A program made the position numbers and the translations under genes. Below are positions 1-64,000 of a stretch of DNA of 64,000 nt, one piece after another. Numbering within the stretch: position 1 is the stretch's first letter; each line of letters opens with the position of its first letter. A model generated the notes under the pieces. It saw nothing but the letters and a program-made list of their open reading frames with translations, had not been told where the DNA came from and searched no databases. The stretch is from an uncultured Sutterella sp. (GTDB lineage Bacteria > Pseudomonadota > Gammaproteobacteria > Burkholderiales > Burkholderiaceae_F), in contig UQUM01000005.1 in assembly GCA_900544255.1 (NCBI GenBank), positions 24,892-88,891 on the forward strand, read 5' to 3'.

Positions 1-429
1 CCACGAAATAAAGACGACGGCCGATACCACGGTAAGCAAAATCAGCTGATCAATTTCAGCCTGTCGCCCCAACAAAAGTCCGATGGCTCCCGCGCCCCAC
101 AATACCCCCGTCATGAGGGTAAGCCACATCCAGCGCCGTATCCAAAACCGCAAGTGAGCCTGCCGTTCCGCATCCGCAAAAAAACACCGACGATACCGAT
201 TCCAGGGAATGAGGCTTGCCGCCACCGTCAGGAACCAAACGCCCGGGACGATGCCGGAAGTGAAATGACGGAAATTAAACGCAAGAATCAGCGCCCCCAC
301 GAGCTGCGTCACGAAAAATACCGCCTGCAGTCTCAGAGACTGCGCCACCAGTTCCGACAGGATGTGCGCCGACCCCGGCGACTGCGTGATCCCTAAATAA
401 GCCTTAATTTTTTCCCAGCATCGAACCAT
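1..429 (-). CDS. Partial CDS (5' end; continues past window start): hydrophobic membrane protein of unknown function
   Basis: Open frame from ATG at 429 running off the window edge. The translation (MVRCWEKIKAYLGITQSP...) is hydrophobic with several predicted TM segments. It is not in the ORF track because it is truncated at the edge. Confidence 0.35.
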   Translation of the reverse strand, partial: MVRCWEKIKAYLGITQSPGSAHILSELVAQSLRLQAVFFVTQLVGALILAFNFRHFTSGIVPGVWFLTVAASLIPWNRYRRCFFADAERQAHLRFWIRRWMWLTLMTGVLWGAGAIGLLLGRQAEIDQLILLTVVSAVVFISW

Positions 430-446
430 ACGAATTCCTTCTCTAT

Positions 447-1430
447 TCAGTGCCACCAGAGATCGGCGGGCGGCGTTTCCCGCCAAGGCACCGACGCGGG
501 TACGGGGCAATTTTGAGCGTTCAGCGTCAACCGTCCCTCCTCCGCCTTCACCGAAGCCGACACCCCCACGGGAAGCGTCAGCGTATCCGGCCGATGACCG
601 AAGGCGAGTCCCTCCACAATGGGAATCCCCGCCGCCTGCCGTATCCAGCCAAAGGCATCCGTCAAGGAAAACCGGCCGTCGCCCGTTCCCGCCGTTTTAT
701 CGGCGCCCGTAAAGCTTCCTGCCAAAACAGCCTTTTGTTTCGTCAATACGCCGGCCTGCAGAAGCTGCAGAAGTAACCGTTCCACCCGCCAAGCCGGCTC
801 TCCGACATCCTCTATAAAAAGAATGCCGCCTTCGACCGACGGAAAATACGGGGTTCCGAGCAGACTCACCAACACCGTCAGATTGCCGCCCCAGAGCGTG
901 CCTTCGGCCTCGACAGCGTCACCCGAAATCGGGGTTTCCAACCGAAAATTCGGCGAAGTGAGTGCTTGCTCAAAGCGTTCGTCCCGCAAATCATTCGCTT
1001 CCGTGAACATCCTCGCCACCGGCCCCTGCCAAGACGACCGTCCGGTTTTAGCGAAAAGCGCCAAATTAAAAGCCGTGAGGTCGCTTAAGCCCACGAACAC
1101 CGCGTAACTCCTGCGGGCTGCCTCCCAATCAATCAGCGGCAGAAGCCGTGCCGTACCGTAGCCGCCCCGCAACGCCAAAATGAGATCCGTGTCGGGATCC
1201 GACAACGCCGCGTTAAGCCCTGCCGCACGACTCGCATCCGTCCCCGCAAACCGGTGCTCCATCTCGCGCAGGTTCGCTGCTTCCTTTACCCGCCAGCCGC
1301 GCAGCGCCAAAGCGGCGACCGTCGCGTCAATCAGCGCCGTGTCCATCCGTGCAAAATCGTCCCCGGCGGTGAGCTGACGCGCCGGCGCCGTCAGCGTAAC
1401 AACGGGATCACGTACGGTGAGTTCGGTCAT
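447..1430 (-). CDS. ldcA: LD-carboxypeptidase (muramoyltetrapeptide carboxypeptidase, peptidase S66)
   Basis: 327-aa ORF with S66-like motifs (GLSDLTAFNLALFAKTG, GYGTARLLP). An AAGGAA SD precedes the ATG. It overlaps the 3' end of the upstream gene by 23 nt. Confidence 0.7.
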   Translation of the reverse strand: MTELTVRDPVVTLTAPARQLTAGDDFARMDTALIDATVAALALRGWRVKEAANLREMEHRFAGTDASRAAGLNAALSDPDTDLILALRGGYGTARLLPLIDWEAARRSYAVFVGLSDLTAFNLALFAKTGRSSWQGPVARMFTEANDLRDERFEQALTSPNFRLETPISGDAVEAEGTLWGGNLTVLVSLLGTPYFPSVEGGILFIEDVGEPAWRVERLLLQLLQAGVLTKQKAVLAGSFTGADKTAGTGDGRFSLTDAFGWIRQAAGIPIVEGLAFGHRPDTLTLPVGVSASVKAEEGRLTLNAQNCPVPASVPWRETPPADLWWH

Positions 1431-2373
1431 TTTGCCGTTCCTTTTTCACCCGACGTGCCGAAAAAAAGTGAGTCAGCACTTCGCGGCAACGGCACGCCTC
1501 CACGCCACGCGTCATCACGGGTTTCGTCGTCATACGGGTCGCTTCAATGACGTTGACGGTACTCGCCGCGCCGCCCCGTTCCGGGTCGTCCGCCCCCCAG
1601 ACAATGCGACCCACGCGCGCCAAGGACGAAGCGGCCGCACACATCGCACAGGGTTCCAGCGTCACGTAGAGCACGGCGCCCACAAGTCGTTCGTTTCCCA
1701 AAACCGCAGCGGCTTTGCGGATCGCCAGAATTTCCGCGTGTGCCGTCGGGTCTTTCAATTCCCGTACCCGATTGCCCGCGCGGGCCACGATGTTGCCGTC
1801 AACGGCGACCACGGCACCCACGGGCACTTCCCCCCGCACACCCGCGGCCTCCGCTTCCAAAAGGGCTTCCTTCATGATGAGGCGATCCAATGCTTCATCA
1901 ATCCGAGGTCCTGCGGCTGCGTTCACCGTTCGGTTTTTCTGCTGCAGCGCCGCGCGGCGCGCCGACCGCGCTTCACCCTCTTTTTCGAGCAATGCCGACA
2001 ACTGGGTCGTAAAGTCTTCAAATGCATCGGCACGATAATCGGGCAAACGCAGCTGTACCTGCACGCGACCGTCCGTCACGGAAATCACGCCGCATCCGGC
2101 CATCATCGCCGTCACGGCCTCAGCATCCGCCCCGAGCCAGCCGCCGAATTTCGACAAAAACGACGCCAGCCGGCGCTTGAAATTAACAAGTCCCGCCCGA
2201 TTGTCCACGGCATTTGCAGCCGCCAACAACGCTCCGCGGAAAAGCGCATCCAACCGATCCGGATGTTTCGCAAGCGACGCGAGCGGAATTTTCTTCATCC
2301 GCGAGAGCACCAACCACCGCCGGGCAAGTTCCTTTACCTCCGGGGTCGGTTCCCGATGACCCGTCTCCGTCAT
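1408..2373 (-). CDS. tadA: tRNA-specific adenosine deaminase TadA (CDA fold: HAEILAIR...LEPCAMC) with ~150-aa N-terminal extension of unknown function
   Basis: The C-terminal half carries the canonical HAE...PCxMC zinc-deaminase motifs of TadA. The N-terminal half has no recognisable motif. The start ATGA overlaps the stop of the upstream mscS-like gene. Confidence 0.7.
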   Translation of the reverse strand: MTETGHREPTPEVKELARRWLVLSRMKKIPLASLAKHPDRLDALFRGALLAAANAVDNRAGLVNFKRRLASFLSKFGGWLGADAEAVTAMMAGCGVISVTDGRVQVQLRLPDYRADAFEDFTTQLSALLEKEGEARSARRAALQQKNRTVNAAAGPRIDEALDRLIMKEALLEAEAAGVRGEVPVGAVVAVDGNIVARAGNRVRELKDPTAHAEILAIRKAAAVLGNERLVGAVLYVTLEPCAMCAAASSLARVGRIVWGADDPERGGAASTVNVIEATRMTTKPVMTRGVEACRCREVLTHFFSARRVKKERQNDRTHRT

Positions 2374-3788
2374 ACCCGGGCCTCATTGGCTGCGACGGCA
2401 GTCACCGCCCTCCGCAGATCGTCCGACACCACGTTGATGGTTCCAGACAACTTCACTTCGCTCTTCGTGTACGGAATTTCGATATTTGCTTCGTCGTAAC
2501 GCTTTAACACCTCACGAAAGATCGCAGACTTCAGGCCCGCAACCCCCAACTGCGGGTCGTTCACCCAGAAGCAGCCCTTCAGATCAATACCGCTGTCGGC
2601 AAATTCCTGAATCACCACCCAGGGGGCCGGATTTTTAAGTACCCGAGCCTGCGACTTGATGACGTCGAGGAAGATCGCAAGCGCCCGATCGACGTCACCT
2701 TCGTAACTCACCGACACCGTCAGGTAATTTGCGGCATCGGGGTCTGAACCCGTGAAGTTTTTGACGCTCGTCGTCACGAAGGTTTCGTTGGGCACCACAA
2801 GTTCTTCGCCCGCCGTATTGCGAATGACGGAATAACGGGTATTGATTTCACGGATGACGCCCGTGAACGACCCCACCTGAACCATGTCCCCGAGGTTCAC
2901 CGAACGATCCAGAAGAATGATGAAGCCCGACACGTAGTTCGACGCAATTTTCTGCAGTCCGAAACCTAAGCCGACGCCTAAGGCTCCGCCGAAAACGGAG
3001 AGCACCGTCAAATCCACGCCGGCAAAGGAGAGAGCCAAAAGAACGGCAAAGAAATAAAACACGAAGCGCAGGATGCGGGAAAACACGACGCGCAGGTTCA
3101 CGGCCATCGCCTTGTGGCTCATGAGTCCGGATTCCGTGACGTCGGCAAGCCAATTGGCGAAGATAAGAGCCAACACCACCGTGAAGAGCCCGACCAACCC
3201 TGCCCACAGCGTCACGTTGCCGTTGCCGACGGGAAGCGTCACCGAACGCAAAATCTTCACGGCTTCCGGAAGTATCCCCACGATCTGCAGAATGGCGAGC
3301 ACCCAAAAGAGAATTTTGATTCCCCGCAGCACCCCGGCGGAAATTTTGCCGCCCAACATACCGGAGAGCAGTTCCAGGCACACCACGATGACCGCCCAGG
3401 CGTAGAAGACGGAATAGGCCATCTTCGCCAAAAGCAGGTTACCGTGTGTCGAAAGAAAAGCTTCAAACTGCAGAACCTGCACAAGAAGCGACAACGTGAG
3501 GGCGGCCACCAAGGAAAACGCCACACCGTCGCAAATCTGCATGCCGAAGCGCAGCAGGCGCGTCACGACGGGCGAATGCCGCTCCCCGACGTGCAAGCTC
3601 CACACCGCCGCCCGTCGGCTGAGCCAAAGCGAAACCGCGAGTCCCAAGGCCGCCGCTGCCACAATCGCCGCGATCTGCCACAAAAACGCTTCGGTACCGA
3701 TGGACGCCAGATGCGACTTCAGAAGAGTCACAAATTCATGAAATCCCGCCAATGAGGCGGTGGAGGCGGTATCTGCCGCTGCCGACAT
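2370..3788 (-). CDS. MscS-family mechanosensitive ion channel
   Basis: 472 aa. N-terminal TM helices followed by the conserved MscS pore/beta domain (GFGLQKIASNYVSGFIILLDRSVNLGDMV...VIREINTRYSVIRN). Confidence 0.8.
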   Translation of the reverse strand: MSAAADTASTASLAGFHEFVTLLKSHLASIGTEAFLWQIAAIVAAAALGLAVSLWLSRRAAVWSLHVGERHSPVVTRLLRFGMQICDGVAFSLVAALTLSLLVQVLQFEAFLSTHGNLLLAKMAYSVFYAWAVIVVCLELLSGMLGGKISAGVLRGIKILFWVLAILQIVGILPEAVKILRSVTLPVGNGNVTLWAGLVGLFTVVLALIFANWLADVTESGLMSHKAMAVNLRVVFSRILRFVFYFFAVLLALSFAGVDLTVLSVFGGALGVGLGFGLQKIASNYVSGFIILLDRSVNLGDMVQVGSFTGVIREINTRYSVIRNTAGEELVVPNETFVTTSVKNFTGSDPDAANYLTVSVSYEGDVDRALAIFLDVIKSQARVLKNPAPWVVIQEFADSGIDLKGCFWVNDPQLGVAGLKSAIFREVLKRYDEANIEIPYTKSEVKLSGTINVVSDDLRRAVTAVAANEARV

Positions 3789-3797
3789 ATCTGCTCC

Positions 3798-4973
3798 TTA
3801 AAGTGCTGCGGTAAGAATAGCCGCGACGTCCTCACGACCGATTGTTCGGAAGTGTCCCAAAACCCCGTGACGCGTCGCGAGTTCCGCAATCGTTTCAACC
3901 GGAATCTCGCCCACGCCGAGGTCGGAAAAGCGGACGGGAAGCTTCATCTTCTGCTCAAAAACCGTAAATTTGGCAATGGCGAGTTCCACAAACGCTTCGT
4001 CGCCCACGCTTTTCACATCGGCCGTCACGCCCATTACGTTTTTCGCAAACCGCACGAAGCGCTCGGGGTTCGTCGCCCACACGAAACGCATCCAAACCGG
4101 AATAATCACCGCCAGCCCTTCGCCGTGCGTCACCCGGGAATTCCAGCCGCTCACGGCGTGTTCGATGCCGTGGCAGGCCCAGTCTTCTTCGACGCCGAGT
4201 CCGAAGAAACCGTTGTGGGCAAAAGTGCCCGCCAAACCGATTTCGCTCCAAGCCGCGTAGTCCTTCGGATCTTCCATCAGTTTAAGCCCGTTTTCCATGA
4301 TGGTACGCAGGGCCGCTTCAGCTTGGCCCGACACGAATTCCACATCGGCCGTATTGGTGAAATAGCGCTCCATGATGTGGCTCATCATGTCGATGACGCC
4401 AGCGCTCACCTGTTTCTGCGGCAGCGTGAAAAAGAGTTCCGGATTGATCACGGCGGCCTTGGGGCGCACCAAGGGGCAGCCGCACCCCAGCTTCTCTTCG
4501 CCTTCGCTTACCACCATGCGGATGCTCGATTCCGAGCCCGCAGCCGGAATCGTCAGAACGGCGAGTACGGGGAGGGCCTGCTGCGGCACGGCCTTCCCCG
4601 TGAAGAAATCCCAAAAGTCCCCGTCGTAGAGCGCCGCCGCAGACGCTGCCTTCGCCGTATCAATCACGCTGCCGCCGCCCACGGCGACGAGAACCGAAAC
4701 CCCCTCGGCCCTCACCTTCGCCGCGGCTTCCCTCACGAGCGCCGCCTTGGGATTCGGTTCCACCCCGCCCAGCGTCGCCACCGTGAGTCCGGCGGCTGTG
4801 AGACTTGCAACCACCCGGTCAAGAAGTCCGCTTTTCACTGCGGAACCGCCGCCGTAAACGATGAGCGCTTTTTTGTCTTCATCGGCCCAGCGCGCGGCGA
4901 GCGCCCCCGTCTTTTCTTCCGCCCCCCGGCCGAAGACGAGTTCCGTCGTATTGCAATATGTGAAATTATTCAT
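3798..4973 (-). CDS. Iron-containing (group III) alcohol dehydrogenase
   Basis: 391 aa with the GGGSVIDTAKA nucleotide-binding motif and a His-rich metal site typical of Fe-ADH (YqhD/BdhA-like). Confidence 0.8.
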   Translation of the reverse strand: MNNFTYCNTTELVFGRGAEEKTGALAARWADEDKKALIVYGGGSAVKSGLLDRVVASLTAAGLTVATLGGVEPNPKAALVREAAAKVRAEGVSVLVAVGGGSVIDTAKAASAAALYDGDFWDFFTGKAVPQQALPVLAVLTIPAAGSESSIRMVVSEGEEKLGCGCPLVRPKAAVINPELFFTLPQKQVSAGVIDMMSHIMERYFTNTADVEFVSGQAEAALRTIMENGLKLMEDPKDYAAWSEIGLAGTFAHNGFFGLGVEEDWACHGIEHAVSGWNSRVTHGEGLAVIIPVWMRFVWATNPERFVRFAKNVMGVTADVKSVGDEAFVELAIAKFTVFEQKMKLPVRFSDLGVGEIPVETIAELATRHGVLGHFRTIGREDVAAILTAAL

Positions 4974-5011
4974 CGTCCTTTCCCAGCCGCCCTTTTCGGA
5001 CAGCCGCTCCT

Positions 5012-6334
5012 TTAATCATCTTCGCCGCCGGTATCCGCCGCATGCGCCGCCGCAGCACCGCGCGTGAGGTCAATGCGCGAAAGCACCAAAATCGCCGCGG
5101 CAAAAAAAAGACCCAGTACCAAAATCGCCAGCCGCTGATTGTTGCCCGTCACCCAACTTACGGCGCCGTAAGTGACGGGGCCCACCACCGCAGAAAGCCA
5201 AAGCGCCATATTCCAAAGACCGAAAAATTCCGCCCGCCGCTGTTCAGGTGCAAGCATTCCGATCATGGCGCGTCCCGCCGACTGGCTCGATCCCATGGCA
5301 AGTCCCGCAAGATTCGCCGCAATCCAAAAGACCCATTCGCTCGTCGCGGCCGCCGCAAGTACCACCATGACGATCCACACGATGAGCGTCAACGCCAAGG
5401 CAAGTTTGTGTCCCAGCCGATCCTGCGCGTACCCGAAGAAAAAAGCGCCGACCGCCGCCGTAATGTTAACCAACAGCACCAAAATCAACGTCTGCGTCAC
5501 GGTAAACCCCATCACAGCCACCGCGTACACCGCAGCCAAGGCAATGACCGTCGCAATCCCGCATTGATAGAGGAATCCCGTCAACGTCAGAAGCCCGAAA
5601 TCCTTAAACCGCGGCAGAACCTTCACGGCTGCTGCCGCTTCGGCAAATGCTTCAAAAAAACCGTGCGCCTCCGATTTGACTGCCGACTGCGGTTCACTGC
5701 GCTCCTTCACCCAAAGGAAAAAAGGGAGCGCCGTCACGGCAAAAACCGCCGCCGTCACCGGTCCCGTCGCCGGCACCATGTCGCTTTCCGTGTACCCCAG
5801 GGTTCGCCCGACGGCAAAAAGCCCCAGGCACAACGCAAGCGTCACGAGCCCCCCGCCGTATCCCAGAGACCAGCCCCAGCCCGACACACGCCCCAAGGCG
5901 TCTTTTTTTGCCAACTCCGGCAAAAAGGCAGAATTAAGACTCTCACCCACGGAATAACCGATGTTGCTCACGATGACGAGGAACGCCGCCAAAATGACCG
6001 CCCCTTCTCGGCAGAACAACAAAGCGGCGGTCGCCAGAATGCAGACCGCCGTCGCCCAAAAAAGCCACCGTTTTTTATTGCCTTGACGATCCGCAGCCCG
6101 ACCGATGCCGGGCATCACAATGAGACAGATGAGATTACTTGCCGCCACCACCGTCGTCCAGAGAAACGTCGCCCAGTCGGCATCCCCACAGACCGTTCCC
6201 ACAAAATAAGCATTGAATACCGCCGTCAGCACCACGGTGCTGTAGCCGGAATTGGCGGCGTCAAAAAGCGCCCACCCCCAGACTTCCCGAACGGCGACGC
6301 CGTCTTTTAACGTACTTTTTTCAAACAGAGCCAT
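5012..6334 (-). CDS. MFS transporter
   Basis: 440 aa, about 12 predicted TM segments, MFS-like loop motifs. Confidence 0.65.
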   Translation of the reverse strand: MALFEKSTLKDGVAVREVWGWALFDAANSGYSTVVLTAVFNAYFVGTVCGDADWATFLWTTVVAASNLICLIVMPGIGRAADRQGNKKRWLFWATAVCILATAALLFCREGAVILAAFLVIVSNIGYSVGESLNSAFLPELAKKDALGRVSGWGWSLGYGGGLVTLALCLGLFAVGRTLGYTESDMVPATGPVTAAVFAVTALPFFLWVKERSEPQSAVKSEAHGFFEAFAEAAAAVKVLPRFKDFGLLTLTGFLYQCGIATVIALAAVYAVAVMGFTVTQTLILVLLVNITAAVGAFFFGYAQDRLGHKLALALTLIVWIVMVVLAAAATSEWVFWIAANLAGLAMGSSQSAGRAMIGMLAPEQRRAEFFGLWNMALWLSAVVGPVTYGAVSWVTGNNQRLAILVLGLFFAAAILVLSRIDLTRGAAAAHAADTGGEDD

Positions 6335-6346
6335 CTCGTGTGCGCC

Positions 6347-6868
6347 TTAGTGAATCATTTCTTCGGGCGCACCGGTGAAAAGCCGGGCCCAACGGTTGAT
6401 GAAGGCCGCTCCCATGGGCGTTGCTTCTGCGCCGGTCACTGAAAATCCGCCGCGGGCGAAATCACTTAAAAACGCATAAAGTTCCGTCATGAAAACGGCG
6501 ACCGCACCGCAGATCACTTCTTCCGGATCCTCGGGAACCATCCCCACTGTCGCTTCGATCGCCTCAGCCAACGCGTCCTGCAGGTATAGCGACAGTCCGT
6601 TGGGATTCCAATCTTCGCCGGGAGCAAAGTGAGGGTTGCCGCCCGAAAACGTCGTCGCAAGCCAATTGGCGAGACGCTCGTCCGCCGCCTGCAGTTCCTC
6701 CGGGGACAGATCCCCCGCCGCCACGGCTTCACTGCGGCCCGCCGTGTTTTTGACAGCCTGCGAGAGAATGTCCCCTACCGTTTCAATACTCACCAAACTC
6801 GGCAATCCGGCCGCTTTGCTGGAAAAATCGCCGCAGCGGCATCCCGGCGCACAACGTGCGCAACTCAT
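6347..6868 (-). CDS. Hypothetical protein, Cys-rich N-terminus (CARCAPGCRCG); tandem paralog of the upstream gene
   Basis: Shares the motif (H/F)FAP.E.WN....YL plus an acidic stretch with the adjacent ORF. The internal ATG at 6868 forms an ATGA overlap with the upstream stop. A longer start at 6925 is possible. Confidence 0.45.
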   Translation of the reverse strand: MSCARCAPGCRCGDFSSKAAGLPSLVSIETVGDILSQAVKNTAGRSEAVAAGDLSPEELQAADERLANWLATTFSGGNPHFAPGEDWNPNGLSLYLQDALAEAIEATVGMVPEDPEEVICGAVAVFMTELYAFLSDFARGGFSVTGAEATPMGAAFINRWARLFTGAPEEMIH

Positions 6869-7389
6869 CGGGCAGCGTCCTTCGTTTTCGGATGGACGGA
6901 GAAGAGTTCCGCCCACTTCATGCACAAATCGTGCACACGGCGGCCGCCCGCTTCCGCATCATCGTCGCTCTTATCATGTTCGTCGGAAAGGAGCGCCGTA
7001 ATTTCCCGCTGCATCTTGAGCGCGGCATAAAAGACCGCAGCGGAGGGTTCCGACAAAAAGAGCTCTCGGTTCTCTTCGTCCATCGTCCGGATTTCCGCTT
7101 CGAACACCCCTTTTAAGTAACAGCCGATCGCGTCACCGTTCCAGCCTTCGGCCGGGGCAAAGAATTCCGGAAGCCGCCCGCAGAGAATGGCCGCTAATTT
7201 TCCCGCCATATCAGTATGGGCCTGCGCAGCTTCCTTCGCGTCCATTTCACCTGAAATCAATTGTTCCATAATCCCCGCCTGTTCTTCCACACAGGAAAAA
7301 CAGAGGGAATAAATCACCCCGGGGTCCCCCAGGTACTGCACCGGACGTTCGTCTTTACCCTTTTGTACATTGTTGGTCGGTTCCGTCAT
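6865..7389 (-). CDS. Hypothetical protein (CxxC-containing), tandem paralog
   Basis: 174 aa. Contains CFSC, FFAPAEGWNGDAIGCYLKGVFEAEI and an acidic C-terminal region. Family not recognised with confidence (possibly UPF0149/YgfB-like). Confidence 0.5.
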   Translation of the reverse strand: MTEPTNNVQKGKDERPVQYLGDPGVIYSLCFSCVEEQAGIMEQLISGEMDAKEAAQAHTDMAGKLAAILCGRLPEFFAPAEGWNGDAIGCYLKGVFEAEIRTMDEENRELFLSEPSAAVFYAALKMQREITALLSDEHDKSDDDAEAGGRRVHDLCMKWAELFSVHPKTKDAAR

Positions 7390-7406
7390 TTTTTCTTCCT
7401 GATTAC

Positions 7407-8348
7407 TTAGTTAGCGAGGGGTTTCGGGGCATCCTTCACGCCCCCCATGATTTTCATGGCGCTCGCGACGAGCGTACTCATGTCGCCGAGGTTGGCAGGC
7501 ACGACGAGCGTGCTCCCGGTTTTAGCGATCTGACCAAACGCGTCCACGTACTTCTCCGCCACCTGCAGATTGACGGCGTTCATGCCGCCCGGCGCCGTCG
7601 TCGCTTCCGCCACCTTCTGCAGCGCTTCCGCGGTAGCCTTCGCCATCGCAAGCGTCGCCGCCGCCTGACCTTCGGCCTGGTTGATCGCCGCCTGTTTTTC
7701 GCCTTCGGAACGGGCAATCGCCGCTTCCTTTTCACCGGTCGCGAGGTTGATCTGTTCCATCTTCTTGCCTTCGGAAGCCGCCACTACCGCACGTTTTTCA
7801 CGTTCTGCCGTAATCTGCTGCTGCATCGCCTGCAGAATCACCGCGGGCGGCGTGAGATCTTTGATTTCGTAACGCAGGACTTTGACGCCCCAGTTCAATG
7901 CCGCTTCATCAATCGCCGACACCACGGTCTTATTGATGAGGTCACGCTCTTCAAAAGTCTTATCGAGTTCCATCCGCCCCACAACGCTTCGGAGCGTCGT
8001 CTGCGCGAGCTGCGTGATGGCGATGATGTAGTTGCTCGTTCCGTAACTTGCACGCTGCGGATCGGTCACCTGGAAAAAGAGTACCCCATCCACCGAAAGC
8101 TGCGTATTGTCTTTCGTAATGCAGACCTGACTCGGCGTATCCAAAGGCACTTCCTTCAGACTGTGCCGGTAAGCCACGCGGTCGACAAAGGGAATGATGA
8201 AATTCAACCCGGGATTCAACACGGCATGGAATTTCCCCAGGCGCTCGACCACCCAAGCGTTCTGCTGAGGCACCACTTTGATGCACTGCGTCACGAAGGC
8301 TACGGCAATGACCGCAAGCACGATGGAAAAAATAAGGAAACTGGACAT
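7407..8348 (-). CDS. SPFH/band-7 (stomatin/slipin-like, QmcA-type) membrane protein
   Basis: 313 aa. N-terminal TM, SPFH domain, and an Ala/Gln/Glu-rich coiled-coil tail. Confidence 0.8.
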   Translation of the reverse strand: MSSFLIFSIVLAVIAVAFVTQCIKVVPQQNAWVVERLGKFHAVLNPGLNFIIPFVDRVAYRHSLKEVPLDTPSQVCITKDNTQLSVDGVLFFQVTDPQRASYGTSNYIIAITQLAQTTLRSVVGRMELDKTFEERDLINKTVVSAIDEAALNWGVKVLRYEIKDLTPPAVILQAMQQQITAEREKRAVVAASEGKKMEQINLATGEKEAAIARSEGEKQAAINQAEGQAAATLAMAKATAEALQKVAEATTAPGGMNAVNLQVAEKYVDAFGQIAKTGSTLVVPANLGDMSTLVASAMKIMGGVKDAPKPLAN

Positions 8349-8375
8349 AGCGTCTGCCTTTATCGTTGATAAATA

Positions 8376-8798
8376 TTAGAAAACAGGTCGCACAACCAAC
8401 CGGGCTCCGTCCACCCGAACAATGACGGCTTCTCCGGCCGTAAGTTTCGTGCCGTCTTCTGTCACCGCGCGCCAAGTACTGCCGCGATAAGCCGCTTCAG
8501 CCGTACCATCGGCCTTCATTTTGATCGTCACCGTCTGGCCGACATCCGGATTCTGCAGCCTGTCGCTTGCCTCATCCGCACGGCCCCGCCGCCACTGATG
8601 CACGAGACCGCACCCTGCAACCGCCAAAACGGCGCACGCCGAAAACTGCCAGCCCGCACCGAGAGCGAGTCCGGCGGCAACGGCGCCCGCGAGGCACGAC
8701 ACAGCGAGCACCAAAAGATAAAACGTTCCCGTGAGAATTTCAGAGCCGCCCAGCACCAGCGCGGCAATCAACCACACCCATACTGCAGAAATCGTCAT
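8376..8798 (-). CDS. NfeD-family membrane protein (stomatin operon partner)
   Basis: 140 aa. N-terminal TM helices plus a C-terminal OB-like beta domain. Lies immediately upstream of the SPFH gene, as in ybbJ-ybbK/qmcA pairs. Confidence 0.6.
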   Translation of the reverse strand: MTISAVWVWLIAALVLGGSEILTGTFYLLVLAVSCLAGAVAAGLALGAGWQFSACAVLAVAGCGLVHQWRRGRADEASDRLQNPDVGQTVTIKMKADGTAEAAYRGSTWRAVTEDGTKLTAGEAVIVRVDGARLVVRPVF

Positions 8799-8810
8799 TC
8801 TTTACCCTCC

Positions 8811-10532
8811 TCAGTGTCCGTCCGTCGGTTCATCGTCTTCGTCTTCGCCTTCGTAATGCTCATAAATGGCGCCGACGAGACTCAAGGCCACCGCCTCACG
8901 GTCATTAAAGACGTTTTCAATGCCCTCTTGTTTGAGCGCGGCAGCCTGCTCATTGTCCCGGGCCCGCACCAGCACCTCGAGGTCGGGATTCAATTGTTTC
9001 GCCATATCGACGATCTTCTTAAGATTAAGACCGTCGCTTGCCGCCAACACCAACATCAGTGCCGACGCGATATGCGCCTGCACGAGAACCATCGGATCCG
9101 AGGGATCCCCCTGAATCACAGCCCGGTTCTGCGAACGAAGTTCTTCCGCCGTTTCCGGTGTGGACACGACGCTCACAAAAGGAATGTCTTTTTCGATGAG
9201 TTTTTCCATCAGCATCGTCGACACGACGCCTTCACCCACGAGAATCACCTGCCCCGCCAACAGCTTACGAGGTGTCTGCTGCGGCAGCACCGACAGCGGA
9301 TCCACCGCCATTGCCGCCCGCCGCGCCCAGGCAAAATGCTGCGTCAAAAAGCGCCGGAAGGGTTTCGTAGACGCAAACACGATGGGATTCAAGGCAATCG
9401 AAAGAATGGACGCCGCGACCAAAAGACTCATCACCGACGGATCCATCAATTTCAAAGTAATCGCTTGACTCGCCAAAATGAACGTGAATTCGCCGATCTG
9501 CGCCAAGGCCGCACCGACGGAAAGCGTGGTGTGCAGGGGATAGCCCATGAAATGCACGAGGACAAAAACCGAAATCGACTTACCGAAAAGAATAATCGCC
9601 AGTACCGTGAGCACCCCCATCGGTTCATCCACGAGGATATGCCAATCGAGCATCATCCCCACGCCCACGAAAAAGAGCACGGAAAACGCATCCTGCAACG
9701 GAAGCGAATTCACGACCGCGCGGTGCGCATATCGGCTTTCCCGCATCACCATACCGGCAAAGAAAGCGCCCAGGGCGAAGCTCACATGAAAAACGATGGA
9801 GGCCCCGTAGGCAATGCCGATCGCCGCCGCCAAAAGGGACAGCGTGAAAAGTTCACGACTCCCGGTTTTGGCGATCTGCATCAGGGCCCATGGGATAAAG
9901 CGCTGACCGACGAGCAGCATCACCGCCACGAAAGCCGTCACCTGAAAAGCCGTCACCAAAAGCGACCAACTGATTGAGGCCCAAGAGAAAGCCACTTCCC
10001 CGCTGAAGATGTGCGCAAAGGGCGGCAGAAGCACGAGGATCAAGACGCAGACGATATCCTCCACGACGAGCCAACCCACGGAAATCTGACCGTCGATCGT
10101 ATTTAACGTCCCCTGCAGTTCCAGGGCTTTTAAAAGCACCACAGTCGAAGCACAGGATAGGCACAGCCCGAACACGATCGCAGAAGGAATTGAAAAAGCC
10201 CAGAATTCGTGCGCCATCCACGAACCCAAGACAGTCGCCGACAGCATCTGCAAAACGGCGCCCGGCACCGCTATTTTTTTGACGCGCAACAGGTCGCCGA
10301 TGGAAAAATGCAGTCCCACGCCGAACATGAGAAGCATGACGCCGACTTCCATCAGTTCACTTGCCACCTCCATGTCCGCCACCGGCCCCCAGGTATTCTT
10401 CCCCGCCATGATGCCGGCAAGAAGGTACCCCACAAGGGCAGGCATCTTGACGCGTTCGGCGAGATACCCGAAAACAAGTGCCAGGCCAAAAGCAATGGCC
10501 AAGGTCGAAATAAGCGGCAGAGAGTGTTCCAT
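8811..10532 (-). CDS. kefB: CPA2 K+/H+ antiporter with C-terminal RCK/TrkA-N domain (KefB/KefC-like)
   Basis: The N-terminus MEHSLPLISTLAIAFG...GYLLAGI aligns with the KefB N-terminus. A C-terminal Rossmann fold (GQVILVGEG) is present. Homology does not support the track ORF's extension to 10766. Confidence 0.75.
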   Translation of the reverse strand: MEHSLPLISTLAIAFGLALVFGYLAERVKMPALVGYLLAGIMAGKNTWGPVADMEVASELMEVGVMLLMFGVGLHFSIGDLLRVKKIAVPGAVLQMLSATVLGSWMAHEFWAFSIPSAIVFGLCLSCASTVVLLKALELQGTLNTIDGQISVGWLVVEDIVCVLILVLLPPFAHIFSGEVAFSWASISWSLLVTAFQVTAFVAVMLLVGQRFIPWALMQIAKTGSRELFTLSLLAAAIGIAYGASIVFHVSFALGAFFAGMVMRESRYAHRAVVNSLPLQDAFSVLFFVGVGMMLDWHILVDEPMGVLTVLAIILFGKSISVFVLVHFMGYPLHTTLSVGAALAQIGEFTFILASQAITLKLMDPSVMSLLVAASILSIALNPIVFASTKPFRRFLTQHFAWARRAAMAVDPLSVLPQQTPRKLLAGQVILVGEGVVSTMLMEKLIEKDIPFVSVVSTPETAEELRSQNRAVIQGDPSDPMVLVQAHIASALMLVLAASDGLNLKKIVDMAKQLNPDLEVLVRARDNEQAAALKQEGIENVFNDREAVALSLVGAIYEHYEGEDEDDEPTDGH

Positions 10533-10596
10533 GGGTGTGACAGCGCTCAAAAAACGGAACGGGACTAAGACTGAAGTCAGTTTTTGACTGTAGCAG

Positions 10597-10622
10597 AAAA
10601 ACGCCCCGAAGGCGGTCCTCCG
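10597..10622 (-). terminator. Putative rho-independent terminator downstream of rpoD
   Basis: Minus-strand GC hairpin CGCC-TTCGG-GGCG followed by TTTTTCTGCT. Lies between the rpoD stop and the kefB-like start. Confidence 0.3.
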
Positions 10623-10779
10623 AGCGCGGCATTTTAGGAATTTTTTCTCAGCGCCCGCCGGTGAAAACGTGAAAAAGTTTTTCGAAGCGCCGCAATCGTC
10701 CCCGACGGCTGTTTCCCTACGGAAAAACCGCCCGGCATCACGGAGACGACGAGCGGCTTCAAACAATCAGACGCAGAGA

Positions 10780-13221
10780 CTAACCGTTTTCAGAATGGTC
10801 ACGCAGACGTTCCTGGAATTCCTGACTGCGCAGGCGCCGGATGGCGGCGCTTTCGATCTGGCGCACGCGTTCGCGCGTAAGCCCCATCGCCTGGCCCACT
10901 TCCTCCAATGTATGGTCGTGGTTTGTGCCGATGCCGTAACGCAGGCGCAGCACCTGAGCTTCACGGGGCTGCAGTTCGGACAAGCAGTGCTGAATTTCGC
11001 CTTCCATCGCGGTCTTGAGGAAGCGCACCTGCGGATCGTCCGTTTCTTCCCCCTTCACAAAGTCGATGCGGCGCGCATCTTCGTCGTCGCCGATCGGCGC
11101 ATCAATCGATTCCACCCCGCGCATGGCCTGGATGAGAATCTGCACCTTCGCCAGCGGCACCTGGGAGAGTTTGGACAATTCCGCATCCGAAGGATTGCGC
11201 CCCGTTTCCTGCAGAATCTTCTGACGCACGCGTCGGATCTTGTTGTAGGACTCCGTCATGTGCACCGGAATACGGATGGTGTTGCCGTAGTCGGCCACGG
11301 CACGCGTCACGGACTGGCGCACCCACCACGTCGCATAGGTAGAAAACTTATAGCCGCGGCGGTATTCGAACTTGTCCACCGCCTTCATAAGTCCTAAGTT
11401 CCCTTCCTGAATCAGGTCGGTCATCGCAAGCCCGCGGTTGACGTACCCCTTCGCAATCGAAATCACGAGACGGAGGTTCGCTTCGATCATCTTCGCCTTG
11501 GCGTTGGCGAGGTTCGTCTGCGCGAGCTTGATCTGGCGCGAGAGATCTCGCTGATCGTGCAGCGTCAGCAACGCCGCCTTTTCGGCTTCGGACAACTCGT
11601 CCTGCAAATGGTTGATGAGGTTCTGATTCACCTTGATGCGGATCGAATAGGGCGCTCCAGACGCGATCACTTCGTCAATCCAGCCCTTATCCATGCAGCG
11701 TTCGCCCATGTTCTTCAGGAACATGTCGACAGGCATGCCGCCGCGTTCGACCATCACGCTGCGCAGACGCCGCAGGATATCGTTTACCTTGTCCATGTGC
11801 GTCGTGATGAGGTCTGCAAGATGCATCACTTCCTTCACCGCAAAACGCACGGGAGCAAGCGCCTGAGCAATATGTTCGCGGGCCGCGGCATACTGCTTCT
11901 CTTTACCCTTCACGCCGAAGGTCTTGCGGATCACGTCGAGTTCCTTGTCGCAAGACGCAAAAAGTTCGATCGCTCGATCCTTCATTTCGTCCAACTGTTC
12001 ACTCGTCATGGCCGCGGCACCGATGTCGGTCTGCACGGCGTTCTTAGCGTCTTCACCGTCCTCGCTCATTTCCGCGAGTTCCTGCGTGTCCGTAAAGCCG
12101 TCGATCACTTGGTCGATCGCCGAGTCATCGCTCTTTAAGAGTTCCGTCTGCTTCACGAGTTCTTCAACGGCCATCGGGTGCTGAATTACCGCCGACAGGA
12201 GTTTGCCCGTGTACTGTTCGATCGATTTGGCGACTTCGATTTCCCCCGCACGGGTCAGAAGCTTATGCGCCCCGACGCCGCGCAGGTATGCGCGCAGCGG
12301 ATCCTTCGAAAGCCCGGCGCTTTCTTCGGGCGTGAGCATGGCGGCGGCATCTTCTTCACTGATGTCGTCATCATCCCCCACGGGCTCATTCATGATGATG
12401 TCTTCTTCGCTCGGTGCGGTTTCAAAGACCTGAATGCCCAAGCGGCCCAGCTGATCCGTGAGTTCGGAGAGTGCTTCTTCGGTGCGGATCGCATTATCGG
12501 GGAGCTTATCGTTGATTTCAGCGATCGTCACCCAACCGCGCTGACGCCCCATGCGTACCAAGGCACTATAGCCATTGCCGCCCCCGGATCCCTCTTCATC
12601 GTCGCCTTCCACGGGCATCGGCACGCCGGAACCTTCCGCCTTTTCCACGGAATCCGCGAGCTTATCAAGGTCTTCCAAGTTCGCCAATTCTTCGTTGGGG
12701 TCAGCATCGTCATCAGCGTCCGGAACCGCATCTTCATCAAACGGCGCGTTTTCATCGTCGTCCAATTCGTCGTCGGTCTTCTTTTTAGCTTTGCGACTCG
12801 GAGCTTTCTTCACGGTCTTTACAGCTTTCGGCGCCTTTTCCGTTTTCGCCTTCGTCTTTTTCGCGGGTTTCTTTTCTTCCGCCGCTTCAACCACGGCTTC
12901 TGTCACCTCGGCTGCAGCCTTTTTGACGGCCTTTACCGCCTTTTTCACCGTTTTTTTCACGGTAGCGGTTTTTCCCTTTTCAACATCAGCCGGCGCTTCA
13001 ACCTCAGCAGCAGGGGTCTTTGCTTCCGCCTTCGCCGCCTTCGTCTTTGTGACCTTCGCGGGTTTGTCCGCCTTCGCTTTCACCGCCTTCTTACCGGCTT
13101 CTTCCGTTACCACAATGTCGTTTTCCACGTGCAGGCGCGGATTCTTCTCGAGCCACTCCATGATGGGATCGCCCGCCGCTTTCTTCATCGTCTTTTTCGT
13201 GTCTTTTTTTGCCGTTGCCAT
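10780..13221 (-). CDS. rpoD: RNA polymerase sigma-70 RpoD with long Lys/Ala-rich, H1-like N-terminal extension
   Basis: C-terminal regions 2-4 are highly conserved (DLIQEGNLGLMKAVDKFEYRRGYKFSTYATWWVRQ...). Region 1.1 starts near aa 215. The exact start codon is uncertain (M1, M12 or M21). Confidence 0.9.
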   Translation of the reverse strand: MATAKKDTKKTMKKAAGDPIMEWLEKNPRLHVENDIVVTEEAGKKAVKAKADKPAKVTKTKAAKAEAKTPAAEVEAPADVEKGKTATVKKTVKKAVKAVKKAAAEVTEAVVEAAEEKKPAKKTKAKTEKAPKAVKTVKKAPSRKAKKKTDDELDDDENAPFDEDAVPDADDDADPNEELANLEDLDKLADSVEKAEGSGVPMPVEGDDEEGSGGGNGYSALVRMGRQRGWVTIAEINDKLPDNAIRTEEALSELTDQLGRLGIQVFETAPSEEDIIMNEPVGDDDDISEEDAAAMLTPEESAGLSKDPLRAYLRGVGAHKLLTRAGEIEVAKSIEQYTGKLLSAVIQHPMAVEELVKQTELLKSDDSAIDQVIDGFTDTQELAEMSEDGEDAKNAVQTDIGAAAMTSEQLDEMKDRAIELFASCDKELDVIRKTFGVKGKEKQYAAAREHIAQALAPVRFAVKEVMHLADLITTHMDKVNDILRRLRSVMVERGGMPVDMFLKNMGERCMDKGWIDEVIASGAPYSIRIKVNQNLINHLQDELSEAEKAALLTLHDQRDLSRQIKLAQTNLANAKAKMIEANLRLVISIAKGYVNRGLAMTDLIQEGNLGLMKAVDKFEYRRGYKFSTYATWWVRQSVTRAVADYGNTIRIPVHMTESYNKIRRVRQKILQETGRNPSDAELSKLSQVPLAKVQILIQAMRGVESIDAPIGDDEDARRIDFVKGEETDDPQVRFLKTAMEGEIQHCLSELQPREAQVLRLRYGIGTNHDHTLEEVGQAMGLTRERVRQIESAAIRRLRSQEFQERLRDHSENG

Positions 13222-13265
13222 GGTATAAATAGTGTCTGCCTGAATTGGACGGAAGTTGCCAAAGG

Positions 13266-13311
13266 GAAAAACAATAGAAAAAGCGCGGTCTCTTCGTTCG
13301 GAAGAACCCGC
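13266..13311 (-). terminator. Hairpin plus U-tract (terminator/attenuator) ~50-90 nt upstream of the rpoD ATG
   Basis: Minus-sense GCGGGTTCTTC-CGAAC-GAAGAGACCGC followed by GCTTTTTCTATTGTTTTT. Confidence 0.4.
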
Positions 13312-13679
13312 TCAAACTTTTTCATTTCGTCTTCAGAATGCCCTCTTCACGCCGAATAAATGTCAGTTGCCGGATAACGTTTTCACTGCCGCTCGGTACG
13401 AATCGCGTTCACCCGACGCCCGCAGTCTTCCTGCCGCAACACACGTTAAGCCAAGGGCCGAGCTCGGTGTCCGTCCGTTTTGGGGACACGCTGTGTAGAA
13501 GTGTGTACGACACTGAATGAGTCAGCACCCCGCCTCCGACGGCTTTCGCTCGTCTCCTGGACGTGTTTGCTCCGGTAGCAAACGCGGGCGCCAAAAGTTC
13601 GTAGATTATCCCACAGTTTTACTTTCAAATACAGTTACAGAAAACTCAATCACTTGATTTTTGTCAAATATTGTTGGAA

Positions 13680-15551
13680 TCAAAGCGCTGAGGTCCCGCT
13701 CGTGCGATCGTAAAGTGCCGCAGATTCCGTCATGGACTGCTGCACGGCCTTCATACGCACCGTGAGTACGGAATACTGCTTCAAATCCGGTTCGAGAGAC
13801 GTCACGATTTCCTGCAGCCGCCGCTTGATTCGATCGATTTCCAAACGGCAAAGCGCCATGTGAATTTCCTGACGGGCCGCCGGCAACGGCGTTTCCAACA
13901 CCATTTCCTGCGTGAGCAACGTCCGATAATGAGCGGCATGAGGGCTCGAAGACAGCATCTCCAACAGCAGCTGCGGCTGTTCCACGGGATGCGCTTCGTC
14001 GGCCGCGGCCGTCCGCCACACTTCCACGATCTCCTGCGCCACCGTGTCGGTCCCGTCCGTAAATTCTTCGGCAATACGGGGGCCGAATTCCACCGTGAGC
14101 GACGGATAGCTCACAAAGTACTGCAGTAATTTTTCCCGCATATCGGCGACGCCGATCCGGGGTTCGATCACCGCAGGCGTTCTTCTCGCACCGCCTTTCC
14201 AAGCCCCCGGGCGCCGCTTCCAGTCAGGACGGCCGGTAATAAAGCCGTCCCCTTCCGCGGCCGCAATACCGAACGCCTGCGCCAATTCGTCCGCCGTCAT
14301 CCGCGCGTACATCGCGAGTTCCGATAAGAGCTGCACCCGCAATAAAGGCGCACTGCGCATGCTCACCACCAAGGGCTTGGCTTCCGCCAAAAATTGGCTG
14401 CGGCCTTCCCCGGTCGAGAGATCCTTTCCTTCCGAAACCGTCTTCACGAAAAACTGCGTGAGCGGAAGACTTTTTTCTATTTCCGCTTCAAAGGCTTCAG
14501 ACCCCTTCGCCTTAATAAGGCTGTCGGGATCGTGTTCGGGCGGCAGCACGACAAAACGCACCTCCTGCGAGTCCCCCACCACCGGAAGCGCCGCTATAAG
14601 CGCCCGACGCAATGCCTTTTGCCCAGCGCCGTCACCGTCGAAACTGAAATAAATCTTGTCCGTCGTTTTCAGGAGCTTATGCACGTGATCCGGCGTAATC
14701 GACGTTCCCAGCGCCGCCACCGCTTCCTCAAAGCCGGCCTGAGCGAGCTGAATAACGTCCATATAGCCTTCGCAGACGATGGCACGCCCCTTTTTCCGGA
14801 TGGCGTCATATGCTTCAAAGAGGCCGTAGATTTCCAGCCCCTTGTGATAAATCACCGTTTCCGGGCCATTGATGTATTTCGGTACCTCGTCAGGTACCAT
14901 CGTCCGAGCCCCGAAACTGATGACCTGACCGCGACGATTGCGGATCGGAAAAATCACGCGGCCGCGGTACCGATCGTATCGGTAACCTTTGTCATTGATG
15001 ACGACGAGGCCGCAACCGTCCTTTTCTTCCATTTCCGCGTCGTCGTACTGACTGCCGAATACATTGCGCAGACCGTGAAAGTCGTCCGGCGCGTACCCCA
15101 AACCGTAACGGCTCGCCGTCGCTCCGCTGATGCCGCGACCTTTGAGGTAATCCTGAGCGCGCTGACTTGTTTTGAGTGACTCTTTATAAAAGTCCGCCGC
15201 TACCTGCATCCGATCCGTGAGCGTCCGAGCCCGGGCCTCCCGTTCCGCTGTCTTCGGATCCTCGGCGGGCACCTGCATGCCGACCTGATCCGCAAGGCGT
15301 TTGACGGCCTCGGGAAAATTGAGCCCCTCATACTGCATCACGAACCCGATGGCCGTTCCCGAAGCGCCGCATCCGAAACACTTGAAAAACTGCTTTTGGG
15401 GATTGACGTTAAATGACGGCGTTTTCTCGTTATGAAACGGGCAACAGGCCTGGAAATTCTTACCGGTCTTTTTAAGCGGCACTACTTTATTGACGAGTTC
15501 GACGAGATCAATACGGTTTAAGAGTTCCTGAATAAAAGACTGAGGGATCAT
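13680..15551 (-). CDS. dnaG: DNA primase DnaG
   Basis: Zinc-binding CPFHNEKTPSF, TOPRIM domain, 623 aa. Located in the rpsU-yqeY-dnaG-rpoD operon. Confidence 0.9.
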   Translation of the reverse strand: MIPQSFIQELLNRIDLVELVNKVVPLKKTGKNFQACCPFHNEKTPSFNVNPQKQFFKCFGCGASGTAIGFVMQYEGLNFPEAVKRLADQVGMQVPAEDPKTAEREARARTLTDRMQVAADFYKESLKTSQRAQDYLKGRGISGATASRYGLGYAPDDFHGLRNVFGSQYDDAEMEEKDGCGLVVINDKGYRYDRYRGRVIFPIRNRRGQVISFGARTMVPDEVPKYINGPETVIYHKGLEIYGLFEAYDAIRKKGRAIVCEGYMDVIQLAQAGFEEAVAALGTSITPDHVHKLLKTTDKIYFSFDGDGAGQKALRRALIAALPVVGDSQEVRFVVLPPEHDPDSLIKAKGSEAFEAEIEKSLPLTQFFVKTVSEGKDLSTGEGRSQFLAEAKPLVVSMRSAPLLRVQLLSELAMYARMTADELAQAFGIAAAEGDGFITGRPDWKRRPGAWKGGARRTPAVIEPRIGVADMREKLLQYFVSYPSLTVEFGPRIAEEFTDGTDTVAQEIVEVWRTAAADEAHPVEQPQLLLEMLSSSPHAAHYRTLLTQEMVLETPLPAARQEIHMALCRLEIDRIKRRLQEIVTSLEPDLKQYSVLTVRMKAVQQSMTESAALYDRTSGTSAL

Positions 15552-15654
15552 GAGAAACGGGTACGCAAAAAATCAACCGGCAGAAAATAAAACGGCGTTC
15601 GGGAAAGGACTTCTCGGACGCCGCTTCTCGTGGGGAGAATGATACTCGCGGGGA

Positions 15655-16170
15655 TTAAGCCGTCAGCGCCGCCTTCACGAGCGCACTCACCTTCCCCATA
15701 TCGGCACGGCCGGCACATTTCGCCTTCACCACGCCCATCACTTTCCCCATACCGGCCATGCCGACCGCTCCCGTCGCCATCACGGCTTCCGCAACGACGG
15801 CCTTGATTTCATCGTCCGACATCTGCTGCGGGAGATACTTATTCATCACGTCGATTTCGAACTGTTCCTTCGCAGCGAGATCGGCACGGTTCGCGGCCGT
15901 GTACTGTTCGACGGAATCGCGACGCTGCTTCACGAGCTTGGCAATCACCCCGATCACGAGGTCGTCCGTCGGTTCCACGCGTTCATCCACCTCGCGCTGC
16001 TTCACCGCAGCGAGCAAAAGACGAATGGCCGAAAGTTTCGCGGTGTCATGCGCCTTCATGGCGTCTTTCATGTCCGCGGTAATCTGTTCCTTGAGAGTCA
16101 TCTCACATTTCTCCGAAAACAAAAGCGGCCGCCCAGAAAACTCCGAGAGGCCGCTTTCTTCGACCGGCAT
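15655..16170 (-). CDS. yqeY: GatB/YqeY domain protein
   Basis: 171 aa. Conserved position between rpsU and dnaG. Confidence 0.75.
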   Translation of the reverse strand: MPVEESGLSEFSGRPLLFSEKCEMTLKEQITADMKDAMKAHDTAKLSAIRLLLAAVKQREVDERVEPTDDLVIGVIAKLVKQRRDSVEQYTAANRADLAAKEQFEIDVMNKYLPQQMSDDEIKAVVAEAVMATGAVGMAGMGKVMGVVKAKCAGRADMGKVSALVKAALTA

Positions 16171-16211
16171 TGTAATAAACGCCGCCGGGCGATGCTTGCT
16201 GCAAAAAGCGA

Positions 16212-16424
16212 TTAGTACAGCTTCTTGGGCAGCATCATGCTGCGAAGACGCTTGTAGTGACGCTTGATGGCAGCTGCCTTCTTGCGCTTACGTTCAGCCG
16301 TGGGCTTCTCGTAAAACTCACGAGCACGAAGCTCGGTGAGCAGGCCGGACTTTTCGATAGTGCGCTTGAAGCGACGAAGCGCAACTTCAAACGGTTCGTT
16401 TTCCTTAACGCGAATGGTAGGCAT
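16212..16424 (-). CDS. rpsU: 30S ribosomal protein S21
   Basis: [21 protein letters not shown]...KRHYKRLR is a textbook S21 sequence. Confidence 0.92.
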
Positions 16425-16607
16425 TGATAAGCACCTAATCCTTTGCTTGTTGGTGGTGGTTTATTGTGCTCAAGTCGTGCGTCCTAACCTAAGGGCGCAT
16501 ATCATCCTCAAACACAGAAATTTGAAAGGCCTCATTTTTGCACAGTTTTGCGCTAAAGTAAATAGCCTTGTCAGAAAAATTGCTTTTTCTTCAGGAGCTT
16601 TTGTTCG

Positions 16608-17237
16608 ATGGAATCCCTGCTTCTTCACAGCTGCTGCGCGCCGTGTTCGGCGGCGGTGATTGAATGGATGCTGAATAACGACATTCAGCCCACAGTCTAC
16701 TACTACAACCCCAACATCTTTCCTCGGGAAGAATATGAAAAGCGCAAAGCCGAACTGACGCGCTACTGCGGCGAACGCGGCATCACCGTGATCGACGGCG
16801 ACTGGGAGCACGACGTATGGCGAAAAGCCGTCAGAGGACTGGAACTTGAACCCGAACGCGGGCGCCGCTGTCAGGCGTGCTTTAACCTGCGGCTTGCGGC
16901 CGCGGCAAAAAAATGTCACGAACTCGGTCTCAAGCGCTTTACCACGACGCTCGCCTCAAGCCGCTGGAAAGACTTAAAGCAGGTGGATGCCGCCGGGTTT
17001 GCCGCCGCTGCACTTTATGAGAACGTCACCTACTGGGACAAAAACTGGCGCAAAGGAGGGCTGCAGGAACGCAGAAACGAATTGATCCGCCTCAATCATT
17101 TCTATAACCAGCTGTGGTGCGGATGCGAGTTTTCGATGGCAGGCCTAAAGGAACGCGAGGTCCGGGCCGCACAAACAACCGCCCGATCAAACGACAACAC
17201 ACCAACTATTTCATCCGATAAATCAGACGGCTCCTGA
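16608..17237 (+). CDS. queH: Epoxyqueuosine reductase QueH (DUF208)
   Basis: LLLHSCCAPCS Cys motif plus additional conserved Cys. 209 aa. Confidence 0.75.
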   Translation: MESLLLHSCCAPCSAAVIEWMLNNDIQPTVYYYNPNIFPREEYEKRKAELTRYCGERGITVIDGDWEHDVWRKAVRGLELEPERGRRCQACFNLRLAAAAKKCHELGLKRFTTTLASSRWKDLKQVDAAGFAAAALYENVTYWDKNWRKGGLQERRNELIRLNHFYNQLWCGCEFSMAGLKEREVRAAQTTARSNDNTPTISSDKSDGS

Positions 17238-17330
17238 GAAAATTTTCCGAATCGTTTGCCTTCGAGGCTCTTTTTCTGTAATATCCGCTCCCTCGAAGAA
17301 GAGCTCGGACAACCGAACTTTTTGCTTCGC

Positions 17331-17424
17331 GGAGAAGTGGCCGAGTGGCTGAAGGCACACCCCTGCTAAGGGTGCAGATCAAAAATAACTGGTCTCGAGG
17401 GTTCGAATCCCTCCTTCTCCGCCA
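17331..17424 (+). tRNA. tRNA-Ser (anticodon GCU), CCA encoded
   Basis: Acceptor GGAGAAG/CTTCTCC, anticodon arm CACCC-CTGCTAA-GGGTG, long variable arm, T-arm GAGGG-TTCGAAT-CCCTC, G discriminator plus CCA. Confidence 0.85.
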
Positions 17425-17432
17425 GGATTCAG

Positions 17433-17470
17433 ACGCCTCAGAATGATGAATTCTGAGGCGTCTTCATTTC
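17433..17470 (+). terminator. Rho-independent terminator after tRNA-Ser
   Basis: 13-bp stem GACGCCTCAGAAT/ATTCTGAGGCGTC, loop GATGA, followed by TTCATTTCTG. Confidence 0.55.
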
Positions 17471-17531
17471 TGTATTAGAAAAAAAACGGCGGAGGATTTT
17501 GACCTGTCGTCGTCTCGTTCGAGGACTTTTC

Positions 17532-18899
17532 TCAGTGCTCGAGCACGAACATATCCTCAATATACCCTGAGTCACTCACACGCACGGCATACCGCTGATG
17601 ATGCGACTGATTGATCATCCAGCGATCCAACTCTTCCTGTACCCGCCGCACGTCGGCCGTGAGCTGCGCCAAATAATCATCATGCTGATCATTTAACTCG
17701 CGGGCATGCTGACTGATGGCGCCGGCCAACTGAATTTCCGCTTCGTTCATGATGCGGGCATTGCGATTCAACGCGTCTTCCGCAATATGCTGCGCTTTCA
17801 CAATGACGGGTTTAACGTCCGGAAACGCCGTGATGTCCTTTTCAATTTCCGCCGCACCGTGCAGTTCGTGCACATACGTGTCGCCCCCGATCACGCGCAG
17901 AATCGACAGAATACGGCGCACGCGCACAATGACTTCCCGCACGCTGATGCAGGCCATGACGTACTGCAGCGAATGATCCGTGTCTTCCAAGGTTCTCATT
18001 ACGTTCACACGGTCTTCGATGTCGGCGTCAATGCGGATCGCCGAAGCGTTCACCACATTTTCGAGCGCGTCGATACGCTGGTTGCGTTCCGTGGCCGGCC
18101 CCGTTTCCGCCCCGATCCGGCAATAGTCCGCCGCCAAATCCGAGAGCTCCTTAAAGCGCAGCTGCCAGTTGCGGGCCGCCAACGCCGACACATATTTCAC
18201 GATGCCCTTAACGTGTTCGCCCAACACCGCCAATTCCGCATCCAGTTCCTTTTTGAGCGGATGTTCCTTATCCGTAGGATTCAACGCACACCACAGCGCA
18301 TGCACGCGCCCGGGCTGCCCCCAGGAACTGTCGGGCATCAGCATGGGTTCCCCCATCTGTACGCCGTCGCCGTCGATGGCGCAGATCTGCAGATCGGATG
18401 CCACGGCGTTGGCCCGCGGGTGATACCCCTGCTTCAAAGCCTCTTCCAGAACCGGCGAAAACGACACCGCATAAATATGGCGTTCAAAGGGACTTTCCGG
18501 AACCCAGGCGAGTTTATTGACGTTGGCAAAGAGGCAGTCCAACCCCCGGGCATCATGAAAACCGATGTTGAGCGACCGCCAATATTCCCGGTCAATCTTA
18601 AAGGCGCGCTGAATAAAGACTTCCGCCACCGTCGCGTCGCCCCGCATCGCAGTCACCGCAAGCATCCGGGGGCGCCCCGGTCCCATGGCTTCAAAATCAA
18701 GGACGGCCTGCGATTTGGTTTCCGCATTGTCCTGTGCCGTTTTCGGCGTGGGCTGCTCTGTTGCCTTATCACGATGGGCTACGGAAGGCATCGGCGGCTT
18801 TTTGGTACGGCGACGCATCATCTGCCAGACAAACCCCGCCCCCACGACGGCGACCGCCGCAAGCGGCGCACCGATACTGACGATATCCTGCACAACCAT
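17532..18899 (-). CDS. Uncharacterised membrane-anchored protein (N-terminal TM helix, Pro/Thr-rich linker, ~400-aa soluble domain)
   Basis: Start chosen at ATG 18899, preceded by a GAGGAAG SD. The track ORF extends to 18932. No recognisable catalytic motif. Confidence 0.5.
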   Translation of the reverse strand: MVVQDIVSIGAPLAAVAVVGAGFVWQMMRRRTKKPPMPSVAHRDKATEQPTPKTAQDNAETKSQAVLDFEAMGPGRPRMLAVTAMRGDATVAEVFIQRAFKIDREYWRSLNIGFHDARGLDCLFANVNKLAWVPESPFERHIYAVSFSPVLEEALKQGYHPRANAVASDLQICAIDGDGVQMGEPMLMPDSSWGQPGRVHALWCALNPTDKEHPLKKELDAELAVLGEHVKGIVKYVSALAARNWQLRFKELSDLAADYCRIGAETGPATERNQRIDALENVVNASAIRIDADIEDRVNVMRTLEDTDHSLQYVMACISVREVIVRVRRILSILRVIGGDTYVHELHGAAEIEKDITAFPDVKPVIVKAQHIAEDALNRNARIMNEAEIQLAGAISQHARELNDQHDDYLAQLTADVRRVQEELDRWMINQSHHQRYAVRVSDSGYIEDMFVLEH

Positions 18900-19120
18900 A
18901 GTTCTTCCTCTGCAGTACTTGAAAAGGCACACATACCCTTTCAGACGATCGTATTTGGTTTTCCATTATACGGAGGCCCAAAATTCACTTCCTCCGATAT
19001 TTCACTGAGAGGATTCTCCTACAAACGATTGATCAGGTTCTTACTACGGCAGGGCGCCGTTTTTCCTTTGCTACAATCCTCTTCACTTTATAAAAACATC
19101 CCTTCCTCAGGAGTCACGCT

Positions 19121-19972
19121 TTGCCTACCATCGCAAGCGGTTTTAAATTAGCCAACGGCGTCACCATGCCCTGCATCGGTCTCGGAACCTGGCAAGTGCC
19201 CGATGATGACGGACTCGTTCGGGCCATTCACAGTGCCATTGAGATCGGATACCGTCATATCGACACCGCTCACATCTACGGCAACGAGCACAGCGTCGGG
19301 GAAGCCGTCCGAACCTGCGGCATCCCGCGCGAAAAGCTCTTCGTCACCAGTAAGCTCTGGAACACGGACCGCGGCTACAAAGAAACCTTAGAAGCCTTCG
19401 AGCGCACGATGGACGTGCTGCAGATCGGTTACCTGGATCTCTTCTTGATACATTGGCCCTGCGCCCGCGGTGAAGCCATGACGTGGCAGAGCATCAATTC
19501 CGGCACGTGGCGCGCCATGGAAGAGATTTACCGTCGCGGCCGCGTGCGGGCGATCGGCGTAAGCAACTTTCTCATCCATCACCTGGTGCCGCTTCTTGCC
19601 CGTGCGGAAGTGATGCCGATGGTGAATCAGCTCGAATTTCATCCGGGATACATGCAGAAAGCCACCTTTGACTTCTGTCGCACGCACGGTATTCAGGTTT
19701 CGGCGTGGTCTCCGTTGGGCCGCGGCGCCCTCGTTAACCACCCGGTTCTCGTTGAAATCGGCGAGCGCCACGGCGTTTCGGGCGCCCAGGTGGCTTTACG
19801 CTGGTGTCTGCAGCACGGCGTGGCGGCCATCCCCAAATCCATGACCCCGGAGCGACAAAAGCAAAATGCCGATCTTTTCGGGTTCTCGCTCACAACGGAA
19901 GAAATGACGCGGCTTGACAAACTGCCGCAGGCCTGTTTCTCGGGGCTCGATCCCGACCACGTCACGTTCTGA
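19121..19972 (+). CDS. Aldo/keto reductase (DkgA/2,5-diketo-D-gluconate reductase-like)
   Basis: TTG start after a GGAG SD. GLGTWQ, IGYRHIDTAHIYGNE, IGVSNF motifs. Confidence 0.85.
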   Translation: MPTIASGFKLANGVTMPCIGLGTWQVPDDDGLVRAIHSAIEIGYRHIDTAHIYGNEHSVGEAVRTCGIPREKLFVTSKLWNTDRGYKETLEAFERTMDVLQIGYLDLFLIHWPCARGEAMTWQSINSGTWRAMEEIYRRGRVRAIGVSNFLIHHLVPLLARAEVMPMVNQLEFHPGYMQKATFDFCRTHGIQVSAWSPLGRGALVNHPVLVEIGERHGVSGAQVALRWCLQHGVAAIPKSMTPERQKQNADLFGFSLTTEEMTRLDKLPQACFSGLDPDHVTF

Positions 19973-20023
19973 CCATCCTTTTTTATTTCTTCGGCTCCGC
20001 TTCCCGGAGCCGATTTTGTCTTT

Positions 20024-20545
20024 ATGCAGCGACTCCTTTTTACCGTCCTTCTCTGCGTCGGCCTTCTCTCACCCGCCGCGGCCGAACACCTCACGGGCCG
20101 CATCATTCATATCGCCGACGGCGACACCGTCACGCTGCTCACGGAGCAAAACCAATCCGTGCGCATCCGACTCTCAGGCATTGATGCACCGGAAAAAAGG
20201 CAGCCCTTCGGCACACGGGCCCGCGAAAAAATGACTTCATGCGCCAAAGGGAAACACGCCGTCGTCGACACGCACAAAAAGGATCGTTACGGTCGTCAGG
20301 TAGGCACCGTCACCGTAGCCGGCACGGATTGCGGTTTGGAACTTCTGAAGTCGGGGCTTGCCTGGTACTACGCCGCCTACGAAAAAGAACTCCCGGCCGC
20401 GAAGCGCCTTCCCTACCGCCACGCGGAAGACAACGCCCGTAAAATGAAACGGGGCCTCTGGCAGGATAAAAATCCGCAGGCCCCGTGGGATTGGCGCAAA
20501 GTGCAGCGACAGTCCGCCACGCACCGCACGTCACTTAAAAATTGA
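20024..20545 (+). CDS. Secreted thermonuclease (SNase-like) family protein
   Basis: Signal peptide [20 protein letters not shown]. SNase motifs (GDTV...RLSGIDAPE...YGRQVG...LAWYY). Confidence 0.7.
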
Positions 20546-22117
20546 CTTCAGCACGGATCCGAGCAGACTCGACAAGCCTTTGTTGACGGCCTTTTTCGTC
20601 TGCTCGCGCACGATGGATTTCGCCACCGACTGCACGAGACCGTCCTTATGGCCGCCGCGGGGCCCGGTGGAACCGAAAATAAATTCCTCAAGACCGCTCT
20701 TATTTTTTGCGGCTTCCTTCTCGCGTTCCTCGGCTTCTTTTGCGGCCTGCTGTGCGCTTCTCACCTTCTGCACAGCTTCGTACGCACTCTCGCGATCCAC
20801 GGTCTGATCGTAGACCCCGGCCACCAACGAGGTGCGGCGCAACTCGTTGCGTTCTTCATCCGTAACGGGTCCGATGCGGCTTCCGGGCGATGCGATCCAC
20901 ACGCGTTCCGTCACGCCGGGGCGGCCCTTTTCATCAAGAAAACTCACGAGCGCTTCCCCGACCCCCAGTTCAAGAATCACTCGTGTGATGTTTAATTTCG
21001 GATTCGGCCGCATCGTCTCCCCGACGCTTTTGACCGCCTTCTGATCTTTCGGCGTAAAGGCCCGGAGGGCATGCTGAACGCGGTTGCCCAACTGCCCCAA
21101 AATAGTGTCCGGAATGTCAATAGGAGACTGCGTCACAAAGTACACACCGACGCCCTTGGAGCGGATGAGGCGCACGATCTGATCCACTTTCTCAGTGAGC
21201 GCCTTGGGGCAGTTGTCAAAAAGAAGATGCGCTTCGTCAAAGAAGAACACAAATTTGGGCTTTTCCAAGTCTCCGGCTTCAGGCAGCGTGTTGTAGATCG
21301 TATTGAGAAGCCACAACAGGAACGTTGAATAGAGCATCGGATTCTGAATGAGCTTATCCGCGGCCAAGATATTGACGACGCCTTTTCCGTCCACGGCCTG
21401 CATCAGATCCGTGATGTCGAGCATCGGCTCGCCGAAGAATTGATCCCCGCCCTGAACCTGCAGCTGCATGAGGCCCCGCTGAATGGCGCCGATCGTCGCC
21501 GCCGACACATTGCCGTAATCCAGTTTGAATTTGGCAGCATTTTCCCCAATAAAGGTGAGAAGGGCCTGCAGATCCTTCAAGTCCGTCAAATCCATCCCTT
21601 TATCCGAGGCAAATTTGAAGGCCGCTGAAAGGACGCCCGTCTGCGTATCGTTTAACTTCAGAAGCGACGCAATAAGAAGCGGCCCCATGCTCGCGATCGT
21701 CGCGCGCACAGGGGACCCCATTTCGCCGAATACGTCCCAAAGCGTCACCGGGCACGGCCCGATTTCCGGTTCCGGCATCCCATGGGACGAAAGGCGTTTC
21801 TTGAGTTTTTCCGTCAACGTCCCCGACTGGGAAATCCCCGTGAGATCCCCCTTCACGTCCGCCATGAAAACCGGTACCCCGATGCGGGAAAACTGTTCGG
21901 CCATCACCTGCAGCGTCACCGTCTTACCGGTACCGGTAGCTCCCGTAATACAGCCGTGGCGATTGGCATAAGCGGGAAGAATGTACTGAGGACGGCTCCC
22001 GTCTTCAGGATCGGTCTGTGCGATGAAAAGCGGTTCCACAACGGACTCCTTTGGTTCGGATGACAAGCCCGGGTATTGTCCCGCACGAAAGCAGTCGACG
22101 CAAGCCGCACGCAACAT
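20531..22117 (-). CDS. HerA-like / DUF853 (YjgR-type) P-loop NTPase
   Basis: Walker A GATGTGKT and Walker [10 protein letters not shown]-terminal K/E-rich tail. Its 3' end overlaps the SNase gene 3' end convergently by 15 nt. Confidence 0.75.
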
Positions 22118-22171
22118 TCAGAGCGGTCTCCCCGTCGGAAAGCCGCCCCGTCTTCTTCCGCTTTGACGCAC

Positions 22172-24760
22172 TTAAGCTGCGAGCCGATCCACCGTGCTGC
22201 CGGCCTTCATCAGCCGCATTCCCCAGGCAACGACGAGCAGCGTCACGCCGGTATCGGCAAAGACCGCCATCCACATCGAGGCAAGGCCGGCTATCGCCAG
22301 CAGGGCAAACACCGCTTTCACCAACAAAGCAAAGGCAATATTCTGCACCATGGTGCGGTGCGTCAGTTCCGACAAATGCTTGAACCAAGCGATCTTGCCA
22401 ACGTCGTCGTCCATCAGCGCCACATCCGCGGCTTCAATCGCGCTGTCGGCACCTTTGATCCCCATGGCAAATCCGATGCGGGCCCGGGAAAGTGCCGGTG
22501 CATCATTGATGCCGTCGCCCACCATTGCCGTCGGCGCCTCATTTTCCAAGGCGTCCACCGTCGACAATTTCTGTTCCGGCAGGAGTTCGGCCTTAATGTT
22601 GGCGTCCGCAAGCCCCACGCGGTGCCCGATCGTTTCCGCCGCCCGGCGGTTGTCCCCCGTCAGCAGCCACGGCGTCAACCCCGCCTTCTTCATCGCGGCA
22701 AGAGCTTCAACCGCACCGGCCTTCAACGTATCGGCCACCGCTAAAACACCGACCACGCCGAACATATCGCTCACCGCTACCGCCGTTTCACCGGCTGCAT
22801 GTGCTTTTTCAAATGCGTTTTCCACAGCAGGCACCGCGAGTTTCTTCTCACGCAACCACCGCAGATTGGTGAGCCGAACAAGAGAGCCGTTCACCCGGCC
22901 TTCCGTGCCGTACCCAGGGAGCGCCTTAAAGTTTTTCACGACTGCCGTTTCCGTCCCACGGGCTTCGGCCGCAACCGTAATCGCGCGGCTCACCGGGTGA
23001 GAACTCATCGCCGCCAAACTCGCCGCCAACTGCCACACCGTCTTTTCGTCCGCCGTCCCCGTCAGTGCGAGCGACTCAAACTGCGGTTCGCCGCGCGTGA
23101 TGGTACCGGTCTTATCAAGAGCCACGTGTTTTAAGTTCCGCCCCTCTTCCAAATACACGCCGCCCTTCACCAAAATACCGCGCTGCGCTGCGAGCGCCAA
23201 TGCCGACACAATCGTCACCGGCGTCGAAATCACGATGGCGCAGGGGCAAGCAATCACGAGAATTACCAAACCACGGTAAATCCACGTCATCCAGTCACCG
23301 GTCACAAGCGCCCCGACAATCATCACCGCCAGCGACAAACCGAATACGGCCGGGGTGTAGCGCGCGGCAAATTTATCCACAAAGCGCTGCAGCGGCGCTT
23401 TTTTCTGTTCTGCGGCTTCCACCGCCCGAATGATGCGCGAACTCATCGAATCACGCGCCGCAGCAGTCGCCCGAATCGTAAGCGTACTTTCAAGCGCCAG
23501 AGCTCCGGCCCACACCTTGCTGCCCTCGGTCTTTTGCACCGGAAGCGATTCACCCGTAATCATGGATTCATCCATGGAGCCCGTACCTTCGAGAACCACG
23601 CCGTCAAGCGCGGCGCGTTCCCCGGGTTCCACGCGGTAAACGGTACCCGCCGGCACGGACGCAATGGGTACCTTCACCCAAGTGTTGTCCACGAACGTTT
23701 CCACTTCGGTCGGTGCAACGTTTAAAAGCGAACGGATCGCCTTCTTGGCGCGGGTCATGCTGAGGCCTTCGATCGCTTCACCGATTTCATAGAGCGCCAT
23801 CACCATCGCCGCCTCGGACCAACTGCCGAGAATCACGGCGCCGATCACCGCGACGGCCATCAGGGTCGTAATGTTGAAGACGCCGCGCACAAGCGAAAGG
23901 AGGCCCTTTTTGATCGTACCGAACCCCGCCAACAAAATCGCGGCTGCCGCAGGCACCGCCATCGACCAAATGCCCCAGCTTTCCGGCGCAGGAATGACGC
24001 CGAGATCCACAAATTCGGCCAAAAAGGCCAAGACGAGCGCCGCACCCAAACGCCCCCAAGGCAGTTTGGCTTCCCGGTTTTCCGCCGAGGCTTCCTTCAC
24101 CTGACGAATTTTGGCGTGCCACCCTGCTGCGGTAAGGCGCTTTAAGAGCGCCAAGGACTGCTGACTCTGTGTTACGACGGTCAGCGACTTCAGCCGTTTG
24201 TCCACCGAGGCGTCCAATCCCAACACCTTAAGTACGGCTTCAACGTCCGCATCCGTCTTCATATTGTCAATGACGTAGACCGTTTCCGCTGCGCCTTGCG
24301 TGTCGTTCACGACTTCGGCCGGCATGTTGATCGCCTTGAAGGTCGCCAAAATCGCGGTGATGTCCGACCGGCCTTCGGACAGCGTGAGCGTCACCACCCG
24401 ATTCATCGTATCGCAGGCAATGTCGAGCACCGTTTCATTGCCTTTGAGCGCCTCCTTAATTTCCGCCGCTTCCACCGGGCAGTCCATCGCTTCGACGTAA
24501 AGCGTCAACGTTCTCGCGCGGCCCTTCACCGTTTCTTCCACGAGTTCGGCGGGCATGTCCATTTTCTTGAAAAAGTCGAGCCAAGCACCTGACCTTTCAG
24601 TGAGTGCCGTCGTCAATTCCACCGTCCGGTTCATGACGTCAAATGCGGCCTCCGTCACCGACGGATACTTTTTGAGCGCCTCCTTGATTTCCCCAACTTC
24701 CACGGGGCAGTCCATCGCCGGAACCTTAAAACGCAAGACTTTCTGAGCGGTTGTCGTCAT
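22172..24760 (-). CDS. zntA: P1B-type heavy-metal ATPase, Zn/Cd/Pb subtype (ZntA/CadA-like)
   Basis: DKTGT phosphorylation site, CPC in TM6, HP motif, GDGINDAP, C-terminal ADTG (Zn/Cd/Pb signature). Three N-terminal HMA-like repeats carry MDCPVE rather than CxxC. Confidence 0.85.
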   Translation of the reverse strand: MTTTAQKVLRFKVPAMDCPVEVGEIKEALKKYPSVTEAAFDVMNRTVELTTALTERSGAWLDFFKKMDMPAELVEETVKGRARTLTLYVEAMDCPVEAAEIKEALKGNETVLDIACDTMNRVVTLTLSEGRSDITAILATFKAINMPAEVVNDTQGAAETVYVIDNMKTDADVEAVLKVLGLDASVDKRLKSLTVVTQSQQSLALLKRLTAAGWHAKIRQVKEASAENREAKLPWGRLGAALVLAFLAEFVDLGVIPAPESWGIWSMAVPAAAAILLAGFGTIKKGLLSLVRGVFNITTLMAVAVIGAVILGSWSEAAMVMALYEIGEAIEGLSMTRAKKAIRSLLNVAPTEVETFVDNTWVKVPIASVPAGTVYRVEPGERAALDGVVLEGTGSMDESMITGESLPVQKTEGSKVWAGALALESTLTIRATAAARDSMSSRIIRAVEAAEQKKAPLQRFVDKFAARYTPAVFGLSLAVMIVGALVTGDWMTWIYRGLVILVIACPCAIVISTPVTIVSALALAAQRGILVKGGVYLEEGRNLKHVALDKTGTITRGEPQFESLALTGTADEKTVWQLAASLAAMSSHPVSRAITVAAEARGTETAVVKNFKALPGYGTEGRVNGSLVRLTNLRWLREKKLAVPAVENAFEKAHAAGETAVAVSDMFGVVGVLAVADTLKAGAVEALAAMKKAGLTPWLLTGDNRRAAETIGHRVGLADANIKAELLPEQKLSTVDALENEAPTAMVGDGINDAPALSRARIGFAMGIKGADSAIEAADVALMDDDVGKIAWFKHLSELTHRTMVQNIAFALLVKAVFALLAIAGLASMWMAVFADTGVTLLVVAWGMRLMKAGSTVDRLAA

Positions 24761-24801
24761 GGTTTTTAACCCTGAACTTTGTTAATGTATGAGGATTAAA
24801 A

Positions 24802-24822
24802 ACCCTGAAGTCGCTTCAGGGT
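24802..24822. promoter_or_regulatory. MerR-family operator: perfect 9-3-9 palindrome ACCCTGAAG-TCG-CTTCAGGGT within a 19-bp spacer promoter of the ATPase gene
   Basis: Minus-sense TTGACC-(19 nt containing the palindrome)-TTTAAT upstream of the ATPase ATG. Divergent from the MerR regulator gene. Resembles CadR/ZntR/PbrR operators. Confidence 0.6.
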
Positions 24823-24858
24823 CAAGTCCCCGCAACTACTTTTGGGAAATTTCGTGTC

Positions 24859-25335
24859 ATGCGCATCGGAGAATTAGCCGCCCAGTCCGGTTTTTCCGTC
24901 GAAACCATCCGCTTTTACGAGGCGAAGGGCCTCATTGACCCCGCGCTGCGCACTCAGTCCAACTACCGGATCTACGGCGACAAGCATCTGGAGCGGCTGC
25001 GCTTTATCCGACACTGCCGTGCCCTCGACATGAGTTTGGAAGACATTGCGGCGCTCGTGGCTTTTGACGCCAACAAACTCGACGACTGCCGCCATGTTCA
25101 CGTGATGGTGGCGGAACACGTTAAAAAGATCAGTGACAAAATCCGGGAACTGCAGCAGCTTCGCGAGCACCTCCTCGCGCTCGCCCTGCGCTGTCCCGGC
25201 CACCGCGACGGTCATCCCTGCGGCATTCTCACGGGGCTTGAAGAAGACGCCAAAACCGGTCACTGCTCCTGCGGGATCGAAAACGCCGCCCCTGAAACAA
25301 CTGCTCTCAAAAAAGAAGCCCTGAAGTTTTCCTGA
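24859..25335 (+). CDS. MerR-family metal-responsive regulator (CadR/ZntR/PbrR subfamily)
   Basis: N-terminal MerR HTH (MRIGELAAQSGFSVETIRFYE), dimerisation helix, metal-binding Cys (C77-like, CPGHRDGHPCG). Confidence 0.85.
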   Translation: MRIGELAAQSGFSVETIRFYEAKGLIDPALRTQSNYRIYGDKHLERLRFIRHCRALDMSLEDIAALVAFDANKLDDCRHVHVMVAEHVKKISDKIRELQQLREHLLALALRCPGHRDGHPCGILTGLEEDAKTGHCSCGIENAAPETTALKKEALKFS

Positions 25336-25385
25336 CGCGGTAAAGTTTCGTCCTTTTTTGAAGCATTGCGCACGCGGAGACCGTC

Positions 25386-25979
25386 ATGCAGCACCTGCTC
25401 GCCTTTTTTTCTGATCCCCTGAACCTCAAAACTCTCTTTGTCTTGGCTCTGATCGCCGTTGTCGTCGCCGTCCCGACCTGGGTTCTCGTCAAATGGGCCA
25501 AGGCTTTTCCGCCCGCGCTGAAGCATCCAAAATTGACTTCGGGCTTTGGCGGTTGGCTCATCGTCTTTTTGGCGGGGCAGGTCGCCTGGTTTCTGCGCGG
25601 GCTCTGGGAAGCCTGCTACCTCTCGGGCGAACTTGTCTACGTCTATCAAAAGTCGCCGGGCACCCTTTTGAGTATTCTCGTCGCCGTACTCCCCACGGTG
25701 CTCGCCCTCATCTTGGGGGCGGTCGTTATTTGGCAGCTCGTCGCCAAACGCACCCCGTCGGCCGTTGCCGTCGTCATCGTCTTCGTCTGGCTGATGGGCC
25801 CCGCCGTCGCCGCACTGCAGAGTTGGTACTTTGACGGAGCGCTCACCGAACTCTCGATCTTCGAACTCTTCGGCTGGGCACTCGCCTGGACGTTGTACTT
25901 TGCCGTGAGCCGCCGCGTCGCCCTCACGTACGGCACGCCGCGCGGCCGCACGCTTGCCGAAACCGGCAAGCAATACTAA
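25386..25979 (+). CDS. Small inner-membrane protein (DUF2569-like), 4 predicted TM
   Basis: 197 aa, hydrophobic. Immediately downstream of the MerR regulator. Confidence 0.45.
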   Translation: MQHLLAFFSDPLNLKTLFVLALIAVVVAVPTWVLVKWAKAFPPALKHPKLTSGFGGWLIVFLAGQVAWFLRGLWEACYLSGELVYVYQKSPGTLLSILVAVLPTVLALILGAVVIWQLVAKRTPSAVAVVIVFVWLMGPAVAALQSWYFDGALTELSIFELFGWALAWTLYFAVSRRVALTYGTPRGRTLAETGKQY

Positions 25980-26752
25980 TCGCGCCGCAGAATAAACATC
26001 GGGAAAAGCTCCTTCAGGTGCTTTTCCAACGCTTCTCCCGGGTAATCCGCCCCCACGGACGGCAGGGCTTTTTCCGCACCGGGCGGCCGCCGGTAAATCT
26101 GCAGGGCAAACGTCGTCACGCGGCGTTGCGCCAACCATTGGGCCGCGGTCTCAATATCGGCTGCCGACAAAAGTTCCGGATGCACTGTCATTCGGACTTC
26201 CGTCGGAATACCGGCAGCACGAATCAGGTCAAAACTCTCGCGCCACAGTCGGGCACTCCCCGGCCGCCCCGTCACACTTTCAAAAAGAGCCTCAGCCTCG
26301 GGCGGCGCCTTTACGTCAAGCCCCACCCAATCCAAGTCCGGCAGCAGAGCTTTCAGCCGCCTCGGATAGGCGCCCCCGGTATGAAGCCCCACCGCCATTG
26401 CATACCTCTCCTTCACAACCCTGACCGCCGCCGGCAGCGCCGGATCCACGGTCGGCTCGCCCCCGGAAAACACCACGCCGTCCAAGAGGCCGCGACGCTT
26501 CGAAAGAAGTGCCGTCACCCGTTGCCACGTTTCATGCCCTTCGGCCAATTCCCGCGGCTGCATCCAGGCATTCTGACAATACCCGCATCGCCAGGGGCAT
26601 CCCTGCACGAACACCACCGCCGAGAGTTTCCCCGGAAAGTCAATCGTCGTAAAGGGCGTCACCGCCGCCACGCGAAGCTCTTCGGCGGGCGCGAAAAAAT
26701 CCGCACCGAAGTCCCCCTCAGTGCGGATCGTCAGAGTCTTCTTATCCGTCAT
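25976..26752 (-). CDS. nrdG: Anaerobic ribonucleotide reductase activating protein NrdG (radical SAM)
   Basis: CPWRCGYCQN radical-SAM cluster motif. ATG at 26752 overlaps the stop of the upstream small ORF (TAATG). The track gives a GTG start at 26773. Confidence 0.85.
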   Translation of the reverse strand: MTDKKTLTIRTEGDFGADFFAPAEELRVAAVTPFTTIDFPGKLSAVVFVQGCPWRCGYCQNAWMQPRELAEGHETWQRVTALLSKRRGLLDGVVFSGGEPTVDPALPAAVRVVKERYAMAVGLHTGGAYPRRLKALLPDLDWVGLDVKAPPEAEALFESVTGRPGSARLWRESFDLIRAAGIPTEVRMTVHPELLSAADIETAAQWLAQRRVTTFALQIYRRPPGAEKALPSVGADYPGEALEKHLKELFPMFILRRD

Positions 26753-26931
26753 TACTTCGTGTGCGGCGCGCACTTACTTTCCACAAAGTACTTGCGTTCT
26801 TCGAATTCGCCCTTCTTACCGATATTGAAGGACTGCACGGGGCGATGGTACCCCATCACACGAGTCCACACTTCGCAAGGCTGACGCTCACAGTCTTCCA
26901 ACTTCACGTCCGTCGTTTTAACCGCTTCCAT
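26752..26931 (-). CDS. 59-aa glycyl-radical domain protein: stand-alone C-terminal NrdD module (MEAVKTTDVKLEDCERQPCEVWTRVMGYHRPVQSFNIGKKGEFEERKYFVESKCAPHTK)
   Basis: Not in the ORF track (<60 aa). GGAGG SD 5 nt upstream of the ATG. Carries the NrdD glycyl-radical signature TRVxGY...FNxGKxxE (E. coli NrdD: TRRVCGYLG...FNAGKQEE). TAATG coupling to nrdG. Confidence 0.6.
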   Translation of the reverse strand: MEAVKTTDVKLEDCERQPCEVWTRVMGYHRPVQSFNIGKKGEFEERKYFVESKCAPHTK

Positions 26932-27001
26932 GGTTGCCTCCTATCTCTTTGTGTTTCTCCACTATAACCCAAAAACCGATTGATGCGATCTATTAACGCG
27001 A

Positions 27002-29026
27002 TTAACCGGCCGCCTTCTCCGTCTGTACGCGGCGTGCCAATTTCTTCGCAATAAGTTCCGCGTCGCACTTGGGGCAGAAATCATGTCGCCCGGAGAGGTA
27101 ACCGTGTTTCGGGCAGATGGAGAACGTGGGCGTCACCGTGATATAGGGCAGACGGAACCGCGTCAGCGTCCGGCGTACCAAATCGCGGCAGGCCTCTGCA
27201 GAACTCACGGCCTCATTCATATAAAGATGCAGCACCGTACCGCCCGTATATTTCCGCTGCAGGTCTTCCTGCATTTCCAAGGCTTCAAACGGATCGTCCG
27301 TGTACCCCACGGGAAGTTGCGACGAATTCGTGTAGTAGGGGTGCGACGGGGTGCCTGCCTGCAGAATGTCCGGGAATCGCTTCTTGTCTTCCTTCGCAAA
27401 GCGATACGTCGTCCCTTCGGCGGGCGTCGCTTCCAGGTTGTACATATGGTCAGTTTCCGCCTGGAAAGCTACGAGCTTCTCCCGAACATGATCGAGAAGC
27501 CGCACGGCCATCGCGTGGCCCGTCTCCGTCGTAATGTCGTCGGTGTCCCCGGTGAAGTTTCTCACCATCTCATTAATGCCGTTCACACCGATTGTCGAGA
27601 AGTGATTGCGCAGCGTTCCGAGATAGCGCTTCGTGTACGGGAAAAGCCCTTCGTCAATATGGCGCTGAATGACCTTGCGCTTAATTTCCAGCGACTTCTT
27701 GGCGAGATCCAGCAAATAATCCAACCGCTCAAAAAGCGCCTTCTCGTTTCCCTTGAATAGGTACCCCAACCGCGCACAGTTGATCGTCACCACCCCCAGG
27801 GAGCCCGTCTGCTCGGCGGAACCGAAAAGGCCGTTTCCGCGCTTTAAGAGTTCACGCAAATCGAGCTGCAGCCGGCAGCACATCGAGCGGATCATGTTGG
27901 GCTTTAATTCCGAATTGATGAAATTTTGGAAATACGGCAACCCGTAGCGCGCCGTCATTTCAAAAAGCGGCAGGCAGTTGGGGCTGTCCCAATCAAAGTC
28001 CGGCGTGATGTTGTAGGTCGGAATCGGGAACGTGAAGACGCGCCCCTTGGCGTCCCCCTTCATCATGACTTCAATGTACGCCCGATTGATCATGTCCATT
28101 TCGGGCTGCAGTTCCCCGTAGGTAAAGGGCATTTCTTCACCGCCGATCAGCGGATGCTGCGACTTCAAATCTTCAGGACACGTCCAGTCGAACGTGAGGT
28201 TCGTAAAGGGAGTCTGAGTCCCCCAGCGGCTCGGCACGTTGAGGTTGTAGATGAGTTCCTGAATACTCTGCTTGACTTCCTCGTAGGGCAGGCGGTCCTT
28301 ACGAATAAAGGGCGCGAGATACGTATCGAAGGACGAAAAGGCCTGTGCCCCCGCCCACTCGTTCTGCATCGTACCCAAGAAATTGACGATCTGCCCCGTC
28401 GCGGACGTCAGATGCTTCGGAGGCGACGATTCCACCTTCCCCGGCACGCCGTTGAAGCCTTCGTTGATGAGGGTACGCAGACTCCATCCTGCGCAATAGC
28501 CCGAAAGCATATCGAGGTCATGGATATGGAAATCCGCATTGCGGTGCGCCGCCCCGATTTCCGGCGTGTAAATGTAGTTGAGCCAATAATTGGCGATCAC
28601 TTTGCCGGAAACGTTGAGAATGAGTCCTCCCAGGCTGTAACCCTGATTGGCATTGGCATTCACGCGCCAGTCACTCTGGTCAAGGTACTCATTGATGGAA
28701 CTTTCCACGTTGACCCAACTCTTTTTGACGTCCCGCGTCGTCGCCCGCTGCTCACGATAGACGATGTAGCTTCGCAGCGTCACAAAGTGCCCGGCCTCAA
28801 AAAGGGCGTGCTCAACGGCATCCTGCACCCTCTCAATGTTGGGCGTGGCGCAGTTTAAAGCCTCAAGTTTGGGCATCACCCGTTCCCGAGTGAGTTTTTC
28901 TGCCTCTTTTTCATCGAATTCCCCCGTAGCACGTCCGGCCTTTACCAGAGCCGCCGTAATCTTCGAAGCATCAAAGGACTTGACGCTGCCGTCGCGCTTC
29001 ACGAGATGCTGAGGGATGATGGTCAT
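27002..29026 (-). CDS. nrdD: Anaerobic ribonucleoside-triphosphate reductase NrdD catalytic polypeptide (ATP-cone + class III core + Zn ribbon), lacking the glycyl-radical loop
   Basis: N-terminal ATP-cone (VKRDGSVKSFDASKI). NrdD core motifs. C-terminal CPKH...CPKCD zinc ribbon, then a stop 19 aa later. No RVxGY motif downstream of the ribbon. Confidence 0.85.
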   Translation of the reverse strand: MTIIPQHLVKRDGSVKSFDASKITAALVKAGRATGEFDEKEAEKLTRERVMPKLEALNCATPNIERVQDAVEHALFEAGHFVTLRSYIVYREQRATTRDVKKSWVNVESSINEYLDQSDWRVNANANQGYSLGGLILNVSGKVIANYWLNYIYTPEIGAAHRNADFHIHDLDMLSGYCAGWSLRTLINEGFNGVPGKVESSPPKHLTSATGQIVNFLGTMQNEWAGAQAFSSFDTYLAPFIRKDRLPYEEVKQSIQELIYNLNVPSRWGTQTPFTNLTFDWTCPEDLKSQHPLIGGEEMPFTYGELQPEMDMINRAYIEVMMKGDAKGRVFTFPIPTYNITPDFDWDSPNCLPLFEMTARYGLPYFQNFINSELKPNMIRSMCCRLQLDLRELLKRGNGLFGSAEQTGSLGVVTINCARLGYLFKGNEKALFERLDYLLDLAKKSLEIKRKVIQRHIDEGLFPYTKRYLGTLRNHFSTIGVNGINEMVRNFTGDTDDITTETGHAMAVRLLDHVREKLVAFQAETDHMYNLEATPAEGTTYRFAKEDKKRFPDILQAGTPSHPYYTNSSQLPVGYTDDPFEALEMQEDLQRKYTGGTVLHLYMNEAVSSAEACRDLVRRTLTRFRLPYITVTPTFSICPKHGYLSGRHDFCPKCDAELIAKKLARRVQTEKAAG

Positions 29027-29375
29027 AAATTCAACTCACTCAAATTAATTTCTCTGCGTAATGTACCCCGCCGGTGGCCGCTCATTTTTGAAAAACGGCA
29101 CCGGACACGCAGAAAGCCAACCACCGGGGAAATGGAGAAAATCGATTCATCCGACCGGACAATGCTTTGGACGATAAAGCCCGAAGCCGGGGGTGTCAAG
29201 CGGAGGCAATCACGCTGCCGCCGTTTTCCACCGAAATTTTTCAGCGTTAAATCAATTCTCCCTCAACCTAATTCAAGTCTTACCGCGACATCACGGTTTC
29301 CTGTCACCCTAAGGGTAAATCCCGTGACGAGAAAACGCTTTCCTCGGGATTTTCCCGACACTCCCGACACTCTTA

Positions 29376-29430
29376 AAACAAAACGGCCGGCCGCAGAACC
29401 CAAGTTTCCGCCGACCGGCCGCATGAACGA
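29376..29430 (-). terminator. Putative guaA terminator
   Basis: Minus-sense CGGCCGG...CCGGCCG stem followed by TTTTGTTTT. Confidence 0.35.
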
Positions 29431-29443
29431 CTTCACGCCGTCC

Positions 29444-31009
29444 TTATTCCCATTCGATCGTGGCAGGGGGTTTGCCGGACACGTCGTAGACCACGCGGTT
29501 GATCCCCTTCACTTCATTGATGATGCGGTTGGAAACGCGCCCCAAGAGGTCGTACGGGAGTTCGGACCACTTGGCGGTCATGAAGTCGCTCGTCTGCACG
29601 GAGCGCAGGCTCACCACCCATTCATAGGTACGGCCGTCGCCCATCACGCCAACGCTCTTTACGGGGAGGAACACGACGAAGGCCTGACTCACCTTGTCGT
29701 ACCAGCCGGCCGCACGGAGTTCTTCGATGAAGATCGCATCGGCCTCGCGAAGGATGTCCGCGTATTCGCGCTTTACTTCACCCAAGATACGTACGCCGAG
29801 ACCAGGGCCGGGGAAAGGATGACGGTACACCATTTCCGCGGGGAGTCCCAACTTCACGCCGAGTTCACGCACTTCGTCCTTAAAGAGCGAACGCAGCGGT
29901 TCGAGAAGCTTCAGTTTCAGCGTATCAGGCAGCCCGCCTACGTTATGGTGGCTCTTGATGGTCTTCGCCTTCTTCGTCTTCGCGGCCGCACTTTCGATGA
30001 CGTCCGGATAGATCGTACCCTGAGCGAGCCACTTCGCATCCGTCATCTTTTCAGCTTCGGCCTGGAAGCAGTTCACAAACTCGCGGCCGATGATCTTGCG
30101 CTTTTTTTCCGGATCCGTTTCGCCGGCCAAAGCGTCCATAAAGCGATCGACGGCGTCAACCACCACGAGCTTCATGCCCATGTTCTTCTGGAAGGTGTCG
30201 CGCACTTGTTCGCGTTCGTTCTTGCGCAACAGGCCGTTGTCCACGAAGACGCAGGTGAGCTGATCACCGATCGCCCGATGAATGAGCGCCGCCGCAACGG
30301 AACTGTCCACGCCGCCCGACAAGCCCAGAATCACCTGATCCTTACCCACCTGGTTGCGGATCATTTCTACGGCTTCGGTGATGTAGTCTTCCATCACCCA
30401 ATCCGGACGGCAGCCGCAGATATCGAGCACAAAGCGCTGCAGAATTTCACGGCCCTTCACGGTGTGCGTCACTTCCGGATGGAACTGCACGGCATAAAAA
30501 CGCCGCTTTTCGTCGGCCATACCGGCAATCGGGCACGAGGGGGTCGACGCCATCACCACAAACCCCGGCGGGAGTTCGGAAACCTTGTCACCGTGGCTCA
30601 TCCACACCTTCAGCATGCCTTCGCCGTCTTCGCCCTTGAAGTCTTCAATGCCTTCCAAGAGCTTCGTGTGGTTGTGCGCACGGACTTCCGCGTAACCGAA
30701 TTCGCGTTTCGTGCCGCTTTCCACCTTACCGCCCAACTGTTGCGCCATCGTCTGCATGCCGTAGCAGATGCCCAGCACCGGCACGCCGGCTTCGAACACC
30801 GCCTGAGACGCCTGATCATTGCTTTCTTCATAGGCACTCATGTGAGACCCCGAAAGAATGATGCCGGCCGGATTGAATTCCTTAATGAATTCAGCGGAAA
30901 CATCGTTGGCGTGAACTTCGCAGTACACATGCGCTTCGCGCACGCGGCGCGCGATAAGCTGCGTTACCTGACTGCCGAAGTCCAGAATAAGAATGCGATC
31001 GTGCTGCAT
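29444..31009 (-). CDS. guaA: GMP synthase (glutamine-hydrolysing) GuaA
   Basis: GATase-1 (GICYGMQ) plus ATP-PPase (SGGVDSSV). 521 aa. Confidence 0.92.
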
Positions 31010-31106
31010 AGAGGCAATAGGGAAAAGTTAAAAATTAAGAAAACGAAACGGCGCAGGAGGTTCAATGCGACCTGCGCCGTCAGTTTAGCGTGAATCCGCC
31101 GAAAGG

Positions 31107-32573
31107 TTAGTGTTCCTGACGGTAGTTCGGAGCTTCCTTCGTGATCTTCACGTCATGAACATGGCTTTCGCGCCAACCCGCCGCCGTAATTTCGACGAAC
31201 TCGGCACGCGAACGCATTTCGTCGATCGTGCGGCAGCCGCAGTAGCCCATGGAAGAACGGAGACCGCCTGCCATCTGGTAAAGGATGTTGGTGACGGAAC
31301 CCTTGAAGGGCACCATCCCTTCAATGCCTTCCGGCACGAGCTTATCGAGATTGCCGGCGTTGTTGTCCTGGAAGTAGCGATCGGCCGACCCCTTGAACAT
31401 GGCCCCCAAGGAACCCATGCCGCGGTAAGACTTGTAGGAACGGCCCTGGTAAAGAATCACCTCGCCCGGCGCTTCTTCAGTACCGGCGAGCATACCGCCC
31501 ATCATGACGCAGTTCGCCCCCGCAGCGATAGCCTTGGCAATATCACCCGAGAAACGGATGCCGCCGTCGGCGATCAGGGGAACGCCCGTGCCTTCGAGGG
31601 CTTCAGCCACGTTGCTGATCGCGGTGATCTGGGGAACGCCCACGCCAGCCACGATACGCGTCGTACAGATGGAGCCCGGCCCGATACCGACCTTGACGGC
31701 GTCCGCACCGTGATCCGCCAGAGCACGGGCCGCAGCGCCGGTGGCGATGTTGCCGCCGATCACCTGCAGGTTGGGATAATTCTTCTTCACCCAAGTCACG
31801 CGATCCAAAACGCCCTTGGAGTGACCGTGAGCGGTATCCACCACCACGACGTCCACGCCGGCTTCGACGAGGAGTTCCAGACGTTCTTCCGTGCCGGCAC
31901 CGACACCGATCGAAGCCCCCGCGAGCAACTTGCCGTCCTTGTCCTTAGCGGCATTGGGATGCTCGGTCGCCTTCACGATGTCCTTCACCGTAATGAGTCC
32001 GCTGAGATTGAAATCCTTGTCAACGACGAGCACGCGTTCCAGACGATTTTCGTGCATGAGACGCTTGGCTTCTTCAAGGGAGGCCCCTTCGCGAACCGTG
32101 ACGAGCTTTTCACGCGGCGTCATGATTTCACGCACCGGCGCCTGCATACGGGTTTCAAAACGAAGGTCGCGGTTGGTGACCATACCGAGAACCCGGCGGC
32201 CTTCGACGACGGGCACACCGCTGATCTTGTGCTCAAGGCACATGCGGATCACGTCGCCCACGAGCATGTCGGGGCCCACCGTGATGGGATCGCTCACCAC
32301 GCCGGACTCATGACGCTTCACCTTCGCCACTTCCGCGGCCTGCTGCTGAGCCGTGAGGTTCTTGTGGATAATGCCGACACCGCCTTCCTGCGCGAGCGCG
32401 ATCGCGAGATTGGCTTCGGTCACCGTATCCATGGCGGCCGAGATCATCGGAAGGTTGAGGGTAATTTCGCGCGTGAGCTTCGTCTTCAGAACGACGTCGC
32501 GGGGCAGTACTTCAGAATAAGCCGGGACAAGGAGCACGTCGTCAAACGTGAGCGCTTTCTGCTGGAGTCGCAT
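31107..32573 (-). CDS. guaB: IMP dehydrogenase GuaB
   Basis: IMPDH TIM barrel with CBS pair. Catalytic Cys loop [11 protein letters not shown]. Confidence 0.92.
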
Positions 32574-32693
32574 TATTTTTTACCTCTGGGCAAAAAAAAA
32601 ATGTGTCACGCAGACGGGCGTCTTACCTGCCTTTGGCCAGCTGCGGTTAACCAATAATTATACGGCATTTACAAGGGCTCTTCCAAGAATTTT

Positions 32694-33296
32694 CTACGAC
32701 AAAGCACTTAATTCCAGTGCCTGCGGAAGTTTTCCCGCAAGATAATCCCGCACCCAATAAAGTCCCGCCAACGTTTTGACGTCCGTAATCTCGCCGGTGC
32801 GGCACATCTGCAGCGCTTCTTCAAACGTGGGTTTCACAAGCGTCAGAAATTCATTGTCGTCCAGATGCACCGTTCCCGCCGTGAGTTCGCGCGCAAGATA
32901 AATCTCAATGTGTTCGTCGCTGTAGCCGATCGCATTGTGAATCGTGCCGAGGAACGTCCAACGCTTCGCGGTGAGCCCCGCTTCTTCTTCCAATTCGCGG
33001 CGTGCCGTCGCAAAAGCCTCTTCCCCCGGATCAATTTTTCCGGCAGGAATTTCCCAGAAGGCACCGCCCGCCGGTGCGCGCCACTGCCGCTCCAACACGA
33101 CGCGTTGATGTTCGTCAAGCGTTACTATCGCAGCCGCCCCGCAGTGCCGGGTCATTTCCCTCGTCGAGAGCTTGCCGTTGGGAAGCCTTACTTCCAGGCG
33201 ACGCACGTGCATCAGCCGTCCGTCAAAGACCGCCGTTTCCGCGACAACTTCTTCTTTTAACGCCGCGTCGAGTTTTTTCGTGTCTGCCTTAAACAT
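32694..33296 (-). CDS. nudF: ADP-ribose pyrophosphatase (Nudix, NudF-like)
   Basis: Nudix box GKIDPGEEAFATARRELEEEAG. Confidence 0.75.
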   Translation of the reverse strand: MFKADTKKLDAALKEEVVAETAVFDGRLMHVRRLEVRLPNGKLSTREMTRHCGAAAIVTLDEHQRVVLERQWRAPAGGAFWEIPAGKIDPGEEAFATARRELEEEAGLTAKRWTFLGTIHNAIGYSDEHIEIYLARELTAGTVHLDDNEFLTLVKPTFEEALQMCRTGEITDVKTLAGLYWVRDYLAGKLPQALELSALS

Positions 33297-33298
33297 GA

Positions 33299-33784
33299 CT
33301 ACACATCCTTATAGTTCTGACGCGCCTTGCCTTTGGTCATGTCGTTCTTCATAAGGCGTTCCTGATCGCGCTTCCATTCTTTTTTACTCTCGTCGGCGCG
33401 CTTTTCAAATTCCTTCTTGCCGCGCCCCAACGCCATCGCAAGCTTCACCCGGCCGTTTTTAAAATGCAGATCCAACGGTACCAAGGCGTACCCCGAGCGT
33501 TCCACCTTGCCCACGAGACGCATGATTTCCTTTTTGTGCATCAGGAGCTTGCGCGTGCGGTTGATTTCCGTTTTTTCATGCGTACAGACCTGATCGGCCG
33601 GCGTGAAATGTGCATTACACAAAAAAAGTTCTCCGTCTCTCACGTAGACGTGAGACAGATTGATGGTGGCGCGCCCGGCACGCACACTTTTGACCTCCCA
33701 CCCGCGGAGCACCAACCCCGCTTCAAATCGTTCTTCGATGAAATAGTCAAAGGAAGCCCGTTTGTTTTTAATTTGTCCGGCCAC
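33299..33784 (-). CDS. smpB: SsrA-binding protein SmpB
   Basis: 161 aa. Conserved SmpB sequence with basic C-terminal tail. Confidence 0.9.
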   Translation of the reverse strand: MAGQIKNKRASFDYFIEERFEAGLVLRGWEVKSVRAGRATINLSHVYVRDGELFLCNAHFTPADQVCTHEKTEINRTRKLLMHKKEIMRLVGKVERSGYALVPLDLHFKNGRVKLAMALGRGKKEFEKRADESKKEWKRDQERLMKNDMTKGKARQNYKDV

Positions 33785-33859
33785 TTTCAGCGTTATCCTT
33801 TAAAGTTCTTGTCCGACATCCGAGGCGGATAATGCCGCCCTTTTCAACGTTTACGTAAA

Positions 33860-34180
33860 GTGCGAATGATACAAGTCGATATCGTCGGAATTGATGCCGA
33901 CACGAAAAAAACTTGGTTAAAAACGGTTTCGCTCCCGAAGAACGCCGTCGTCGCGGACGCCCTCGCCGCCGTCGGTCTCAACTCAGACACCGAAGCCGCC
34001 TTATTCAACGATCGGACTCAGTCCGACAGGAAACTCTCCGACGGTGATCGAATCGACGTGCTTTCGCCGCTCACGGTAGATCCGATGACGGCTCGGCGGC
34101 TACGGATCGAAGGGCAGACGCAAGCCAAAAAAATGCAACGCGGCCGTCACGGCGGCAAACACCGACTGGCCGTGATTTAA
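33860..34180 (+). CDS. RnfH/RatB-family ubiquitin-like protein (UPF0125)
   Basis: MIQVDIV...DGDRIDVLSPLTVDP matches the RnfH family. Divergent from smpB, as ratB is in enterics. Confidence 0.55.
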   Translation: MRMIQVDIVGIDADTKKTWLKTVSLPKNAVVADALAAVGLNSDTEAALFNDRTQSDRKLSDGDRIDVLSPLTVDPMTARRLRIEGQTQAKKMQRGRHGGKHRLAVI

Positions 34181-34249
34181 GCGGGGGAAACAGACGCTTC
34201 GCGATTTCAAAAACGGTGCCTTTGCGGCGCCGTGTTAACTTCAACAGAC

Positions 34250-34277
34250 AAAAAAAAGGAGACACCGAAGTATCTCC
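34250..34277 (-). terminator. Rho-independent terminator after tRNA-Pro (hairpin flanked by A8/T8; may act bidirectionally)
   Basis: Minus-sense GGAGATACTTCGGTGTCTCC followed by TTTTTTTT. Confidence 0.6.
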
Positions 34278-34293
34278 TTTCCCTGGAATTTCT

Positions 34294-34371
<78 letters not shown>

Positions 34372-34469
34372 CGAGTTGCGAATATTATAGATGCCGCTTC
34401 CTGAAATCAAGTCCTCAGCGATTTTTTTTACGACTTACCGGACTTGTCACTGATATACAAAGAATCTTT

Positions 34470-35378
34470 TTAGACCTTCGGCATCGTCAAAGCCTGCAGC
34501 GCGTCATACGCCTGACGACAGACCGCCTGCAGATGCTCGATCTCCGCCTTTTTCTGCGCCAAAATTTCGTCGGTATGCCGTTTTGACGATTCCGCCGCCT
34601 CGGAAACTCGGGCTTCCGCTTCTGCCAGCACTGCCTTCACGCGCTCCTCTGCCGCGGCTTCGGCCTCGGCCGCACGCTGCTGTGCTTCCTGAATAATCTT
34701 TTCGGCGCGTTCCTGCGCCTCACGCATCGCCGCCTGAGCCCGACGTACTTCTTCTTCTGCCGCCGCCACCTTCCCGTCGGCCACAGTCTGCGCGGCCTGT
34801 GCCCGTTCCTTAGCGCCGTTGAGCAGACTTTCGTAGCGGGTCTTTTGATCCGCCAACATCTGTTGGCAACGCTGATTGGCCTGCGTCAGGGCTTCGGCCA
34901 CCGCGCGGCGCGAGGCATCCTGCATGAGATTGCGCAGATCCGACGGAATAACGGGCGAAGCTTCTGCCGGGCGCGGTGCCGGCGCGGTCTGCGCGGGAGC
35001 AACAGTCTGAGCCGGTGCCCCTACGGGCTGAACGGACGCCGCGGGGGTCGGTTGCCCCGGGTGAGCCGCCTGTTGCGGTGTCGGTGTTTCCGTCCGCGTG
35101 GGTTGAGAATTCAGTACCCCCGTCGGACGCAGCGACGTAACGGGAAACGCCCGTTCTTCAAGAAGCCGCTCGCGAGCATCTTCAATCGTGAGATGATCCA
35201 CGTAGAGAAGCTTTTTAATGCGCATCACCAACGCTTCATCGTTGATGGTAAAGGCCGACTTAAGGCTGCCATCCGCATTTCTCAGCTGCGGAAACTGCAT
35301 CTGCCAATAGCTCAGGATATAAGACGCCAAATCGCAGCGGCGTGACAGCTCATCAAGCGAAAAAGTCTGGGAATACAT
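34470..35378 (-). CDS. MerR-like HTH protein with Pro-rich linker and long Ala/Glu/Gln-rich coiled-coil tail (ihfA-linked regulator)
   Basis: The N-terminus resembles a MerR-type HTH. Conserved position downstream of pheST-ihfA in proteobacteria. The C-terminal ~130 aa is low-complexity coiled coil. Confidence 0.5.
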
Positions 35379-35416
35379 AGCTCAACAATATAAAAAGCGG
35401 TCGATGTGCGGTGTGT

Positions 35417-35460
35417 AAAACAAAAAGCCGAAACCACTCTGCAGCAGGTGATTTCGGCTT
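35417..35460 (-). terminator. Putative ihfA terminator
   Basis: Minus-sense AAGCCGAAAT...TTTCGGCTT followed by TTTTGTTTT. Confidence 0.45.
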
Positions 35461-35534
35461 TCGGTGTGCACTCCCGCAGAAGGTGCCTTAGTCTAATGCA
35501 GATCGCTCCTTCTGTGGCGGGAAAAACTCACGGC

Positions 35535-35903
35535 TTACGCCTTGGGTTCAAACCCTTCGGGATCCTTGAAGGACGCCACGCTGTCGCGCATATGGGGCGC
35601 CGCAAGGAACGTCACCACACGGCGGGCGGCGATCACGTGGGGCACGCCCGTCTTGGGGTTGCGCCCCGGACGCGCCACCTTGTCACGGGTGGAGAACGTA
35701 CCGAAATTCGCGAGCTTCACGTCACGACGGGCAACGAGCGCCGTGAGGATTTCTTCAAAAACCGTTTCCACAACGGCATTGGCTTCCGAGCGGGAAAGCC
35801 CCATCTTGTCGGAGAGAACTTCCGTGAAGTTCATCTTCGTGAGCGTGGAAGAGTTGGCAGGCCCTGTCGGATAACGACCCTGGGAAGCGTCAATCTGATT
35901 CAT
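35535..35903 (-). CDS. ihfA: Integration host factor alpha subunit
   Basis: FGTFSTRDKVARPGRNPKTG...ARRVVTF is the HU/IHF signature. The N-terminal 22 aa of the ORF may be a start-codon over-extension. Confidence 0.85.
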   Translation of the reverse strand: MNQIDASQGRYPTGPANSSTLTKMNFTEVLSDKMGLSRSEANAVVETVFEEILTALVARRDVKLANFGTFSTRDKVARPGRNPKTGVPHVIAARRVVTFLAAPHMRDSVASFKDPEGFEPKA

Positions 35904-35946
35904 AACAACCTATTCCTAGTTAAAAAGTTGGTTCAAAAATAATCCA

Positions 35947-38346
35947 TCAGGCTCGCTGGCGGCAGCCGAGGCTGGTGAGGACGTCCACCACGGACGCCAC
36001 CGCAGCATCCGCCGCATCCTCTGCCAACGCTTCTTCGGTCTTCGAAGACAACGTCAGGCGGAACGCCATGCTCTTTTCCGCGGCACCTTCGGGACAGTAC
36101 ACGTCAAAGAGCCGGAAATCATCAATCACGGCTCCGGCGCGCGTTGCGCGGAGCTTTGCCACGGCGTCGAAAATCGACGCCGCGGTCACATTGCCCGGCA
36201 CCATGAGCGACACGTCGCGGTGCATCGGCTGGAATTTGCTCACGGCCGCGGGCTTCGGCAACGGAATGCTCGTGAGAGCGTCTACATCGATTTCAAAGAC
36301 CACCGGTGCCTTCGGAAGATCGTAGGCATGGCAGACCGCCGGATGCAGTTCCCCGATAAACCCGGCTTCCTTCCCGTTGATGAGAATGCGGGCGGAACGT
36401 CCCGGGTGCAGCGCCGGATGTTCCGCCGCTTCAAAACGGGCCGTAAGCGGGGCAACGAGCGCCTCAACATCCCCCTTCACGTCAAAGAAATCGACGTTGC
36501 GGGCAGCTTCGCCCCACTGCGCCGTATGCGCGTCGCCGTAAGCGAGGCCGGCAATGTGGTTGGGCTGGCGCACGCCCTTCACGGAGAAGGGGCCGTCTTC
36601 CACGGTTTCATCCGGGAAGAACACGCGACCCAGTTCGAACACGCGTACGTCTTCGGCCTTGCGGTTCAGGTTGAAGCGCAGGATATCGACGAGTCCGGAA
36701 ATGAGCTGGGTGCGCATCACGGACAACTGGCTCGCGATGGGGTTCAAAAGTCGGATGGGCTTGTCATTACCGGCAAAATCCTTTTCCCACTTTTCTTCCA
36801 CAAAGCTGAAGTTGATGAGTTCCTGATAACCGCGGGCCACCAAGGCTCGGCGCAGGTCATGCTTGCTGCGACTTTCTTCCGCCGGACTCAGCATCGTGGC
36901 TGCAGCCTTCGGAAGGCGATCCGGCAGCTTTTCGTAGCCGTAGAGACGCGCCACTTCTTCAATGAGATCTTCTTCGATCTCGATGTCAAAGCGGTACGTC
37001 GGGGACGTCACGACGAAATCTTCGCCGTCGCGCACGAATTCAAACCCGAGGCGGGTAAACGCCTGCGCCATGAAGTCCTGAGGAATATCGATCCCCACCA
37101 GCTTCACGCAGCGCGAGGGACGCATACGCACCTTCTTCGTTTCCGGCAGATTCACCTGCTGATCATCCACCGGCCCCACCTTCGTTTCCGCCGTACCGCA
37201 GATGTCGAGCACAAGCTGCGTAATGTACTGCATGTGTTCGGCATTGCTGCCGTAATCGACGCCGCGTTCAAAGCGGTGCGCCGCATCCGTAGAGAAATTG
37301 AGCTTGCGGCAACGCCCCTGAATCTTCACCGGGTACCAAAACGCGGCTTCAATGAAAATGTCCGTCGTGTCAAGCGTAATCGACGTCGCTTCTCCGCCCA
37401 TGATGCCGGCGATGGCTTCAGGGCCGTTTTCGTCTGCGATCACGCCGTAGTAAGGATCAAGTTTTGCAGTTTCACCGTTCAACAATTCGCAGTTTTCGCC
37501 TTCCTTGGCCCAGCGAACCGTGAGGTCGCCCTTAATCTTGCCGAGATCAAAGAAGTGCGTCGGACGCCCGAGTTCGAGCATCACGTAGTTCGAAATGTCG
37601 ACGAGCGCCGAAATCGAGCGCTGACCGCTCTTTTCCAAGCGATCCTTCATCCACTGAGGCGTGGGCGCCTTGGCATTGAGCCCCCGAATCACACGACCCG
37701 TAAAACGACCGCAGAGTTCCGGCGCTTCAATATGCACCGCCTTTCGGCATTCGCAGGTCGCGGGCACCACGGGCATCGCGGGCAGCGTGAGGGGCGCCCC
37801 CGTTACTGCATGCAGGTCGCGGGCAACGCCCACCAAGGACAATGCATCACCACGATTGGGGGTGAGCTTGATTTCGATGCGCTTGTCGTCCAAGTGCATC
37901 AGTTCCCGCACGTCTTCCCCGACGGGCGCATCCTCAGGCAGTTCCCAAATGCCGTTGTGGTCGCCGTTCACGCCCAACTCACGCTGCGAGCAGAGCATGC
38001 CGAAGCTTTCCACACCGCGCATCTTGGCGCGCTTGATCTTGAATTCCGGCAATACGGCGCCGATCTTGGCGCAGGCCACCTTAAGTCCTGTGCGCACGTT
38101 GGGCGCACCACAGACGATCTGCAGCACTTCGCCCGCACCCACGTCCACCTTACAGACGTGCAGATGATCCGAATTTTCGTGATCCACGCATTCCAGCACG
38201 TGCCCCACCACCACACCGGAAAATTCCGGTGCAATGCTCGTCACTTCTTCCACTTCCAACCCGGCCATCGTGAGCTTTTCAGCGAGCTCATCCGTCGTGA
38301 GATCCGGATTAATGTAGCTTCTCAGCCACTCTTCAGAAAACAGCAT
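35947..38346 (-). CDS. pheT: Phenylalanine--tRNA ligase beta subunit
   Basis: 799 aa. tRNA-binding, B3/B4, B5 and anticodon-binding domains. Confidence 0.92.
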   Translation of the reverse strand: MLFSEEWLRSYINPDLTTDELAEKLTMAGLEVEEVTSIAPEFSGVVVGHVLECVDHENSDHLHVCKVDVGAGEVLQIVCGAPNVRTGLKVACAKIGAVLPEFKIKRAKMRGVESFGMLCSQRELGVNGDHNGIWELPEDAPVGEDVRELMHLDDKRIEIKLTPNRGDALSLVGVARDLHAVTGAPLTLPAMPVVPATCECRKAVHIEAPELCGRFTGRVIRGLNAKAPTPQWMKDRLEKSGQRSISALVDISNYVMLELGRPTHFFDLGKIKGDLTVRWAKEGENCELLNGETAKLDPYYGVIADENGPEAIAGIMGGEATSITLDTTDIFIEAAFWYPVKIQGRCRKLNFSTDAAHRFERGVDYGSNAEHMQYITQLVLDICGTAETKVGPVDDQQVNLPETKKVRMRPSRCVKLVGIDIPQDFMAQAFTRLGFEFVRDGEDFVVTSPTYRFDIEIEEDLIEEVARLYGYEKLPDRLPKAAATMLSPAEESRSKHDLRRALVARGYQELINFSFVEEKWEKDFAGNDKPIRLLNPIASQLSVMRTQLISGLVDILRFNLNRKAEDVRVFELGRVFFPDETVEDGPFSVKGVRQPNHIAGLAYGDAHTAQWGEAARNVDFFDVKGDVEALVAPLTARFEAAEHPALHPGRSARILINGKEAGFIGELHPAVCHAYDLPKAPVVFEIDVDALTSIPLPKPAAVSKFQPMHRDVSLMVPGNVTAASIFDAVAKLRATRAGAVIDDFRLFDVYCPEGAAEKSMAFRLTLSSKTEEALAEDAADAAVASVVDVLTSLGCRQRA

Positions 38347-38371
38347 CTTTCGTTACTCCATCCGGTTTTTC

Positions 38372-39388
38372 TCAGTTGAACTGACGCAGAAAGCGCAGAT
38401 CGCCTTCAAAGAAGAGGCGCAGGTCATCCACGCCGTAGCGCAGCATCGTCAGACGTTCCAAACCGGAACCGAAGGCAAACCCGACGTACTTTTCAGGATC
38501 GAGTCCATAGTTGCGCACCACGTTGGGGTGCACTTCGCCGGCGCCGGAGATTTCCAACCAACGGCCTTTCTTGGGGCCCGTCGTAAAGGCCATGTCCACT
38601 TCAACCGAGGGTTCGGTGAACGGGAAGTAGCTCGGACGGAAACGAACGATCAAATCATCCGTCTCAAAGAAACGGCGCAGGAAGCTCGAATAAACGCCCT
38701 TCAGATCCGTGAACGAAATGTCATCGCCAATCCACAACCCTTCCACCTGATGGAACATCGGGCTGTGCGTGGCATCGCTGTCCACACGGTAAGTGCGGCC
38801 CGGGGCGATGACCTTAATGGGCGGCTGATGCGTACGGGCGTAGCGAACCTGCATCGGAGACGTATGCGGCCGCAGCGGCAACTGCAGTCCCGTGCCGTCC
38901 TTGCGATCCACGTAGAACGTATCCTGCATGGAACGGGCCGGATGATTGGGCGGATTATTAAGCGCCGTGAAACTGAACCAATCGCTTTCAATTTCAGGAC
39001 CGTCGGCGACATCAAAACCGATGGAACGGAAGATTTCTTCAATCCGGATCCATGTGCGCATCACGGGATGCAGGCCACCCGCCGGAATCCGACGGCCGGG
39101 CAACGTTACGTCGATCGCTTCGGCGGCGAGCTTTGCCTTCATCTTTTCCGCCGCGAGCGCATCACGCCGTGCGGTGAGCGCGGCGTCAATCGCCTGCTTT
39201 ACCGCATTGATGGCCTTACCGCGTTCCTTTCGTTCTTCGGGCGCGAGTTTCCCCAACGACTTCATCATTACCGTGACGGCGCCCGTCTTACCGAGGTACT
39301 TGGCCTTGGCGTCTTCGAGCGCGGCCGGCTGCTGAGCCGCCGCAAAATCGGCCTTGGCCGATTCAATCAATTGTTCTAATTCGTCCAT
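38372..39388 (-). CDS. pheS: Phenylalanine--tRNA ligase alpha subunit
   Basis: Class II aaRS motifs ([25 protein letters not shown]). Confidence 0.92.
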
Positions 39389-39476
39389 CTTGACTCATAC
39401 CGACGAATCCGACGCCCAGCCTCTTTTAGTGAGCCCCCGCCGACGGATTTCGCCTTCTTCTCGAAAAGGATCGCTG

Positions 39477-39504
39477 ATTATAGAAAAAAACACTGAAAAA
39501 ACAA
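39477..39504 (-). promoter_or_regulatory. Candidate sigma-70 promoter for pheST (TTGTTT-16-TATAAT)
   Basis: Perfect -10 TATAAT in the T-rich rplT-pheS spacer, ~90 nt upstream of the pheS ATG. No Phe-rich leader peptide was found. Confidence 0.3.
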
Positions 39505-39631
39505 ATAGTTCTTTCAAAATTTTTTCAGCAAAAAAAAGGGCTCAGCACGTGCTTTGCAATGAAAACACTCAGCTGAACCCCTTTCTGAGGCGGCCGATCT
39601 CTGCGAAACCGGCCCGCTCCGTCCGGCTTAA

Positions 39632-39988
39632 TTAAGCCAGAGCAGCCTTGGCCTGTTCGACGAGGGCGGCGAAACCGGCCTTATCAAACACAGCCATGTC
39701 GGCGAGCACCTTGCGGTCAAGAGCAATATCCGCCTTCTTCAGACCGTTCATAAAACGGCTGTAGGTCATACCGTTGGCACGGGTCGCAGCGTTGATACGC
39801 GCGATCCAGAGGCGACGGAAGACGTGCTTCTTGTCGCGGCGGTCGCGGTAAGCGTACTGACCGGCACGCATGACGGCCTGCTTGGCAATGCGGAACACAT
39901 TGTTGCGGCGCAGACGGAAACCCTTGGCAAGGGCGATAATCTTCTTATGACGGGCACGAGCCGTCACACCACGTTTCACGCGAGGCAT
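39632..39988 (-). CDS. rplT: 50S ribosomal protein L20
   Basis: [17 protein letters not shown]... canonical L20. Confidence 0.92.
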
Positions 39989-40006
39989 TCTTTATTCCCT
40001 CCCTTA

Positions 40007-40204
40007 TTACGCGTAAGGCAGCATACGATGGATGGACTTGCTGTCGGATTCGTGAATGGTGACCATTCCGCGAAGGTGACGCTTGTTCTTCGTCGTACGA
40101 TGGGTGAGAATGTGACGCTTGGTGGCGTGAGCACGCTTAATGGAACCGCCGGCGCGGACCTTGAAGCGCTTGCTCGCAGCCTTCTTAGTTTTCATCTTCG
40201 GCAT
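40007..40204 (-). CDS. rpmI: 50S ribosomal protein L35
   Basis: [16 protein letters not shown]... canonical L35. Confidence 0.92.
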
Positions 40205-40344
40205 TTGCCGTTTTCCTTCTGATTTGTCGGAACATCAGGCGGTCTCTCAAAGGGAAACACTTCGCTTATGCCCGCCCCGACTTTTTAAAAGCGACCGCTC
40301 AATTTAACGGCCGCTCTGAGAAAGTCCGTGATTATACACAAAAC

Positions 40345-40866
40345 TTACTTCTTTTTCTTCGGGGCCAGCACCATAATCATCTGGCGCCCTTCCATCTTCG
40401 GATTCTGCTCAATCTGAGCTTCCTCCGCGAGATCGGTGCGGATACGGTCCATGATCTGGGCACCCAACTGCTGGTGCGCCATCTCGCGGCCGCGGTAACG
40501 CAGAGTCACCTTCGCCTTGTCACCGTCGCCCAGGAAGCGGCGCAGTGCGCGCAGCTTCGTCTGATAGTCGTTTTCATCGGTGGCGGGACGGAATTTGACT
40601 TCCTTTACCTGCACAACCTTCTGGCGCGCCTTCATTTCCTGGGCTTTCTTCTGCTCCTGATAACGGAACTTACCGTAGTCCATCAGGCGGCACACCGGCG
40701 GCTGCGCGTTCGGGGCGATTTCAACCAAATCGACATCGGCTTCTTCGGCCATGCGAAGCGCCTCAGACGTACGAACGATGCCGATCTGAGCACCGTCCAC
40801 ACCGGTCAGTCGAACCTCGGGAACCCGGATCTCATGATTGATCCGGTGATTGCGATCTTGAGCTAT
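40345..40866 (-). CDS. infC: Translation initiation factor IF-3 with non-canonical AUA start codon
   Basis: Homology to the IF3 N-domain ([15 protein letters not shown]) extends 22 codons upstream of the first ATG. The in-frame upstream window is closed by TAA after 12 codons with no ATG/GTG/TTG. GGGAG SD 7 nt before ATA at 40866. Confidence 0.8.
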
Positions 40867-40936
40867 GACACTACTCCCAAAAAAGTTGAGGCACGGGGCA
40901 CCTTAGAGCACCCCATGCAACAGATAAAAGAGCCGT

Positions 40937-42856
40937 TTACTCGTCTTTGTTGACGCGGCGCTTGTCCTCATCGACCACTCGGTCGATGAATGCCTGCAGC
41001 GGCATGACACCGAGGTTGCGGCCGCCGCGAGCACGAATACTCACGGTGCCGTCCGCCTTTTCCTTGTCGCCGACGACGGCGATGTAAGGAACCTTCTGCA
41101 GGGTAAGTTCGCGGATTTTATAGTTGATTTTTTCACCGCGCAAATCCGTCACCACGCGCAGGCCCGCCGCCTTCAGCTTATCAGCGACTTCCTTGGCGTA
41201 ATCGGTCTGTGCGTCGGTAATGGACGCCACGGCCACCTGCCAGGGCGCGAGCCACACAGGCATGGCACCGGCATAGTGTTCGATCAGCATGCCGATCCAG
41301 CGTTCCAACGACCCCAAAATCGCGCGATGCAGCATCACGGGCACCTTGCGGGAGTTGTCTTCGGCCACGTATTCCGCACCGAGACGCCCCGGCATCTGGA
41401 AGTCGACCTGGATCGTACCGCACTGCCAGGTGCGTCCGAGGCAGTCCTTCAGATGGTATTCGATCTTAGGACCGTAGAACGCGCCTTCTCCGGGAAGCAC
41501 TTCGTATTCGACGCCGCTCTGACGCAGGCTTTCAAACAACGCTTCCTCAGCCTTATCCCACACGGCGTCCTCGCCGATGCGCATTTCGGGACGCGTCGCC
41601 ACCTTGAAAGCGATGTCATCAAACCCGAAGAGGTGATAAACCTCACGCACGAGCTTGGTGTAGGCCACGCATTCCGTGAGAATCTGATCTTCCGTGCAGA
41701 AGATGTGACCGTCGTCCTGCGTAAAGCCGCGCACGCGCATCATGCCGTGCAATGAACCGGAGGGTTCGTTGCGGTGGCACAGGCCGAATTCACCGATTCG
41801 CAACGGCAGGTCGCGATAGCTGCGCAACGCCGAATTAAAGAGCTGAATATGCCCCGGGCAGTTCATCGGCTTCAAAGCGTAGTAACGGTTTTCCGATTCC
41901 GTCGTAAACATGTTCGCGCGGTACTTCGCCCAGTGGCCGGACCGTTCCCAAAGCGAACGATCGATCACCTGAGGCGTACGCACTTCGAGGTAGCCGTTTT
42001 CCTGATACACGCGGCGCATCAGCTGTTCGACGACCTGCCAAATGGCCCAGCCCTTGGCGTGCCAGAAGATCATGCCGGGGGCTTCGTCCTGCAGATGGAA
42101 GAGATTCAGTTCCTTGCCGAGGCGACGGTGATCACGCTTTTCGGCTTCGGCAAGCATTTCAAGATAAGCATCCTGATCCTTCGCCGTGGCCCAGGCCGTA
42201 CCGTAGATGCGCTGCAGCATTTCATTCTTGCTGTCGCCGCGCCAGTAGGCACCCGCCACCTTCATAAGCTTAAAGACCTTGAGTTTGCCGGTCGAAGGCA
42301 CGTGAGGTCCGCGGCAGAGATCGATGAAGTCGCCCTGACGGTAAAGCGAAATCACTTCACCCGACGGAATCGACTCGATGATTTCCGCCTTATAGTGTTC
42401 GCCCATGTCCTTGAAGAACTTCACGGCGGCGTCGCGATCCATTTCGCTGCGTTCGACCGGGATGTCCTTCTTTACGAGTTCATGCATACGCGCTTCAATC
42501 GCCGTCAGATCTTCCGGCGTGAAGGCACGTTCGAACTTGAAGTCGTAATAGAAACCGTTTTCAATCGCCGGTCCGATCGTCACCTGAGCCGCCGGGAACA
42601 GTTCCTTCACGGCCTGTGCCATGAGGTGCGACGTCGAATGGCGAATGATTTCAAGCCCTTCGGCATCCTTGCCGGTGATGATGGCCACCGAAGCGTCAGC
42701 GGTGAGCGCATGGGACAAATCCACAAGCTTACCGTCTACCTTCCCCGCGAGAGCCGCCTTCGCAAGCCCCGCACCGATCGACTGCGCCACGTCCGCAACC
42801 GTCACACCCGATTCATACTCCCGGCGGGATCCGTCGGGCAGCGTTACCGTGATCAT
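40937..42856 (-). CDS. thrS: Threonine--tRNA ligase
   Basis: TGS, editing, class II catalytic and anticodon-binding domains. The start is probably MITVTLPDG; the track ORF extends 13 codons further. Confidence 0.92.
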
Positions 42857-43070
42857 CACGATCTCCTTTCCTTTCGGCTCCGGCTCCTCCCCCAACGGCA
42901 GGACGGAAACGAAAACCTATTGATGAAAAAAAACCAAAAAAAAGTGCGGCCCGTGGGTCGCACTTTCTGCAGAGAACGAAATCTGCGCCGCCCGCAAGCT
43001 TTAATCGCTCGGGGTGTTTGTCGTCTCAGAAACCAACAAACGATTGCACATACTGCGTTCCCAAAAAAAT

Positions 43071-43147
43071 CTGGTAGGCACGATTGGACTCGAACCAACG
43101 ACCCCCACCATGTCAAGGTGATGCTCTAACCAACTGAGCTACGTGCC
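43071..43147 (-). tRNA. tRNA-Val (anticodon GAC)
   Basis: AGGCACG acceptor, GCTC-AGTTGGTTA-GAGC D-arm, anticodon loop TTGACAT, T-arm GGTTCGAGTCC, CCA encoded. Confidence 0.85.
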
Positions 43148-43159
43148 TGAGAGACTTCG

Positions 43160-43188
43160 AACTATACAGAGGGTTTTACCATTTTGCA
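43160..43188 (-). promoter_or_regulatory. Candidate sigma-70 promoter of tRNA-Val (TTGCAA-17-TATAGT)
   Basis: -10 lies 12 nt upstream of the mature tRNA 5' end. Confidence 0.45.
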
Positions 43189-43259
43189 AATTTTCTCTGC
43201 ATCTCTTTTACTGTCTTGCTCGAAATCGTTGTTTTTACGTAAAAGATTTTTTGGCGAGT

Positions 43260-45395
43260 TTATGCACGTCGTGCGCTCATCACTCCGTTCAGCTCGCGCA
43301 GTGCCGCGAGCGCCCGGTGAATTTCCTCGGAATTGTGCACTTCCACTGAAAAACGCATGTGCGCATCCCCCTTCACGTTCATCGTATTGATCCCGATAAT
43401 GTTTTGTTTTTCGCGCATGAAGACTTCGGAAATATCCTTGATCAGACCGAAGCGGTCACGAGCCACCACCAAAATATCGATGGGGTACACCGCATCCTTC
43501 ACCGTCCCCCAACTCACTTCGATCATGCGTTCCTGAATATTGGCAGCAAGGTTCTTCGCGTTCGGGCAATCGATCAGGTGAATCGTCACGCCGCGGCCGC
43601 GCGTCACAAAGCCAACGATTTCGTCCGGAGGCGTCGGGTGACAGCAACGGGCGAGCTGCGTCAAAAGCGATCCCATTCCCACCACGAGCACGTTGTCCTT
43701 ACCGACCTTCTGCGTCGAGCGTACGACGACGTTCGGTTCATTTTCCGGTTCCGGACGCTGCGGCTGCAGGGCCTGTTCAATCGAGCGGCCGCTGAGTTCT
43801 TCCTTATAAAAGGCGACGCAGAGTTCATTGACGTCGTCGTACCCCAGGCGTTTGGCGAGGTCTTCGAGCTTCACGGACGTTTTGCCCAAACGCGCCAATT
43901 CGCGGTCAAGTTTCTCGCGTCCGCCCGTCATCATTTCGGCCAACGTCTGAGCATTGAACCACTGACGCACCTTGGTACGGGTACGGGGACTCACCGCAAA
44001 CCCCAAATCCGGATTGAGCCAGTCGCGCGACGGTCCGCCCTCCTTCACCGTGATGATTTCCACGGTTTCACCGGTTTTGAGCTTGGTGTTAAGAGGCACC
44101 ATCACCCCGTTCACCTTGGCACCGCGGCAACGGTGACCGAGTTCAGTATGCACCTGATACGCGAAGTCAATCGGCGTTGCGCCCCCCGGCAGTTCCACCA
44201 CGCGACCCTGCGGCGTCAGCGCGTACACATGGTCATCTTCAAGCCCCGGCTTCTTCGGAGGTTCCACGTCGCTGTGCCACGCCAAAATCTGCCGCAGCCA
44301 CGCCACGCGCTGCTCCTCGGCTTCCGCGCCCTTGTCTTTGTTGGAGTTGCCGGTTTCCTTATAGCGCCAGTGCGCCGCCACGCCGAGTTCGGCGAATTCA
44401 TGCATCGCTCGCGTGCGGATCTGAATTTCCACAGGCTTACCCGACGGATCAGTCACCACGGTATGCAGCGATTGATAGCCGTTCGGCTTCGGGTGTGCAA
44501 TGTAGTCGTCGTATTCCTTACTGAGCACCGTAAAGTGCTTCTGCACGATGGACAGCACCTCGTAACAGTGTTCCACCGTGTCGACGATGATGCGCATGGC
44601 CCGAATATCAAAAAGCTGATCAAACCGCAGATGCTTGCGGACCATCTTCTTATAAATGGAATAAATGTGCTTGGGACGTCCGCTCACCTCGGCCTGAATG
44701 TTTTCCTCCCGCAGGAGAAGTTTGATCCGATCCACGCAGTCCTGCATGAATTTCAGGCGTTCTTCGCGGGATTCATCAAGTTCCCGGGCGATTTCGTTAT
44801 AGATCTTGGGTTCCGTAAACCGCAGCGACAGGTCTTCGAGTTCCCACTTCATCTGCCAAATACCCAAACGGTTGGCCAAGGGGGAATAAAGCGCCAACGT
44901 TTCGCGACCGTAGTCTGCCGAGCCCGGCGCCCCGGAAGCGGCAAACCAGCGCAGCGTCTGCAGGCGGCTCGCCAAACGGAGCACCACCACCCGCAGATCA
45001 TGGCACATTGCGAGCAGCATCCGTCGCAGAGCTTCGGGCTGATACGTCGCATCCGCCTCCCGGCTGCCGCCGCGGGCCCGCTGACTCACGGCCGAAAGCC
45101 GCTGCAGATCCGTCACGAGCTGCAAGACGACTTTGCCGAACGTTTTCTCAATCCAGTCTTCCGAATCGTGCACGCAGTCCGCTACGCTGAAGAGGTACGC
45201 AGCGCAGATCAATTCTTCATCTTCGCGCACGCCGCGGAGTATTTCCGCCATGCCGTCGGCGTGAGCCAAACGGTCTTCCCCCGTGTAAAGCTTCTGATTC
45301 AGATAAAGCGGCTCCACCAACCGGCGGGCAAGCTGCCAATCGGCCCGGCCTTCGATAACGGCCGATTCTTTTTCGGTCTGATTCGTGTCGGTCAT
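43260..45395 (-). CDS. relA: GTP pyrophosphokinase RelA ((p)ppGpp synthetase I; degenerate HD hydrolase motif)
   Basis: 711 aa. Synthetase domain, TGS, ACT. HD motif not conserved, hence RelA-type rather than SpoT. Confidence 0.85.
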   Translation of the reverse strand: MTDTNQTEKESAVIEGRADWQLARRLVEPLYLNQKLYTGEDRLAHADGMAEILRGVREDEELICAAYLFSVADCVHDSEDWIEKTFGKVVLQLVTDLQRLSAVSQRARGGSREADATYQPEALRRMLLAMCHDLRVVVLRLASRLQTLRWFAASGAPGSADYGRETLALYSPLANRLGIWQMKWELEDLSLRFTEPKIYNEIARELDESREERLKFMQDCVDRIKLLLREENIQAEVSGRPKHIYSIYKKMVRKHLRFDQLFDIRAMRIIVDTVEHCYEVLSIVQKHFTVLSKEYDDYIAHPKPNGYQSLHTVVTDPSGKPVEIQIRTRAMHEFAELGVAAHWRYKETGNSNKDKGAEAEEQRVAWLRQILAWHSDVEPPKKPGLEDDHVYALTPQGRVVELPGGATPIDFAYQVHTELGHRCRGAKVNGVMVPLNTKLKTGETVEIITVKEGGPSRDWLNPDLGFAVSPRTRTKVRQWFNAQTLAEMMTGGREKLDRELARLGKTSVKLEDLAKRLGYDDVNELCVAFYKEELSGRSIEQALQPQRPEPENEPNVVVRSTQKVGKDNVLVVGMGSLLTQLARCCHPTPPDEIVGFVTRGRGVTIHLIDCPNAKNLAANIQERMIEVSWGTVKDAVYPIDILVVARDRFGLIKDISEVFMREKQNIIGINTMNVKGDAHMRFSVEVHNSEEIHRALAALRELNGVMSARRA

Positions 45396-45523
45396 TCTTT
45401 TTTCTTGTCCCTAAGAGCGCCGGCCTCTGTGAACCGGCGCGATCCTCTTTCTTGTTGAGATTATTTTAATGGCGGGACTGCGTCTTTTTCGAATCAGCCC
45501 TGACGGAGTTGTGACCAAAATCG

Positions 45524-47875
45524 TCAGAAGAGTTCTCGGTACCGCACGCCGAACGTCGCGGCCTCCGTGCCGTAGGGGCCCGTTTCCGCCGTTGCGGACA
45601 AATCCAAAATCCAAGCGTAGGCCCGCGACTTTCCGGTGTCCTTGGCACCGAAACCGAAGATACCGCCTTCCATAATGGGTTCGTGCCCCACGTCGGAAAT
45701 TCGAAGGCTGAGTCCGCCCGAAAGGTTCCAGTGCCCCACGGCATGAAACTTTTCCGTTGAAACCGCCGTCCCTTCGGCCAAACGCGAAGCCACTCGCCAA
45801 TCCGTGTCACCGGCATAAAGCGTCACCCCGGCATTAAACCCCGGTTCCACGTTGTAGCGCCAAACACTGAATTTGCCGGAGGTTTCCAACCGTCCCTTCA
45901 CGTGCCACATCCGACGGTTGTCCGTCGTCTGCACAAAACCGACACCGGAATTGGTTCCGTCCTGAGTTGTAAGCGTGATGTCGCCCTTACGCATGCGTCC
46001 CGTATCCATTCCGACGGAAACGGACGGCTTCACCTGAAGGTTATCCGCGACGGCGTAATGCGCGCTCCAACCCAAGTCCGCCGACAGCATCCGGAAATCC
46101 GGTTCCGTCTTCATGCGGTATTCCGTACTGATTTTCTTCGCTTCCCCCTGAGTCTGCGAATACGTCACCGCCGCATGCAGGCGGTGTCGGTCGTTGGCGA
46201 GATACGTCAGGGAAGCACCGGCCGCCGCCATGGTGAGCGAGCCAGACTCCGCGTCTGAGCCCCTGTTACTTCCCGTGGTATCGATATCCGACGTCGCTCC
46301 TGAAAACGCCGCGGTCGCGATCCACTTCGACGCAAAGCGCCAATCCGCCCCCAGCGTTCCACCGTAGAAGTCTTCCTTGTAGCCCCAATCGGAGCCCGAG
46401 CGCAGTTTATCCATCGAACCGTGCCCGCCGTACACCTGCGCCCACCAGTAGGTGTCGTCGTCCGACGTCTCCATCTCAGGATCGTGCTCCAGCAAACCGA
46501 AATGCAGCCGCCGGTGCGAACGATCCGCCGACGTCAAAAGACCGGAAGAACCAACAAGGAAGACCGTTTCATCTATGCCGTTTGCCGTAACAAGCTCGCT
46601 CTGTACCGTTGAAATTCGCTGCATGACCGTTGCCAAATAACGTCGCCCGATATCGGTGACGGCTCCCTCACCTTGGCTCAAGAACACTTCTTCTGCTTCG
46701 TCGACAATTTCTTTGGCAGCAAGTCCCCGCATGTCACCCCATGAACGGTGCTGAAGCGTCAGAGTACCGTTATTGACGGAGGCACTTCCCAAAAAAAGAT
46801 TGTTAGCCAAGTAAATCTGCTGACCGTTCCACGACTCGTCAAGCTGCACCGTGAAATCGCTGCCGTCCCACCCCGTAAGAAGAAGCTCCGCCCCCGACAA
46901 AGCCTCAACATTGGCCGAACCGGTTTCCGTACCCGCCAGCACAACGGTGTCTGCCTCGTCTTGCGTCAAAGAAAGAATCCAACGCCCCTGAGAACCGATG
47001 ACGACACGCGGCGACATATCCGATGCATTATCTCTTTCAGGCAACGTCCCAGTAGTCCCTACTTCAATCGTAACGCCATCAGTCAAGCCGTCGATCGCAG
47101 GAGACGTCGTCACCAAGGTTGCCCGTTCGGCTTGGCCCTGGATGGCAGCATCGGTAATTAAAGACTTCAGACGCTTCACTCCGGCGACACCTTGTCCGGC
47201 ATACCGAGCGTACGCCCCGCCTCCCAGTACCATGGTACTGTTGCCAATCAATTTCACCGTCATCGTCGGGGTATCGGACGTACCCCACGTTGCAAAATTC
47301 TTGACCGCCAACGTAGCTCCGCTTCCGACTGCACTTCCGGTTAGCTGCGGATTAAATCCATGCAGCTGCAATACGGCGTTACTGTTCCACTCTACGGATT
47401 CCGCTGCAGTAAATCCCGACGTCAAGTCCAACTGATTACAGATGACCTTTCCGTCTTCTGTGCCGTACTCGCCGTTAAATGAAATCGTCTCAATATGGTG
47501 CATCACGGTCGCCGGTGATCCACTCCAGCGAGCACTGCCGACAACATTCAGCAAGCGCCGAATATCCGTTTCCGCAGCATAAATTTCAATATTGCGCCCG
47601 TAAAGCAACAGATCATCAACGCCTTTTATGCTCTGCCATCCTACTTCGGTCTTACCGAGAACCAGACCATCTCCAACCACCAACAACTGTGACAGATTTG
47701 TTTCCCCCTCAACCTCTTTAGCAGCCTCAAACCGTACCAGCGTATCTGCTGAACACCCTTCGGAGGGGCACTCCCAATGCAAGTCACCCCCAGGCAAAGG
47801 CTCGGTCCCCGCCCACGTAGGCCCCGCCAAAGCCGCCAAAACCCCTGCCGCCGCCAACTTCATTCCGTATTGCAT
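45524..47875 (-). CDS. Autotransporter (type Va) outer-membrane protein with beta-helical passenger
   Basis: Signal peptide MQYGMKLAAAGVLAALAGPTWAG. Repetitive G/T/S-rich passenger. C-terminal beta-barrel ending ...RYRELF. Confidence 0.7.
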   Translation of the reverse strand: MQYGMKLAAAGVLAALAGPTWAGTEPLPGGDLHWECPSEGCSADTLVRFEAAKEVEGETNLSQLLVVGDGLVLGKTEVGWQSIKGVDDLLLYGRNIEIYAAETDIRRLLNVVGSARWSGSPATVMHHIETISFNGEYGTEDGKVICNQLDLTSGFTAAESVEWNSNAVLQLHGFNPQLTGSAVGSGATLAVKNFATWGTSDTPTMTVKLIGNSTMVLGGGAYARYAGQGVAGVKRLKSLITDAAIQGQAERATLVTTSPAIDGLTDGVTIEVGTTGTLPERDNASDMSPRVVIGSQGRWILSLTQDEADTVVLAGTETGSANVEALSGAELLLTGWDGSDFTVQLDESWNGQQIYLANNLFLGSASVNNGTLTLQHRSWGDMRGLAAKEIVDEAEEVFLSQGEGAVTDIGRRYLATVMQRISTVQSELVTANGIDETVFLVGSSGLLTSADRSHRRLHFGLLEHDPEMETSDDDTYWWAQVYGGHGSMDKLRSGSDWGYKEDFYGGTLGADWRFASKWIATAAFSGATSDIDTTGSNRGSDAESGSLTMAAAGASLTYLANDRHRLHAAVTYSQTQGEAKKISTEYRMKTEPDFRMLSADLGWSAHYAVADNLQVKPSVSVGMDTGRMRKGDITLTTQDGTNSGVGFVQTTDNRRMWHVKGRLETSGKFSVWRYNVEPGFNAGVTLYAGDTDWRVASRLAEGTAVSTEKFHAVGHWNLSGGLSLRISDVGHEPIMEGGIFGFGAKDTGKSRAYAWILDLSATAETGPYGTEAATFGVRYRELF

Positions 47876-47937
47876 ACTGTGCCTCCCGAGCCCCGAGCTC
47901 CGTTGAGGATGAATCGAATACTGCTTATCTCAAGGTA

Positions 47938-47987
47938 CGAAAAAAGCCGCTTGAACCAGGATCTCAGCAATCCCTGTCCAAGCGGCC
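47938..47987 (-). terminator. Putative terminator downstream of the nhaD-like gene
   Basis: Minus-sense GCCGCTTG-(25 nt loop)-CAAGCGGC followed by TTTTTTCG. Confidence 0.45.
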
Positions 47988-48093
47988 TTCTTTATCTCTT
48001 CTAAGTATTCTACCTTAGAAGCCCCGGCGATGGCGGAAAATTTTCGAATTATTTTACCAAAAATCTAGTCATTGCCGTATTTTTCCATTCCTT

Positions 48094-49533
48094 TTAGAGG
48101 AATAAGAAATCCATGACGAGGAAGGTCGGGAACAGAATCCCCACCGACCACAGCATGTACCCGAAGAAACTCGGCATTTTGATGCCGCGTTCCTTGGCAA
48201 TCGACACCGTCATGAAGTTGGGAGCATTCCCGATGTAGGTCACGGCCCCCATGAAGACGGCGCCCATCGACACCGCAGTAAGCGTTCTTGCATGTTCCGT
48301 CATCAAAGAGGCCGGATCACCGCCCGCAAGGTTGAAGAACGCCAAGTAAGTCGGCGCGTTGTCAAGGAACGCCGACAACGTCCCCGTCAGCCAGAAGAAC
48401 ATGACGTTGTTGAATTCCCCGGCTTCATTCGTTACGAGTGCGACGAGCGGCGCAAAGGCGCCCGCTGCGCCCGCACGCAACATTTCCAATACCGGCACAA
48501 TGCAGATGAAGATGCCGAAGAAGAGCTTCGCGACTTCCAAAATAGCATCCCAGTTGAACTGGTTGGCTTCACGCGCAATCTTCGGCGTCGTCACGAGAGA
48601 GAGCACCGCAAAAAGGATGAACAGCGCATCACGCGCAAGGCCGGGGAGCGAGAGATGCACGGAGAGGACTTCAAAACTCACGTTGCTCTTCCAGATGCCG
48701 CTCATCAGCACGGCGCCCACGATACCCGCAAGCCACAAGAAGTTCACCGCACCGTCGATACCGAAAGGCACCTTTTCCGTCGGAAGCTTAAAAGAGCCTT
48801 CCGCCACTTCCTTCTTATAGAAATATGTGTCGATCGCAAGATAAATGCACGTCAGGACGGCCAGCACCAAGAGGAGCGGCGGCAAAAGATGCACCGTCGT
48901 CCAGAAGAAATCCACGCCGCGCAAAAAGCCCAAGAACAAGGGCGGATCCCCGAGAGGCGTAAGGCAACCGCCGATGTTGGCGACGATGAAGATGAAGAAA
49001 ATGAAGGTATGCACCTTGTAACGGCGGTTTTCGTTCGCGGCGATCAAAGGGCGCAGCATCAGCATTGCCGCGCCCGTCGTCCCCATAAGGTTGGCGAAGA
49101 ACGCACCGATCAACAGGAACGCCGCATTCACGACGGGGTTTCCGACGAAGCTTCCCTTGATGTGGATGCCGCCCGCGACGACAAAAAGCGCTCCCACAAA
49201 CAGAAGGAACGGGATGTAATCACCCAAGATGGCATGCGCAATCGCGCCCGTCGCCGTTGAAACACCGGCCGACATATAAAGCGGCACCGCGCAGCACACG
49301 GCCCAGAAAACAGCCACTTTGCCGAAATGATGATGCCAAAATGCCGGCACGAAAAGCGGACACAAAGCAATCGAGAGCAGGATGCCCGCAAAGGGCAGTG
49401 CCCACCACAGGGACAGATTCGCCCCGTTTAAAGAAGCTGCCTGACTCACGGCCGGCAACGCGGCCGCCGCGGCAACCAAAGCGAGTTTTTTGAGCAAAAT
49501 AAAACCCCGTTTCCTACGTAAAAAGAAGAACAC
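48094..49533 (-). CDS. nhaD: NhaD/ArsB-superfamily Na+/H+ antiporter-like permease
   Basis: 479 aa, about 12 TM segments. NhaD-type conserved segments. N-terminal signal-like region. Confidence 0.65.
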   Translation of the reverse strand: MFFFLRRKRGFILLKKLALVAAAAALPAVSQAASLNGANLSLWWALPFAGILLSIALCPLFVPAFWHHHFGKVAVFWAVCCAVPLYMSAGVSTATGAIAHAILGDYIPFLLFVGALFVVAGGIHIKGSFVGNPVVNAAFLLIGAFFANLMGTTGAAMLMLRPLIAANENRRYKVHTFIFFIFIVANIGGCLTPLGDPPLFLGFLRGVDFFWTTVHLLPPLLLVLAVLTCIYLAIDTYFYKKEVAEGSFKLPTEKVPFGIDGAVNFLWLAGIVGAVLMSGIWKSNVSFEVLSVHLSLPGLARDALFILFAVLSLVTTPKIAREANQFNWDAILEVAKLFFGIFICIVPVLEMLRAGAAGAFAPLVALVTNEAGEFNNVMFFWLTGTLSAFLDNAPTYLAFFNLAGGDPASLMTEHARTLTAVSMGAVFMGAVTYIGNAPNFMTVSIAKERGIKMPSFFGYMLWSVGILFPTFLVMDFLFL

Positions 49534-49621
49534 CCTGGGAGCGTCCCGTTGAATGATCGGTCGATTTTAGCGAAAAGAGCGGCAGTTCCTCTTAAAAAAT
49601 ACTGCCCTTCCGCCGAAAGAA

Positions 49622-50800
49622 TTAGGCCGGAATCCCGAAAACCTGCTTTAAGTACGCCAGATACGTCAGATCCTCACACATGCCCTTTTCGGGCGTATCC
49701 GAAATTTTGGCCACCGGTTGACCGTTGGCACGGATCATCTTGACGACAATGTTCAAGGGTTCCGGCCCCAGATCATTCATGAGGTTCGTGCCGATGCCGA
49801 AACCCACGCCGATCCGATGATTAAAGCGCCGGTATAGTTTGATGATACGCGGTACCGTCAGTGCATCCGAGAAAATGAGCGTCTTGCCACGCGGATCGCA
49901 CTTGTTGCGGCGGTAATGCTCAATCATCTTTTCGCCCCAAAGGAAGGGGTCGCCTGAATCGTGACGCGCACCGTCAAAGAGCTTGCAGAAGAACATGTCG
50001 AAGTCTTTGAGGAAAGGGTCCATCCCGTAAACATCGGACAAAGCAATTCCCAAATCTCCTCGGTATTCCTTCGCCCACATCTCAAACCCGTAAACCTGAC
50101 TGTCCCGAAGCCGCGGCCCCAATGCCTGGCAGGCCTGCAGGTATTCGTGCGCCATCGTGCCGATGGGGATGAGTCCGTAACGGCGCGCGAGATCGACGTT
50201 GCTCGTACCTGCAAATTTCTCCCGTCCCAACTCCCGAATGAGCGTTTCCGTCACCGTCGTCTGCCACGCGCGGGAAAAACGGCGACGGGTTCCGAAGTCC
50301 GTAATTTTGAGGTTGTCGTTGTCAGGTTCATTGCGGATGAGGTCAATTTTTGCCCGCAGGCGCTTCATGCCTTCTTTCTCATCCGCAACCGGCATCTTGT
50401 GCCGGAAATACACCTCGTTCACGATCGCGAGCACCGGAATTTCAAAAAGAATCGTATGCAGCCACGGGCCTTCGATCGTAATGTCGATACCGTTGGGCGC
50501 CTCCGAATCCGCTTTGACGGTGATGTACTTTTCCTTCAAATGGAAAAGACTCAGAAAATCCACGAAGTCGCTTTTGATGAATCGGAGCCCTGCGAGGTAC
50601 TCCAATTCCTCATCCTTAAAGCGAAGACTGCAGAGATGATGGATTTCATCACGGATTTCGTCCGCATACGGTCCGAGTTCCACTCCGACGTTGCGGCAGC
50701 GGAACCGATAAGCCACTTCCGCCCCCGGAAACTGATGCAGCACGCACTGCATCATGGTGAATTTATAAAGATCCGTGTCAAGCAGCGATTCAATAATCAT
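49622..50800 (-). CDS. pncB: Nicotinate phosphoribosyltransferase
   Basis: [16 protein letters not shown] aligns with the PncB N-terminus. The track ORF is over-extended by 15 codons. Confidence 0.85.
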
Positions 50801-50853
50801 GTTGTTTACGAAAACGCCCGGCAGCCGTCGTGCAGCCCCGGGCATCTTCGCCT

Positions 50854-51885
50854 TTAGGAAAGTTTCATATCAGCGAGCGAGCGCCGGTACAACGCCGAAT
50901 TCTCCAAGTCTGTGCGGTCGCCGACCGTCGGACGCGGCACCAAACGACGCCAGCGTTCGGCAAATGCTTCGGTTGTCTGCCACTTAAGGCCCTGCAGCAA
51001 CTCATCCGTTTCCGCTGGGTTGTTGCAGATAATAAGTGCATCGCACCCGGCGGCGAGAGCCTTCTGCGCCCGTTCAACCACGCCGCCCTCTTTTTTGGCG
51101 CCCTGCATGGAGAGGTCGTCCGAAAAAATGAGTCCTTCAAAACCCAGGCGCTTTCTCAAGCCGTCCTGCAGAATCCGGCGAGAAAACGTCGCCGGCACCG
51201 TATCCCACTTCGGGTACAGCACGTGCGCCGTCATGACGGAGACGAGCCCCGCCCCCAACCACGCGTAGGGTTCGGTGTCTTCAGCCAAAATCGTCTCCGG
51301 CGACCGTTCGTCCTCGGGCAACGCCTTATGACTGTCGGCTTCGGCCCAGCCGTGTCCGGGAAAATGCTTACCGCAGTTGGCCATCCCCGCCGCCATCATG
51401 CCGTATGTGACGGCTCTTGCCATCGCCGCTACGGCAGCCGGATACCGGGAAAACGAACGCTCGCCGATAATGGCGCTGTGTCCCCAATCCAAATCAAGCA
51501 CGGGAGCAAACGTAAAGTCCACGCCGCAGGCGAGGAGTTCCGCCGCCATCACGAACCCCGCCGCCGTCAGCGCCCGCGCCGCCGCCTGAGGATTCTTCTG
51601 CCACAAGTCGCCGTATGCATGCATCGCGGGGATTTCCGTAAACCCCGAACGAAAGCGCTGCACGCGCCCTCCCTCGTGATCCACCCCGATCAACACGCCG
51701 GGCTTCACGGCATGAACGGCGGCCGTCAGCGCAGACAACTGGGCGGGACTCTCGTAATTGCGGGTGAAGAGAATCACCATGCCGGTAAGCGGATGCCGAA
51801 TACGACGGACGTCGTCTTCCGTAAGTTCCGTTCCGACGACGTCGAGCACCACCGGGCCGTTGACGGGAAAATTCGCGGTCGTCAT
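50854..51885 (-). CDS. nagZ: Beta-N-acetylhexosaminidase NagZ (GH3)
   Basis: GH3 motifs (KHFPGHG, catalytic Asp region). Confidence 0.85.
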
Positions 51886-51894
51886 CGTTATGTC

Positions 51895-52659
51895 CTAAAA
51901 CCCGGCGGCGGCAATTCGGTCGGCCGCCCGCAGGCAAATCCCGTTATAGCGCCCCACCGTTTCCGTCATGCCGTATTCCAACGCTTCCGCCACCAGCGCG
52001 TGCCCGATCGACACTTCGTCAATCCAACGGCAGGCAACGAGGAGTTCTTCCAAATTCGCAAGACTCAGATCATGCCCGGCATTGATTCCGAGTCCCGCTT
52101 CGTGCGCAGCTTCTGCCGCTTCCGCGTACTGCGCCAGCACCCGTGCCGCCTCCCCCGTGCCGCGGGTCGCCGCATAGGATGCCGTATAAAGTTCGACGCG
52201 ATCCGCACCGACCTCTTTCGCAAGCCGCATATTTTCGGCCACGGGATCCATAAAGAGGCTCACCCGCACCCCGAGATCCTTTGCTTCCTTTACGAGTTTC
52301 TCAATCGCCGCCCCGTCTTTTTGAAGGTCGCACCCATGATCACTCGTCAGCTGAGACTCATTGTCCGGCACGAACGTCGCCTGCGCCGGCTTCACGCGCC
52401 GCACGTGATTCATGAGGTTCATAAAGGGATTGCCTTCGATATTGAATTCACGCCCCGGCCACGCGGTCAAAAGTCTCGCGATCGCATCCACGTCCGCCGG
52501 CCGAATATGCCGCTCATCCGGTCTCGGATGCACCGTCAGCCCCGCCGCCCCGGCTTTCAACGCCAAGGCACCGAAAAGCACCGGATTGGGCGTATTACCT
52601 TCACGCGCGTTGCGCAGAAGCGCAATTTTGTTGAGATTCACGGAAAGATGAGTAAGCAT
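51895..52659 (-). CDS. pdxJ: Pyridoxine 5'-phosphate synthase
   Basis: LSVNLNKIALLRNAR, conserved TIM-barrel PdxJ. Confidence 0.9.
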   Translation of the reverse strand: MLTHLSVNLNKIALLRNAREGNTPNPVLFGALALKAGAAGLTVHPRPDERHIRPADVDAIARLLTAWPGREFNIEGNPFMNLMNHVRRVKPAQATFVPDNESQLTSDHGCDLQKDGAAIEKLVKEAKDLGVRVSLFMDPVAENMRLAKEVGADRVELYTASYAATRGTGEAARVLAQYAEAAEAAHEAGLGINAGHDLSLANLEELLVACRWIDEVSIGHALVAEALEYGMTETVGRYNGICLRAADRIAAAGF

Positions 52660-52693
52660 AAGACGTCTCGATCAAAATAAATTAGAACTCAGT

Positions 52694-53455
52694 TCAGTAT
52701 TGCTGCCAGTGAGTCAGCGTGCGCCGCACGGCCAACCCTTTGTCGCCCACATAGTAACCGATCACGGCCCGAAGCACATTTCGTGCAGGGACGAGTACCG
52801 ACCGCTCGGAAAAATCCCGGGTGAGAAGCGCGCGGGCGACGGCAGCCGGCACCGGGGCTTCCCCCGTAAGAAGCGTGGTCTCCGTGAGCGGCACGAGAAT
52901 CCCGTCGCGAAGAACGCAGTCGCCGATCGACCCTTCGGGCGCACGCTGTCCCCAGCCCGCTTCCCGCAGCACGTCGACTTCAAATTCCCGCAGGGCCCGC
53001 TGCACGGCGCGGCCTTCGCAAAGCGCCGTCAGAGTTCGGGTGTAACAATCAAAGAGAGCGGACTGCGCTTCTTCGCGCACCGTAAAACGGAGAACAAGCT
53101 CATTCACGTAGAAAGCCGACATCAAAGATCCGCTTTCCGTCGGAGACAGACTTCCTAACCACTTGGCTGCCGTGAGGTTCTTCACCTCACCAGCGCCGGA
53201 GTAATTGATGAGGAGCGGGCAAAACGGATTGATGAGTCCCCGGAACTGCCCGCCCGGACGCTTGGCACCCCGCACGGCAAGCACCTGCCGACCATGTCGT
53301 TGCGTAAAACATTCGGCAATGACGCTCGACTCCTTCCAAGGGTGCGTCGTCAGCACGAAGGCCGGTTCTTCCCGCACCCGAAGGACACGCTTATCCGTCT
53401 GCAGGCGCTCCCACTCGTGCAACGCCTCCGCGGCATCCGACGTCGTCTCAGTCAT
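52694..53455 (-). CDS. recO: DNA repair protein RecO
   Basis: 253 aa. OB-fold N-terminus, conserved era-recO linkage (8-nt overlap with era). Confidence 0.8.
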   Translation of the reverse strand: MTETTSDAAEALHEWERLQTDKRVLRVREEPAFVLTTHPWKESSVIAECFTQRHGRQVLAVRGAKRPGGQFRGLINPFCPLLINYSGAGEVKNLTAAKWLGSLSPTESGSLMSAFYVNELVLRFTVREEAQSALFDCYTRTLTALCEGRAVQRALREFEVDVLREAGWGQRAPEGSIGDCVLRDGILVPLTETTLLTGEAPVPAAVARALLTRDFSERSVLVPARNVLRAVIGYYVGDKGLAVRRTLTHWQQY

Positions 53456-54356
53456 ACCCCAGGGTCTTCAGCACCCGTGCGTCATCGCTCCAGCCGCGCC
53501 GCACCCGCACCCAAACGTTAAGGTGCACGTGTTTGCCGCCCAACATTTCTTCAATGTCGGCACGCGCGAGCCGCCCGATTTCCCGAAGTTTCGCGCCTCC
53601 CTCGCCGATTACCATCGGTTTGTGGCTTTCGCGTTCCACGATGAGACAGGCATCGATTTCCGCTTCCTTATCGTCTTCCCGCCATTTTTCAATCATAACG
53701 GCAGTGCCGTAAGGCAATTCATCTCCCAAAAGACGGAAGGCCTTTTCCCGAATCGTCTCCGCCGCGAGGAATCGAGGCGAGCGATCCGTGTACATATCGG
53801 GATCGTAATAAGGGACGGACTCCGGCAGGAGTTTTTTCACTTCGTCCACCACTTCGTTGCAGCGCTTATTCTTTTCGGCCGACACCGGAACGATGGCCGC
53901 AAAGGGGAATTTCTGCATGGATTCCGCCATCAGCGGCAAAAGCGCATCGCGATTTTTCATCTGGTCAATCTTATTTAAGACCAGAATGACGTTCGTCTGC
54001 TTGGGGTTCAGAAGTTTCAGAACCGTCAGGTCGTCCTGGCGCCACCCCTGCGCGTCAATGAGGAACAACACCGCATCGACTTCGGCCAGCGTATTGCGGA
54101 CCGTCCGATTCATACGCGTCAGAAGCTGCGAGGTATATTTCGACTGAAACCCCGGCGTATCCATAAAGATCAACTGCGCATCGGGGTACGTCACCACGCC
54201 CAACACCCGATCCCGGGTCGTCTGGGGTTTCTTGGACGTAATCGACACTTTTTCGCCGACGATGGCATTGATGAGCGTGGACTTACCGACATTGGGGCGG
54301 CCGATGACGGCGACATAGCCGCACTTAAAGGGCGTTTCCTTTTTTTCTTCGGTCAT
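53448..54356 (-). CDS. era: GTPase Era
   Basis: G1 GRPNVGKST, G3 DTPG, G4 NKID, C-terminal KH domain. Confidence 0.92.
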   Translation of the reverse strand: MTEEKKETPFKCGYVAVIGRPNVGKSTLINAIVGEKVSITSKKPQTTRDRVLGVVTYPDAQLIFMDTPGFQSKYTSQLLTRMNRTVRNTLAEVDAVLFLIDAQGWRQDDLTVLKLLNPKQTNVILVLNKIDQMKNRDALLPLMAESMQKFPFAAIVPVSAEKNKRCNEVVDEVKKLLPESVPYYDPDMYTDRSPRFLAAETIREKAFRLLGDELPYGTAVMIEKWREDDKEAEIDACLIVERESHKPMVIGEGGAKLREIGRLARADIEEMLGGKHVHLNVWVRVRRGWSDDARVLKTLGYD

Positions 54357-55063
54357 TTTTTCAATTCCCCCAGAGTTTTCACGCGGGCGAGCACCTTCGC
54401 AGCCGCATCCTGCTCCGCAGCACGACGGCTCTTGCCGGTTCCCGTTTCGTAGATTCCCGCCAATTCAATGCGGCAGCCGCAGCAGAACGTCTGCTCATGC
54501 GCCGCCCCCGTCGTCGACACCACGCTGTAGACCGGAATCTTTTCGTGCAGTGACTGCAGGAATTCCTGCAGCTGGGTCTTTGCGTCCTTCGCAAAACGTT
54601 CGGGGCGCACGTTTCCTGCAGCGAGAATCGGTTCATACAACCGCAGAATCACGCGCTGCGCCGCTTCAAAACCGGCGTCCAAAAAAACGGCGCCGAACAC
54701 GGCTTCGCAGGCGTCGGCCAAAATCGACGGACGGGACGCGCCGCCCGTTTTGAGCTCCCCTTCCCCAAGCCGGATAAATTCCCCGATTTTGATTTCGGCC
54801 GCTATTTCGTCCAACGTCTTTTCACAGACGAAATTCGCACGGGTGCGGGAGAGCACTCCTTCGGTGTAGTGCGTGTCCCGCAGAAACAAGGCGTGCCCCA
54901 CCACACAATTCAAAACGGAGTCACCCAAAAACTCCAGACGTTCATTGTGTTCGGCCGCGAAACTGCGGTGCGTCACGGCGCGCGTCAAGAGCGCCTTATT
55001 CTTAAAGTGATAGTCGATCCGTTCTTCCAGAATCGACAAATCCATCAAACGCTGTCCGGTCAT
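54353..55063 (-). CDS. rnc: Ribonuclease III
   Basis: ERLEFLGDSVL catalytic signature plus dsRBD. 4-nt overlap with era. Confidence 0.92.
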   Translation of the reverse strand: MTGQRLMDLSILEERIDYHFKNKALLTRAVTHRSFAAEHNERLEFLGDSVLNCVVGHALFLRDTHYTEGVLSRTRANFVCEKTLDEIAAEIKIGEFIRLGEGELKTGGASRPSILADACEAVFGAVFLDAGFEAAQRVILRLYEPILAAGNVRPERFAKDAKTQLQEFLQSLHEKIPVYSVVSTTGAAHEQTFCCGCRIELAGIYETGTGKSRRAAEQDAAAKVLARVKTLGELKK

Positions 55064-55067
55064 ACTG

Positions 55068-55958
55068 TTACTTAAAGGAGCCGATGCGGCTCATCTCACT
55101 GAAATTCGCCCAAATGAAGAAAGCCCGTCCCACAAGGTAGTTATCGGGAACGACGCCCCAATAGCGGCTGTCTTCACTGTTGTCGCGGTTGTCGCCCATC
55201 ATGAAGTAGTGGTCGGCGGGCACTTTGCACTCAAACCCGTTTTCAAAATAACGGCAGGCTTCCAATCCCCGGTCGTAGGGACCGCCGCGGACGCCGGCCG
55301 GCGCCCGGTCATCCACCGCCATCAGGTGTTTGACGTCGCCCAGCTGTTCTTCGCGTTCGGTGAGCGTCACGAGCGTATCGGGATCCACCCAATCGCCCAA
55401 GGCCGTCTGACGCTGCTCAACCCCATTCACAGACAACACCTTGTTCACATACGTCACGGTGTCGCCGGGCAACCCCACTACCCGCTTGATGTAGTCCACC
55501 TTCGGATCCATCGGGTACTTGAAGACCACGACGTCGCCGCGTTCGGGACTGCCCACCGGAATAATCTTGAGGTTTGCCACCGGCAACCGCACGCCGTAGT
55601 CAAACTTATTGACGAGGATGAAGTCCCCGATGTGCAGCGTCGGCAGCATCGAACCCGACGGAATCCGGAAGGGTTCAAATAGGAAAGAGCGCAACAGGAA
55701 GACGATACAGATCACCGGAAAGAGCCCGGCTGTATAGTCAATCCACCACGGCTCCTTCAAGGCTTCGCCGACGACGGCGCTTCGTGCCTGCAACACGGCG
55801 ACGTCCCCTCGCGCCACGGCTTCGGCATTGGCTTCATCGAATTCCCGCCCCAAGGCAGCCGCTTTCTCTTCGCGCGCCTTTTTCCAGAAACGCCGATCCA
55901 AGCCCCACATCACGCCCGTAAAGACCGTGAGCAACAATAAAATCAGAGAAAAATCCAT
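55068..55958 (-). CDS. lepB: Signal peptidase I
   Basis: SGSMLPTL Ser box. Lys box and GDNRDNSEDSRYWG box E. Confidence 0.9.
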   Translation of the reverse strand: MDFSLILLLLTVFTGVMWGLDRRFWKKAREEKAAALGREFDEANAEAVARGDVAVLQARSAVVGEALKEPWWIDYTAGLFPVICIVFLLRSFLFEPFRIPSGSMLPTLHIGDFILVNKFDYGVRLPVANLKIIPVGSPERGDVVVFKYPMDPKVDYIKRVVGLPGDTVTYVNKVLSVNGVEQRQTALGDWVDPDTLVTLTEREEQLGDVKHLMAVDDRAPAGVRGGPYDRGLEACRYFENGFECKVPADHYFMMGDNRDNSEDSRYWGVVPDNYLVGRAFFIWANFSEMSRIGSFK

Positions 55959-55973
55959 GACCGTCGTCCGTCG

Positions 55974-57770
55974 TTACTTCTTGTCGTCCACCTGCAGAAT
56001 GGCGAGGAACGCTTCCTGCGGAATTTCAACGCTACCCACCTGCTTCATGCGCTTTTTACCCGCCTTCTGCTTTTCCAGAAGTTTCTTCTTACGGGTGATG
56101 TCGCCGCCGTAGCACTTTGCGAGCACGTTCTTGCGGAGCGCCTTGACGTTCTCTCGAGCAATGATGTTGCCGCCGATGGCGGCCTGAATCGCCACGTCGT
56201 ACATCTGACGCGGAATGAGGCTGCGCAGCCGCGTCACGATGTCGCGTCCCCGGGACACGGCATTCGTGCGATGCACGATGGAACTCAAGGCATCCACGCG
56301 GTCGCCGTTGATGAGCATGTCGACCTTCACCACGTCGCTCGCACGGTATTCCTTGAATTCGTAATCCATCGACGCATAGCCGCGGGTAATGGACTTCATC
56401 CGGTCAAAGAAGTCGAGAACGATTTCCGCCAGAGGCAGTTCATAAGTGAGGTGCACCTGACGCCCGTGGTAAGCCATGTTGATCTGAATACCTCGTTTTT
56501 CCTGGCAAAGCTTCATCACCGTACCGACATAATCGTTCGGTACGAAGATCGTCACGGTATCGATCGGTTCACGGATTTCGGCAATCTTATCGACGGGCGG
56601 GAGTTTGCTCGGATTTTCCACACGCACGACTTCGCCGTTCGTCATCAGAACTTCGTACACGACGGAAGGCGCCGTTGTGATGAGATTCATGTCGTATTCG
56701 CGCTCCAAGCGTTCCTGAACGATGTCCATGTGCAGGAGCCCCAGGAACCCGGCGCGGAAACCGAACCCCAACGCCTGCGAAACTTCCGGTTCAAACTTGA
56801 GGGCCGCATCGTTTAACTGCAGCTTGAGAAGTGCTTCGCGCAGCGCGTCGTACTGATTGGATTCCACTGGGTAGAGCCCGGCAAAGACCTGAGGCTTCAC
56901 TTCCTTAAAGCCGGGAAGCGGCGCCGCAGCCGGATTCACCACGCTCGTAATCGTGTCACCCACGCGGGCGTCTTTGAGTTCCTTGATGCCGGACACCACA
57001 AAGCCCACTTCACCGGGTTTGAGGCAATCCCTCTCCTTCGCCTTCGGCGTAAAGACCCCCACCTGTTCCACAAGGTGCGTCGCCCCCGTCGCCATCAGCA
57101 TCACCTTGTCCTTCGGACGAATGACGCCGTTGATGACGCGCACGAGCGTCACGATGCCCACATAGTTATCAAACCAGCTGTCGATGATGAGGGCCTGAAG
57201 GGGAGCATTTTCGTCGCCCTTCGGGGGCGGCACGTCGGTCACGACGCGCTCCAAAATCTCCTCGATCCCCATGCCGGTTTTCGCCGAGCAGAGCACCGCG
57301 TCCGTCGCATCAATTCCGATCACGTCTTCGATTTCTTCCTTGGCCGCATCAGGGTTGGCGCTGTTTAAGTCCATCTTATTTAAGACCGGCACCACGGAGA
57401 CGCCCAGGTCGATGGCGGTGTAGCAGTTGGCGACCGTCTGCGCTTCCACCCCCTGCGTCGCGTCCACGACGAGGAGCGCTCCTTCGCAGGCCGACAAGGA
57501 ACGGCTCACTTCGTAGGAAAAGTCCACGTGCCCCGGGGTATCGATGAGGTTCAATTCGTATACTTTTCCGTCGCGCGCCTTGTATTTGAGGGACGCCGTC
57601 TGCGCCTTGATGGTGATGCCGCGTTCGCGTTCCAAGTCCATACTGTCGAGAACCTGTTCACTCATTTCGCGGTTGGAAAGTCCTCCGCAGTATTCGATAA
57701 GACGGTCGGCCAAGGTGGATTTGCCGTGGTCGATGTGAGCAATGATGGAAAAATTACGGATGTTGTCCAT
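55974..57770 (-). CDS. lepA: Elongation factor 4 (LepA)
   Basis: [19 protein letters not shown] start. Unique LepA C-terminal domain. Confidence 0.92.
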
Positions 57771-58010
57771 GGATAATTGACCGGTTGAATGCGTACGCAA
57801 AGCACGCCGAAGGCATCGGTCTGCACGTCGTCCGAAGCCAATGTGCACGCCGATGCCCCAAAAGTGGGGCGGATTTTATCAAAACGGCGTCGCCCCTTCC
57901 TTTTGAGAAACAAGAATTTTCAGCTTTTTTCCGCTCGAATCCGTTTTTTCGGCGAAAAGTCGTTAGACTGCGCGCCGTTCTTTGTTTTTACCGAAATTTA
58001 AGCCTGTCTC

Positions 58011-59213
58011 ATGGCCCGTAAACAACACCGTACTCCCGTTGAAGAAACGCCCGTCGTCACCACCGAAGGCGACGCGGACGAATTCACGCGCCTTGCGCTT
58101 CTCGCGATTGATTCCACCTCCCGATTTGAAGACCGCCGCGTCGACAACGAACTTGAAGCCCTCTGCCGCCGGCACCTCGACAAAGGGGAAGACAGCGACA
58201 TCGAAGCAGCGCTTTCCCGCTTAAAGGAAGCGGATTCCCCCGCCTACGACGAGCTTCTCGCGATGGCCGAAGACTGCGCGCAGACGCGGCTTGACCCCAA
58301 AGGCGCGCACCTTCTCGTCCTCATCCCCATTCTGGGCTGGAGCCGCTACGTCATAGCCGCCGGCCCCACGGACGCGACCGCCTTGAACGACTTGGCCGAG
58401 CTTTATCAAAAGCACTGGGCCACGCCCGAAGCCACGGTCGCCGTCGGCAACTGTCTTCTTTCCGCCGATAACCTCCCCGAAGGGCTCTGCGACATCCGCA
58501 AGTTGCTCGCTGAACTCACGGACGGCAAGAAAAAAGGGCACGTCGTCAACATTGCGTCGTTTCTTAAGAACGATCCGCCTCCCGACTTTGCCGACGTGCG
58601 CTACCTCGCGCTTTCCGTGTCCGCCGAGACCCCGGAAAAGCTTTTTCCGCCGCTCACGGACGACTACGTTGCGCACGCCCGCCGCACAATGGACTTCTGT
58701 CTCACGGCCCGTGAGATTCTGATGACGCCGATGGCCGGCACCCGCATCGACGTACAGCCTCCCTCAGCGTTTTTCACCGGCTGGCGTCAGGCCGACGCCG
58801 CGATGCGCGTTTTCTGCCTGCGCGCCTTGGTGAGTTACGTGTGCTGCATGGGCTACAACGCCGCCGACATCATTGCGACGACGGCGGTTTTCGTCCGCAT
58901 GGGCCATGAAATGCAGTCGATGGACACCGACGAAGTCCGTGTTGGGTTGTCGCTTAAGAACCAGCCTTCGGCGGTCGTCGCCGGCGTCGTTCTTCCGACG
59001 CTTCCCGAAGAGCATGAACAGAACCAGACCTTCGCGGCCGAAGTGCTCCACGACGCAGGGATCAACGAAATCGTGTCGCTCCCGCAGACCTTCCCCATGG
59101 AATGGTGTGAGGACTGCGGCTCCCCGCTTTACGCCAATTCCGAGGGCTATGTCCGACACATTGAAACGCCCGCCGGTCTGGATGAAAAGACCTTTGCGCC
59201 AACCTTAAACTGA
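58011..59213 (+). CDS. Conserved hypothetical protein (possibly DUF2863-like), acidic N-terminus, C-terminal CxxC
   Basis: 400 aa. No catalytic motif recognised. Lies between lepA and clpB. Confidence 0.45.
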   Translation: MARKQHRTPVEETPVVTTEGDADEFTRLALLAIDSTSRFEDRRVDNELEALCRRHLDKGEDSDIEAALSRLKEADSPAYDELLAMAEDCAQTRLDPKGAHLLVLIPILGWSRYVIAAGPTDATALNDLAELYQKHWATPEATVAVGNCLLSADNLPEGLCDIRKLLAELTDGKKKGHVVNIASFLKNDPPPDFADVRYLALSVSAETPEKLFPPLTDDYVAHARRTMDFCLTAREILMTPMAGTRIDVQPPSAFFTGWRQADAAMRVFCLRALVSYVCCMGYNAADIIATTAVFVRMGHEMQSMDTDEVRVGLSLKNQPSAVVAGVVLPTLPEEHEQNQTFAAEVLHDAGINEIVSLPQTFPMEWCEDCGSPLYANSEGYVRHIETPAGLDEKTFAPTLN

Positions 59214-59230
59214 CGCAGTTTCAGCCCACA

Positions 59231-59277
59231 AAAAAAGCCGGAAGAAGGTTTCAGCCCTCAACCGGCTTTTCTTTTAC
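59231..59277. terminator. Bidirectional rho-independent terminator between the 58011 gene and clpB
   Basis: AAAAAAAGCCGG-(19 nt)-CCGGCTTTTCTTTT. A/T tracts on both sides of the hairpin. Confidence 0.55.
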
Positions 59278-59289
59278 GGACCGCACGCG

Positions 59290-61890
59290 TTACGCCGCTG
59301 CAGCCTTCTTCACATTAAAGGTAAAGTCTTCGCCTTCGGCCCCCACGATGATCGTGTCTTTAGGCGCTGCCTTTCCTTCCAGGAGAAGCCGCGCCACACC
59401 GTTTTCGATCCGATCCTGCACCGCACGCTTCAAGGGCCTTGCGCCGTAAAGCGGATCAAACCCGACCTTGGCGATTTCGTCCACCGCCGCGTCCGTCACC
59501 TCGAGCGTCACGTCCTGCGACGCCACGCGAGCCGCGAGTTTTGCGATCTGGATGCGGGCGATCTTGTGAATCGCTTCGGCGCCCAACGCGTTAAAGACCA
59601 CGATCTCGTCGATACGGTTCACGAATTCCGGACGGAAGTGCTGCTTCACTTCCTGCATCACGGCGTCCTTCACCTTGTCGGCGGGTTCGCCCTGCATCGC
59701 CTGGATATCCGCGGAGCCGAGGTTACTCGTCATGACGATCACGGTGTTCTTAAAGTCCACCGTCCGTCCCTGACCGTCCGTCATACGACCGTCGTCCAAC
59801 ACCTGCAGGAGAACGTTGAAGACGTCGGGATGCGCTTTTTCGACTTCATCGAGCAAAATGACGGAGTACGGGTGGCGCCGCACGGCTTCCGTGAGGTAGC
59901 CCCCTTCTTCGTAGCCGACGTATCCCGGAGGCGCACCGATCAAACGCGCGACGGAGTGCTTTTCCATGAATTCACTCATATCAATACGGATCATGGCTTC
60001 ATCCGTATCAAAGAGGAATTCAGCAAGCGCCTTCGTCAGTTCGGTCTTACCGACGCCCGTGGGCCCCAAGAAGAGGAACGAACCGTAAGGCCGGTTGGGA
60101 TCGGACAACCCCGCACGGCTCCGGAGAATCGTTTCGGTTACGCGTTTCACGGCTTCGTCCTGACCGATGACGCGCTTTTCAAGCGCTTCACCCATGTGAA
60201 GGAGCTTCTGGCGTTCGCCTTCCATCATCTTCGCTACCGGAATCCCCGTGGCGCGGCTCACGACTTCGGCGATCTCTTCGGCACCCACGCTCGTTCTCAA
60301 AAGTTTCGGCCGCGACTTCGCTTCCGCTTTTTCCGCGGACTCTGCCTTCTTCAGACGTTCTTCGAGTTTGGGGAGCACCGCGTACTGGAGTTCCGCCAAC
60401 CGTTCGTACTTGGCTTCACGACGGCAGGCGTCCATCTCACGGCGCACCCGATCGATTTCATCGCGGGCATCCTTCTCACCGAGCGCTTCGCTCTTTTCCA
60501 CCTTCCAAACTTCTTCGAGGTCGGAGTATTTCCGAGAAAGCGTCTCGATTTCCGCTTCAATGGCGGCCAACCGTTTCTTACTCGCCTCGTCCGTTTCTTT
60601 CTTCATCGCCTCGCGTTCAATCTTGAGCTGAATGAGACGACGGTCGAGCTTATCGAGTTCTTCGGGCTTGGAATCGATTTCCATCTTCACGCGGCTTGCG
60701 GCCTCATCAATGAGGTCGATCGCCTTATCCGGAAGGAACCGATCCGTGATGTAGCGGTGCGACAATTCCGCCGCCGCCACAATCGCGGGGTCGGTAATTT
60801 CCACCCCATGGTGCGCTTCGTACTTTTCCTGCAGGCCGCGGAGAATGGCGATCGTGTCTTCCACGCTCGGTTCATCAACGAGTACTTTCTGGAAACGACG
60901 TTCAAGCGCCGCATCCTTTTCAATATACTTACGATACTCGTCCAGAGTCGTCGCACCGATGACGTGCAGTTCACCGCGGGCAAGAGCAGGCTTCAACATA
61001 TTGCCCGCATCCATCGAGCCCTCGGTTTTACCCGCGCCCACCACCGTATGAATTTCATCGATGAAGAGAATAATGCGGCCCTCGGACTGCGTCACTTCCT
61101 TCAAAAGTTTCTTCAGACGTTCCTCAAATTCACCGCGGTACTTGGCGCCCGCGATCAAGCCCGCCATATCAAGCGACAACACGGTCTTGCCGCGCAGCGT
61201 ATCCGGCACTTCGTTGTTGACGATACGCTGAGCCAAGCCCTCAACGACGGCCGTCTTGCCCACACCGGGTTCACCAATTAGCACGGGGTTATTCTTGGTG
61301 CGGCGCTGCAGAATCTGCATCGTGCGGCGAATCTCATCATCGCGCCCGATCACGGGATCCAATTTTCCGAGACGGGCGCGTTCCGTCAAGTCCACCGTGT
61401 ACTTTTTGATGGCTTCGCGTCCGCTTTCGCCTTCCGCATCCGTCACTTTTTCGCCGCCCCGAACCGCCGTAATCGCCGCTTCAAGGAGTTTCTTCGTAAC
61501 GCCGGCGGCGGCAATCAAACGCGATACGTCCAAGGACGAATCCGTCGCCGCGAGAAGGAACATTTCGGACGAAATAAATTCATCCCCGTGTTGAGAGGCT
61601 TCCTTTTCGGTGAGATTCAAAGCCCGAGCGAGATCACGGCTGATCTGCACGTCGCCGTTCGTTCCGGTGACTTTCGGCAGATTCTTCACGGCCGCCGCCG
61701 CTTCGCGCTTTAACTGCTGAGCGTTGCCGCCCGCGCGTTCCACGAGGCTTACCGTACCGCCTTCCGGATCGTCCAACATGGCGGACAACACGTGAACCGG
61801 TTCAATGAACTGATTATCGTTAGCCAAGGCGAGCGACTGAGCCTGAGAGAGCGCCTCTTGGAACTTGGTCGTTAATTTGTCTTGTCTCAT
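59290..61890 (-). CDS. clpB: Chaperone ClpB (AAA+ disaggregase)
   Basis: Start [18 protein letters not shown]. Two AAA modules ([16 protein letters not shown]). M-domain coiled coil. The track ORF is over-extended by 80 codons. Confidence 0.92.
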
Positions 61891-61963
61891 ACTTTTTCCC
61901 TTTCGGCAGTCCGCGCGTTGTCTCGAAAACGGAGCTCGGTGCACGTCCGCCGCTGTTAAAGAG

Positions 61964-61993
61964 CTATATGCGTTCGAACTCCGAGTTTTCAAG
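61964..61993 (-). promoter_or_regulatory. Candidate sigma-32 heat-shock promoter of clpB (CTTGAAA-13-ACGCATATA)
   Basis: Matches CTTGAAA...CCCCATNTA loosely. ~70 nt upstream of the clpB ATG. Confidence 0.3.
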
Positions 61994-62178
61994 CCTTCTT
62001 TTTCGTCGGGATACACACCGTTACAGAGTCGTTCGTCTAAGCACTCTTCCCTACGGAGTTTGCTTTCCTCATTTGAGAGGCATAGAGTGGCCGACAGTTT
62101 TTCCAATTTGACAACAAACGGCCGACTCAATCGCGTCCACTGCGAGGGAGCCGGTGTTTCAACCTATAGGAAGATGAA

Positions 62179-63174
62179 GTGGTTACTCTCAATCGTCGCG
62201 CGCTCGTAGGCGCTGCTCTTCTCACTCCGCTCGTCGGCTGGTCAACGATTTCCCTCGCTCAGGTCGGCACCGGATCCCATCCCATCCGTATCGTCGTTCC
62301 GTACCCGCCCGGAGGCCCCTTGGACGTCGCTGCCCGCGCCATCGCCGAAGCCGTGCGTCCCGATCTCGGCAACGTCATCGTCGACAACAAACCCGGTGCC
62401 GGCGGCAACATCGGCGTGTCTTATCTCGCGAAGCAACCCGGCGACGGCATGACGATGTGCGTCGGAGCCGTCGCCACGCACGCCATCAACCCTAATCTCT
62501 TTAAGAAGCTCCCTTACGACCCGGTGAAGGACTTCCGCCCGGTGACGCTTATTGCACACGTACCGAACGTCCTCGTCATTACGCCCGCGTTCTCAAAGAA
62601 GACAGGCATCAAGTCCGTCGCAGACCTCGTCGCATACTGCCGCAAGCATCCCGGCGAATTGAATTACGCCTCGGGCGGCAACGGTTCGGGCGGCCATATG
62701 GCCGGCGAACTCTTAAAGGCCCGCGCCCAGATCAGCATGGTGCATATCCCCTACGCGGGGGCCGCCGCCGCGAAGCTCTCCGTGCTCGCGGGGCAAACGG
62801 ATCTTATTTTCGACAATCTTGCTTCCTGCAAAGGGCAGATTGAGGCAGGCGACTTGATTCCGCTCGCCGTTACGACCACAACACGAGCAAAGGCTCTCCC
62901 CAACGTCCCCACGATGATTGAAGCGGGCGTGCCCGACTTCAATATTTCGACGTGGTACGGCCTTTTCGTACCGGCTTCGACACCGGACGATAAGCTGGCT
63001 ACGCTCAACACCGCCGTCACGAAGGCCTTAAAGAGCGACGCACTCCGCGAACGCCTCAGCCGCCAGGGCGGTGAAGCCGCCCCCTGCTCGCCCGCGGCAT
63101 TCTCTGCGCTCATCAAGGACGAACTCGCCAAGTACGCCGAGATCGTCAAAGCTTCGGGCGCTCACGTCGACTGA
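62179..63174 (+). CDS. tctC: Tripartite tricarboxylate transporter substrate-binding protein (TctC/Bug family)
   Basis: GTG start, signal peptide. Bug-family periplasmic binding protein motifs (GGPLDVAARA, NYASGGNGSGGHMAGE). Confidence 0.8.
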   Translation: MVTLNRRALVGAALLTPLVGWSTISLAQVGTGSHPIRIVVPYPPGGPLDVAARAIAEAVRPDLGNVIVDNKPGAGGNIGVSYLAKQPGDGMTMCVGAVATHAINPNLFKKLPYDPVKDFRPVTLIAHVPNVLVITPAFSKKTGIKSVADLVAYCRKHPGELNYASGGNGSGGHMAGELLKARAQISMVHIPYAGAAAAKLSVLAGQTDLIFDNLASCKGQIEAGDLIPLAVTTTTRAKALPNVPTMIEAGVPDFNISTWYGLFVPASTPDDKLATLNTAVTKALKSDALRERLSRQGGEAAPCSPAAFSALIKDELAKYAEIVKASGAHVD

Positions 63175-63249
63175 CGCTGCGTTTCTCTCAAAAGGCGCCT
63201 CCCCCATTCCGGGCACGGGCGCCTTTTTCCTCTTTCCTGAAAGTTCATC

Positions 63250-63720
63250 ATGACGTTACGCAACGCCAAAGACTTTTGGTCCGGCGTCCTCTTTACCGCC
63301 GTCGGCCTCTTTTTCATCGTGACCGTCCAGGAACTCCGGCTCGGGACGGCCGCCCGCATGGGACCCGCCTATTTTCCGACGATCTTAGGCGGCCTGCTCA
63401 CTCTTCTGGGACTCCTTCTCGTCGTGCGCGGTTTTCTGTCGCGCATATCACTCACGACCGCTGACGCCCACCGCGTGGAGCCGTTCCACTGGCGCATTCT
63501 GACGCTCATCTTGGGCAGCGTCCTCGTCTTTTCCTTCCTTCTCAACACCTGCGGCGTCCTTCTTGCCGTCGGCGCCATGATTTTCATCTCGGCCTGCGCC
63601 GAAAAAAAAGTGCATTGGAAGGAAACTCTCGCAGTGGTCGTCGTCCTGGACGCCATCGTCTGGGTGACGTTCGTTTACGGAATCGGTATGCAGATTCCCG
63701 TCTGGCCCTCGTTTTTCTAG
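63250..63720 (+). CDS. tctB: Tripartite tricarboxylate transporter small permease TctB
   Basis: 156 aa, 4 TM. Positioned between tctC and tctA. Confidence 0.65.
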   Translation: MTLRNAKDFWSGVLFTAVGLFFIVTVQELRLGTAARMGPAYFPTILGGLLTLLGLLLVVRGFLSRISLTTADAHRVEPFHWRILTLILGSVLVFSFLLNTCGVLLAVGAMIFISACAEKKVHWKETLAVVVVLDAIVWVTFVYGIGMQIPVWPSFF

Positions 63721-63729
63721 GAGACGCTC

Positions 63730-64000
63730 ATGGATTTAATGAATAATCTCCTTCTGGGTTTTCAGACGGCGCTTACGTTTCAAAATCTTCTCTACTGCTT
63801 CTTCGGCGTCACGGTGGGCACCCTGATCGGGGTGCTACCGGGGATGGGCCCCGTTGCCACGGTGGCAATGCTTCTGCCCATCACTTATGCGCTTGATCCC
63901 GCTTCTGCCCTCATCATGCTCGCGGGCATCTATTACGGCGCGCAGTACGGCGGCTCCACGACCGCTATTCTCGTCAACATTCCGGGCGATGCTTCCGCCG
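63730..64000 (+). CDS. tctA: Tripartite tricarboxylate transporter large permease TctA (partial, continues past window end)
   Basis: N-terminal TctA sequence ([17 protein letters not shown]...[16 protein letters not shown]). Confidence 0.75.

Follow-up and report, generated by a model that had tools for sequence, protein, structure and literature searches.

A charge-segmented, predicted disordered N-terminal extension on the primary σ factor RpoD of a Sutterellaceae gut bacterium

Long disordered N-terminal extensions are widespread among housekeeping σ factors and almost unstudied outside the Actinobacteria, and the current models of region 1.1 derive from E. coli σ70, which is without such an extension. 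In M. tuberculosis, SigA begins with a disordered N-terminus of 225 aa, the acidic part of which (132-179) is essential for transcription initiation, and deletion of its basic part (1-132) leaves promoter binding, in vitro transcription, and complementation unchanged (PMC10011835). Since the basic part of SigA was expendable in the reported assays, a basic block at this position can be dispensable. DNA-binding proteins are enriched in lysine repeats, which stabilize the TopA-DNA complex; the non-specific stabilization of protein-DNA complexes by lysine tails has been proposed and, for TopA, shown, and lysine repeats have been noted in both Bordetella pertussis RpoD and Streptomyces HrdB (PMC5714199).

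The window analyzed here (the whole stretch of DNA under study, 64,000 nt) encodes a group 1 (primary) σ70 factor, RpoD, the housekeeping σ factor of a Duodenibacillus-like gut bacterium of the Sutterellaceae. The protein contains Pfam regions 1.1, 1.2, NER, 2, 3, and 4 in the canonical order, with PF03979, PF00140, PF04546, PF04542, PF04539, and PF04545 each above its cut-off, and its best NCBIfam match is RpoD PRK05658, at 543.6 bits just below the equivalog cut-off of 555. Homologues of this protein carry the name RpoD at NCBI, and one database protein (P0001) is identical to it. The gene also resides in the context of the macromolecular-synthesis operon, with dnaG located upstream on the same strand (13680..15551), an order that is found in relatives as well. 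The features of the locus are collected in Table 1.

Table 1. Features of the rpoD locus, including the segments of the N-terminal extension and the upstream RNA
Feature	Position	Strand	Basis or remark
rpoD CDS, primary σ factor including the N-terminal extension	10780..13221	-	ORF list, 813 aa
Basic N-terminal cap, residues 1-16 (MATAKKDTKKTMKKAA, net +5)	13174..13221	-	starts at ATG 13219-13221
Conserved short motif, residues 17-41 (GDPIMEWLEKNPRLHVENDIVVTEE)	13099..13173	-	family alignment; predicted amphipathic helix 19-26
Lys/Ala-rich polyampholyte tract, residues 42-148	12778..13098	-	composition; predicted disordered, length-variable
Acidic tract, residues 149-216 (+2/-28, net -26)	12574..12777	-	composition, alignments
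Acidic-tract helix LEDLDKLADSVEKAE, residues 182-196	12634..12678	-	AlphaFold helix at 185-196
σ70 region 1.1 (PF03979), residues 220-291	12349..12564	-	Pfam; canonical N-terminal domain
Shadow ORF of 217 aa, rejected as a gene	12575..13228	+	ORF list; codon-aligned reverse frame
Conserved structured RNA or leader, outside the protein feature	13277..13619	-	alignment, covariation; directly upstream of rpoD
Extended -10 (TGnGATAAT) of the upstream RNA	13605-13613	-	conserved in alignment
5' domain of the upstream RNA	~13508-13619	-	approximate limits
Terminator-like hairpin of the upstream RNA	13285-13311, T-tract to ~13277	-	56 nt before the rpoD ATG

Because Pfam begins region 1.1 at residue 220, approximately 216 codons (12574..13221) precede it. 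This matches the roughly 215 open codons (12576..13221) described in a first-pass annotation of this DNA, and all of the peptides quoted there are found in the translation of ORF 10780..13221. Its judgment that such an open frame is unlikely to be fortuitous was borne out as well: in 20000 mononucleotide shuffles of this 654-nt segment, the frame never remained open, and the two remaining sense frames are interrupted by 9 and 16 stops. The start codon is the first ATG/GTG/TTG past an in-frame TGA located 30 codons upstream. GC3 is 0.62 in the extension versus 0.73 in the core, which by itself is not discriminating, and the coding status was therefore rested on comparative evidence. An MA(K/T)KK N-terminus is kept in nearly all Sutterellaceae homologues, the far N-terminus MAKK..WL..N persists in homologues down to 55-60% overall identity, and the many indels among the relatives, whose lengths are always multiples of three, leave the rpoD frame open in each of them. 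Relative to strain L004 (96% identical), substitutions in the extension are distributed 7/6/23 over the three codon positions, thus favoring the third, and its three indels (6, 2, and 9 codons) are all in frame. The conserved N-terminus, the in-frame indels, and the third-position bias place the extension within the rpoD reading frame, as had been claimed, and ATG 13221 is almost certainly where its translation starts. The nonsynonymous to synonymous codon changes between the same two sequences (14:21 in the extension vs 4:44 in the core) indicate that constraint in the extension is relaxed relative to the RpoD core; dN/dS within the Lys/Ala tract is approximately 0.19 (L002 vs L003).

A mis-assigned start would offer a different explanation, in which translation begins from a codon near region 1.1 (M202, M224, or a GTG/TTG), with the Lys/Ala-rich frame before it being an untranslated, fortuitously open leader. 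ATG 13221 does lack a Shine-Dalgarno sequence, further in-frame ATG, GTG, and TTG codons are available downstream, and annotation pipelines sometimes disagree, as with the RpoD of Comamonas sp. 4034, for which annotations of 821 and of 755 aa coexist. The missing Shine-Dalgarno is uninformative, since most genes in the window are likewise without one, and initiation immediately ahead of region 1.1, for example at MGRQRGW, which the first-pass annotation had listed among the findings that would refute its reading, is unsupported. M202 is Leu in L004. M224 belongs to the first helix of region 1.1, and the family consensus (LVRLGRQRGW) has Leu at this position. The universally open frame with its multiple-of-three indels, the codon-position bias, the family-wide N-terminal peptide, and the shuffling result all argue against a downstream start as well, and we consider it very improbable. 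The antisense ORF that covers the extension had been regarded as its shadow, and this is how it appears here too: that frame is open because the sense codons of the extension include no TTA, CTA, or TCA. The extension has only 11 Leu and Ser residues in total and none of these codons, while the L004 extension carries two codons of this type, which break the antisense frame in that strain as two stops. A further antisense ORF (12178..13359, + strand) was dismissed as a shadow in the same manner.

The 216 residues ahead of region 1.1 are predicted to constitute an intrinsically disordered, modular N-terminal extension. As a whole, it is composed of 20% K, 18% A, and 22% D+E, and the charges of its cap, motif, tract, and acidic segments (+5, -5, +23, and -26, respectively) sum to -3. 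The Lys/Ala-rich block and, behind it, the acidic block described in the first-pass annotation are both present. The Lys/Ala tract contains 32% K, 26% A, and 6% P, its charges (+35/-12) yield the net +23, and 11% of its residues are acidic. Clusters of lysine spaced by small residues recur in the extension (KKAVKAKADKPAKVTKTKAAK, KKTVKKAVKAVKK, and KKPAKKTKAKTEKAPKAVKTVKK). Both flanks of the tract contain conserved sequence: the WL..N motif is found family-wide, including in 681-aa forms that are devoid of the Lys/Ala tract, and the acidic tract holds a conserved APFDEDAVPDADDD segment with the family consensus EDLxxLEDLDKxAD. AlphaFold, run on an alignment of 39 sequences, assigned a pLDDT of approximately 31 to residues 1-17 and 29-185 and placed helices only at 19-26 and 185-196, both of which are of low confidence (pLDDT 48-61, with ~61 for helix 19-26), while a fold with pLDDT 76-87 begins from residue 217.

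Length alleles of 220, 235, and 237 residues occur, and a single species has several such alleles. The Lys/Ala tract is variable or missing in relatives, reaching >300 residues in some, and its absence from the 681-aa Sutterella forms implies that it is not required for σ function in the family. An alignment of relatives revealed no conserved motif in the tract beyond EEKKPAKK-like words. Across 39 homologues, the net charge of the extension lies between -26 and +7, and the counts of K+R and D+E are correlated (r = 0.92), a relationship confounded by extension length and shared ancestry. These relatives were gathered by exact-protein look-up, as a scan of the genome collection with residues 1-300 yielded only 3 loci because its patterns were derived from the fast-evolving tract.

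Directly upstream of rpoD there is also a conserved structured RNA or leader, whose structure is backed by covariation. An Rfam search of the intergenic RNA returned no match at E <= 1, and RNAalifold resolved only the first two domains of the full-length leader alignment because the remainder aligns poorly. The RNA has an invariant CAGGA/GGA internal loop and a CCGG loop. Its terminator-like hairpin lies 56 nt ahead of the ATG; transcripts from the TGnGATAAT promoter that end there would form a separate small RNA, and those that continue would carry a leader or attenuator. A consensus scan for promoters and terminators over 12400-13800 overlooked the conserved extended -10, which was later located by alignment; the sole promoter-like match of that scan falls among the codons of region 1.1 and was rejected, and its 4 terminator-like matches are within the shuffle expectation (mean 2.4, sd 1.8). 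A leaderless rpoD mRNA was considered as well, based upon a -10-like ATAxT that precedes the ATG by 5 nt in three species, but this was seen by eye only and is unconvincing. In an unlikely reading related to the regulated switch discussed below, the upstream element would be a previously undescribed structured leader RNA that controls rpoD expression.

Based upon the arrangement of the extension, several suggestions can be made regarding its function. From the N-terminus, a basic cap is followed by a conserved, predicted amphipathic helix (..IMEWLEKN..), the variable Lys/Ala tract, the acidic tract with its helix, and finally the acidic region 1.1. The lysine clusters could let the holoenzyme bind DNA (or RNA) weakly and irrespective of sequence, by analogy with the lysine-repeat tails of other bacterial DNA-binding proteins, and a basic arm of this type might promote association with the nucleoid and the search for promoters, or else touch upstream DNA. 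In free σ factor, the acidic tract and region 1.1 would presumably fold back and neutralize the basic block, which would keep the extension near zero net charge and the free protein off DNA. We infer both DNA binding and electrostatic autoinhibition from this layout, and tethering to DNA or the nucleoid is plausible; none of the observations indicates that AT-rich DNA would be preferred. Overall, we would give even chances to a disordered extension acting as a basic arm with weak non-specific DNA affinity that is balanced by its acidic tract. Several points weigh against it, namely a tract that its acidic residues leave only moderately basic, the overall neutrality of the extension, its relaxed constraint, the 681-aa forms that do without the tract, and the dispensable basic part of M. 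tuberculosis SigA.

Alternatively, the tract could be a tolerated low-complexity expansion, i.e. a product of replication slippage and duplication that serves as a flexible soluble spacer (entropic bristle) with no DNA-related role. In this scenario, it would have grown in a permissive linker joining the conserved N-terminal motif to the acidic tract, with selection acting solely upon solubility and charge neutrality. The fast indel turnover with several length alleles in one species, the amino-acid substitution raised above that of the core, the lack of conserved motifs beyond the short words mentioned above, and the extremes of tract length from absence to >300 residues are all consistent with such an origin, as is the dispensable basic part of M. 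tuberculosis SigA. It is less easily reconciled with a dN/dS below 1, with the maintenance of both frame and charge balance across very different lengths, with the recurrence of a Lys/Ala-rich-then-acidic composition in the RpoD of distant lineages, or with the specific recurrence of this composition in DNA-interacting proteins (PMC5714199). A neutral spacer is a possible explanation that we hold to be somewhat doubtful.

The extension could also be a module for protein interaction or assembly, with helices 19-26 and 182-196 binding a partner (the RNAP core, a regulator, or an anti-σ-like factor) and its charge blocks driving a multivalent self-association of the holoenzyme into clusters or condensates. 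Two short helices within disordered sequence, both retained even when the Lys/Ala tract is missing, and the blocky charge (+23 then -26) are suggestive of this type of role, yet the helices are predicted with low confidence and the motif is not seen in the non-Sutterellaceae RpoD N-termini that were inspected, and a module of this kind is an improbable explanation. Returning to the basic arm, its most elaborate form would be a family-specific, regulated electrostatic switch, in which the +23 block is masked by the -26 block together with region 1.1 and is released upon core binding or displacement of region 1.1. The freed arm could then grip upstream or nucleoid DNA, or cluster polymerases, helix 19-26 could serve as a latch or a partner-binding site, and strain-level variation in length might tune global promoter occupancy. 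We view this as an unlikely proposal.

If a lysine arm does alter how the holoenzyme finds or holds DNA, models of promoter search and of autoinhibition would need to be revised for a large share of bacteria, among them the abundant Sutterellaceae of the human gut. The gains made here are more modest, namely the confirmation of the upstream start for this gene family and a modular map of the extension; Duodenibacillus massiliensis, whose strain Marseille-P2968 has an RpoD of 795 aa, is a cultured species in which the question can be addressed.

When compared with other proteins, the resemblance to histone H1 and AlgP proposed in the first-pass annotation holds for Lys/Ala composition and does not extend to family membership or periodicity. 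The extension shares Lys/Ala enrichment and predicted disorder with the H1 tail, Pseudomonas AlgP, and chlamydial Hc1/Hc2. However, it differs from this group in its low proline, its acidic residues, and the lack of a winged-helix domain; H1 tails are approximately 40% Lys and almost free of acidic residues. The extension alone had no match to the linker-histone (PF00538), Hc1/Hc2, or AlgP families (Pfam at E <= 10, and NCBIfam), in a search limited by the HMMER filters, which drop most matches above E ~0.1; the PF00538 winged-helix domain likewise had no match in the whole RpoD at E <= 0.01. The extension contains no SPKK/TPKK motifs, Tandem Repeats Finder reported no more than two repeats of 2 copies each and one weak 12-nt repeat of 3.9 copies rather than a KPAA array, the sequence shows no KPAA periodicity, and Pfam, NCBIfam, and PDB sequence searches with the extension alone gave nothing above noise except a weak match to an actinobacterial σ model. 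A parallel also exists with the lysine-repeat tails, and the extension fits their pattern with its clustered lysines, terminal predicted disorder, and a σ factor as the host. The Streptomyces TopA C-terminal domain, HupS, and mycobacterial HupB have disordered tails with lysines spaced by Ala/Thr/Pro/Val (PMC5714199). Such tails sit at the C-terminus and have a strong net positive charge, whereas the tract described here is N-terminal, interrupted by Glu-rich stretches, and followed by an equally large acidic block.

The extension had also been called unusual, which is not supported by its distribution. Among 144 RpoD cluster representatives, 39 are longer at the N-terminus by 100 residues or more, and 20 of these 39 extensions are Lys/Arg-rich (Comamonas, Limnobacter, Ottowia, Myxococcota); where both basic and acidic blocks are present, the basic block is N-terminal to the acidic one in 7 of 8 representatives. 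In Comamonas, Limnobacter, Ottowia, Undibacterium, and Myxococcota, annotation treats such extended forms as full-length RpoD, and lysine repeats in RpoD were already known (PMC5714199). Within the Burkholderiales, the RpoD of Comamonas odontotermitis (WP_224149603, 821 aa), Limnobacter, Ottowia, Undibacterium, and B. pertussis, i.e. the same protein in the same order, carry extensions in the same place before region 1.1 that are Lys/Ala(/Pro/Thr)-rich and in several cases then acidic. Despite this, their sequences cannot be aligned with the extension described here. The Sutterellaceae WL..N helix motif and EDLDKLAD helix were not seen in the inspected RpoD N-termini from outside the family, while the ...KERALMKEFG... 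segment that precedes region 1.1 in other Burkholderiales RpoD is missing from the window RpoD. Because there is no alignable similarity and the motifs differ between Burkholderiales families, the extensions have probably expanded independently in each lineage. As predicted for the window RpoD, the actinobacterial housekeeping σ factor SigA of M. tuberculosis has a disordered N-terminus in which a basic Lys/Arg/Ala/Thr/Pro block is followed by an acidic block; in HrdB, the lysine repeats probably come behind the segment that resembles region 1.1. In NCBIfam, the extension by itself has a weak match, driven by composition, to the actinobacterial-type σ model NF004560 (E = 5e-4). SigA and HrdB belong to a different phylum, and the actinobacterial and Sutterellaceae extensions are probably of independent origin. 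Judged from these sequence comparisons, the N-terminal extension of this RpoD is a further case of a known, little-studied feature of housekeeping σ factors and not a new kind of protein.

The 813-aa ORF downstream of dnaG encodes the complete primary sigma factor domain set (Pfam), with regions 2, 3 and 4 matched in addition to the domains tabulated below, and its top NCBIfam model is RpoD PRK05658 (543.6 bits versus a cut-off of 555). Its nearest relatives are found among the Sutterellaceae (named matches: Sutterella sp. and Parasutterella secunda), and a genome scan located a 795-aa RpoD of the same layout in Duodenibacillus massiliensis. Ahead of GYSALVRMGRQRGW, the window protein carries 216 residues (window 12574..13221), whereas E. 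coli sigma-70 has only ~8 before the counterpart of this segment. All peptides quoted in the first-pass annotation were present in the translation, and its view that the frame is not open by chance is borne out, as 0 of 20000 shuffles of the 654 nt stayed open; the remaining two sense frames contain 9 and 16 stops. The antisense ORF 12575..13228 had rightly been regarded as a shadow: it is the codon-aligned reverse frame of rpoD, is open because the sense strand lacks TTA, CTA and TCA codons, and is interrupted by two such codons in the near-identical strain L004.

Translation of the extension from ATG 13221 is supported by both N-terminal conservation and in-frame indels. This codon is the earliest ATG/GTG/TTG downstream of an in-frame TGA, 30 codons away, and nearly all homologues, down to 55-60% overall identity, share the MAKK... 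start followed by a ..WL..N.. motif, which would be hard to explain if translation began elsewhere. Relative to the window, two strains whose proteins are 96-97% identical show three extension indels, of 6, 2 and 9 codons. Other in-frame ATGs are limited to codons 12, 21, 202 and 224. Initiation at an internal codon finds no support: M202 is Leu in strain L004, and M224 lies within the first helix of region 1.1, where the family consensus has Leu. No Shine-Dalgarno sequence precedes the rpoD ATG, but this is uninformative, since most window genes also lack one. For most long window ORFs, none (AGGAGG-like, at least 4 nt) occurs within 20 nt of the first start codon, which suggests that the organism relies little on Shine-Dalgarno-led initiation. 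Between the window and L004, the extension shows 7/6/23 substitutions by codon position versus 3/1/45 for the core, and dN/dS between two related contigs (L002 and L003) is ~0.19 in the Lys/Ala tract versus 0.06 in the core. Judged from such comparisons, the tract is coding, but its constraint is relaxed, given nonsynonymous:synonymous codon changes of 14:21 in the extension versus 4:44 in the core.

Features of the dnaG-rpoD region and of the RpoD N-terminus
Feature	Window position	Strand	RpoD residues	Remarks
dnaG	13680..15551	-		precedes rpoD
rpoD	10780..13221	-	813 aa	downstream of dnaG
Structured RNA, dnaG-rpoD spacer	13277..13619	-		also at loci L001-L006, L008-L028
Extended -10, TGnGATAAT	13605-13613			conserved; opens the RNA region
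RNA 5' domain	~13520-13592			three-way junction (P1, P2, P1b-P3)
Stem P1				
Hairpin P2				CCGG(A) loop, conserved
Stem P1b				CGYC/GGCG
Internal loop				5'-CAGGA facing GGA; invariant except one base in one locus
Hairpin P3				
Terminator-like hairpin and T-tract	13285-13311			end ~56 nt ahead of rpoD ATG; read by eye
Basic cap			1-16	net +5; disordered
GDPIMEWLEKNPRLHVENDIVVTEE			17-41	net -5; helix 19-26, pLDDT ~61
Lys/Ala tract			42-148	K 32%, A 26%, P 6%; +35/-12, net +23; disordered, pLDDT ~31
Acidic tract			149-216	+2/-28, net -26; mostly disordered, helix 185-196, pLDDT ~48
APFDEDAVPDADDD	12718..12759	-	155-168	acidic tract; conserved in Duodenibacillus-like group
LEDLDKLADSVEKAE	12634..12678	-	182-196	acidic tract; family-wide, predicted helical
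Region 1.1			217 onward (Pfam 220-291)	net -13 for 220-291; folded, pLDDT 76-87
Region 1.2 (Pfam)			307-336	
Non-essential region (Pfam)			349-546	

The 458-nt spacer between dnaG and rpoD diverges by ~3% between strains (a by-eye count from the alignment), less than the synonymous sites of rpoD (45/595 third positions). All 14 sequences individually fold into the 5' domain architecture, compensatory changes occur in 12 of its 16 pairs, and 92.9% of cells are paired versus 38-64% for slid controls; the observed value was reached by 0/500 shuffles on four of five measures and by 2/500 on the fifth. Downstream lie a second covarying domain and further conserved blocks. Every exact-pattern match in a metagenome collection (16/16) precedes an rpoD start codon by 240-653 nt, the 64-kb window contains a single copy according to a covariance model (13508-13619, 101.9 bits), and Rfam yielded no match at E <= 1. 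This RNA may act as a leader or attenuator of rpoD, or else be a small RNA in its own right, a choice that bears on the first-pass question about the 5' end of rpoD mRNA. A conserved UCCGGC ~220 nt downstream is complementary to the P2 loop GCCGGA, and one compensatory change is visible in locus L025 (CCGA in the loop, UCGG in its partner; by eye only). The covariance model did not detect the motif at L007 (1..3657), a Parasutterella secunda-type contig on which a 684-aa sigma-70 (regions 1.1 to 4) lies immediately upstream of a 718-aa RpoD homologue, both genes being full-length and rpoD-like and dnaG not adjacent. Contigs L002 (CAVJUB010000014.1) and L003 (CAVJBF010000001.1) bear the genome-collection labels Hallella faecis and Acutalibacteraceae bacterium; both nevertheless encode Sutterellaceae-type dnaG, leader RNA and rpoD, their RpoD sharing ~90% identity with the window protein across the aligned portion, and are probably mis-binned in their MAGs.

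The extension is modular in composition and charge, and its structure was predicted with AlphaFold from a 39-sequence alignment. The 17-41 motif is kept family-wide, including in 681-aa Sutterella forms without the Lys/Ala tract, while the LEDLDKLADSVEKAE helix agrees with the family consensus EDLxxLEDLDKxAD; together, APFDEDAVPDADDD and LEDLDKLADSVEKAE look like short linear motifs rather than filler. Across 39 homologues, extension length ranges from 76 to 357 residues and net charge from -26 to +7 (-3 in the window), with K+R and D+E counts correlated at r = 0.92, in part an effect of length and phylogeny. Same-species metagenomic contigs contain in-frame length alleles of 220, 235 and 237 residues (counted up to LVRMGR; window 12778..13098 versus L004, L005, L010, L012 and L020), and such differences among near-identical strains identify the Lys/Ala tract as a length-variation hotspot. 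The 6-, 2- and 9-codon indels resemble imperfect local duplications, e.g. EAVAEEATA beside EAVVEAAEE.

Most likely, the extension serves as a flexible polyampholyte arm. Its lysine clusters would, as in lysine-repeat tails, have weak, non-specific nucleic acid affinity, and the acidic block, which is just as large and runs on into acidic region 1.1, would neutralize them intramolecularly in free sigma. Such an arm fits the consistent basic-then-acidic order and the upkeep of near-neutral charge. In M. tuberculosis SigA, which has a disordered N-terminus of 225 aa, deletions reaching as far as 132 residues (its basic part) are tolerated, whereas removal of the acidic 132-179 segment abolishes transcription initiation and complementation (PMC10011835). 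Together with the relaxed constraint and with the lack of the tract in some Sutterella species, these deletions suggest no more than a modulatory role for the basic block. Less likely than the arm, but its main rival, is a tolerated low-complexity spacer without a DNA-related role. Less likely still is a role of the two conserved helices in partner binding or self-association.

The first-pass description of the extension as histone-H1/AlgP-like holds for composition only. Neither linker-histone, Hc1/Hc2 nor AlgP-type families matched the extension alone (Pfam, NCBIfam), a PDB sequence search returned nothing meaningful, and KPAA or S/TPKK periodicity is absent, with Tandem Repeats Finder giving no more than a weak 12-nt repeat (VKKx, 3.9 copies). 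Unlike H1 and AlgP, the tract is low in proline and broken up by Glu/Ala/Val segments. The single weak family match, NF004560 (E = 5e-4), is an actinobacterial-type primary sigma model whose own N-terminal part is basic-then-acidic and of low complexity. Nor is such an extension unusual, as had been supposed. The top 150 RpoD-like proteins were taken from a HMMER search run exhaustively against 1.84 billion cluster representatives, with region 1.1 locatable in 144; at least 100 residues precede it in 39 of these and at least 200 in 24. A 40-residue window in which Lys+Arg make up 30% or more occurs in 20 of the 39, and 8 of these 20 also have an acidic window, the basic block coming first in 7. 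Extended forms include those of Comamonas odontotermitis (821 aa), Limnobacter, Ottowia, a Rhodocyclaceae MAG, Undibacterium (977 aa), Myxococcota (990 aa) and Desulfovibrionaceae, whereas a gammaproteobacterial representative (623 aa) has none. In the Comamonas cluster (P0125), Comamonas sp. 4034 has an RpoD for which two starts are annotated on one contig (821 aa, MGF6211853.1; 755 aa, WP_429015266.1), so pipelines disagree on where Lys/Ala-rich extensions begin. Streptomyces HrdB is listed among lysine-repeat proteins, and B. pertussis RpoD is named as one of the few outside Actinobacteria (PMC5714199). Literature searches turned up no study devoted to a proteobacterial RpoD extension or to the RpoD of Sutterella. 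Overall, the first-pass observation is confirmed and its interpretation borne out in part. The extension adds a further example, at the family level, of a known, under-studied feature, to which the current analysis adds a confirmed start, a modular map and a Sutterellaceae-specific N-terminal helix motif.
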